In this document: in pieces, positions 1 to 64,000 of the stretch
Numbering within the stretch: the first letter of the stretch is position 1
Layout: every line of letters starts with the position of its first letter
DNA from: Dimorphilus gyrociliatus
Taxonomy: Eukaryota > Animalia > Annelida
Direction: 5' to 3'
NCBI GenBank assembly: GCA_904063045.1
Contig: CAJFCJ010000014.1
Span: forward strand, 1,857,643-1,921,642
Length of the DNA: 64,000 nt
Position numbers and translations under genes: made by a program
The notes under the pieces: model-generated
Database searches by the model: none
What the model saw: only the letters and a program-made list of their open reading frames with translations
What the model was told of the DNA's origin: nothing

Positions 1-99
1 ATGCTCTCTTTTTATTTAAATGAAAAATTAGCCGAAAAAAGAGAAGGTCTTGATGCTAACTATTTTCATATATAATTTCCATTTGCATCAAAAAATGAA

Positions 100-194
100 C
101 GCCCGAACAGGGACTTGAACCCTGGACCCTCAGATTACTTTAAACTGAAAGTTCTCTTAAAAGTCTGATGCTCTACCGACTGAGCTATCCGGGC
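100..194 (-). tRNA. trnK-UUU: tRNA-Lys(UUU) with 22-nt intron (136-157), copy 1
   Basis: The reverse complement reads GCCCGGATAGCTCAGTCGGTAGAGCATCAGACTTTTA-[AGAGAACTTTCAGTTTAAAGTA]-ATCTGAGGGTCCAGGGTTCAAGTCCCTGTTCGGGCG. Removing the insert after position 37 gives a canonical 73-nt eukaryotic Lys-UUU with A and B boxes. A T-run Pol III terminator follows. Confidence 0.96.
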
Positions 195-332
195 TTCTGA
201 AAAACTTGAACCAAAAAATTTCCTAGGACACGCTTAGAATACTTTTTATTTGAATGAAAAATGAGCCGAGAAAAAGAAGGTCCTGATACTAACTATTTTC
301 ATATATAATTCCCATTTGCAACAAAAATTGAA

Positions 333-427
333 CGCCCGAACAGGGACTTGAACCCTGGACCCTCAGATTACTATGAACTGAAAGTTCTCTTAAAAGTCTG
401 ATGCTCTACCGACTGAGCTATCCGGGC
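333..427 (-). tRNA. trnK-UUU: tRNA-Lys(UUU) with 22-nt intron, copy 2
   Basis: Exons identical to copy 1; intron AGAGAACTTTCAGTTCATAGTA. Confidence 0.96.
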
Positions 428-567
428 AGCTGAAATTTAAGGTTGAAAAATCTCATACAATATGCCCTAACTATTATTTCCTTAAATAAATGTACAAAAA
501 GAAAATACTGTGTTTTTTTATTGAATTCTTTTCATTTATATTATCAATTTATAGCAAAAAAGACTTA

Positions 568-662
568 CGCCCGAACAGGGACTTGAACCCTGGACCCTCA
601 GATCACTTTGAACCGAAAGTTCTCTTAAAAGTCTGATGCTCTACCGACTGAGCTATCCGGGC
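568..662 (-). tRNA. trnK-UUU: tRNA-Lys(UUU) with 22-nt intron, copy 3
   Basis: Exons identical to copy 1; intron AGAGAACTTTCGGTTCAAAGTG. Confidence 0.96.
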
Positions 663-827
663 AGTTACGAATCAATCTTAAAAGGGATTTTCTGAAGCTA
701 TTTCACACAAACTTCATTAAAATATATTCAACCCTAAGCCTTAATTAAACGAAGAGATTAAAATCATATATGTAGGGATTTAATGTAAATGTATACACTG
801 AGTAATGTTTATAGAAAAATAAAGACT

Positions 828-914
828 TAAACAAGGGCTTGAACCTTGGACTATTGTAGTGCACTTAAGTTGTCCGAACAGTGTGGGACTCTAACAAATG
901 AATTACCTTTCCAG
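828..914 (-). pseudogene. Degenerate tRNA-like remnant inside the tRNA array
   Basis: The minus strand has an A-box-like TAATTCATTTGTTAGAG (functional copies: TAGCTCAGTCGGTAGAG) and a B-box-like GTCCAAGGTTCAAGCCCTTGTT at intron-containing tRNA spacing. It shares the 'agactta' flank with copy 3. The acceptor stem is broken. Confidence 0.6.
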
Positions 915-1066
915 CGAATGACCTCCAAGTATTCAGCAATTCATAAAATTTAAACAGATTTTAATCCTAGAGAGCAACAATTGTGATGTTACATTCGAAA
1001 ATCTCTTTAAAATAAATAAGTTAAGCTAGATAAAAATAAAACAAAAAAAAAGTAGAAAAAATTGAA

Positions 1067-1161
1067 CGCCCGAACAGGGACTTGAACCCTGGACCCTCAG
1101 ATTACTCTAAACTGAAAGTTCTCTTAAAAGTCTGATGCTCTACCGACTGAGCTATCCGGGC
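1067..1161 (-). tRNA. trnK-UUU: tRNA-Lys(UUU) with 22-nt intron, copy 4
   Basis: Exons identical to copy 1; intron AGAGAACTTTCAGTTTAGAGTA. Confidence 0.96.
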
Positions 1162-1309
1162 AGCTGATAAACATCATTTTATTTGAAAAATTACCAAAAA
1201 TTAAGATTATTTTAATATTAATATAAAATTTCGAATGTTTATTTAATTTTAATTAAATGGATAAATTACTTAATGTTGCTATGTTGAAAAAAAAATAAAA
1301 AAAAATTTA

Positions 1310-1404
1310 CGCCCGAACAGGGACTTGAACCCTGGACCCTCAGATCACTTTGAACTGAAAGTTCTCTTAAAAGTCTGATGCTCTACCGACTGAGCTATCC
1401 GGGC
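1310..1404 (-). tRNA. trnK-UUU: tRNA-Lys(UUU) with 22-nt intron, copy 5
   Basis: Exons identical to copy 1; intron AGAGAACTTTCAGTTCAAAGTG. Confidence 0.96.
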
Positions 1405-1953
1405 TTCTGTATTATGGCAATGTTTTACTGTATAAGAACACTGACTAGTCGTAGTTTTTTAGCATAAATAAAATTTTTTTAGTGGGCTTTTGGGCTATTT
1501 CGATACACTTTTGATTATTAGCTAAATTATTCCTACACTTGTTTAATATAAAATATATTCTTACTTACCTGATTAGTATATAAAAGAAATGTAATTCTTT
1601 ATTATTGGTTTTAATCAATTTATTATAATAAACTATAACTAATCGTTGACAGCTGCACGGCAAACTATGACTGTTCTGTACAGTGCTTGGATTTTTATCA
1701 GCTACGTTTAAATGACAAATAGAAAATAACTATATACTGTGTTACATATGTTAACTCTCAGAACTTGATTGCAATAACATAACAAACCGCGTTGATATTA
1801 AAAATGTTTCTATCATTCATCAGTCTGTTTACGGTGTCTCTGTCACCGGAAGCGGAATTCTGAGCTAAAAGTTTACAAGCCGCTTTACGGGTTAAAAATT
1901 TTGTTGTTTTCTTCGAGTTTGTCGAATAGTTACGACTTAATCGACTTTAAAAG

Positions 1954-3754
1954 ATGTCCGGTAGATTACCAGCGGTTGTAATTGACAATGGAACAGGGTA
2001 AATATAAATTCATGACATGTAGTCATCTGATTTATAAAAATTAGTCAATAACGACTTCCTGATACACCCCACTTTTAGAAACAAAATGTTTTCAACGAAT
2101 ATAATGTACTTTACAGCTATACGAAAATGGGGTATGCTGGAAACTCAGAACCACAGTTCATTATACCCTCAACTATAGCAGTAAAAGAGACTGCAAAAAT
2201 TGGCGATCAAGCTACTAGGCGATTAGCAAAAGGAGTTGATGATCTGGACTTTTTCATTGGGGATGAAGCTTTAGATGCCACTTCATATGCTGTTAAGGTA
2301 TAGCATTAGATATAAAAAATGTTCAAGGCTTTATTTGTTATTTTACAGTGGCCTATTAGACACGGTTTAGTGGAGGATTGGGATTTGATGGAGCGTTTCT
2401 GGGAACAAGCCATCTTTAAATACCTTAGATGTGAACCGGAGGATCATTATTTTCTCTTGGTAAGTTTTTATTATTAGAAAAATGACATCGAAATGAGTAA
2501 ATGTTCTTGCTCTTCCGAAGACTGAGCCCCCATTGAACACACCGGAAAATCGTGAATACACAGCAGAAATCATGTTTGAATCGTTCAACATTCCAGGACT
2601 TTATATAGCTGTTCAAGTAAGTTTCAAATGTTGATATCTTCATCAAAAAGTTATATCCACTTTTTAAAAATTTATTAAAGGCTGTCTTAGGATTGGCTGC
2701 TTCATGGACGGATCGTCCTCGTGAAGAGCGAATTTTGACAGGAACAGTTATTGATTCCGGTGATGGCGTCACACACGTTATACCAGTAGCTGATGGTTAT
2801 GTAATTGGGAGTTGCATTAAGCATATTCCGATAGCTGGTCGAGATATCACAGCATTCATACAGCAATTATTAAGAGAGAGAGAAGTTGGCATACCCCCTG
2901 AACAGAGCATGGAAACAGCAAAAGCTATAAAAGAACGTCATTGCTACGTATGTCCTGATATTGTTAAAGAATATGGCAAATACGATAAAGAACCGGGTAA
3001 ATGGATAAAGCAATTTCAATCACAAAATGCCATTACTAAACAACCTTTCACTGTCGATGTCGGATACGAAAGGTTTTTAGGACCTGAGATTTTCTTTCAC
3101 CCAGAGGTAAAGTTATTTAATAACTTTATTAAATAGATATATATTAAAAACGAAATCTTTGTTTTTAGTTTGCTAACGCCGACTTTCGCACTCCAATTTC
3201 TGAAATAGTCGACGAAGTCATTCAAAACTGCCCCATTGATGCACGTAGAGGCTTATATAAGGTAAAAATATCTTGTAAACTGTTATTTTTACAGAAATAA
3301 TTACAGAAATATTTCTTTCTCAGAATATTGTTTTATCTGGAGGTTCAACAATGTTTAAAGATTTCAATAGGCGTCTTGAAAGGGATTTGAAAAGAGTTGT
3401 AGACTTCCGAATGAAAACTACCATTGAGTTAAGCGGAGGAAGGCTAAAAGTAAGATAATAAATATCAATCGTTTTTAGATAACGAGCTCTATGTAAACGT
3501 TCATTTTGTTAATTAGCCAACGCCCATTGAAGTTAAAGTTGTAACTCATGCCATGCAACGATACGCTGTCTGGTTTGGAGGTAGCGTTTTAGCATCAACG
3601 GTTAGGATTTAATAAATTAAAGAGTGAACTTTTTCTTAATTGACATTTATTTTCTATACAGCCGGAGTTCTACCAATTTTGCCATACAAAGGCCGACTAT
3701 ATGGAGCATGGAGCTTCTATATGCCGACACAACCCAGTGTTTGGAACAATGTAA
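1954..3754 (+). CDS. ACTR3: Actin-related protein 3 (Arp2/3 complex), multi-exon
   Basis: The spliced model reads [24 protein letters not shown]...[20 protein letters not shown]...[23 protein letters not shown]...[17 protein letters not shown]...[10 protein letters not shown]. All introns are GT-AG. Confidence 0.97.
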
Positions 3755-3822
3755 TTGTGATGAATAATTACACATGTATTTTTAATATGCAAATAGACTT
3801 CTATAAAGCGGCTCGCTTGTAT

Positions 3823-6800
3823 TTACTTTTTTCGTCCACCTCTCTCTTTCAGTTGTAATTGTAACGTAGCTCCAGGATTAAAATTATAGTACGCTAAAGA
3901 GAACTGATCCTTAACAAACATACCATCCAGCTGCAATTTCTGTTTACCAGCTGGAAGGCCCAATTCTTCATTCAATTTTGCTTTAATTACAGAGATCTGT
4001 AATAAAAGTTATGAAATTTATTTTGTGTTTTAAAATTTATAAAAATATACAATAAAGATTCAGAGAAAAATATATTTTTTGTACCAACCGAGTCGTTTAG
4101 AGGTAATGTCAGTGAAACTATTTGACCATTTAATCGCCATTCTGATTTGTCCGGCATATGAGGAACAATAACTTTGAATGTAACTGGACTCTGTATTCAA
4201 ATAAAAATGTACAATTTGTTCTTGGAAAATTAATGGACTATAAATATTTACTGGATTTTTTGCCAGGAAATCACTTTCAGGAACCAGACTTTCCTCTGTT
4301 TTAGCTTTCTTAGCTACTGGCTCATCCATCATTGGCTGGGGCATTGTTGCTACCTGAAATTGCACGCACAATTTAAATAGAATAGCTAATATTTATCGTC
4401 GCAATCACTCACTGCTGTTTGTAGTGTCACTGTTGGTACAATGGGCATAGCAGCAACAAGTGGTCTAGGTGGTCCTGGTGGTAGTCCTATAACTGCTGGT
4501 TGTCTTGCAACCATAACGACAGGTTGAGTTGCTAAATGCATGGGATTATGTACGGGCATAGACTGTGTAAAAAGAAACATTATTAATAACTGATAGAAAT
4601 TATAATCATACAATAAATATCACCTTGTTTTGAGAGACATTTGTGGGCGGGGCAGATGAGATTGGGGCAGTAACTAAGTAAATAAAAATGCATTTAATCC
4701 CTGGAATATTGTTGAAATATATTATCACTCACCTGGCGGGGCAGCAACAATTCCTCCTTTAACTTTTGGCCCAATTTTGTCTTTATCCTCAGTACTATTA
4801 GAAAAAGATAAAAATTTAATATTTTTAGAATATATGCTGCTATAATTCAACAAACCCAGATTTGTGTATAGAGGCAATTTGATCGTCAATGGAAATATTT
4901 TCCCTAGCTTTTTGTGTAACTCTTTCCATGGAAGCAGTGTGACCATCCCAGATAACTTTTTGGGGTCTCCTCTCCTCAGATTCACCAATTTTCTTACCAA
5001 TATCTGTTTCTTCCAATTCACCACCAACGTTGAAGATATCTGTACGACGTTCAGCTAACAGTTTTAGATTAGAATCGATTGAAGATCCAGGAGCATAAAC
5101 AATTTCAGCATCTCGCTTGTCAGCAATGGCTTTGTCTCTCTGCGTTATCCATCCCTTATCAATTAGACCTGAAATTTATTTAGTGTTAAATTCACGGTTG
5201 AAATAGTTAAAAGAGTTCCGTTAATTCTTACTGTATTTCACATGGTTACTGATATTGTCTCCTGATATTTTTTCTCCAGTTAAAGGTGATACAAAATCTG
5301 ATGAAGTACCAACAACTTTCTTGCTTGCTATTTTTGAAAGAAATAAAAATAATTAATATTAAAACGAAATGTGTAAATCAATGAAATACCCTTTGGATCG
5401 TATGCTTTTACAATAATATTTTCCGGAGTGGGTGGCAATGGAGGTTGATGTGGTTTGTCTTGTGGAGGAGGCGGAGGAACAACATTCTTAAAAAAAATAA
5501 TTTTGATTTTATTAAAAAAAAAACACAAATAACAACAAAATGCTTACCTTATTTTTATCATCTGCTTTTTCGGTAGTATGGGCATGCTCCTCTTCTTCGT
5601 CGACGTCCATTTCAACTTCTTGAACGCTTTCTGTCTCATGCTGCACGTATTGAAAATAATCTTGAATTAGAAAAACAAGATATTTGAACTGATGATTTTA
5701 CCGAAACACTTTCGTAACGCTGTTGAGCTATTATTCTTGCTCCTACTTCATCCGGAGTTGTTGGCGGTGGAAGATTACCCATTTCATTCTGAAGAAATTC
5801 CACAACTTCTACCACAACAAAGTCATGCCAGTCAACTTGAGCGTAGGATACTAAACCGCAACAATTATAGTATAAGCGTAAATTAAAAAATTGAAATTAA
5901 CAATGAATATTAATTAATATTACCTCTTTCTTTTTCAGCTTCTTCTTCCTCTCTTTTCTTCAATCTTTGTTCATATCTAAACCAATCAACACGATGTTTA
6001 ACCTGATCTAATACCTATTAAAAATTCACCTTTTAGTATGAAAAATAATACTTTATACTTATGAATAATTAAATTTACGTGTAAAGGATCAAAATTTTCT
6101 TTCTCTAATTTCTTCTTTAGATCTTTTGGGGGAATTAAAACCTGAATGACACAAAAAAATAGAAAATTTAATAAAATGCTCCTCTTTAAGCACAAATATT
6201 GTTCATACTTTTGTATATTGTTCTACCAATTTTGTAAAATATGTAAATAATGAATGTTGGGGTCTCAAAAAATCAAATTGGTAATTTCTCTGTTCTTTGT
6301 TCATTAAATTTGTGAGAAACTGACGACCATTTCGAGCAACAAATTGTGCTGTAAGTTTTACAACATCCCTAAAAATATTAAATGTTTTAATTAATTTTAA
6401 AGATGTTTGATATGGTATTTTACTAACAAATCATAGGCCGATATACTTGGTGGATCAGCCACAAATTCAAACTCGGCAGGAGGTTCTTTTGGAACGATAG
6501 GTTCAGCTTGACGTAAAATTTCTTGCTGTTGTTGTCGATTTACTACCTGAAGTCCAAGGCCACTTCCCGGCTGTTTTATATTTTGGTGTAAAAATTGAAA
6601 ATGCAATACTTTTAAAACAAACCTTAGAGGATGGTTCTACACCTTTCCCCTCTCTAAACTCTTTAACTTTATGCTGATAGTATGCATGGTACGGATCGTT
6701 CCCATTTAAAAAGTTAAATTTAGAGTTATTTATTTCATTTTGACGAATTCTGCTTTCAAACTCCGGTCCGTTTCGGGCAACAAAGCTAGCTGTTTTATCA

Positions 6801-7057
6801 ACAATATCTACATATGTTAAGGACAGTTACGATCCTGACAATACATAACCATACTTGAAGTACAAAAAATGGCATAAATGTTTATACTTTCACTAGATCA
6901 TTGCTAAATGAAAGTCAAGTTAACACGAAATTCAAGAATTGAACGAAAATCGGTCTTAAAGGATACTTCGAACTTCTGGTGGTGGGTAAATAATACCAAT
7001 AGTTGGTTTTGATGGAGCAGGAGCGCTTTCTTCGGCTTTAGCGACTTCGGCCGGCAT
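3823..7057 (-). CDS. SF3A1: Splicing factor 3A subunit 1 (two SURP domains, Pro-rich region, C-terminal ubiquitin-like domain)
   Basis: N-terminus MPAEVAKAEESAPAPSKPTIGIIYPPPEVRNIVDKTASFVARNG; second SURP DVVKLTAQFVARNGRQFL; C-terminus SLAYYNFNPGATLQLQLKERGGRKK*. Confidence 0.96.
6808..6966 (-). other. U12-type (minor spliceosome) GT-AG intron, SF3A1 intron 1, 159 nt
   Basis: The 5' splice site is GTATCCTTT (6966-6958). The branch point TCCTTAAC (6823-6816) lies a few nt before the AG, with no polypyrimidine tract. Splicing restores PEVR-N-IVDKT. Confidence 0.92.
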
Positions 7058-7315
7058 TTTAGTCAAAAATCGTCAATATATCGTCAAAATGGCGAAATCT
7101 ACTTGTTTTCGTACTTAAGTATTAGAGATACGATTTACCTAATGAAATTAATTTAAATCGGAAATATTATTAGTTTAAATATAATTTAACAGTTGCTAAC
7201 AAGCTAAATATTTTATTTTCTGACTTTTTCCGAAATTAGAATGTCGGTTTTTCACTTCCGGTCTATGGCAACAAGTTAATTTGTTATTACTTATTTTATC
7301 GCTATATATCTTACA
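7058..7315. promoter_or_regulatory. Compact bidirectional promoter, SF3A1/METTL14
   Basis: 258 bp separate the divergent ATGs. The region contains an ETS-like CACTTCCGG (7253-7261) and a YY1-like AAAATGGCG (about 7086-7094). Motif assignments are inferred. Confidence 0.6.
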
Positions 7316-8778
7316 ATGTCAGACTTCCTCAAAGCTCTACAGGCAAAATCTGCTATGCGAAAGTACCTTTTAGCAAAACAGGTATTTCATTTTAAACGAT
7401 TTCTTGTCTACAATATATCTGACTTTTTAAAAATCTAGATGAGACTCGCAAGTCCCGACCATTTAAGAACAACTCTTAATAGCTCGACTGACTTGAAAGA
7501 AATCGAAATCGAAAGGTTGGTTGGAATGAAAACATTTTAAATAAAATTATTTAAATTTTATTTTCTTTCAGCAAATGTAGAAGTACTGGCGAACCGAAAA
7601 ATTATGTTTTAACTAAAGATCAGAAGTCGATAAAGCCAAAAGATAATGTAAACCTTTTTTTCTAATTTAAAAAGACTAAATGTAGTTAGTTATTTTTTTT
7701 TTGGTGTTCAAAAATGGAATTAAAAAATTATTTCATAAATTCATAGGATGATGATGTGAATGAAGAGGATAAAGAAAAAATTTACACAGATTCAACAGCC
7801 TTCCTTAAAGGTACCCAGTCAGAGAATCCACATAATGACTATTGCCAATATTTTGTCGATTCCGGATACAGACCACAAAATTTTATTCGCGATGTTGGAT
7901 TAGCCAACCGTTTTGAAGAATATCCAAAACTAAGAGAATTGATTAGGCTTAAGGACGAACTTATTTCCAAGACAAATGTTTCTCCGCAGTATATGAATTG
8001 TGATCTAGAAGTATTCGATCTAGCAGAATTAGACTCAAAATTTGATGTTATATTGATTGAGCCCCCTCTAGAGGAGATGACCAGAATGTGTGGAGCTGTG
8101 TGTGATAAATACTGGAATTGGGAAGAAGTCGAAAGGTTGGAAATTGATCAGATAGCAGCTCAGAGATCCTTTTGTTGGATTTGGTGCGGTTCTAGTGATG
8201 GTTTGGATGCTGCTAGGCGATGTTTTAAAAAGTGGGGTTTTAGAAGATGTGAAGATATCTGTTGGATTAAAACTAATAAAGAGAAAAGAGGAGGCTTATC
8301 TACACAGTTGGAAGGCAATAGTATTTTTCAAAGAACGAAAGAACATTGTTTAATGGGTATAAAAGGAACAGTTCGAAGATCTCACGACGGCGATTTTATT
8401 CATGCAAACGTTGATATCGATCTGATTATTGATGAGGAGCCTGAATGGGGTTCTCGTGAAAAACCGGTAGAAATTTTTCATATAATCGAACACTTTTGCT
8501 TAGGCAGGAGACGCCTGCATGTTTTCGGTCGAGATTCAACCATCCGGCCAGGATGGGTAACTGTTGGTCCAGAAGTCACTAGTTCAAATTACGACCCTGT
8601 GTCTTATAAACAACACTTTACTGCAACAGAGACATCTTATCTAACTGGGTGCTCCGAAGAAATAGAAAGAATGAGACCAAAATCCCCACCGGCTAAAATA
8701 GCAAAGACTGCCTCGACAAATGCTCCTAGAGGGGGAGGACGGGGAGGTTTCACTCAAGTTCCCAGATCTAGGCCATGA
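7316..8778 (+). CDS. METTL14: m6A methyltransferase non-catalytic subunit METTL14
   Basis: [52 protein letters not shown], the EPPL motif, [12 protein letters not shown] and a C-terminal RGG tail. Three short introns lie in the first ~440 bp. Confidence 0.97.
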
Positions 8779-8865
8779 TGTCTTTTGATATTTTAAATTA
8801 GAGTTTTTTTATCATTATAATAAGTAGCATTTAACTCTTGTATTGTTGTTTTCTCTCTTTTTTTG

Positions 8866-10131
8866 CTAAGAATAAAACTTTTTTGTTATTGTCGTAGGAA
8901 ATGAAATATTTTTAAAGTCTACATTGTTTTGAGGTAAACAAACATCCTTTGAATTGATAAAGATAAAAGAATTATGAAAGTTCGAAAGAAGAAAGCCGTA
9001 TAATAATATAATAAGTAGCACAGGGTAGGTAGAAAAAAAACACAAACTGTAAACCTTATCATTCTCCCTTTTATAGAAATCAAGCATTATGATGGCAGCC
9101 TACTCTAGAGAACCGATAGTTTATGCAATTTGGTAAATTGAATACAAAATCGTGTCAAGTGGATTTAAGGGAAGAATAAAGTGTACTTGTGGGGATAAAT
9201 ATATGCTAACAACCTGCCATCACCTTATTGATTACTACACTTTATATAATTATAGTAAAAAAAAATTGGAAGGGATATTGCTTTATTCTAAAACAATGTT
9301 GTATATTGAATGTAGGTGTAATATTTTAAGTATATCCATAATTCGCGTAATTGTTGAGCTGTAATTTGTAATGAAGAGTGATTCTTGTCTGGAAGTCTAC
9401 GTTTGAACATTATTCGAAACCTGGAAAACTTTTTATTTGCTCCATTTAACGGACTAGCGATGATTGCAGTATGCCAAATTCTAAATGGAAATTCCTGGAC
9501 AAATGATTGATATGGTTTCCTTAGAACAATTAATAATCGATCTATATGAGAAGTTATAGAGCATCCAATAGCTTTACCTGTCATATTCCATACCGTTTAT
9601 GCTTTAAAAGTGTATGAATTATTTGCAGAGGATGGAATTATTTTGAGATGAAATGAACTCATTTATTTTATGAGGGAAGAAAAAATAAGATATAAAGAAT
9701 GTATGTACTATGATAGTTTGCCCTAACAATAAACCCCAATGAGGAAAGTATCGATTCTGGTGGAAAACTCGGATGCTAGAAAGAATACTTTCACCCTGCT
9801 TTATATATAATGTGTGATAATTAGTATTAAATTAATGGGTGAGGATAATATCAGACCTAAAAGTGGATATTAGAGTAGAGCTCATTAAATTAGAATAAAG
9901 TGCTGGAGATTACTTTCTTAAGAATTTCGATTGGTCTCACTACTATAGATTTGTAGTATTTATTCATTTAATCGGTTTTATAATCATTGCCGGTATAATG
10001 TGCGAAATTAGAAACTTTAAATTTGGTAAACTGTCTAAGCCGGAAAATATTAGAGAATTAAGGCTAAATGTTGGCTCCTTGAAACAGCCGGAAGTTGATG
10101 TAACAACCAACCTATGATGTAATCCAAATAG
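8866..10131 (-). pseudogene. Unassigned coding-like region; possibly a degenerate ionotropic-receptor-like gene
   Basis: Four minus-strand open segments (about 10131-9964, 9830-9620, 9584-9288, 9087-8866) include LIVLRKPYQSFVQEFPFRIWHTAIIAS and VLLIILLYGFLLSNF. These loosely resemble pre-M1/M1 and M3 of iGluR/IR proteins. They are separated by stops and frameshifts, and the call is pattern recognition only. Confidence 0.25.
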
Positions 10132-10592
10132 TTAATTACTGAAAAAATTGGAAAGGAAAGGAAAAAAAAAATAAGCCAATTAGATATTGAAAAAAACATC
10201 CAATGAAGAATTTCTTATTCTTTTATTAATATATTTGTATTACATGTTTTTTGTAATTTCATTTCCTTTTGAACTATTGAAAAAGAAATTATTAATCTGT
10301 TTTATGACTATTAACATAGTAAATTTAGAAAGAATGATTCAACAGGCCTGTATTTTTATTGTTTATTTTTACAAGAAAATATGACTTATTATTTGAATTT
10401 ATGGTCATAAATTGTCAGTTATGAATTCTGTTAAAATATAGCATTCCTTAACGAATAAGTATGGACACTACGGTAACAAACAACATATTCATACGTATTT
10501 ATTGGTTTTGGACGTAAGCGAATTTATCAACACTTTTCTTGTATTATAAACAAAATTATCATTATTCGAAAGTGAATACTCTTAGTTCAAAA

Positions 10593-24016: not shown

Positions 24017-25210
24017 TTATGCCCTACTGGCTAAAACATTAAAAAAGTGATATATTTCTTCCTTATCATACACTCCAACCTCGGTGTTACACTCAGAGCA
24101 TCGAACTGGATGGTAGGTTTCATCTTTTTCTGTCTCTTGTTTCATTCCCTTTCTTTTCTTAGCTTTGGATTGATAATGTAATTCCTCAGTTAAAACAGGG
24201 CGACAATTCATAACAAACATTGCTCTATATTGATTTGTATATAATTCGTGCCTATAAAATGAAATGAGATTAAAATCAGGATATAAAAATAAATCATAAA
24301 GTGATTATACCTTTGACAATCTAAACATAAGGTTGATAAGCAGGATGGGCAGTCTAAAACAGCATCACTGTTGGGCGGTTTATCCAATTTACCATTTTTG
24401 GAAGGCATATTACGTCCTCTACGTCTTTCATTCTCAACCCAAAGAGCGTCGTCATTATCCATTTCCGGGTCGTAAAGAAGACTGTCATTAACTTCAGTAT
24501 CATCTATTCATATTCATTGAAGTAATTAGACTGATTTTAATTTAGTGTTAGAAATACTTACTTTTGTTTTCATCATAATCAGTACCGTAATCTTCTGTTT
24601 CCATTTCAGTTTCTTCTTTCTCAGCAGCAGGCTTTGTATCTTTTTCAGCCACATCTCCTGTTGGTTTAGCAAAAGTTACCCTTTTCCTTTTTTGAGGAGA
24701 CTTGGCAGATTTTATAGCCGAAGGTTTTTTTTCTTCAGATTCCATGAGTGCTGCATCAAAAGAAGTCACTGACGAGGATTCTATCTTGATTTTGTTTTGA
24801 CCAACAAAAACTGATGAGGGAACTAGAGAGGAAAGCAATTAGGTTATTTAGTATTTTATGATGTGAAAGAAAAAAAGAACCCTTACATGTGAACAAATAT
24901 TTTTCTTGTATAGAAGATATAATTGAATCAATCTCTTCTTCCATTTCATCTTCAAATGTATTCTTCTTTTTAACTTTATTTTGTTGTCTTCGTTTAACTA
25001 TTTCACCTTGAATAGATTTATTAATACTATTTTTAGAGTTCGATAAGAATTTCTCAAATTCTTCTTCATCTTCCGATCCTGATCTGGTAATTTAGAAAAT
25101 TTGAGAACATTATAAAAACAATAATCAAAATAAATATATTCTTACGAGTATTTATTGTCCGAATCGCTTTCTATAGCGTCTATGTCATATAATTCTCCTC
25201 CTAGATACAT
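24017..25210 (-). CDS. EAPP: E2F-associated phosphoprotein
   Basis: LLYDPEMDNDDALWV, PNSDAVLDCPSCLSTLCLDCQRH, QYRAMFVMNC, YHPVRCSECNTEVGVYDKEEIYHFFNVLAS. The first exon MYLGGELYDIDAIESDSD starts at 25210. Confidence 0.9.
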
Positions 25211-27026
25211 TATCTTGAAAATTGTAGAATACTCGGTATAAGAGACTAATTTATTCAAAAACGAACATGAGACGTTAAATTCGCTATTTTATCGCTCTAT
25301 TTTTCGTTAAAGAAAACTGGTAGTGGCGCCATCTGACCTTAACCGTTAGAGTCTATACGATCAAATACACAAGCGTGCCTTGCATCTAAGCCTGAGACAC
25401 ACAAAGTTGATGTGCCAAAATTTTGAATTCTGTTATAGAGTAAACAAAACTCATATTTAAAGGTAATTTAAGAGCTTTCTCACTTTTTTACTACGACACT
25501 TTTGAAATAATAAATATCGAAATTTGAAAATATTTCAAAATGACATAAAAAATGTTAAGGCACAATATTGAAGGTTCACTTCAGAGCGCATCACAAAACA
25601 GCTGTCTTTACCCTTTAGCCTTGTTTACTATAATGTAAGTGCATGATTTAACCAACTATATTTCAAGTGAAGTATAACTTCTCAATCACTCAGTGAAAGT
25701 TTATGTTAATAAAACAAATATGAAAGCCACTGTTAGTATCATGATTGTTTCATCGAAGATTTTAAATCAGTCTTCAGTATGTTTGTATGTATAAATTTGA
25801 ATACATGAAAAGAAGTTTTAAACCTACAAATATTTTCAGGTAGAAAATGATATTGAAAAGGGGAAAAGTAGAAAATATGATGTGCTATCATCTTTTGCCT
25901 ATTTTTAAGAGCTATTTAATGTTCATTATATATGTGATGAGTTGTATCTATAAACTCTATTGAGTTCTTTAGACTAGTTATAAACTTTTTCATCCACATA
26001 TGAAAAATCCACCGTTATGTAATGGCAGGTTTTTTTGTGAGAAAGCGCCCTCTTTTGACAAAATTAATTTTCTTCAAGCAAAAGACACAACATAATCATC
26101 ACCAAACAATACTAATTTTTTATGTGCTCTAGTAATATCCCAAAATGCTACTTAACTGGCTGAACAAGATGGTTGTTGTGGTGTCATTTTAGTCAGTTCT
26201 ATAAAGCAGTCTGTTGAAGTTCAAATAATTATATCAATTGATATATGATTATACAAATGTAGGTGAGTTAATAATGAAAAATACTGAAGTTTAACTACAT
26301 TCTAACTTTTTAAGCTTTCTGGACTTTTTAGATATGACTAAAATCAGGGACAGAATGAATGAACTATAAACTGAATTTTCAGAACCTCTTATTAGAAGTC
26401 GTATAAATATAGGGCATAGATAAATAGTTATAAATTCTTAAAAAACGGTATTATCAAGCTTGTAAATTTTGAATAAATGGCGTTTTTGATAAACAATATG
26501 GCGGTCGTCATACTATCCGCCATTTATTTCCTAAAGGCTAACAAATTTTAACTGTTTCCTTCAAACTGCTTCACAAGAGGATCTTCAAGTGAAATTAAAA
26601 TACTTAAATATATTATTAGAAAGCATGCATAAAGATGTTGTATTAAAAAAACATTAATAAATGGATGTGTCGTACATATACATAAATGAACTTCATTTTC
26701 TAAAAAGTACATAGTGTAGATGGTAATATTTTTAATATTTATTGCAACAATACTTGTTTTAAATCAACGTGCAATTGCTTAATCGTTATATTAATGCTGA
26801 GCTATTCTCATGTCTGATTTAAGCAATATTTCAGTTGAAAATACTCAAATAGCTGTATACATAACATTAAAAATATTAACTGATAGGTCTTAAACTCTGT
26901 TGATAAATTATTTAAATGCTAAGTATTTTTCTAAATTATTTGAGATTTGAAAATAAAAAAAAAATAACATTCATTAAATTAACAATCTTTTTTTTTGACT
27001 GATAATTACAGATACAAAAAAGTACT

Positions 27027-30000
27027 ATGAGTTTGTCAAAGGATGAGCAGTTTTACCAAGGTGTTGAAACTTTGTTGGAGGAGTCAAAACGGAGGAAAAT
27101 CATGGATTTTTCTGTGCATATAGACAGATCATGTTTTCAACTGAACATACCATCTGAAATTGATAAACTAAAATTGTCAAATGTGTGGATGAATGAAATA
27201 CGACAAACCTTTACGCCTAAAACAGAAAATGAATCTAAAGCAAATAATCGTTTTAATTGCGCAGAAAGAAATGTAGAAGCTATGGATGAGGACATAGACA
27301 TAATAATTTCTGATTCCGATGAAGGTGGTGATGCTGAGAAAGAGAATAATAATTCTGGTGGTAAAGACAGCAGTGCAGATCTTACCGATGATGACTGCGT
27401 TATCACAAAAGTTCAAGGTCCCGTAAACACGTCCTACTTAATGAGTCAACAATTTGAGGGGAAAAAACTATCTGCTGATAATGTTAACAAAACATTCCCT
27501 AAGAATTTCTCAAAAGTATGAAAACCTGTTTTATTATATTCTTTTACTGGAAATTTAATATATTCTTTTTTCTCAAGCAAATTATGAAATTCGTAAACAC
27601 AAGTGAACAACCACAATCCATTCCAACTGAGTGTGTAGACACAACAGAAGAGATTTCATCCAATTCCGTTATATATAGCGAAAAGCTACTGGTTTAGTAT
27701 TATTATTTATTTCATTAATTCATTTTTCGAAAATACTTTTCTTATAGAAATGTAATAATGATCCGGATTTTCAATTGGATTCGCCAAAATTTCCAACAAA
27801 CCCTATACCAAATATTCAATTAAAAGATCATTACGAAGCATTTGAATTTTATGTTAATGAAATTTGTAAATTACCCTCTATTAAGTGAGTGATTATGCAA
27901 TATTTGATTTTTTAATAAAATTAAAATCAAATACCCTCTTTGAAGGAAACCAGTGAAAGGGGATAAAGTGTTTGTAGAGAATAAGGTTGATGGTTTCAAG
28001 ACATGTTGGAAAGTTGCTGTTATTGCGGATGTAATTAAGGTAAAAATGAAATTATTTACTAATTTAATTATTATTATTTGTTTTTTGTTTTTATTTTTCA
28101 GAATAATGACTCATTTACATATAGTATAAAGTTTGAAAATAGAAATACTCCAGCTAAACGTCATAAGACGTTAAAAGAGTTAGCCCATTACTCTGCACCA
28201 CAAACGCTATTGCCTATTGGAACAAGAATTATTGGTGAGAAAACTTTTATATTGTTTTCAACAGAATTATTATGAACTTGTATTGTTCTAGCCGTCTTAG
28301 AGGATAAATTTAATCGGTGGCAAACTGGTGTAATAGCTGAAACTGAGAGTAAAAGTTTAAATGACAATAGGTATATGTTCCTATTTATATATACTGTATA
28401 TATATATATATAAAATTGTTGTTACATTCTTTCCTGTATTTTTTTTCTCAAGGGTATTGATATTCTTTGATTACGGTCCTGCACAATACTGCTATAGACA
28501 CGCTGTTCGTCAAGTCTATCAACAATGTAATGGAAACAATATTAATCAAGTTCGAATAGTTCATCATTAAAATTCTATTTTTCAGCTGAGGAAGTTTGGA
28601 ATGACATTAAATCCCCTCAAATGCACGAATTCATAAGAGATTATATGGCAAAACAACCAGATGTAAGTAATATTATATTTAATATGAATAAGTTTTACAA
28701 ATTTATTATTTCATATGGAAACAGAGAGAAATGGTCAGTTTAAGAAAGGGTCACGAGATATTTGTCGATTGGAGAACTGAATGGTTTAAAGCTAGAGTGG
28801 ATAAGGTTGACTTTTCAATGGTTAAAATAATATTTGATGATAATAGATATGAGTGGATTTATAGAGGAAGTCCAAGACTAAAACCCTTATATGACATGGT
28901 GGTAGGAATAACTATAATACCATTTGAAGAAAACTAATAAAATACAAAATAATTTTCAAATTAGAATAAAAATCGCACTAAAAATCAAGATAATACTAAA
29001 AGGGCTCGTAGAGACCTAACTTCAACTAAGAATAATAAAAATAAACCTTTTGTTAAATACAATCATGATGGTAAAACAATGAAATAAGAAAATATACTTC
29101 TTTATTTACACCTAAAGTCTTTTATTTAGCTCAGCGAAATTCTGTGAGATTAAGAACTGGTACTGCAAAGAAGAGTACTAAAAGTAATGATACATCATCA
29201 AATGAGAAATTTGTTGACCCAAACACATTAATACAGAAAGGTTCATATTAGCTTTTATATATATATATATATAGAATATATTGAAGTTGGTATTTTTCTA
29301 ATTTTAGAGCAAGATTCTTATGGTGTTCGCATTGTTGAAAAGTGCCTTGTTAATACTAAGAGAAGTTTTAAAGGACAGCATGAATGTTCCTACTCTTGTA
29401 TAAAGGATTTTGACAAAAATTTTGATCCGAGTGTTAGGAAATTATTAAGACCTTTATATTGCGGTTGGAAAAGACAATATGCTGATCCAAAATCAGTGTG
29501 GATGAAGAAAAGGGTTGTTTATTTTTCTCCTTGTGGAAAAATGATGAAAAGTTATAATCAGGTGATTTATATAAATTATTAACCACGATTGAACCTATAT
29601 TTAACTTATTTCTGTTCTCTCCTATATGTTTTTTAGATTGATAGTTTTTTACTTCAAACCGATTCAGTATTAACAGTTGATCTCTTCTCATTCGACCCTG
29701 ACGTAAATACTCATGCCACGTTTGAAGTCAATAGGGTAAATGTTGATTTACTGTTGGTAATTTATTATTAAATATTGTATACGTTCGCAATACAATAGGC
29801 TCTAATGAAGAAATATAAAGAAGACATATCGGGAGGTGTGGAAAAGTTGCCCATTTCATCAGTTAATGCATTCGACGACAATTCTCCTTTATATATGAAA
29901 TATCGTATTGATCGAAATCCTATGAAAGGAGTTGAAATAGTTAAGGATGAAAACTTTTCCGTTTGCTGCGATTGTACAGACTTTTGTAGAGTAAGTTAAT

Positions 30001-31447
30001 TAAATTCTGTATATATAAATTTATACTTATGGTTTTTTCAATCTTTTATTACAACTATAAAAGGATAAGAGTAAATGCTCATGTTGGCAGCTAACCTACG
30101 AATCCGAAGTAATTACTTCATCTGGCTATGTTCATAAAAAACTTAATTCAATTCTTCAAACTGGGTTTGTTAAAATATTAATAATATTTCTTTATAAAAT
30201 ATTAATAATAAAAATGCATGTTTTTAGGGTTTATGAGTGTAATAAAAGGTGTAAATGCAACTTTAAATGCAATAATAAAGTTGTTCAGAATAATATGGAT
30301 TATCGGATACAACTGTTTAAAACACTCAATAGGTTTGTTATATTGTATATAAAAAAGCATCTTTATATGTTTTCGAATCATTAACATTACTATAGGGGTT
30401 GGGGAGTTAGAGCCCTGGAAGATATACCAAGAGGAGCTTTTGTTTGCCATTACGTTGGCCAAATGTTAACCGATTCCGTTGCCGACAAGGTATTTGATTA
30501 TTCAATCGAAAATAAATTAATTTTTAATTATCTTTGGTATTTATTAAGGCTGGAAAAGATCAAGGAGATGAATATTTCTGTGATCTGGATTTTATTGAGC
30601 AAGCGGAAAATATTAAAGACAATTACGAATCTGAAGTTGTTGTGTCTGACGACGAGGCGATTATTACGTTAGTTTTTCAATCCTTTATGAAATAATGATA
30701 TGCACTTGCCGATTGAACCCATCAGATATAGCATACCTGATCATATAATGAATATAATTTCTTTTAATTCAATATAGTAACGTGGCTAAAAAAACAACAA
30801 AAGCCTCAAAGCGAGTGAAATTTACAGAGGAATCAAAGAAGAAAACTTTGTCGTCTAAAGAAAAATCTAGTGGAAAATCCCGCAAAAAAAGTAAATATTT
30901 TATTTAGACAATTTTAATTATTCTAATTAATTTCTTTTAAAATTTGCAGGAGAATTTCGTATTCGTAAACATCTCGATTCGGAAGGTCCTGTTGTTATGG
31001 ATGCTAAAACCGAAGGGAATATAGGCCGATACTTTAATGTAAGTAATACTTTATTGAACGTTGAACTAAGAAAATAATTGTAAAAATTAAAAGCAAATTT
31101 ATTCTCTTTTTTTTTGTTTTGTTTAGCATTCCTGTAATAGTAATATGCATGTTCAAAACGTTTTCGTTGACACTCATGATCCTCGTTACCCTTGGATAGC
31201 ATTTTTCACAAATAGGTTAGTATTGATTTTTTCCTTTATGAAATATAAAAAGAAAGCGGAGAGAGAGAGAGAGAGGAAGAAGGAAGAATAAATGATTGAT
31301 TTTTAAATCCATTTTGCTAACCTGTACAGGAGTATAACTGCTGGAGAAGAATTAACCTGGGATTATGGGTATAAAGTTGGTTCCATACCCGATAGAATTG
31401 TATATTGTAAATGTGGTGAAGAAGAATGCCGAGGTCGTTTATTATAG
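27027..31447 (+). CDS. SETDB1: H3K9 methyltransferase SETDB1/eggless (Tudor, MBD, pre-SET, split SET, post-SET)
   Basis: Tudor [14 protein letters not shown]; [11 protein letters not shown]...VVYFSPCGK; pre-[11 protein letters not shown]; [24 protein letters not shown]...[16 protein letters not shown]...[16 protein letters not shown]; post-[11 protein letters not shown]...[13 protein letters not shown]. The start codon is tentative. Confidence 0.93.
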
Positions 31448-31854
31448 GTTAAAACAATAGTCTTATTAGTAAATTATTTCTCTTGAAAAGGAGAGCATGA
31501 AAATGTTTATTCAAAATTATTTTTCAATTTATTTTTTATATAAAAAAATTTTTTGTAACGTTAACATAGCCCAATCATTCTTCTTTTTATATGTATATAT
31601 AATATCTTGTTTGAACATGTGAGAGAAATTCATAAGTATATACAGTATATACAATATATACTGTTTGCGGGCGTGTATATATGTATATATTTACTAGTAT
31701 AAATATTAATAAAGAAAATGTTTTTCGCTATATGACATAAAATTTCTATGGTAAAAGTTATCTTTCAGTCTTGAGACTAGTAGACTAAAGATTTAGATTA
31801 AAAGTATACATATACTGTATATATATATAAAATATATATATATATACTCTTTTT

Positions 31855-32998
31855 TCACCAACCTTCTTGCCAGGGTGGTCTACTTTTTGCACTACCTGGC
31901 CTCGGTTTTGCACTTGATGGACGGCTTGTTGTTTTAGCACTACTCGGTCTTGATCTAGCAGAATTCTTATATCTCTGAACTTCAACATTAGACTCGGCAA
32001 CGGGATGATCCTCCCTTAAATACAGATACTCAGTCGATTCGGAGCCAGCTCTTAATTGAGGTCTTCTAACAGAAGTATGGGCAGCGGCTATAGGAACACC
32101 ACACAAAGTTTTAGAGTGATAGTTTTTCATGAGTGCATCTCGTTGTAAGCCTCTCGTTGCTTTGGCTCTTTCGAGTCGTTTTAGAAGTGCCTAGAAGTTT
32201 ATTTATAATGTATTATTAATTATTAAAGGATTTGTACTCAAGTAAACTAACCCAGTTTTCTTGTTCTATTCTTTCTTGTTCTTTTTTTCTATTAACTGCA
32301 GACGGAGTCATTCTCATAACAGCCTTTTGCTTTTTACTTTGAGCTTTAGTTGCAGATTTAGGACGCTTGTTCTGCTCCATTAATTTCCTTAGCAGACGTT
32401 CGTTTTCACTATTTATTTCATCTAATCGAATATTGTTAAATGAATAATTTTTGTCTGGAACGACAAACTTTTTCCCCCCACTATTCTTTCTATCCATTTC
32501 GAATATCGCTTGTGTTAATATTCTCATGTCAGTAGAGTCTGTATCAGTTTCAGTTGGTTCTTTAAAAGTAACTGCACTTTTAGGTCTAGGTTTCTTTTGA
32601 GGTTTTGGCGACGGTGCCGGTGAAACATCAGTTAAGTCTGGGGAGGAGCAGTCCTTTTTGCGCCTTGAGGAATGCGAATCTGAATTCCGACGGCCAGAAG
32701 GCGGTCTGCCAGGCGTTCTGCTTTTTAATTCTTCTCTTTCTTTAGAAGTGTCTGAATCAGAGTTTGTATAATCCGATGAGTATGAAGAGTGCGAGGATGA
32801 ACTATATCTTCTTTCTCTTCGGGAGTACGGCCGGTCGTCTTCGCCGGAATCGTTCCTTTGTTCTTTTTTACTAACTGTAACTGTCATATGTGATGGTGCT
32901 GAAGTAGTTGGCTCATCGTCAAAAAAGTCATGATCAACATCCGCATGAAGGTCCACATTAGTTGTAAATGTCTTACTTTTAGATGTTTTTGCGGCCAT
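31855..32998 (-). CDS. CFAP97: Cilia- and flagella-associated protein 97 (KIAA1430/hemingway family), 2 exons
   Basis: NYSFNNIRLDEINSENERLLRKL and SAVNRKKEQERIEQENW|ALLKRLERAK, with a Ser/acidic N-terminus. Confidence 0.85.
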
Positions 32999-33037
32999 TA
33001 TATAATTAGCACTGATTCTAAATAGTTTATCTGGAAT

Positions 33038-33058
33038 GTTGTAGCAACGGTGACGTCA
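33038..33058. promoter_or_regulatory. RFX half-site (GTTGTAGCAAC) next to a CRE (TGACGTCA), upstream of CFAP97
   Basis: The sequence gttgtagcaacggtgacgtca lies 40-60 bp upstream of the CFAP97 ATG. Function is inferred. Confidence 0.5.
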
Positions 33059-33485
33059 GTTTTTGAGCAGCGACATCTGTAGGATACTCAAACAAGTCCA
33101 AGTAGGAAATAGTAAAAGGCTTGTACTCTGCAAACTCAAATCAGTAAATTTTAAAAATAAACCGTAAGTTAATCAGTAAAATTCAATAAACAGTCCCAAG
33201 GGATTTCCGCTGTTCCACTCTAAATCAATAATTTATAGTAGAGGGATTCAAGTCTTGTATAATTTATTGTTCAGCATACCTTAGCATAGTTCAACTTTAG
33301 ATAGCCAAGATCCTCTATCCTCTAAAGTCACGTTACATTTCATTTTAAAGAAAACTTCGTTACCTTAGTTTAGAAAGTATATGAATTTTTCTTCGTTCGA
33401 GGGCGCCACTTTCATATCATTGTGATAATTTAATAAACAGTAACTGCCTATTAGTATAATTTCTCTGCTGCAGATGTAGAAAAAT

Positions 33486-36217
33486 ATGACAGAGGAGGTA
33501 GTTTGTTAAGCTTTTTTCTAATATGTTTATCTACTGATCAGTACCTGCTCATTATATATATTTTTATTATTTTTAAGAAAAACACATAACATGTCTCACA
33601 GTCTATTCGATTGAGAGAAAATTTATACCAGTGAGCGATAATACGATACTTTAATACGTTTTAGGAATCTGAAGTCTTCGAAATAAGTGACTTTACAACA
33701 TCGTCAGAATGGGAAAGGTTTACGTCAGTGTTAGAAGATGTGTTAAGAGAGTGGAACTCATCGAAAAATATCGAGAAAAATATTCATCAGCTAAATTTTG
33801 CAGATTTCAAGATGGTTCTGTCTTATTATCATTTTCCAAAAGAGAACCCTGAATTACGCAATGAAAAAGTAAAGGAAAGATATAAAGAGGAAGAATTATG
33901 CGAACTATGGGAAGATTTATTAGACGATTCGTTAGATTTTCCTAGTAGAGAACATTTCATATCAAAATGGTTTGGATTAAGAAAATTCGTCATATTATCG
34001 CCTCAGACACACGCTTGCGCAATTGATACAGAAGGCCGAGCCAAAATTCTTCTTTCCTCAATTAGTTTCGCACTAAGTCAATTAAATTGTCCACTTCCAG
34101 TCCTTGTTCAATTAGATAAAGCCCGAAGACGACTGTTTAGTGGTGTAGCATATCCCCTATCTGCTGTTAAAACTGAATTTGAAACTGTTCATTTACGAAG
34201 GATCCCTGTGAGATATCAGTGCGCTGAAGGGGTAATTGACCTACTTAAGGAAGGTTTAGCTTCTAAATGTGAATGTTACCTTTCCGTTCGTTTTACATAT
34301 TCTTTTTCTGACTGGCCCCAAATAATGTGTGATCCTCTGCCTGAGGAAGATGAATCCGACGATGGTGATGACGATGATGAACTTTCCTGGAGAACCATAC
34401 CTTGGGGGGCTTGTGAAGAAGTTATCAGTGAATTGCATTTAGCTGTACAATGGCCATCTCTTTCGCAAGATCTCTTCGTTGATACGCCATCCTATTCAGA
34501 TTTAGACCCGTTCAATGCCCCTTCGTGGACTGCTCGCCTTAGATACGAAGACGATCCGCAATGTCTACTTGCAACACATCTTAGCCAATTCCAGAAATTG
34601 CTCTCAGATTCAGTTAGATCTATTCTATCGGCGACGGAAAACTCTCCTGATTCGAATGTTACATCTGTTTTAGACAAATTAACGGAACATTCCGTTCCTT
34701 CTATTGGAACTGTTGTGACCAAAGCAGCCACCAGACTTCAAGTTCACGCTGTTAATTCTCCTTTAACCGAGCGCATGCTTAAAAAATTACTTGCTTATAT
34801 ATTTCCCGATGTAGCGAATAGTTCAGAAGACACCTCTGAGTTTCAAGAGGAGAATGACTTCGAGAGGAGATTAAAATCTGCCCCACCAGGAGGCCTACTT
34901 TGGAGATTAGCCATAGCTTTATTAAATGTTAATAACTCTTACGGAGGTAGTATGGCTGTAAACCATTTATGGCATGAGATTGTTTTGGAGCTACGTTATA
35001 GATGGGATGAAGGAAAGGTACTACCCGTGGAGAAAGAAAAAGAGCCAGATTCGGCTACTTGTCTATTACAGCAAAAACTACAAATGTTAAACTGCTGTAT
35101 AGAGCATCGATTACGACGACAACATGTCGTGGAAGAATATAATTCTCCAGGAGAAGAGGAAGATGATGATGAATTCTTCGAATGCGCTGAAGAAAGTAAT
35201 GATCAGCAAAGGGAAGCGAACATGATAAAGGCTGAAGGAAGGCTGAGAAAACTGGCGTATCAATTACATAAAGTCCCTGGCGAGTACCTATACGTTCCAA
35301 TCACTCAGGAACCAGCTCCCTTGACGGACGATGCTCTCGAAGAGCAAGCCAGAGTTTTGGCTTCCCTTGGAACTGACCAGACATCTCTTCGTGCCAGAAT
35401 GCAAAGTGCTTGCCTTCTCTCTGATATGCAAGCTTTTAAAGCTGCTAATCCTGGGTGCGTTTTGGAGGACTTTGTCAGATGGTACTCACCTAGGGATCTA
35501 ACAGAAAGTGGATGTTTAAGCACTAGAATGCAGGTAGAGGGCAATTTATGGCAAGAAACATGGAACGAAGCCAAGCCTTTGCCAGTAAGAAGACAGAAGC
35601 GGCTTTTTGACGATACAAAAGAAGCTGAAAAAGTTTTACATTGGGCAGCATCTTTAAATCCCTCATCTCTAGCCAGAGAAATAGCTGCAGTTCTATTAAA
35701 TATTTGTCTTGTCACAGCTTGCACAAATCTGTCAAAAAATTCATTGATTGACAAACTAACAACGAAAATTGCCAATTTGAGCCGTAATACAGATTGGCAG
35801 ATAACTCAGTTCGAAGAAATTTGCCGTCTCTTTTTATCTGCTGAAATTTACTCAGCCCGGAAGAAAAGTATAAGGACAAAATTGAAGCATGTGCAAAAGG
35901 ATGTTTCTGATGATGACATCGAAAAATTCGCTAATGATCTATTGGACAATCAGGAGGTTAAAATCAATGGTGCTGCAAAGTCTCATTTGGGTGAATTAAT
36001 CGTAAGAATTTTCTCGGCCGGTTCAGATGACGAAGAGAGGGATGATAAAGTTACGACAAAACTTCCTCCACCAATCGCTAAAGAGTATGTGGCCAGGTGT
36101 GAGGCTTCTAAGCCATCACCGAATTCGAAAGTTGTACCACATAGAATTTATGCTCTAATAACGGGTGAAGAATGCAGAATTGCGTCTGTTTGCAGTCAGG
36201 ACACGGCTTTTTTTTAA
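33486..36217 (+). CDS. RAB3GAP1: Rab3 GTPase-activating protein catalytic subunit
   Basis: MTEE|ESEVFEISDFTTSSEWERF, REHFISKWFGLRKF, SACLLSDMQAFKAANPGCVLEDFVRWYSPRD. One intron follows codon 4. Confidence 0.95.
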
Positions 36218-36401
36218 AAGCTAACTGTTTATGCAAAAAAATAAGTTTAAGCATATATATTATATGTAACAAGACTTTTGGGAATATAAATAACGCGTAA
36301 AGAATCTACGGCTGTATATTTTACAATGATCTCAACCAATTGGTTCAGTAGAGTTCATAATCTATAGGTAGATCCTCGAAAAGTGCTCGGACAAAAAACT
36401 T

Positions 36402-37184
36402 TTATCTCTTCCCATTATTGAAGGCGATAGAGCGCTGCGGGATTTTGAAATTAGCTGCTGCTTGATATTGTATTGTGTAAGCTGCCTGATGAATCTTAAA
36501 TCCATACAATCTGGAAATTACAACGCATTTTTTTAGTATTTATCGAGTATTTTAAAAAATATGAAATTGTCGCATACCTGGGTACAAACTGATTATTAGG
36601 TCGTTTCGGTCGGTATTCTGGATGAACCATAAATAGCATATGAGGGAAACCACTTCCAAAGTATGCACCATCTGTATGATGATGGCGGGAACTTTTAGGT
36701 GTATACGCATCTTGGCATTTGGGACAATATAGCTTCACCATAGATTCTCCAGGTACATCAGACAAGCCTATGGGTAGCATAGCTTGATTTTCACAATAAA
36801 CTCTTGGGCAATATCCAAAATCTCCTTGCTGCCACTTTTCTATCATTTGGGCTATTCCACGATTTGTCATTATATATCTTGCGTGAATTAGGCCATATAG
36901 CATTTCAGCAGCCTGTTCTATTAGATCGCTTTGATTAGGGTTGTCTTCTAATTCTTCATCTGGTTCCAAATCTAATATCATATCTAGTGCTTGCCTGTAG
37001 TGTGGAACTTGTTCGTTTAGACCAGTTAGATTGAATTTATCTTGTATGTAATCTTCATCAACCTGTTAGACATACAATGATACTCGGCAAGAAATTTGGA
37101 AATAAAATTTACCTCGCAAAAAAATTCGTTACCCCGCAGACCACAAAACCAAGAAATCCAGGAAACTTCTTCCGAGCTACTCAT
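36402..37184 (-). CDS. CSNK2B: Casein kinase II beta subunit
   Basis: [43 protein letters not shown]...[19 protein letters not shown]|LYGFKIH. Confidence 0.98.
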
Positions 37185-37624
37185 GTTTTTTTTTCACTGA
37201 AAAAGGAACGGATAATGTATTTGTTAGAGGCATGCAACCCGGTTTTGTTGAAGAGGTTAACGAAAACTACAGTAATCGGATTAGCATAATTTTCCTGAGT
37301 AGTTATAGCAAAATGCTTACCTCCTAAAAATTATTCGTTTAATTGAAAATAAATAAAAACCGAAGCCAATATTTCTACGTTTAGAAATGCGAAGCCGATG
37401 TTAGCAAGGAAGTCTTTCGTCTACGCATGCGCAAACGGAAATAATTCTATATTGTTTTCGTATTTTGTAATGTAAGAGACTTTCGCCAAAAATTATCATT
37501 TTTCATTTAAAATTGTATATACATATATTACAAGTCAAAACGAACATGTTAAACCTTATTTTAAGATAATAATTTAAATTTAGCAGTAAAAATACAAATT
37601 CAAAAAAGTTAGAAAGAATAGATC

Positions 37625-40600
37625 TTATATAGATTGTTCGTCAGACGAACTATCCGGCGTACGTAATACAGATGAACTTTCTGACTTGCCGCTTTTTACG
37701 CTAACAACAACTGAACTTGAACTCGTCGATCTTTTTCGTTGTTCAAGCTGCTGTTGAACATTGGTCATAAAAGTAGTTGCAGCTCGAACGCCTTCAGTTT
37801 GGAATAAATATGAGTATACTTGATTGGTGAGATGTGGATTGTTCAACAGTTGCTGAGGCACAACAGCGTTTAGAGCCGACGGTGGAGGAAATGCAGTGGG
37901 GCTCACGTGAGGGCAAGTTGTTATGTGAATCTGCAGTGGGTTTGAAGTAGTGTGAGACATAGTTTGCGTAGTTGTTGAAGATGAAGTAGAAATTGTCTGA
38001 GCGGTTGATTCAACGGGAGTAGACTCTCCCGAATCTGACGATCCCTTACTAGAGGATGGTGCCGCTCCATTCCTATTAAAATTCTTACGCTGGGGTCTCT
38101 GTTGTAAAATTTGTCTATGTCCTCGTTGTTGCTGTTGTGGTACGAAAAGAGGTTGTCCGGAGTAGACATTAACAGGACCCCACATGAGATTATTAAATGT
38201 TGGTCTAAATATGAAATTATGCATATAAGGTGCAGCAGGGAAAGTCGGATAGAATGGTTGAGGATGATAGGGAGGAGGCTTAACACTGTTTCCAGTTTGC
38301 CTCATTCTTAAAGGAACATATTCAGGCGCTAATGGATTGAGTAAAGAGGCTTTTAACAGTTCTACTTTGTTGAGTAAAGCGTTTAAGTGCACCCACGTCA
38401 TTCCGAATAAACTTTTGGATTCGTGACAAATTTCAATGTACTTTTCCCATAATTTTCTGCATTTTCCAATACTACATAGCGATACAGGATCTCCAATAAC
38501 AGCAACAAGACTTTGAGCCCTAGTAACTGCAGTATTTAGTAGTTTAGCGTTTGACAAGAAACCGTAATCTACATCGTCATCAGTATCATTTTTGCAAGTA
38601 TGACTAGTTCTCACAGTTGATATAAAAACGGCTCGAAATTGTTTTCCTTGAACATTCAATACGCGTTCAACTGAAACCATCGGTCGCATTCTTTTCCTAA
38701 ATTCGGACCTAATTCGAGCTACTTGTTCACTATAATAGGTAAGTACACCAATTGAACTCTCGTTTATTTCTCCCCATTCTTTTGGCCATGTCTTAATCAA
38801 CTCTTCAACTTGTTCTACTATTTCGTAAACTTCAGCATCGTTATGATAGGATGTTGAATTTGTGATTTGCTTATCCTGACCTCTTGCGGTAAAAAAGCAC
38901 AGAGGATGTAATCTAAAATGCTTAAATTGAGATCCCCTCGATAATAATTGAGCATCGTAGAAGCAGGAGCTTGTATACTTTACAATATCTTCGTGTGATC
39001 GATAATTTTCGATAAGTAAGATTTTGCACGGATGTTGATGAGGATAATATTGATAGAGTCTTTCTAAAAGAGAAGTTCCTAGTCCCTTTTGGCGTGCGTA
39101 ATCTGAATGAATTTCTGGACCTAATTGCATATGGTCACCAGCAAGAACAATTCGTGTGTTACCTCCCGCGAAACATAATGGAAGTAAGGTGTGAGGTTCC
39201 TGGGCTTGGGCAGCCTCGTCAATAAGAATATGTGAAAAGGCGCCAGGTTGAAGATCTAAGGAAAATAAGTAACTACTTGTCGACAAAGTGCAAACAACAA
39301 CGCGATGAGAAGCTAAATCATGACGTGTAGGCTGTCGAAAGGTGTCACCGGAGCAACTGTTATTAACTAGACAGTATTTGAGAACGACTGGATCCAGTGT
39401 TGATTTCCACCGTTTGCGGTACATGACCCTTAGAGGTCTGGCTTCCTGTCTTCCAGTGCTCTCAACATATGGATGAAAATATTCTTTGATATATAAATCC
39501 GCTGCGCTATTGGAATGTGTACAGATCAGCAAATTACAGTTTGGCTGGGCTATTAATTGCAAAGCTGCTTGGGCCAGAGTAAATGTCTTTCCAGTTCCAT
39601 ATGGGCCTGCTAATAGAATAGGAGATAGACTTCCTGTTGCATTAGCTGTAATAGCTAAAACTGCTTCCTTTTGTTTAGCATTTAATCTTGAATCCAGGGC
39701 AGGACTCCATTGCCTGACAGGAGACCACGGAATTGGTTGAACATGTTCAAGGGTTGGAAATAGTACTTGATGCATTTGAGTGAATTCCTGCAGAGCGTAT
39801 CTCATTTGACACAAATGCAAACGATTTATTTCGAATTGAATCTGTTAAGAAATATAAGAAATAGATAAAAACATTGCACCAAAGGTCACGGGTTAATCGA
39901 ATAATACGAAATTTATACTTAGAATTTTCTTTGCTTTTGTTACTTACTTGAAATTGAACGTGCATATCGCTTTTCAATTGTAAATCTCTAGTACAAGCAG
40001 GGGAAAGACGTAGGAAGAGGAAATTTTTCCCCCTTTCTTCTACCTGAGCTTCGTAAATCTATTGAAAACAGGAAGTTAGCATGAAAGTTAATAATAGCTG
40101 AATTGGCAATGAAGTGATATAATTTCTTTATTGACATACTAGGTAAATGAAAGAAATCGCTTACCACAGAAGGTAATGAATCTTTGTTATACGTGGATGC
40201 AGGACAAATATAAACCGTATTAACATATTGCAGTATCAGTCTTCCATGTGACGTATCTTCTGAAATCTGATATTTAAAACATGAAACGAATGAGTAATTG
40301 CGTATTTAATAAATTAATATAAGCTTTTAAGTTGCTCTTACATCTTGCTGCAGCTGTAGACGACCGAATAACTGACCATTTTGAGCAAACTTTAACCCAG
40401 AATTTAGGCCTGGTACTAAGAGAAACCTATCAACAATATCTACTGTTGCTGTTAAGTTATACTTGGAGACGCTAGCAGTCTGAGCCATTTCTTCTATGTC
40501 CAATAATGCTTGCATACGCTCCTTATAGTTTTCAAGACTTAATTCGCAGTGTTTCAGCGAAGATGGAATGGTATAGTGTTCCGCATTTGGAGGTTTGAAA

Positions 40601-41824
40601 GCGTCCAAGAAAGATTGCTCATCTTTGGAGAAGAAAGAGCGGGATTCAAAAGGTACAATTTGAACATTTTCCTGGATCCATCGTTTGGATAAAGTTAGCT
40701 GACTATTACTCGTCTTATCTTTTTCTATGATAGGGGTTGTTTCAACGCTAATCTGTTTGGCCAAAGCCGGTCTTGTACCGAAATCGAATACGATACGTTG
40801 TTTAAATGTCCCATAAATATCATTACTAAAAGCCACTTTGACTCTATAAACACTAGCCGACTTATCTGGAATTCTTGTATTCTTCCAGTGTTGACAGTTC
40901 CGCGGTAAATTCTGTACTTCTTGAGATCGTCGAGGACCTATTGTTATTGATGTTAAGCCAAAATTAGCTCGATTGGCGTCTTCCAACAGGAACACGTCCT
41001 TTAAATATTCTTTGCTAGTTAGCGTGAATGACCATTCGTGTTTGTAAGATTTACAGGATGATTGTACATTTAAATTAGTAGATGTGTAACATTTCACCCT
41101 ACTGATTGATTGCGCCATCTGCCAAAAAACATCGATCGATAATATTACACACAAGAATACAGTAAACAAAAGAGGATATTTAAAAAACAAACCGTTTCTT
41201 TTTCTCTAAGAAATGCTTTAGCAATTTTTAGTTCATCTTTAATATCTTTTGATGCACTATCAAATCGATTTTTCCATTCATACAACTCCTCTGTAGAATG
41301 GGCTCTTATACATTGGTCGCCCAATGAACATCGGCGATGTTGTTGAATACTAAGGGATATAGCAAGAATAAACATCCTCTAAATATTTACGTCATATTCT
41401 GAAAATCTTACGGTAAACACATAGAGTACTCGTTTGACGACAAACCGCGCGGAGGCGGGCGGTACTTGTAAATAGACTTTCGGTCCGTTTCCACAGGGGT
41501 AGATTCCTCTCCTTCTGGAGGTAATCTTTGAACGTTTGGAGAAGGAACATTTTCGGACTGTTTCAATAATTCAGATATTTTTTTGTTTATTAAATTTTAA
41601 GATCTATTGCCAAAATATAGATTTTACAAGAAAAATTAAAAATATTCTAATGAATACTTATATCAAAATACCTGTGCTGTTTCAACTTCAATTTCCTCTA
41701 TTTCGAGTTTTTCTGGCAAAACTAGTTTTTTGCCTTTTCTACTTTTATTCTATATTATTGATTGTTCAGTATAAATGGAATTTAACACAATGTCGGATAA
41801 CAATTGTTTACTGACCTTATCCAT
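37625..41824 (-). CDS. HELZ: Helicase with zinc finger (UPF1-like SF1 helicase)
   Basis: CCCH-like CSLGDQCIRAHSTEELYEW; FSNDIYGTFKQRIVFDFG; GPYGTGKT; DEAAQ; GDHMQL; ENYRSH; VQGKQF; NTAVTRAQ; PAM2-like LNPLAPEYVP. The ATG at 41824 is tentative. Confidence 0.93.
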
Positions 41825-42306
41825 TCTTCTTAGAGATATCCTTTATTTTAAAAAAGAGAATATTCCTCATAAAACATATGTACGTTGATATTTCTATCCT
41901 TCTGCACTGTAGAGTTCTGCATCGTGTTCTGTTTTTAAAGACATAAACATTTTAGGCTGGCAGGAAATTGTCAATTTAATTAGAATGCATTAATTAACAA
42001 ATGATTTAACATATATTCCTTTAGTTCAAACAAAATACGTCTTAGTTCAATCGTACTACGTCCATGAAAACGTTCAATTTTCTGAGATGAAATATAAATC
42101 ATTCTAAACTTACCTTAATATTGATTATTCGCATCAGCGGGTACTCATGATTAGCATAATGTTTTTATCACGTGATGTACTATAGGGTACCAGTTCAGAC
42201 TTGATACTGCTCTACGAGAATTTTATAGGAAGATTAAACCTACATTCCTTCGGAAAATTAGTCATAGGTTGGACAGTCAACCAATAAGCCGTATTGTAGC
42301 TCGACT

Positions 42307-42320
42307 ATCTCCTTGGAAAC
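42307..42320 (+). promoter_or_regulatory. X-box (RFX site) upstream of CFAP53
   Basis: ATCTCCTTGGAAAC matches RTHNYYWTRRNRAC at all 14 positions and lies about 200 bp upstream of a motile-cilia gene ATG. Confidence 0.7.
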
Positions 42321-42516
42321 GAAGCACCAAGCGCTGTTATAAATAAAGCAATAGCTCAATAACTCTCTGTTTATATCCGTTGATGTAAGTTTGGTCGAGT
42401 AACTTTGGAAAGAATATACTCAATTATTGTTAAAATTTAGATTGGATTCAAATAGTTAATTAACTGTTTTTTATTACTTAAAAACAATAGAGTATTACTT
42501 TGGAACGACCAACAAA

Positions 42517-44104
42517 ATGATGCTCTCAAGACCTCGTCGAACAAGAGAGATAACCGGTTCTCAGCCTCATTCAGTGGGTTTGGTAAGTTATTTCGGTATC
42601 TCGTATATTGTAATCTAGAACCATTAAAAACTTACAGATTGCCAAACCAACCAGTTCCGTTGCTCCGGATAAAATTGTTAGAGAGGCCAGAAGGCAGCAA
42701 GAACGACTGGAAGAGGCAGCACTGATAGCGAAGCAGAATAGATTAGCGGATATAAAAAGTGATTGGGAAACAACAACCAATAGAAAAATAATGCTAAATA
42801 ATGTTAAGTCGAAAATGGCAGGAATGAAGGCAGCTCGAACTGCTGAATTAGAAAATAGAAGAGAAAGATTAAGACAACTGTTGGGAAGAGAAGAAGATAG
42901 TTACATAAATGAGATGGTCAATAAAGAGGAAACACAATTGGAAAGACAAGCTAAAATGAGGGAAAAAGCTAGACTCTTAAGAGAAAAACGTGAAAGTGAG
43001 AGAAGGGCTTTTGCTCAAGAAAAGTTAGAGCAACAGTTTCGTTTACAATGTGAAGAATTACGAAGCACACAATCAAAGAGGAATGAGGATCTCTTAGCTG
43101 CTGAAAGATTGGAACAGATCAGGGAGAAGGAACAAAAGAAGCTGGATGAAAAGAAACATGAAGAATTCTACCACAAAATGTGGGAGGCTGATATTGCAGC
43201 TAAAACTAAACGAGAAGAAGAGGATGAAAGAAAGCGAATGGCCGGTAATGATGGTATGCTTGAAGTTCTCCAACAGCAAATTGCTGCTCATGAAATGCAA
43301 AAAGAAGAAGAAAAGAGAATAAAGAAAGAGGAAGAGAATCTTTTAGCCGAATCAAGAAGATTGAGAAAGATTGAAGAAGAAAGAGCTCTAAGGGATAAGC
43401 AAATGCGAGGACGTGAAACTAGAGAGATGCTAGACCGTAGTATTAAATTGAAAGAACAGCGCAAAGCAAGAGAACTACAAGAAGAACTCGCTTTCGATAT
43501 GAAACAGCTCGAAGAACTTTTAGAGGCTTCCAAGAATGAAATAAAAGAGCAAACTCAGAGGAAGAAGGAGCTTCGTGAAGAGGACGCCCGATACAGACAG
43601 TATTTACGTGACCTAAAAATACAACAACAGAAAGAAGAAGAGGAAATGGATCGTATTTGCAATTTACAAATACAAGACGCCTATCGTAAGCAAACTGAAC
43701 AGCGTCGTCTCGAAAGAGAAGCAAGAAAGAAGCTTTTTAATAGAATAATTGCCGAGAGACGTCAGCAAATAGAAGATCGTATAAAAGAGAAGGAAAGGGA
43801 AAAAGAGATGAATCGTATTCTCGCCGAACAACAAAAGAAGGTCTTTGAACAGAACAGACTAGAAGATTTGGAGAAGCAGAAATTAGCCAAAGAGAAGCTA
43901 AAAGCTCATCAATACGACATTCTCGGACAAATTGAATACAATAACAGGCAAAGGGAAATAGCTTTTCTGGAAGAAGATAGATTAAATCTAGCTCAAAATG
44001 CAGCTGAAGCTGAGTACAGAGCTAAAATTGCCGAAGCTCTTCAAGACGTTAGCGACCCGTATCTACATCCCATGAGAAAGGCTTTATCCGCTAAAAGACG
44101 ATAA
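42517..44104 (+). CDS. CFAP53: Cilia- and flagella-associated protein 53 (CCDC11), coiled-coil
   Basis: MMLSRPRRTREITGSQPHSV; RRERLRQLLGREEDSYINEM; AQEKLEQQFRLQCEELR; C-terminal HPMRKA. Confidence 0.88.
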
Positions 44105-44392
44105 ACATAAAAATAGGCCTAAACATTCTAGTTTTCTTTACTATTGTCAAAGAGAATAGAAAATGATAATTGTACAAAATTAATTATAAATTATAATTTA
44201 ATCCACAAATGTTTTTTGTCCAACGTTTGTTTTTTTTTTTAAATTTTATGCATAGGAGGTTTTGGGTTACTTTTCAGTTCCTTATCTTTCTAATTCTTCC
44301 ATCTTTCCTGTTCCGTATATCCTTTCTCTGCTCTTGTCCATTCTTGTATCTCTTTCTTCAACTGTTACAGTATATTTTGTACAATGAAAACT

Positions 44393-44394
<2 letters not shown>

Positions 44395-44426
<32 letters not shown>

Positions 44427-44427
44427 G
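44395..44427. repeat. (GACA)n/(GA)n microsatellite
   Basis: gagagagacagacagacagacagacagacagag. Confidence 0.85.
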
Positions 44428-44742
44428 AAATGAAAAAAAATATACGAGCTTCGGAAAGAAAGAAAAAGAGATGGAAATAAAAACAGGAAGAGAAAAAGAG
44501 AGAAATAGGTGGAAAGGAGGGAGAAAGTTAAATATGCTGTATAATTTCAATACATATCATATATAAATTCAATTATAATATTGCAGTTGTTGCAGTTTCA
44601 AAAATATCCCGTGTGTATCAATATACAGTATAAGTTTTAGGTTGTACGATATTTTTGCAGGTGGCGCCCGACCAAGGTCGTGTGAACTTTTACCTAAGTA
44701 ATATTGATAGGGCCATTGAAAGAGAAAGAAAGAAACGTAAAA

Positions 44743-45251
44743 ATGGCAAATAAGAAAGTCTTTTGTTTCTTGAGAGTTATTGTATTAATAGCAATGTTCA
44801 TCTCTCTTTTCTGCTATATTGGAGTGGTTCTAGCAGCTAAGAACGAAGTCATCTGGAAATCACCTAAACTAACGAAGGAGTAAGGAATTTTATATTAGAT
44901 TTAGGACATAACGTTCTTTTAATTCTTTATAGCGTCTGTGATATAATCTTCTGGATAGTTACTAGCTTTGGGGTGGCTAGTACCTTACTGTCAATTTGTT
45001 TTCATTGCTGTCTGTCATTGGGAAATTTTCGGTCAAAAACTCCTTTAGATCCAGCTCCACGTCATTCTCCTTCTACTCTTCCTCCTCAACACCATCTTTC
45101 TCCGTTAGCAGATAATTACAAGGTTGACACTGCGATTTCTTACAGTGGATGCGATAGTTCCGCTGAGCCACGATGTAATTCTTACAATTCTGACGAAGAA
45201 GGTTGCTCACGGCCTCCCCCGTATAATCCATCAATGGTGTATCCTGCTTAG
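44743..45251 (+). CDS. Small orphan membrane protein (two hydrophobic segments, Cys cluster, C-terminal PPPY), 2 exons
   Basis: Exon 44743-44879 and exon 44933-45251 are joined in phase by a GTAAG...TTTATAG intron: MANKKVFCFLRVIVLIAMFISLFCYIGVVLAAK...DVCDIIFWIVTSFGVASTLLSICFHCCLS...RPPPYNPSMVYPA*. Confidence 0.7.
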
Positions 45252-47608
45252 GAGAAAATTAGATAAAAGAATAAAACTTTTCTTAGGAAGGAAGTAAAAT
45301 AAAAAACTGATGGAAAAGAATTGAATTATGTTTTTTTCGCTTTGTTTACTTGACCTTATTTTTTATTCCATACGTTTCTCATTCTTTGATGAGATAGCGC
45401 TGACAAAACTCCTTAAGGACATTTTGCAGAGTTAATGACATTCTTTTCTTACTTAACAATTCGTGGAATCATTTATAATTAATGAAGATTTGAAAACTAT
45501 AGGCTAATTTTCCTAATCAATCTATTTTTCCATATTTACATAATTGTCTTATATATGAAAAAAACTACGTTATCATTATTGATAAAGAGTACAGTAGCGT
45601 ATATACTGCATATACTGCATATGTTGTATATACGTAGTATGAAGATATATGTTAAGGATATTTACAAATGAGCAATTTAATCTGATTAATTTTTTGCAAA
45701 GAATAAATCGAGACTTATTTATGCAAAATAGCAGCATGAATAACTATAAATGAATACATTATCCCAGAAAAGATATCAGTATCAATTTCCATATAATATG
45801 AAGCTGTCAGTGCTGAATTTATTAAAACATTTTAATCAAAAATTTGTCTATCTGTCTGTTTCTTTCTCTACTTTTAAATAATATATATATACCGGATATA
45901 TTGTATATATATATATATATATAATCGTAATACGGCATATATCATTATCACGGATCAGTTGTCATATGATATTTAAAGAATCTTTATTTTTATGATATAA
46001 TTATGCATCCGAGAGTTTTTTCTCTTTGTCTGTGGCTTTTCATTGTATCCCTTAATTCTTATTCTTTGTTTTCTTTACAGAACAAAAAGAGTCCTTCTTT
46101 ATTTACATTCGAAATTCATTTATACTAATATATTATATTTTTGGCCTACATAGAGTATTATTTTAATTTATATAAAATACTAACAAATGTTATAAATTCT
46201 TTATTATCACTTTTTTTTCATCCATGAGAAATGGCTGTTTAATACTCTTCCTTAGGGAATTTTGATGTCTGAAAAAAAAGCTTGTGCTACTTGCCATGAA
46301 TTTTATCTTCTCTCTCACGCATTCTACATTTTATTTTATGTTACTTTTAATAAATTAAATGTCAATCTTATCGTATCTTAGTATCTTATCAATTTCAAAT
46401 TTCCTCCTAACTAATATATGATGTGCAGAAGTAGTTAATGACAAGAGTCGAAGGTTAATTACTCAATTCCATTCACTGAAGAAAATAAAACATGGTTTGA
46501 CTTTGACATAAAACTAGGCCATTGTTATCTGTTTTAGATGCTGTTTTCTAATTTAATAAAGACAGAACCAAGCATAGTCGACGTAGGTGAAGAGACAAAG
46601 AAGAGAGGGACTGTTGTGGAGAGATAGAGACAGGATGCTTAAGACATAATGCCTCGAATATTCGCTTGTTGTTACTTGATAATCAATAATTAGTAATTAA
46701 CAAAGGAATAGTGCTCTGCATACAAAATAGACTTTATTTTGAATCAAGTATGACAAATGGCTTAATTAAAATGATGATATTGTTATACTTGACAATATAT
46801 CTATAATTTTCACGTCTGATACATTAATTTCCTCATTTAATTACATACAATATTTTCTCTGTGTTGCTTTTAGCATTATTATTAACACCTGACTTTTATC
46901 TGTCTTTGTGTCTTGTTTCCCCCGGGTAAGGATTCTGATTGCAGATACAGTATAAATATATATAGGGAGAGAGAGGGAGAGAGAGAGAGAAAAAGAAACA
47001 AGAGAGACAGAAAAGAGACAGCAGATAAAAAAAAGCAGACGGGGGAAGTCGGGGACAAGAAACTGATGACTTTAGCTTATTTTAAAATTTCAAAATTAAT
47101 GACAAATAGAATATCAGCTGAAGTTATGTTTATATTTTGGTCTCCTATTTATAATCTATTGTACAGACAATATACGTTAGATATAAACTAATATTTATAC
47201 AATTAGATCAATTTTTCTCTGATAAACATTTTATGCCCTTTAATTTGCATATATCAAATATTTCATTCTTTTCTCAATAAAAATTCTAAATAAATAATTC
47301 TGAAAGAAACGTATTGGTAAAAAAAAAGAACGAAAGAAATTATTTTAATTATTTATTTATCCTAATTGTTTGATTTCAGAACGCGTGTATAATATTATAT
47401 ATTAATAAAAGGGAAATATACATGTGTTGATTTGTTTATTGCGTATATTGTATCTATATATATATAATGTATATATTATAAATTCTGGTCAGGAGTGAGT
47501 AGGGGGAGTGGGTGTGAGGGGAAGACATGGCGGGAATGGAGTGTTTTACTTGTATATACCGGTTTCGTTTTGTTTTAAGAGTGAATCTTTTGCCTAGTTA
47601 AAGTAACC

Positions 47609-49204
47609 ATGAATGGGGCATCACACGCCCTTAAACGCTTGAATTGCAAGGACTTGATTAGCTATTTGAAAACTTTACCTCCTTTTATATTAGAAGAACT
47701 CTATAACAATCCAGCGACATGCTTAGCGGTTTTCAGGAACCTGCCAGAAGTGGCAAGACACTATGTTATGCGGCTTCTCTTCGTGGAGTCACCAGTGTCG
47801 CAAGATGTTATTAAACACTGGGTAGTAAAGGGTGAAGTAGAAAAACATGAAAAATCTATTGAAGCTCTAAAGGAATTACAAGTTTGGGATCATAGCCCTA
47901 TCCCGGGTGGTCTACCTGGATGGAAGTTAAAGCCAACGTTTCGCCAAAATTTTAAGGTTTTATTTTCTTTTAAAAACCCTCAGATTAGGTGATTTAATAG
48001 GAATTAATTATATCTAATCCAAATTTTTGTTAAATGCTATTTTCTCTGTCATTATTTATTATTATTTGATTTCCTCCTGAATTGAATTAGGTTGTTATGC
48101 TCGGTGGTGGAACTTCATGGACAAGGGGCTCTGCTCTAGAACCGGACAAGTATACAAAAGATGTAGACTCACTAGAGAAATATGCTATAGATAGATGGGA
48201 ATGCGTTTTAAACTTTCTCGTTGGATCACCTTCATCCAGAGAAATGCTCACAGCTGATATAATAAATTTAATTGAATATTCAGGTCTAATGACTAATTCT
48301 GAAAATAACCATTACATTACTCCTGCTGGATTCCAATTTCTCCTGATGGACACAGCAAGTCAAGTATGGTATTTAATTCTACAATATCTGGATACCGTCG
48401 AAGATAGAAGAATGAATTTAGTTGAAACTTTAACATTTTTATTTGAAATTAGTTTTGCAAGTTTAGGAAAAGAATACTCGGCTGAAAAATTAACTGACGG
48501 CCAATCAAGATTTTTACAACATTTACGAGAATTAGGTTTAATTCATCAAAGGAAAAGAAAATCGGGAAGATTCTATCCAACCCGATTAGCAATTGATTTG
48601 GCCAATGGCTGTTCCAATACAATCTCGGAGACTGTTAATGGTTTTATAGTAGTCGAAACAAATTATAAGGTTGATATTATATATTAAATAACTTTCAAAA
48701 CTAATTATTTCCGTTAAATTATATAATTTTCACTCTGATTGTAATATCCAAAAACAGATCTACGCATATACGAACTCTCCGCTTCACACTGCCCTCCTAG
48801 CCTTATTTTCTGATATTTTGTGTCGATTCCCTGGTTTTGTTGTGTCAAACTTAACAAGGGAAAGTGTAAGAAACGCTCTAGCTCATGGTATAACTGCCTA
48901 TCAGATAATTAACTATTTAAAAAGTTACGCTCATCCTCAAATGTTGAAAAATAAACCTATCTTACCTCCAACGATAACTGATCAAATACGTATATGGGAA
49001 TTAGAAAGAGATAGAATATCCTACAACGAAGGAGTGTTATATAATCAATTCTTGTCTCAGAATGATTTTGAAATCCTAAAAGAACACGCCAGAGAGAGAG
49101 GAGTTTTAATTTGGAGTAATACGGCAAAAAGAATGATGGTGGTATCCTTAGAAGGACACGACGATGTAAGAAGATTTTGGAAGAAACGAAAACAAGATAG
49201 CTAA
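47609..49204 (+). CDS. GTF2H4: TFIIH subunit 4 (p52/Tfb2), 3 exons
   Basis: [45 protein letters not shown]|[28 protein letters not shown]. Confidence 0.96.
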
Positions 49205-50929
49205 AAATAAATATATAAACAAAAGAAATATTTTCATATCATTCAATTGTAAACTAAGTATTTACGCATTTTGATTGCTATATTTACTTTTCTTGTATAA
49301 TTTTTATTATAAAGCAACTTGTTGGCTGGAATTGAAAATATTGTGATACTATTTCAGAAAAATATTATAGAACGCAGAGTGCTTTCTAATTTAAAACATG
49401 TCGATACAATTAATATATTCATACTTGATTTTTGTTTGTTTTTCATTTTAATATCTAGTTAATAATATAATTTGATTTCTCTTCTTCCTATTTCTATTAT
49501 CCAATACTTATGGGAAAGAGGGGAAGAGAAAAAAAAAGAGAGAGAGGGTGGAGAAAAGCAATTTTTGAGAAGAATACTTTATCTCTGAAATAAATCTATT
49601 GAGCATAATTCGTATAAAACGTAATCATTCAAGCATACCATTTTACTATTCCCTCTTAGCTCTACTCTATTTTGCTTTCGTTCTGACGCAATCTGCCTGT
49701 CTCTGTCGCTCTCTGTCCTGTCTCTGTTTGCCTCACTACCCTCTCTCCCCCCTCCCCTCCCTGTGCTCGTGCTATATCACTCACCCATTCTTCTGTTGGC
49801 CTATTGTCTATTTCAAAGAGGCCTATAAATAATTTTACAAAGGTAATAAAACGATTGCACGTACGGCTTCTATCTCAAAAGGTAATTAAATAGTGAACAT
49901 AGGATATTAAGCAAGTATTTAAAATATCTATGAATATTTAATAAATAGAAGGTATAAGAAAAATATACGATTAAAGGAGGATTTAGATGATAAAATAGAT
50001 GTCACTGTTGAAGTAGTTGTATGAATATATTGAACAGAATTTTAAATTAGCTATATTATAAAATAATCAGAGGTCAGATAGCTTAAAATAAAGATCAATT
50101 AAAGATAAATATATATTTTCTAAAAAACAAGAAAATGTGTAAAAGATTCGACAGAAAAAAAGACTCATTACTGTCGTCTCCATAACACGGAATAATAATC
50201 AATTCTTATTTGATATTCATTGTTCAATCTTTTTTTTTAACAGAGTTAACAAGGATAGACTTCCTCTCTCCTACTCATCTCTGTGTTCTTTTATTATCAG
50301 ACTTTTTTTGCTCTTATTAGATAAATAACAAGATAATATCTAAAGAATATCTACTATGAATAGAAGTAAGTAAATAGTAAATTATTTTGATATTAAATGT
50401 AATTACAATATATTATAGTTGCAAAATATACAACTAAAAATGTATACATATCTATATATATATACAGTATATATCTAATTGTATCAAGAGAAATATAATA
50501 GATTGTTATATAGAGGTATATATTTCATATTTCTAAAATGATAAACAATAGTAAAGCAGCATTTTTTTTTGGATCATTTCCTTTTTAACTGAAAACTCTT
50601 AATTTCTATTCTTCTTTTCTTTATTTTTAATTAAAAGTATTGATATTATAAATAAAAACGAAGAGAAAAAGTTATTTTTAAAATGAACTGCTATTAATAA
50701 TTAAAATGTCATATATCAATCTTGTTTGAATTCTATTACTGACAGGTTTGCCCACTACTATACTCTAGAATGTTTAGCAATACGCCTTTTATGGCTTATA
50801 GACCGTTTTATATATATATATATATTGTTAGAATGTGTTGTGTTTTAAAGATATAGACAGATAGGTTTTCTTTTTTTTTCTGTACGTGTTTTTTCGTGTC
50901 TCTTTCTACTTTATTCTTTTGTTTAGATA

Positions 50930-53857
50930 ATGAACTCGAAAAAGAAGTCGGTTAAGCAGAAGCTTTCGAATGGAAATGGAGCAGCGGCTGGATGCTCGCC
51001 AGATACAACTTTATTACACCAGTTAGCATCCAGAGGAGAAAAAACTTCTTTGGTAAAACACTTAAACGGGGACGGAATTAAAGATTTAGATGTTGCCGAT
51101 AAAACTGGTAAAACACCTTTAATGCATTGCATCTTAGGGGAGTGGATTGACTGTGTTGAAGTTCTGTTAAAAGCTCAAGCGAATATAAATAAGACTGACA
51201 TGTCGGGAAAAAATGCTCTTCATTTTGCCGTTCATAAGGTTCTTACAAAACACTCTATCCATCTTATACGCTATTTACCTATCTTTGATAATTAAACTAT
51301 TATGTATCATAATCAGGGTAATCTCAAATGTGTAAAGCTATTATTATCAAAGGGAGCGAATTGTAGGACTACAGATAACGAAGGCTTGAATGCTTTACAT
51401 ATTTGTGCCAGGCATACAAACGCAAAATGCTTGAATCTTATACTTAAACATTTACAACCTGGTGAAATAGACGTTCAAGACTTAAATAAGGTTATTATTC
51501 ACATGTCAAATAATCACATATCTGTAAAAAGTTGTCAAATTCAATACTGTATGGATGTAAATATTTACAGAGAACTGCCCTCCACTGGAGCTCTTACCAC
51601 GGCCATCTAGAACCAATTAAACTATTGCTCAAACACGTAATTAAGCACAAACTCCAGAAGTATTTTGATATTTAATCATTAATATTTTTAGGGTTCAAAC
51701 GTTCTCATACCAGATATACACGGCAAAACTCCGTTACATTTTGCAGCGTCTGCCAAAGGACCAGAGGCTGGAGAATGTGTTAAATATATACTAGTAGGGA
51801 ATTAGTTATATCTATTAAATAACATGATAAATAACGTAAAAACTCCTCTCTATAAACGATATAATAGGATAGCCAACCTAGTATGATTAATTGGCAAGAT
51901 TACGATGGTAGAACAGCATTACATTTAGCTGTATCGGAGGGAGTTGAAATTGTTGTTCAAATCCTTGTAAGTATTTAGTTAATTAATTCCGTTTCGAGAA
52001 TGAAAAGGCAATTTAAAGAAAAAAAACACCTTAATAATAATTAAAAGATAGCGAATCCCCAATGCAAAATTTCGGCAATGGATAATCTCTTTCGGACACC
52101 TCTTCACTGGGCTGCCGTTTTAGGACGTCAGAGTATTATAAAGATGCTTTTGGAACATAGTGCTGACTATGGTATGACTGACTCTAAAGGTGCTACTGCT
52201 TTACATTATTGTGCTAAAAACAATTACTCGGAGTGTGTTAGTGCCCTGTTGAAAGGTGGCATTGGTGGTGGTTCAAGCATTCTTCGGGATGAACAAGATA
52301 ACGAAGGAAGAACTGCATTAATATGGGCTGCTGGGCATGGGGCTGATGATGCTCTTGTCTGCTGTATTGCTGCTGGTTCAAATATATTTCAGGCTGACAA
52401 GCATGGTGCTACAGGTAGGAAATTAAACGCTAAAAACGTTATATATAAGTATATACTAGTATATATATATATATATATAATTATTTGTAGCTCTCCACGC
52501 TGCCGCTCAGAATGGTCACGCCTCAACTGTAAAATTACTACTAGCTCATGGATCTGATAAGAATGCAACGGATCTTTTATATTTAACACCGTTATTCCGT
52601 GCTTGCGAATACGGTCATGAACACGTTCTTCAAGTCCTGTTTGAAAATGGTGCAAATATTGAAAGTAAAGACACCGATGGTAGGTCAGCACTGCATTGGG
52701 CAGCCTTATCTGGTCACGCCCACATATGCTCGAAATTAATCAAATTCGGATTAAATCCTGATGTAGTTGATAAATCAGGGTAAGTTTTCCAATTAATTTT
52801 TAATGAAAAGAAAAAAAAAGACGAAAAAAAATTTCTATTCTGTAAATTAGTAAATACATTGATGATTTTTTTTCTGCCAGCCGCAGTCCACTGCAATGTG
52901 CTTCGTACAGTGGTCACGTTAGCTGCATTCTAGTTCTTATTGAACATGGTGCAGATCCTAATTGGCAAGATCACGAGGTAAAAATAAAATAAGCTTAGTG
53001 TAAAATAACATTGAAGGTATCAAATATCCAAATCTATTTTCTTTCCCTTTAGGGTATGACGTCATTACATTGGGCTTGTAGTAGGGGTCATGTAGAAGGC
53101 GCAAAACTACTTTTAGAGTTTCAAGCTCATTTAAATCAAATGGAATTAAGTGATGATAAATATACACCTTTAGATTACGCTTTGTTGGAAAATCATGAGA
53201 AAGTTGCTCAATTTCTTATAGAACAGGGAGCATTATCAATAAGAGGTATACAGGATCTAGCGGCTGTTAAAATACAAGCAGTATTCAGAGGCTATAGACT
53301 ACGTAAGACATTCAGCGAGAGGAGGAAATTAATGATTGAACACGAGAAACTTATGAAAGAAGCATGTAGGAAGAAGAAAACAGTTGAAGAGAATTGTCAA
53401 CTAGCCAACGAAGGAGACTTTTATCGTATTGATAAGCATAGCATTGAATCTTTAAAAAATCGTTCAAGAATGAATGAAAACGTAAAAACAATAGATAAAT
53501 GGTAATTAAGAATAATTATTACAGTGATTAGTAACTCAGTTAATTTATCAATTTCGCTAAACTAGCAAAACATTACATACGGATGATAAAGATTCAATAA
53601 AGGAAGCCGCCGCTTTGATTATACAATACGCTTGGAAAAAATACTTAAGGTTTCCATTTTTGTTTCTTCAATAATTATTTGATAAATTTTACATCCTTTT
53701 ACCTCGTCATCTATTTTTTATAAGGAAGAAGAGAAAGCAAATAAATCGACACTTAAGTATGGATAAAAGGAGTAGGCTGAACGAGGAGGATACTACAGTA
53801 AAATCTGCAAGGAAGAAAGATTTGCAAAAGTTAAAATATGTATGCTTAAAGGATTGA
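50930..53857 (+). CDS. INVS: Inversin (ankyrin repeats plus two IQ motifs)
   Basis: NWQDYDGRTALH, DNLFRTPLHWAA, TPLFRACEYGH, KYTPLDYALL, GALSIRGIQDLAAVKIQAVFRGYRLRK, and a second IQ AAALIIQYAWKKYL. The 3' end is approximate. Confidence 0.9.
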
Positions 53858-54374
53858 TAAACTGTTTGCTATAAATCTTATATATCCAAAGTCTATTAGG
53901 GGTATAGCTTCTTCAATGGAAACAAAGTAATAACGATAAATCATTATATTCGCCTATGTGTCACTACAGTCTATCTAACAAAGAGATACCCTTTTTTAAT
54001 ACTCGTAGAACATTCACTCTCTTTCCCCATCCACTTAACTATAATATGCCTCCTCTTCCTCCTACTCATTCTTTCATGTCATCATTTAACCCTGCCTTTC
54101 CAAATATATACTGCTATGGAAAAAGAGTACTGTTATTCATTGTGCCTGTTTTTTTTTAGGAATAAATTTGTTGATATATTTAATTGATATTGTCCCTCCT
54201 TTTCGGTACAGTTTAACCCAAATTCTGGACATAATGACAATCTATAATTTATTAAGGTTTTTATCCATATAGTATAGTATATTAAAAAAAAAAGAACTCT
54301 TTCGTCCATTTTGTTAGAATAAAAATAAACAACGTACTTTCTCTTTAATAAATATAAAAAAAGGATACGATAGT

Positions 54375-55343
54375 TCATAAACCCCGCCCACATAAAGTTT
54401 CTTTTACGGAAATAGACGAAGCTGGTTTGTCAATTAAAGGTTTTCTAGAACATGCAATCTCGTTATATAAATTATTCATATTGGTTTGAAGCCATTTAGA
54501 ATTTTTGATATCTTCAATTGAAGCTCTTAAACTTACATCTGATTCAAGAATAAGATGAACAAGCTTTTTAGACTCATCTGATAATTTTCTCGAACGAGAA
54601 AATCCTACTTTTCTTTCAGTTTGACATTTGATCATGTTCTTTATGTTCGAATCGTCGAAAGGCATTGAGCCGCAAAGCATAATGTATAATATAACACCCA
54701 TACTCCATATGTCATAGGACTTTCCGCTATAAGGAATACCCTGCAGTATTTCTGGTGCAGCGTAGGCAGCACTACCGCAAAACGTCTTACTTAGATCCTT
54801 TTCCATCATTTCGCGAGAAAATCCAAAATCTGATACTTTAATGTTATTTTTAACGTCTAACAATAGATTTTCGCATTTTAAATCTCTATGAACAACATCA
54901 AGACTATGTAAATATTCAACGGCATTAGTTAATTGCTTGAACATATGTCTCGATTTATCCTCGTCCAAAGCTCCTTTTAGTTTAACATATTCTAAAAGAT
55001 CGCCATGTCCAGCCATTTCCATGACAATAAACTTTTTATATCCATAATCGAATACATCGTAACATTTGATAATGTTTGGATGATTAATATTTGTTATGAT
55101 GTTCAATTCTCTTGGTAAGAATTTCTTTAAGAAATCCTTAGGAGCTTTTCTCATATTAATAATTTTTAAAGCTACTTTTGGTCCATCTTTATCTCCCTTT
55201 CTTACAATTGCAGCTCTAACTTTTGCGTATGAACCTTCACCTAAAACGCATCCTATTTCAAATCCTCTTCTCCTAAGCTCCTCCTCATCTTTTACTGCGC
55301 AAACTTTCTCCGTTAATCTTGGTTGTATAGCAATACGTTCCAT
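54375..55343 (-). CDS. Testis-specific serine/threonine kinase (TSSK1/2-like), intronless
   Basis: LGEGSYAKV, KFLPREL, HRDLKCENLLL, DFGF, SKTFCGSAAYAAPEILQGIPY, MPFDDSNIK. Confidence 0.92.
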   Translation of the reverse strand: MERIAIQPRLTEKVCAVKDEEELRRRGFEIGCVLGEGSYAKVRAAIVRKGDKDGPKVALKIINMRKAPKDFLKKFLPRELNIITNINHPNIIKCYDVFDYGYKKFIVMEMAGHGDLLEYVKLKGALDEDKSRHMFKQLTNAVEYLHSLDVVHRDLKCENLLLDVKNNIKVSDFGFSREMMEKDLSKTFCGSAAYAAPEILQGIPYSGKSYDIWSMGVILYIMLCGSMPFDDSNIKNMIKCQTERKVGFSRSRKLSDESKKLVHLILESDVSLRASIEDIKNSKWLQTNMNNLYNEIACSRKPLIDKPASSISVKETLCGRGL

Positions 55344-55671
55344 TGAAAATTATATAAAAACTATTGATTAATATAATGAATAAATTAAAATTGAATAAAT
55401 TTAAATAAATTATAATTCTGATCTTCTCATTTTATCTTTGTTGTCTTTTTTTTATCTTAATATTTCGTTTATTCTAAATTTCTCTTTATTATTCATATTT
55501 AATACATTTAAAAATTTAAAAAACTAATCAAAGGCTAACTAATAGATATGGGAGATGAATAATTATTAATGATGTTAATTAATATTCAAAAAAAGGGAAA
55601 ATTTACATAAATGTAGAAAATCATTGGAATAATGAAATATTTAATTAATGAAGAAATTATATTAAGGTAGA

Positions 55672-56622
55672 ATGAGTAACTGTGATAATTTTCGAATGGA
55701 AACGTTAAAAGAAGCCTTAAGTAAAGCTGCCAACGAAGTAGAATTATTATTAAGTAACGGTGGCTGGAGTTATAAGCCTACTTATAGAGCTGTTTTAGCC
55801 AAACAGGGCTATTATGTCAAACAAACTATTGGTTCGGGAAGTTATTCAAAAGTTAAATTAGCAGTTGATTACGACAATAAAAGAAAATTAGTTGCTATAA
55901 AAATTATAGATAGGCAAAAAGCGCCAAAAGATTATCAAGATAGATTCTTACCAAGGGAATTATCTATTTGGTCGAGTCTTCGCCATCCTAACCTTGTTAA
56001 TTTACATCGATATTTTGAATCAAATCAAAAAGTTTTCATGATACTGGATTATGGTATTAATGGAGACGCTTTAGAATATATTCAAAAGAAGGGGGCGATA
56101 AGTGAAAGGAATGCTTGTAGGTGGTTTCGACAAACAATTTCAGCCGTTGGTTATATGCATGCGCTTGATATCGCTCATAGGGATTTAAAATTGGAAAATC
56201 TTCTTTTGAATAAAACTTGGGATATTATAGTTTGTGATTTTGGTTTTGTCAAAGACGATTGTAAAAGTTTAAGTTCAACATTTTGTGGTTCAAAATCATA
56301 CGCTGCACCCGAAATACTATTAGGTAATCCTTACCTACCGAAGAAAGCTGACGTGTGGGCTCTTGGAGTAATACTATACATCTTTATAACTGGACAAATG
56401 CCTTTCAGCGAAGCAAAAGGAACAAAATCTATTCTCAACGAGCAGAGATCTTTAATAAATAACTTTCCCAAGTGTCAAAAAATCCCTTCCCTAGTTCGTG
56501 ATCTTGTTCGTAACCTATTCACCTACGACTTCTATAAGAGACCGGAAATAGAAGCAATTTGGTCAAATAATTGGATATTAAACCATAACGGGCTAATAAG
56601 CAGAAAATCAAATAAATTGTAA
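55672..56622 (+). CDS. Second TSSK-family kinase, intronless
   Basis: IGSGSYSKVK, APKDYQDRFLPREL, HRDLKLENLLL, DFGF, STFCGSKSYAAPEILLGNPYLPKKADVWALG. Confidence 0.9.
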   Translation: MSNCDNFRMETLKEALSKAANEVELLLSNGGWSYKPTYRAVLAKQGYYVKQTIGSGSYSKVKLAVDYDNKRKLVAIKIIDRQKAPKDYQDRFLPRELSIWSSLRHPNLVNLHRYFESNQKVFMILDYGINGDALEYIQKKGAISERNACRWFRQTISAVGYMHALDIAHRDLKLENLLLNKTWDIIVCDFGFVKDDCKSLSSTFCGSKSYAAPEILLGNPYLPKKADVWALGVILYIFITGQMPFSEAKGTKSILNEQRSLINNFPKCQKIPSLVRDLVRNLFTYDFYKRPEIEAIWSNNWILNHNGLISRKSNKL

Positions 56623-56812
56623 ACCAAGATATTTCGTCTAGATTGAATGAAGAGAACAATTCAAGAAGAGAACTTTCTTTTAGTAGGTTGAAAATGTATT
56701 TTTGACTAACTTTAATTTTCAAGGACATTACTCTACCTAACTTCAATTTTTTTCTCTTTTGTCCTTTTATATTTTATTTTGCTAATACAATAACATTCTC
56801 CATTTTGTATTC

Positions 56813-57943
<1,131 letters not shown>

Positions 57944-58630
57944 TTTTATTTAAAGTAAAGTTCTATTTAAACTTAGAAATGACAGAGAAATTGTGAGACA
58001 AATAATTCCCAGTTATCTAAGAAGTGAATATCACCAGTTTAGAAGAGCGGTATCCGGTAAAATGTAGAATATTTTACCTCAAATTTCCAATAGACACCAG
58101 TCTTACTTTACGGTGGCGCCTTCTACATAAAAGTAACATAAAAAGATTTAAATTTAGAACCAGCTGACGTCACTTTTAATGAAAACATCTCAAGCTTATT
58201 TCGCGCTTCATATGAGTAAACATACATATTAAAATATAAATATCTGATATTTTTGCTGAAGAAGCTAAAAATATCTAAAAATATATTAAAAAAGACTGAA
58301 ATAGGTCACATTTTCGAGTTTTTCTAACATAGAAAAAATGATATTCTTTATTTAAAAAAGTGCACAAAAAACAAAATGATATAAATAACATATTCTCTAT
58401 ATTTAAATAAAGATAAAGTAGTTTTTGCAGTAATTAATTATAAACTGAATATGTTAGCTGGAGATTCAAAAAAAAATGCAAAGAGACAAAATCAGTAAAA
58501 AAAAATAACAAACATGTATCAGATTCTTTCAGTTATGTAATAATTTAATCTACAAGTGTCACTATTAATTAGTTTTATCATGACTTTTGCAGTACCATCA
58601 CAATTTCTTTGGTCACATTTATTTAGCTAT

Positions 58631-60118
58631 CTAACTGTGATATACTCGTATCATCTCTGTTATATCTGTACGACATATCGGGCATCCATCTCTTCTATTG
58701 AGTAATGATTTTGCGCACTCGGTACAAGTAACCATATGGTGACAAGGACATAGTAGACAATCGCGTGTTCTATCCATACAAATTGCGCAATCACGATCCG
58801 CATCCGACATATTCGAGTCTAAAAGGAAAATCCTTGTTAATGGAAGAAGATGATTAAATAGATATAATTAACTTGTCTGATCATAATTTATACCAGATCC
58901 GATGCTTGCCCGATGCCCTAATTCAGGTAAATTTCCAGAAAATACATAATCAACACCACAATTCTCTTTCAATCTCCCAATACATGCTATTAATCAATAG
59001 AAATGAATGTATTAGAATTGATTATCTATTTTTTTTCAGCATCTTATATTATATACCTTTCTTTCTTTCTTCCCTTTGTTCTTCACTAAGTACTAAGGGT
59101 TCACTACCAGATCGAAAGAATAAAGTTTTACCCATATTCTCCAATACTTGTCGAACTAATTACAATTAAAAGGAAACATAAGATCTTTACACAGGAAATT
59201 CTGTAGAAAAAAAGTTATATCAATACAAACCTGTTTCTATAGTTTTTCCTGACGTAAATCCACCTGGAGTAATTTCAACTTCCGGTATATAATAAACTGG
59301 ATAGAGGAACCTTAAACCAACCGTTCTCTAAAAGGTTTTTGGATAAATATACTTATTTTATAAGCAAAAAGAAAATTGAAGAAAATATGGCTATAAATAT
59401 GAAGCGTATTTGTAATGAAACAAATACTTATATAACTATAAATAACTAACTTCCTTATTAGTTGCTCTTTCTACAATCGCTGTGATATCCAGACGTAAAG
59501 TATTGGTTGCTACAATGCAGTTCGGTGGGCAGCATTGTGTTACACCTAAGTTAATAAGTTTAGATAACATTTTATAAAAAAACAAATAATGGGATTAAGT
59601 ACGTTCAAAAAGATCCTGTTTTATAGGGAGATCATCAACTACTGCTTCAAATACGAAATCTGCATGCTTTACAGCATCTTCCAATCTGCTAAGACAGTAT
59701 ATTTGACCCTATTTTAAAATTAAAAAGAACGTTATTTATTCATGTATAAAAAATGAGTTGAATTACGTAACTATAAAAGTATTGTTAGATAAAAGTCCTT
59801 CGCTCTTCATCCACTCTTTATCCTCTTCAATTTTGTCGTAAACAGCATTAAGAGCTGTCAAATTGCTGTCATATAGCTTCACTTTGTGGCCGTGATAAGC
59901 CATTTCCCCTATAGATATGAGATAAGTATTAAAACGAATTGAACATATATAAATATAATACTCGAGGCAAATTATGATGAATCATGCATTGCAAAATGGG
60001 AAAAATACAGTATATTTAACCATACATTTGATTTTGATTATTTAGATATAAAATATACAAAATTACCTGCAATTTTGACACCTAAAAGCCCACATCCCAA
60101 CACAGCTATGCAGACCAT
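58631..60118 (-). CDS. 3-hydroxyacyl-CoA-dehydrogenase-like NAD-binding domain fused to a C-terminal C3HC4 RING finger (295 aa, 8 exons)
   Basis: Exons are 60118-60067, 59908-59772, 59708-59603, 59545-59451, 59327-59231, 59155-59057, 58986-58873 and 58818-58631. All introns are GT-AG, every phase is compatible, and the total is 888 nt. Motifs: IAVLGCGLLG, LYD, ADFVFEAVVDDLPIKQDLF, VATNT, VGLRFLYP..VEI, and CAICMDRTRDCLLCPCHHMVTCTECAKSLLNRRDGCPICRTDITEMIRVYHS*. Confidence 0.88.
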
Positions 60119-60985
60119 CCTTTATCAATAATAACTTTAATATTCAAATCATTCAGAGTATATAATTATTTTCCTCTGACAATCTATATTGACAACTGCT
60201 TTTATGTACGAATGGTGAAAAAGTTCAGAGTAAACTGGTAGATATTTTAAGTCATTCTTTATTCTCTCCGTCCTTAAATCACTTATAATTTGACTGTAAG
60301 CAGTAATATTTAAATCTATAATGACCCTTATAAATTAATTATTGATATTGTTTGCTTTAAATAAAATATCCAAGAAATATATTATCTAAAGACCATATTT
60401 TTAATAATATTATAATTCTTATTCTTTTTTTAAGTAAACGTTTTAAAAAAATGAACATTGTATACGGAATACAAGAGTTTATATTATTATCATTCATTGT
60501 ATTGTATATTTCAAAAATACTCTATTAGAAGTAAAAAGTTTGATATCTAGTTTCTACAGCTATATGTTATACGGTATAACGCTTCATTTATGCTGTATGT
60601 ATATGCTGAAAGCAATTCCTATTAACCTTAAACTTCTCTCACTTTCGGTCTAGGTACAACATGGTAAAGTACTCATTTTACACTAGCTTTTCTCTGAAAT
60701 TGCTAATAGCTCTAATTTTTTAAATAAGATTACTACTTCAAACATTGATAAACATATTTCACTAAGGTTTTAAACATAAAAGCATTATACTGTGTCTTTA
60801 AGATGTTAGAATGTTCAATTGTTAACGCGCTAACTTTATTACAATAGCTAAAATGAACGAGAACAAATTTGTTTGGAAGAAACGCTCAATTCAAATAATT
60901 TTATGGACACCTTAAATACAGAACTTGGAACAGTTTTCGAATCGTTGTTTCTACCAGCGACATTTTGTACCTAACTGCGGCTCTC

Positions 60986-61692
60986 ATGGCAGCTACTCCA
61001 GACTTTTCCTCAGCTAACGAAGAGAAGGAGAAGAGTACAGAGGAGTTGAAAGAACAGGTGAATATAGGACTTATTATGTTTATCCAGGATTTATTGGATT
61101 TCTGTTCGTAGGACCGATTTTTACCAATCGCCAATGTAGCCAAAATCATGAAAAGAGCCATACCAAACTCAGGAAAAGTAAGATCAGAATGTTCTCTTCA
61201 AAGAAGATGTCTGAATATACGTAATAATGTTTACAGGTAGCAAAAGATGCCAAGGAATGCGTTCAAGAATGCGTCTCCGAATTTATAAGTTTTTTGACTT
61301 CTGAGTAAGTACAATATTCTAGGAACAAAATAACAAACTAAAAGAAAACACACACAAAAATAATAAATTATATTTAAAATTTAACAGAGCCAGTGACAGG
61401 TGTCAGGCAGAGAAAAGAAAAACAGTTAATGGAGAGGATATATTATGGGCAATGACACAATTGGGCTTTGATAACTACGTAGAACCTCTTAAAGTTTTTT
61501 TAACCAAGTACAGAGAGGTATTAATGTCAAAGTAGATTTTACAAACTATAAAAGATTATCCTTATGTTGAAATAAAAAAGTTATACAATTGTCATTGTTT
61601 TTTCCTACAGTCTGTACAGCAAGTAAAATTGGATACTGATAAAATAACAGGAGATATGGAAATGAACGATGAAAGTGGTTTAAGTAAGTATC

Positions 61693-61727
<35 letters not shown>

Positions 61728-61849
61728 ATATTTGAATAAAAAGTGATAAATTTGATTTATAAGATAAAACTCTAGGAAAAAAAGAAAAATGTAATTTTTT
61801 ATCTTTTTTTTCAGATATACAAATGATCTCCACTGATGCTTATTTTTAA
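60986..61849 (+). CDS. NFYB: Nuclear transcription factor Y subunit beta
   Basis: EQ|[14 protein letters not shown]...[22 protein letters not shown]|[33 protein letters not shown]. Confidence 0.96.
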
Positions 61850-61886
61850 AAAGAACTATAAAAACTAGCGGTTTTGTAAAAATTTA

Positions 61887-61924
<38 letters not shown>

Positions 61925-62165
61925 GTGTGTATATAAAAAGAAAAATGCATCTATGTATGTCTCTATACGTTTATTTTATATAAACTTAGTGTGTTGTTGA
62001 AATTTTATGTATTTATTATAAAAACAGAAAGAGATATGAGTTTTGTAAATGTGACTTTAAGTTGATAAAATTACCTCGATACTATATAGGCATCATAGGA
62101 ATCGATAAGCATTGTAAGTAGGGCGCCATCTATTGTTTCTCCGATTTCCGTTGCAGTGCACATAG

Positions 62166-62504
<339 letters not shown>

Positions 62505-62784
62505 TTTGCAGGATTATTGATTTTATTGCTTTTCGTTTTCTGATCTCGTTCGTTATAAACTTTTTCAGATAGTTAATCAAAAAAATATATGCATGTATTC
62601 ATTGCACGCAAACAAATTTCAACAAAATTCAGATCAAAATTAGTTCAAAATTCAAAAGCGATTTGCAGGAGACGAAGTTATTTTGTTGCTTGTTTTCTAT
62701 TTCTTTTTACAGTAAATCTCTAAGATTTAAGCACAACTTTGAGACGAAGCTTTCGGGATATGTATAAAATGAGTATACAATCTT

Positions 62785-63752
62785 TCAAGGATGACTTGGA
62801 AAGTTCGTCAGGAGAGCCAAATGGCCGGTTTGATTCGAAGAATGCTGCAAAAATTCTTGAATATTGGTTTCATCAGAATCAAAATATTCAGTATGACGAC
62901 TCGCGAATCTAAAAACGTATGTGACTGTTGCAAATGTAGTAGCGTTTACCGGAAACGCTCTGAGCAGAGTCGATCCTAAACCTTTTGTTAAAACAAGCCA
63001 ACCTTCGGAAGCGATACTTTTTCGAAAGCAATCCACCAGACCTTTATATTCATTTCTGACGTCAGCTTGCACTCTAGACTTAATAACGTCAAATGGATAG
63101 GTAACAATCCAGGAACACATTCCAGCTGTTCCTCCTGATAACAATAATTGCATAGTTCCTACTTCTGAAGGATTGCCTATCCTACAGAATTTCTCGTAGG
63201 ACGCAAAATAGACGCCAAAAGAGGGTGTCTCTCTAAGTGTAGTTAACCAGAATCCTCTGTAAACTCCTTTAATTCCCTCTTTCTTAAAAATTTTTACCAA
63301 ACAATCATAAGAATTTTTGTACAGCGTTTGCTTAATCTTTCTGGATTGACCCTGACCTTGGACTTGCAATCGAGTCTTTACTAATTCCATTGGGCTACAT
63401 ATTACGCATTGCGAAAATCCGGCAACTGCGCCAGCAAGGTAATGTGCTGTTAAGCTGTTTGGTTTTGGTAGACGTCTTTGGACATTTCCTTGAACTCCAA
63501 ACACAATAGCATTAATAGCCGTAAGGCCACATAGAGGTGGCGCAATACCTTTATATAAACCAATGAACTATAATTCAATACAATTTAAGCTTTAATTAGG
63601 CCATAGTAAATCTTAACTGTAAATACAAACCGATTCTTTTTTTATTATTTGAGCGAAACAATCAAATGTTCCTTTATAGATAATTGGATTTTGAGTTTGT
63701 AGTCTTACTTTGACAGTGTCAAAAGGATGACCAACAATGACACCAGTAATGC
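62785..63752 (-). CDS. Mitochondrial carrier, SLC25A29/45-like (basic amino acid/carnitine group); first exon not located in the window
   Basis: Three Px[DE]xx[KR] motifs: [36 protein letters not shown]; also LLRAFPVNA. Confidence 0.88.
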
Positions 63753-64000
63753 CTGTATATATATAAAACAAATATACAGTCTACATCGTTATTAGAACAA
63801 AATTTGAAGCCTAAAAAGATTTGTGTCAAATGTTATTGATTTTTTATCGAAAGATTACTCTTTTTCGAACGTTTCAGTTCAGAGAATTTATTCGATTGAT
63901 ATAATTTATAATGATTTTTTATGTAGAAAAAGAACACGTGTTTCACCAAATTTTACACGTAGGGATCATACAAATTTTAATCGTCCAGAGATTACAAGCC

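Follow-up and report, generated by a model that had tools for sequence, protein, structure and literature searches.

A putative RING ubiquitin ligase carrying a dehydrogenase-type Rossmann domain that has lost its catalytic Ser and His, from the annelid Dimorphilus gyrociliatus

Gene structure and transcript

In the window, the 64,000-nucleotide stretch of Dimorphilus gyrociliatus DNA analysed here, eight minus-strand exons spanning 60118–58631 form a single frame of 295 amino acids, and 7/7 of the intervening introns have GT..AG borders. The encoded protein consists of a 3HCDH_N Rossmann domain (residues ~1–173), a linker of ~60 residues and a C-terminal zf-C3HC4_3 RING. Exon 1 (60067..60118) carries the start codon (60118–60116), strand β1 and the GxGxxG loop, the glycines G8 and G13 of which are encoded at 60097–60095 and 60082–60080, respectively; the start Met is the same Met as in the orthologues described below. 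When the exons were scanned individually in frame against Pfam, exons 2–5 fell collinearly on positions 18–162 of 3HCDH_N. Exon 2 (59772..59908, residues 18–63) includes Asp31 of strand β2, within LYD, and matches positions 18–57 of the profile, while exon 3 (59603..59708, residues 64–99) includes FEAVVDD..K and matches positions 69–98 (E=4e-5). Exon 4 (59451..59545, residues 99–130; profile positions 101–130) bears the TNTLR motif, in which Asn113 is retained and Leu115 (codon 59498–59496) stands at the position of the catalytic Ser. Exon 5 (59231..59327) encodes residues 131–163, GLRFLYPVYYIPEVE, and covers profile positions 131–162; here Arg136 (codon 59312–59310) is found at the position of the catalytic His and Glu148 is retained. 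Exon 6 (59057..59155, residues 163–196), with the sequence pattern MGKTLFFRSG.EPLVLSEEQRE.RK, has lost the PGFxxNR motif and contains the start of a long helix. Exon 7 (58873..58986, residues 196–234) encodes a variable and probably disordered linker with one conserved short motif, [IV]P.L.H.GN, and exon 8 (58631..58818) encodes residues 234–295, comprising the C3HC4_3 RING, followed by the stop codon (58633–58631).

All seven joints are present on one 847-nt contig of one public sequencing run, which extends from exon 8 (58646) to exon 1, includes the joint 60067/59908 between exons 1 and 2, and has every splice point precisely where a GT..AG border had been predicted. This was the only public run with the locus, and it contained 0.48 of the sampled words, about as much as would be expected if only exons and UTRs were represented. 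The run is not recorded as RNA; since the contig lacks the seven introns, we take the material to be cDNA-derived or processed and treat it as transcript evidence. Because a single contig spans all seven joints, the RING exon and the dehydrogenase exons belong to the same mRNA. Thus, the first-pass annotation of this DNA, which had proposed eight GT–AG exons encoding 295 residues, agrees with both the exon reading and the spliced contig (intron 7 donor at 58872). The junction-spanning transcript over exons 5–8 that it had called for is supplied by the same contig, and transcripts that stop short of the RING exon, or a separate gene for it, named there as a possible refutation, can be set aside. 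A donor for intron 7 at 58893, upstream of this one by 21 nt and within exon 7, would give a protein of 288 residues, but it is ruled out by the spliced contig, in which the donor GT is at 58872. A second, unspliced contig (58411–58675) extends the 3' UTR to at least 58411. The same exon boundaries, with much longer introns, are found in two genomic contigs from other species, whose encoded proteins are 57–78% identical per exon.

The N-terminal Rossmann domain and the C-terminal RING

In full-length orthologues, 3HCDH_N (PF02737) covers residues 1–173 with E-values of 1e-32 to 1e-41 and is accompanied by zf-C3HC4_3. The C-terminal 3HCDH domain (PF00725) was detected by Pfam in no family member, neither in exon pieces nor in full-length orthologues, whereas the bacterial matches carry it. 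The initial assignment to a Rossmann domain of the lambda-crystallin/3-hydroxyacyl-CoA dehydrogenase type without the 3HCDH dimerisation domain is therefore supported by Pfam, which returned the very combination that had been anticipated, 3HCDH_N plus zf-C3HC4_3 without 3HCDH. The motifs quoted earlier are likewise all present, namely, GCGLLG (G8–G13), LYD (D31), FEAVVDD..K (E84, D88 and K93), TNTLR with L115 at the catalytic Ser and GLRFLYP with Arg136.

The structure was examined using an AlphaFold2 model of the Capitella orthologue, which is 65% identical to the window protein, built with an 89-sequence family alignment. The model has a pLDDT of 87.9 and a pTM of 0.81; confidence is high for the Rossmann domain and for the RING but not for linker residues 207–219 and 225–236, with pLDDT falling below 50 in the linker region of exon 7. 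The long helix, residues 187–204, follows the last strand. Foldseek superposes the N-terminal domain of the model on the NAD domains of Hbd, HADH, MFE1 and CRYL1 at ~2 Å over ~180 residues, and the family thus resembles HADH, Hbd, the dehydrogenase part of MFE1 and CRYL1 in its N-terminal Rossmann fold. Since the pTM exceeds the value expected for the N-domain alone (~70% of the chain), the RING has perhaps been modelled in a fixed position on this domain, which hints at docking of the RING on the Rossmann domain in the predicted structure.

We compared residue states across 99 aligned family sequences, using eight active enzymes from bacteria as the reference. In A2HBD, the Hbd of Faecalibacterium, NAD is contacted by D31, E90, K95, N115 and S117, the catalytic triad is S117/H136/E148 and the substrate residue is N186; the signature HxFxPxxxMxLxE is tied to the catalytic Ser/His/Glu triad (PMC11476959). 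D88 and K93 of the window protein align with the NAD ribose contacts of A2HBD. The GxGxxG glycines are retained in ~98% of the family, D31 in 88/96 (eight members, from heterodont bivalves, have Ser there) and N113 in 76/98 (S or T in 17 members), while position 88 is acidic, K93 is present and E84 is present in 99/99 sequences each. In addition to the glycine loop, the family thus keeps four of the five side chains whose hydrogen bonds hold NAD in active enzymes, so that the dinucleotide site looks intact from its sequence and NAD(H) binding by the module appears reasonably probable. Because of the Ser at Asp31 in eight members and the Ser or Thr at N113 in 17, binding is not uniformly predicted over the family; moreover, the invariant Arg at the nicotinamide/substrate site could block or alter cofactor binding.

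By contrast with the nucleotide site, the catalytic Ser and His are gone. The position of the catalytic Ser is Leu in 82, Met in 13 and Ile in 2 sequences, i.e. one of these three in 97/98, and is never Ser; that of the catalytic His is Arg in 97/98. Glu148, the Glu of the His–Glu pair, persists in 96/98. The Asn of HFxNP is replaced by Phe, Tyr or His, and the PGFxxNR segment, which holds the substrate Asn, is removed by a nine-residue deletion in all members aligned. Given the Ser-to-Leu and His-to-Arg replacements, the deleted substrate Asn motif and the absent C-domain, the N-terminal domain is, on the evidence of its sequence, a dead 3-hydroxyacyl-CoA-dehydrogenase-type fold unable to catalyse the reaction. 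The proposal that the catalytic His and Ser were lost and the NAD motifs retained therefore extends to the whole family. The near-invariant Arg answers the question raised there of whether the His-to-Arg change is conserved, and it speaks against orthologues with the catalytic His, which formed part of one refuting condition. Compared side by side, active 3HCDH enzymes (EC 1.1.1.35/157) and the family share GxGxxG, the Asp of strand β2, the Glu and Lys that contact the ribose, the SNT Asn and the Glu of His–Glu, whereas the Ser, His, PGFxxNR and 3HCDH C-domain of the active enzymes are replaced in the family by Leu, Arg, a deletion and the RING, respectively.

The most conserved stretch of the protein is loop 131–150 (RFL[YF]PVY.IPEVE), the former active site, with a mean top-residue frequency of 0.82 compared with 0.66 for the domain. 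Conservation is also strong in the FFRSG..PL.L segment, and P216 and L218 of the linker are kept in at least 90% of sequences. That the former active-site loop is under the tightest conservation points to a remodelled binding pocket rather than a decayed one. The acyl-CoA-sensing alternative entertained in the first-pass annotation is disfavoured: the family has neither PGFxxNR nor the C-domain that forms the cleft, and it has Asp or Glu where active enzymes carry a Lys in the clamp region, which in A2HBD provides the Lys residues for CoA-phosphate binding (PMC11476959). The residue states are family-wide and ancient, which fits a retained non-catalytic function.

The RING follows the spacing C244-x2-C247-x11-C259-x-H261-x3-C265-x2-C268-x10-C279-x2-C282 (C244 at 58789–58787 to C282 at 58675–58673), followed directly by Arg283 (58672–58670) and by a tail ending in IRVYHS, with Tyr293 encoded at 58642–58640. 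Exon 8 matches zf-C3HC4_3 with an E-value of 2.3e-15 (Pfam). Each of the eight zinc ligands, R283 and P280 are present in 99/99 members, position 246, after Cys1, is Ile in 91 and Val in 8, and an aromatic residue, Tyr or Phe, occupies position 293 in 96/99. The best solved matches of the RING in the PDB are cIAP1, MEX3C, cIAP2, XIAP, MUL1, MGRN1 and MDM2. The aromatic residue lies 11 positions past Cys8 and 2 before the C-terminus, a spacing identical to that of cIAP1, whose tail reads VRTFLS. The earlier description of an intact RING of the IAP/MDM2 type, with an Arg after Cys8 and an aromatic tail, thus holds. In BIRC7, cIAP2, MDM2 and RNF4, RING dimerisation and the priming of ubiquitin depend on the aromatic tail, and the Arg acts as the linchpin; the Ile after Cys1 and the Pro after Cys7 are E2-contact residues in BIRC7 and RNF4. 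Since the zinc ligands, both E2-contact residues (Ile and Pro), the linchpin Arg and the IAP-like aromatic tail are all in place, the C-terminal RING most likely dimerises and activates E2~ubiquitin in the manner of cIAP and BIRC7, and the window protein is probably an active E3 ubiquitin ligase. Like cIAP1/2, XIAP and BIRC7 (and also MDM2, MUL1, MEX3C and MGRN1), the family has a zf-C3HC4_3 RING at the extreme C-terminus with the linchpin Arg of CPICR. Unlike them, it is devoid of BIR, CARD, p53-binding, KH and transmembrane modules, and the dead dehydrogenase domain is its only other folded domain.

Distribution and phylogeny of the family

Relatives were sought among 1.8 billion representative sequences using exon 8 as a query, and then in searches with members from Lymnaea, a coral and amphioxus. 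The best matches of exon 8 include proteins of ~290 residues with 3HCDH_N-like N-termini, and ~100 full-length clusters with the same architecture were recovered. Furthermore, one eukaryotic cluster of the ESM Atlas, with 152 members, holds exactly the same two Pfam families. Members come from molluscs, annelids, a brachiopod, nemerteans, a flatworm, rotifers, a priapulid, chelicerates, myriapods and a barnacle; others are found in echinoderms, hemichordates, amphioxus, cnidarians (Nematostella and corals) and sponges (Oscarella and Sycon). No vertebrate, tunicate, insect or nematode members were found, including with the amphioxus query, in this search by shared 5-residue words, which very divergent copies could escape.

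The window protein is 65% identical end to end to its orthologues from Capitella and Lingula, which excludes a chance origin of the frame. The maximum-likelihood tree follows animal phylogeny, with groups of cnidarians plus sponge, ambulacrarians, ecdysozoans and lophotrochozoans; the window sequence groups with the annelids (support 98/92) and is accordingly assigned to the annelid branch. The names given to these proteins in databases are automatic and inconsistent (3-hydroxybutyryl-CoA dehydrogenase-like, AIM1-like, lambda-crystallin homolog, L-carnitine dehydrogenase and RING-type domain-containing). We found no published study describing or testing the family or its architecture in the literature searched. 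The first-pass annotation had recognised no characterised protein of this kind; this stands as far as the literature is concerned, but the ~100 full-length clusters and the 152-member cluster speak against a one-off. With about 100–150 sequences of this architecture already in public databases, the sequence as such is not new. The family is ancient, metazoan-wide and, as far as the literature searched shows, uncharacterised; the usual model organisms appear to lack it, which is probably the reason for its neglect.

The family is small (~290 residues) and strongly conserved, with 65% identity between annelid and brachiopod and recognisable members in sponges. As an example of how a pseudoenzyme evolves it is unusually clear: a single replacement of the catalytic residues took place at the base of animals, after which the new residues, Arg136 and Leu115, came under tighter constraint than the remaining domain. 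Tractable carriers of the gene include Nematostella, sea urchin, oyster and Capitella.

Proposed function, rival explanations and an alternative 3' end

On balance, we consider the locus to be an orthologue of an ancient family of RING E3 ligases of ~290 residues whose dead Rossmann module probably binds NAD(H). What the module does for the ligase is a more tentative matter. It may serve as a ligand-dependent regulator or as a substrate receptor, the nucleotide-bound domain regulating the ligase or recruiting its substrates, a possibility to which we give less than an even chance. Rather doubtful is the specific idea that the protein is a direct redox-sensing ubiquitin ligase that was ancestral in animals and lost in vertebrates, insects and nematodes. 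If so, occupancy of the dead domain by NADH as opposed to NAD+ would alter the presentation of the RING (docked or released, monomer or dimer), and the cellular NADH/NAD+ ratio would set the rate at which the targets are ubiquitylated. Few RING ligases contain a small-molecule sensor of their own, and such proteins are valuable for understanding the control of protein turnover by metabolism and as switchable tools for degradation.

Functional, though not structural, parallels can be named for ligand-dependent control of this kind. CtBP, an NAD(H)-binding transcriptional corepressor, uses a D-2-hydroxyacid dehydrogenase fold as an NAD(H)-dependent regulatory module, but its fold is different, its catalytic residues are kept and it has no RING. 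A CtBP-binding PxDLS motif was considered for the linker and rejected by eye, the P-x-L-x-H there being out of register. In RNF146/Iduna and the Deltex proteins, a RING is combined with a WWE or DTC domain, and the ADP-ribose or NAD bound there controls the ligase reaction or enters into it. Here too the analogy is only functional, as these ligand-binding folds are unrelated to 3HCDH_N, and Pfam found no WWE or DTC match in the exon pieces or the orthologues.

The same conservation pattern can be read differently. The Rossmann domain could be a protein–protein scaffold or substrate receptor, in which the nucleotide-site residues are kept for the fold or NAD is permanently bound, the ligase being blind to metabolite levels. 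We regard this as an unlikely but serious alternative, since the strongest conservation is found in the remodelled active-site loop and in FFRSG..PL.L and not only in NAD residues, the pTM of 0.81 lies above the N-domain-only expectation with its hint of RING docking in the AlphaFold2 model of the Capitella orthologue, and D31 is Ser in 8 members. Pseudo-Rossmann domains that work without a nucleotide usually lose such residues of the nucleotide site. In this family, however, the conservation of GxGxxG, D31, the acidic residue at position 88 and K93 reaches back to the base of animals, and fold stability alone hardly explains this. That the protein still functions as an oxidoreductase, with other chemistry or another substrate handled through Arg136/Glu148 and with the RING controlling only the stability or localisation of the protein, seems very improbable. 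Glu148 and the NAD site are retained, and an anionic substrate could be bound by the invariant residues Arg136 and Arg177, much as an Arg does this in lactate and malate dehydrogenases. Nevertheless, every member has lost both the His that serves as general acid/base and the Ser linking substrate to cofactor (residue roles from PMC11476959), and the substrate Asn motif is missing together with the entire cleft-forming C-domain.

Equally remote is a role in which the NAD module would bring NAD+ or ADP-ribose to the E2~Ub on the RING, resulting in Deltex-like ADP-ribosylation of ubiquitin or ubiquitylation of ribose instead of sensing. The RING–DTC ligases of the Deltex type are a precedent for such an NAD-directed ubiquitin reaction, and in the present family a probable NAD pocket lies beside a RING in one short protein. 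However, no similarity to DTC was found in Pfam scans of exon pieces and orthologues, and a dinucleotide would be buried in the Rossmann site. Finally, the probability that the fusion is an artefact of the gene model, joining two neighbouring genes, is negligible: the spliced contig over all exons, the ~100 orthologues and the exon boundaries conserved in other species rule it out.

An alternative 3' splice form is indicated at the same locus. A loose contig end of 192 letters departs from the main form at 58646, and its letters match 58093–58122, which defines a minus-strand intron at 58123..58645 with a donor GTATAT at 58645, right after the codon of Arg291, and an acceptor AG at 58124–58123. 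The resulting protein would end in ...EMIRKAPP as opposed to ...EMIRVYHS, with VYHS replaced by KAPP, and would have no aromatic tail. The alternative exon runs on toward the triosephosphate isomerase gene located downstream (ATG at 57942), into its 5' region.

Cofactor residue, linker and domain variants across the family

The beta-2 Asp of the Rossmann domain selects for NAD rather than NADP. This residue (D31 in the window protein) is replaced by Ser in eight members of the family alignment (orthologues P0171, P0175, P0176, P0190, P0193, P0196, P0197 and P0200), and all the Ser-for-Asp members with a named source are heterodont bivalves, namely, Ruditapes, Mercenaria, Mya, Mactra and Dreissena. 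The substitution may represent a cofactor switch inside the 3HCDH_N-RING family. The family alignment also revealed a short motif, [IV]-P-x-L-x-H-x-G-N, in the linker (residues 215–223, encoded on the minus strand by exon 7 at about 58929–58903), in which P216 and L218 are conserved in at least 90% of the sequences; around this motif, the linker is otherwise variable and has low pLDDT. Orthologues P0026, P0107 and P0113 depart from the standard 3HCDH_N plus RING layout. The millipede orthologue has an extra PX domain at the N-terminus, the linker of the Sycon orthologue is ~290 aa long, and the orthologue of the rotifer Seison extends ~290 aa beyond the RING, which is thus not C-terminal.

Gene structure and alternative 3' splicing

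Counterparts of the RING gene are present in genomic contigs of two other eukaryotes from ENA metagenome assemblies (L001:200-4270 and L002:1217-4219). Their exon boundaries are identical to those of the window gene, although the gene spans 3–4 kb in these contigs and 1.5 kb in the window. An alternative intron (58123–58645, minus strand) has its donor within the last coding exon, after Arg291, and its acceptor 180 nt upstream of the start codon (57942) of the triosephosphate isomerase gene. The 58645 to 58123 splice yields a conjoined or read-through transcript running from the RING gene to the triosephosphate isomerase side, and the resulting RING isoform ends in IRKAPP, without the aromatic tail.

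Neighbouring genes

The triosephosphate isomerase gene (56813–57942, minus strand), assigned by a TIM domain match and with its start read in the sequence, has short introns and adjoins the RING gene immediately downstream. Two intronless protein-kinase ORFs form a divergent pair, one of 322 aa on the minus strand (54375–55343; Pkinase, E=1e-66) and one of 316 aa on the plus strand (55672–56622; Pkinase, E=1e-61); judged by eye, both look like testis-specific Ser/Thr kinase-like genes. A mitochondrial carrier family gene is located at 62785–63771 on the minus strand (Mito_carr, E=8e-49).
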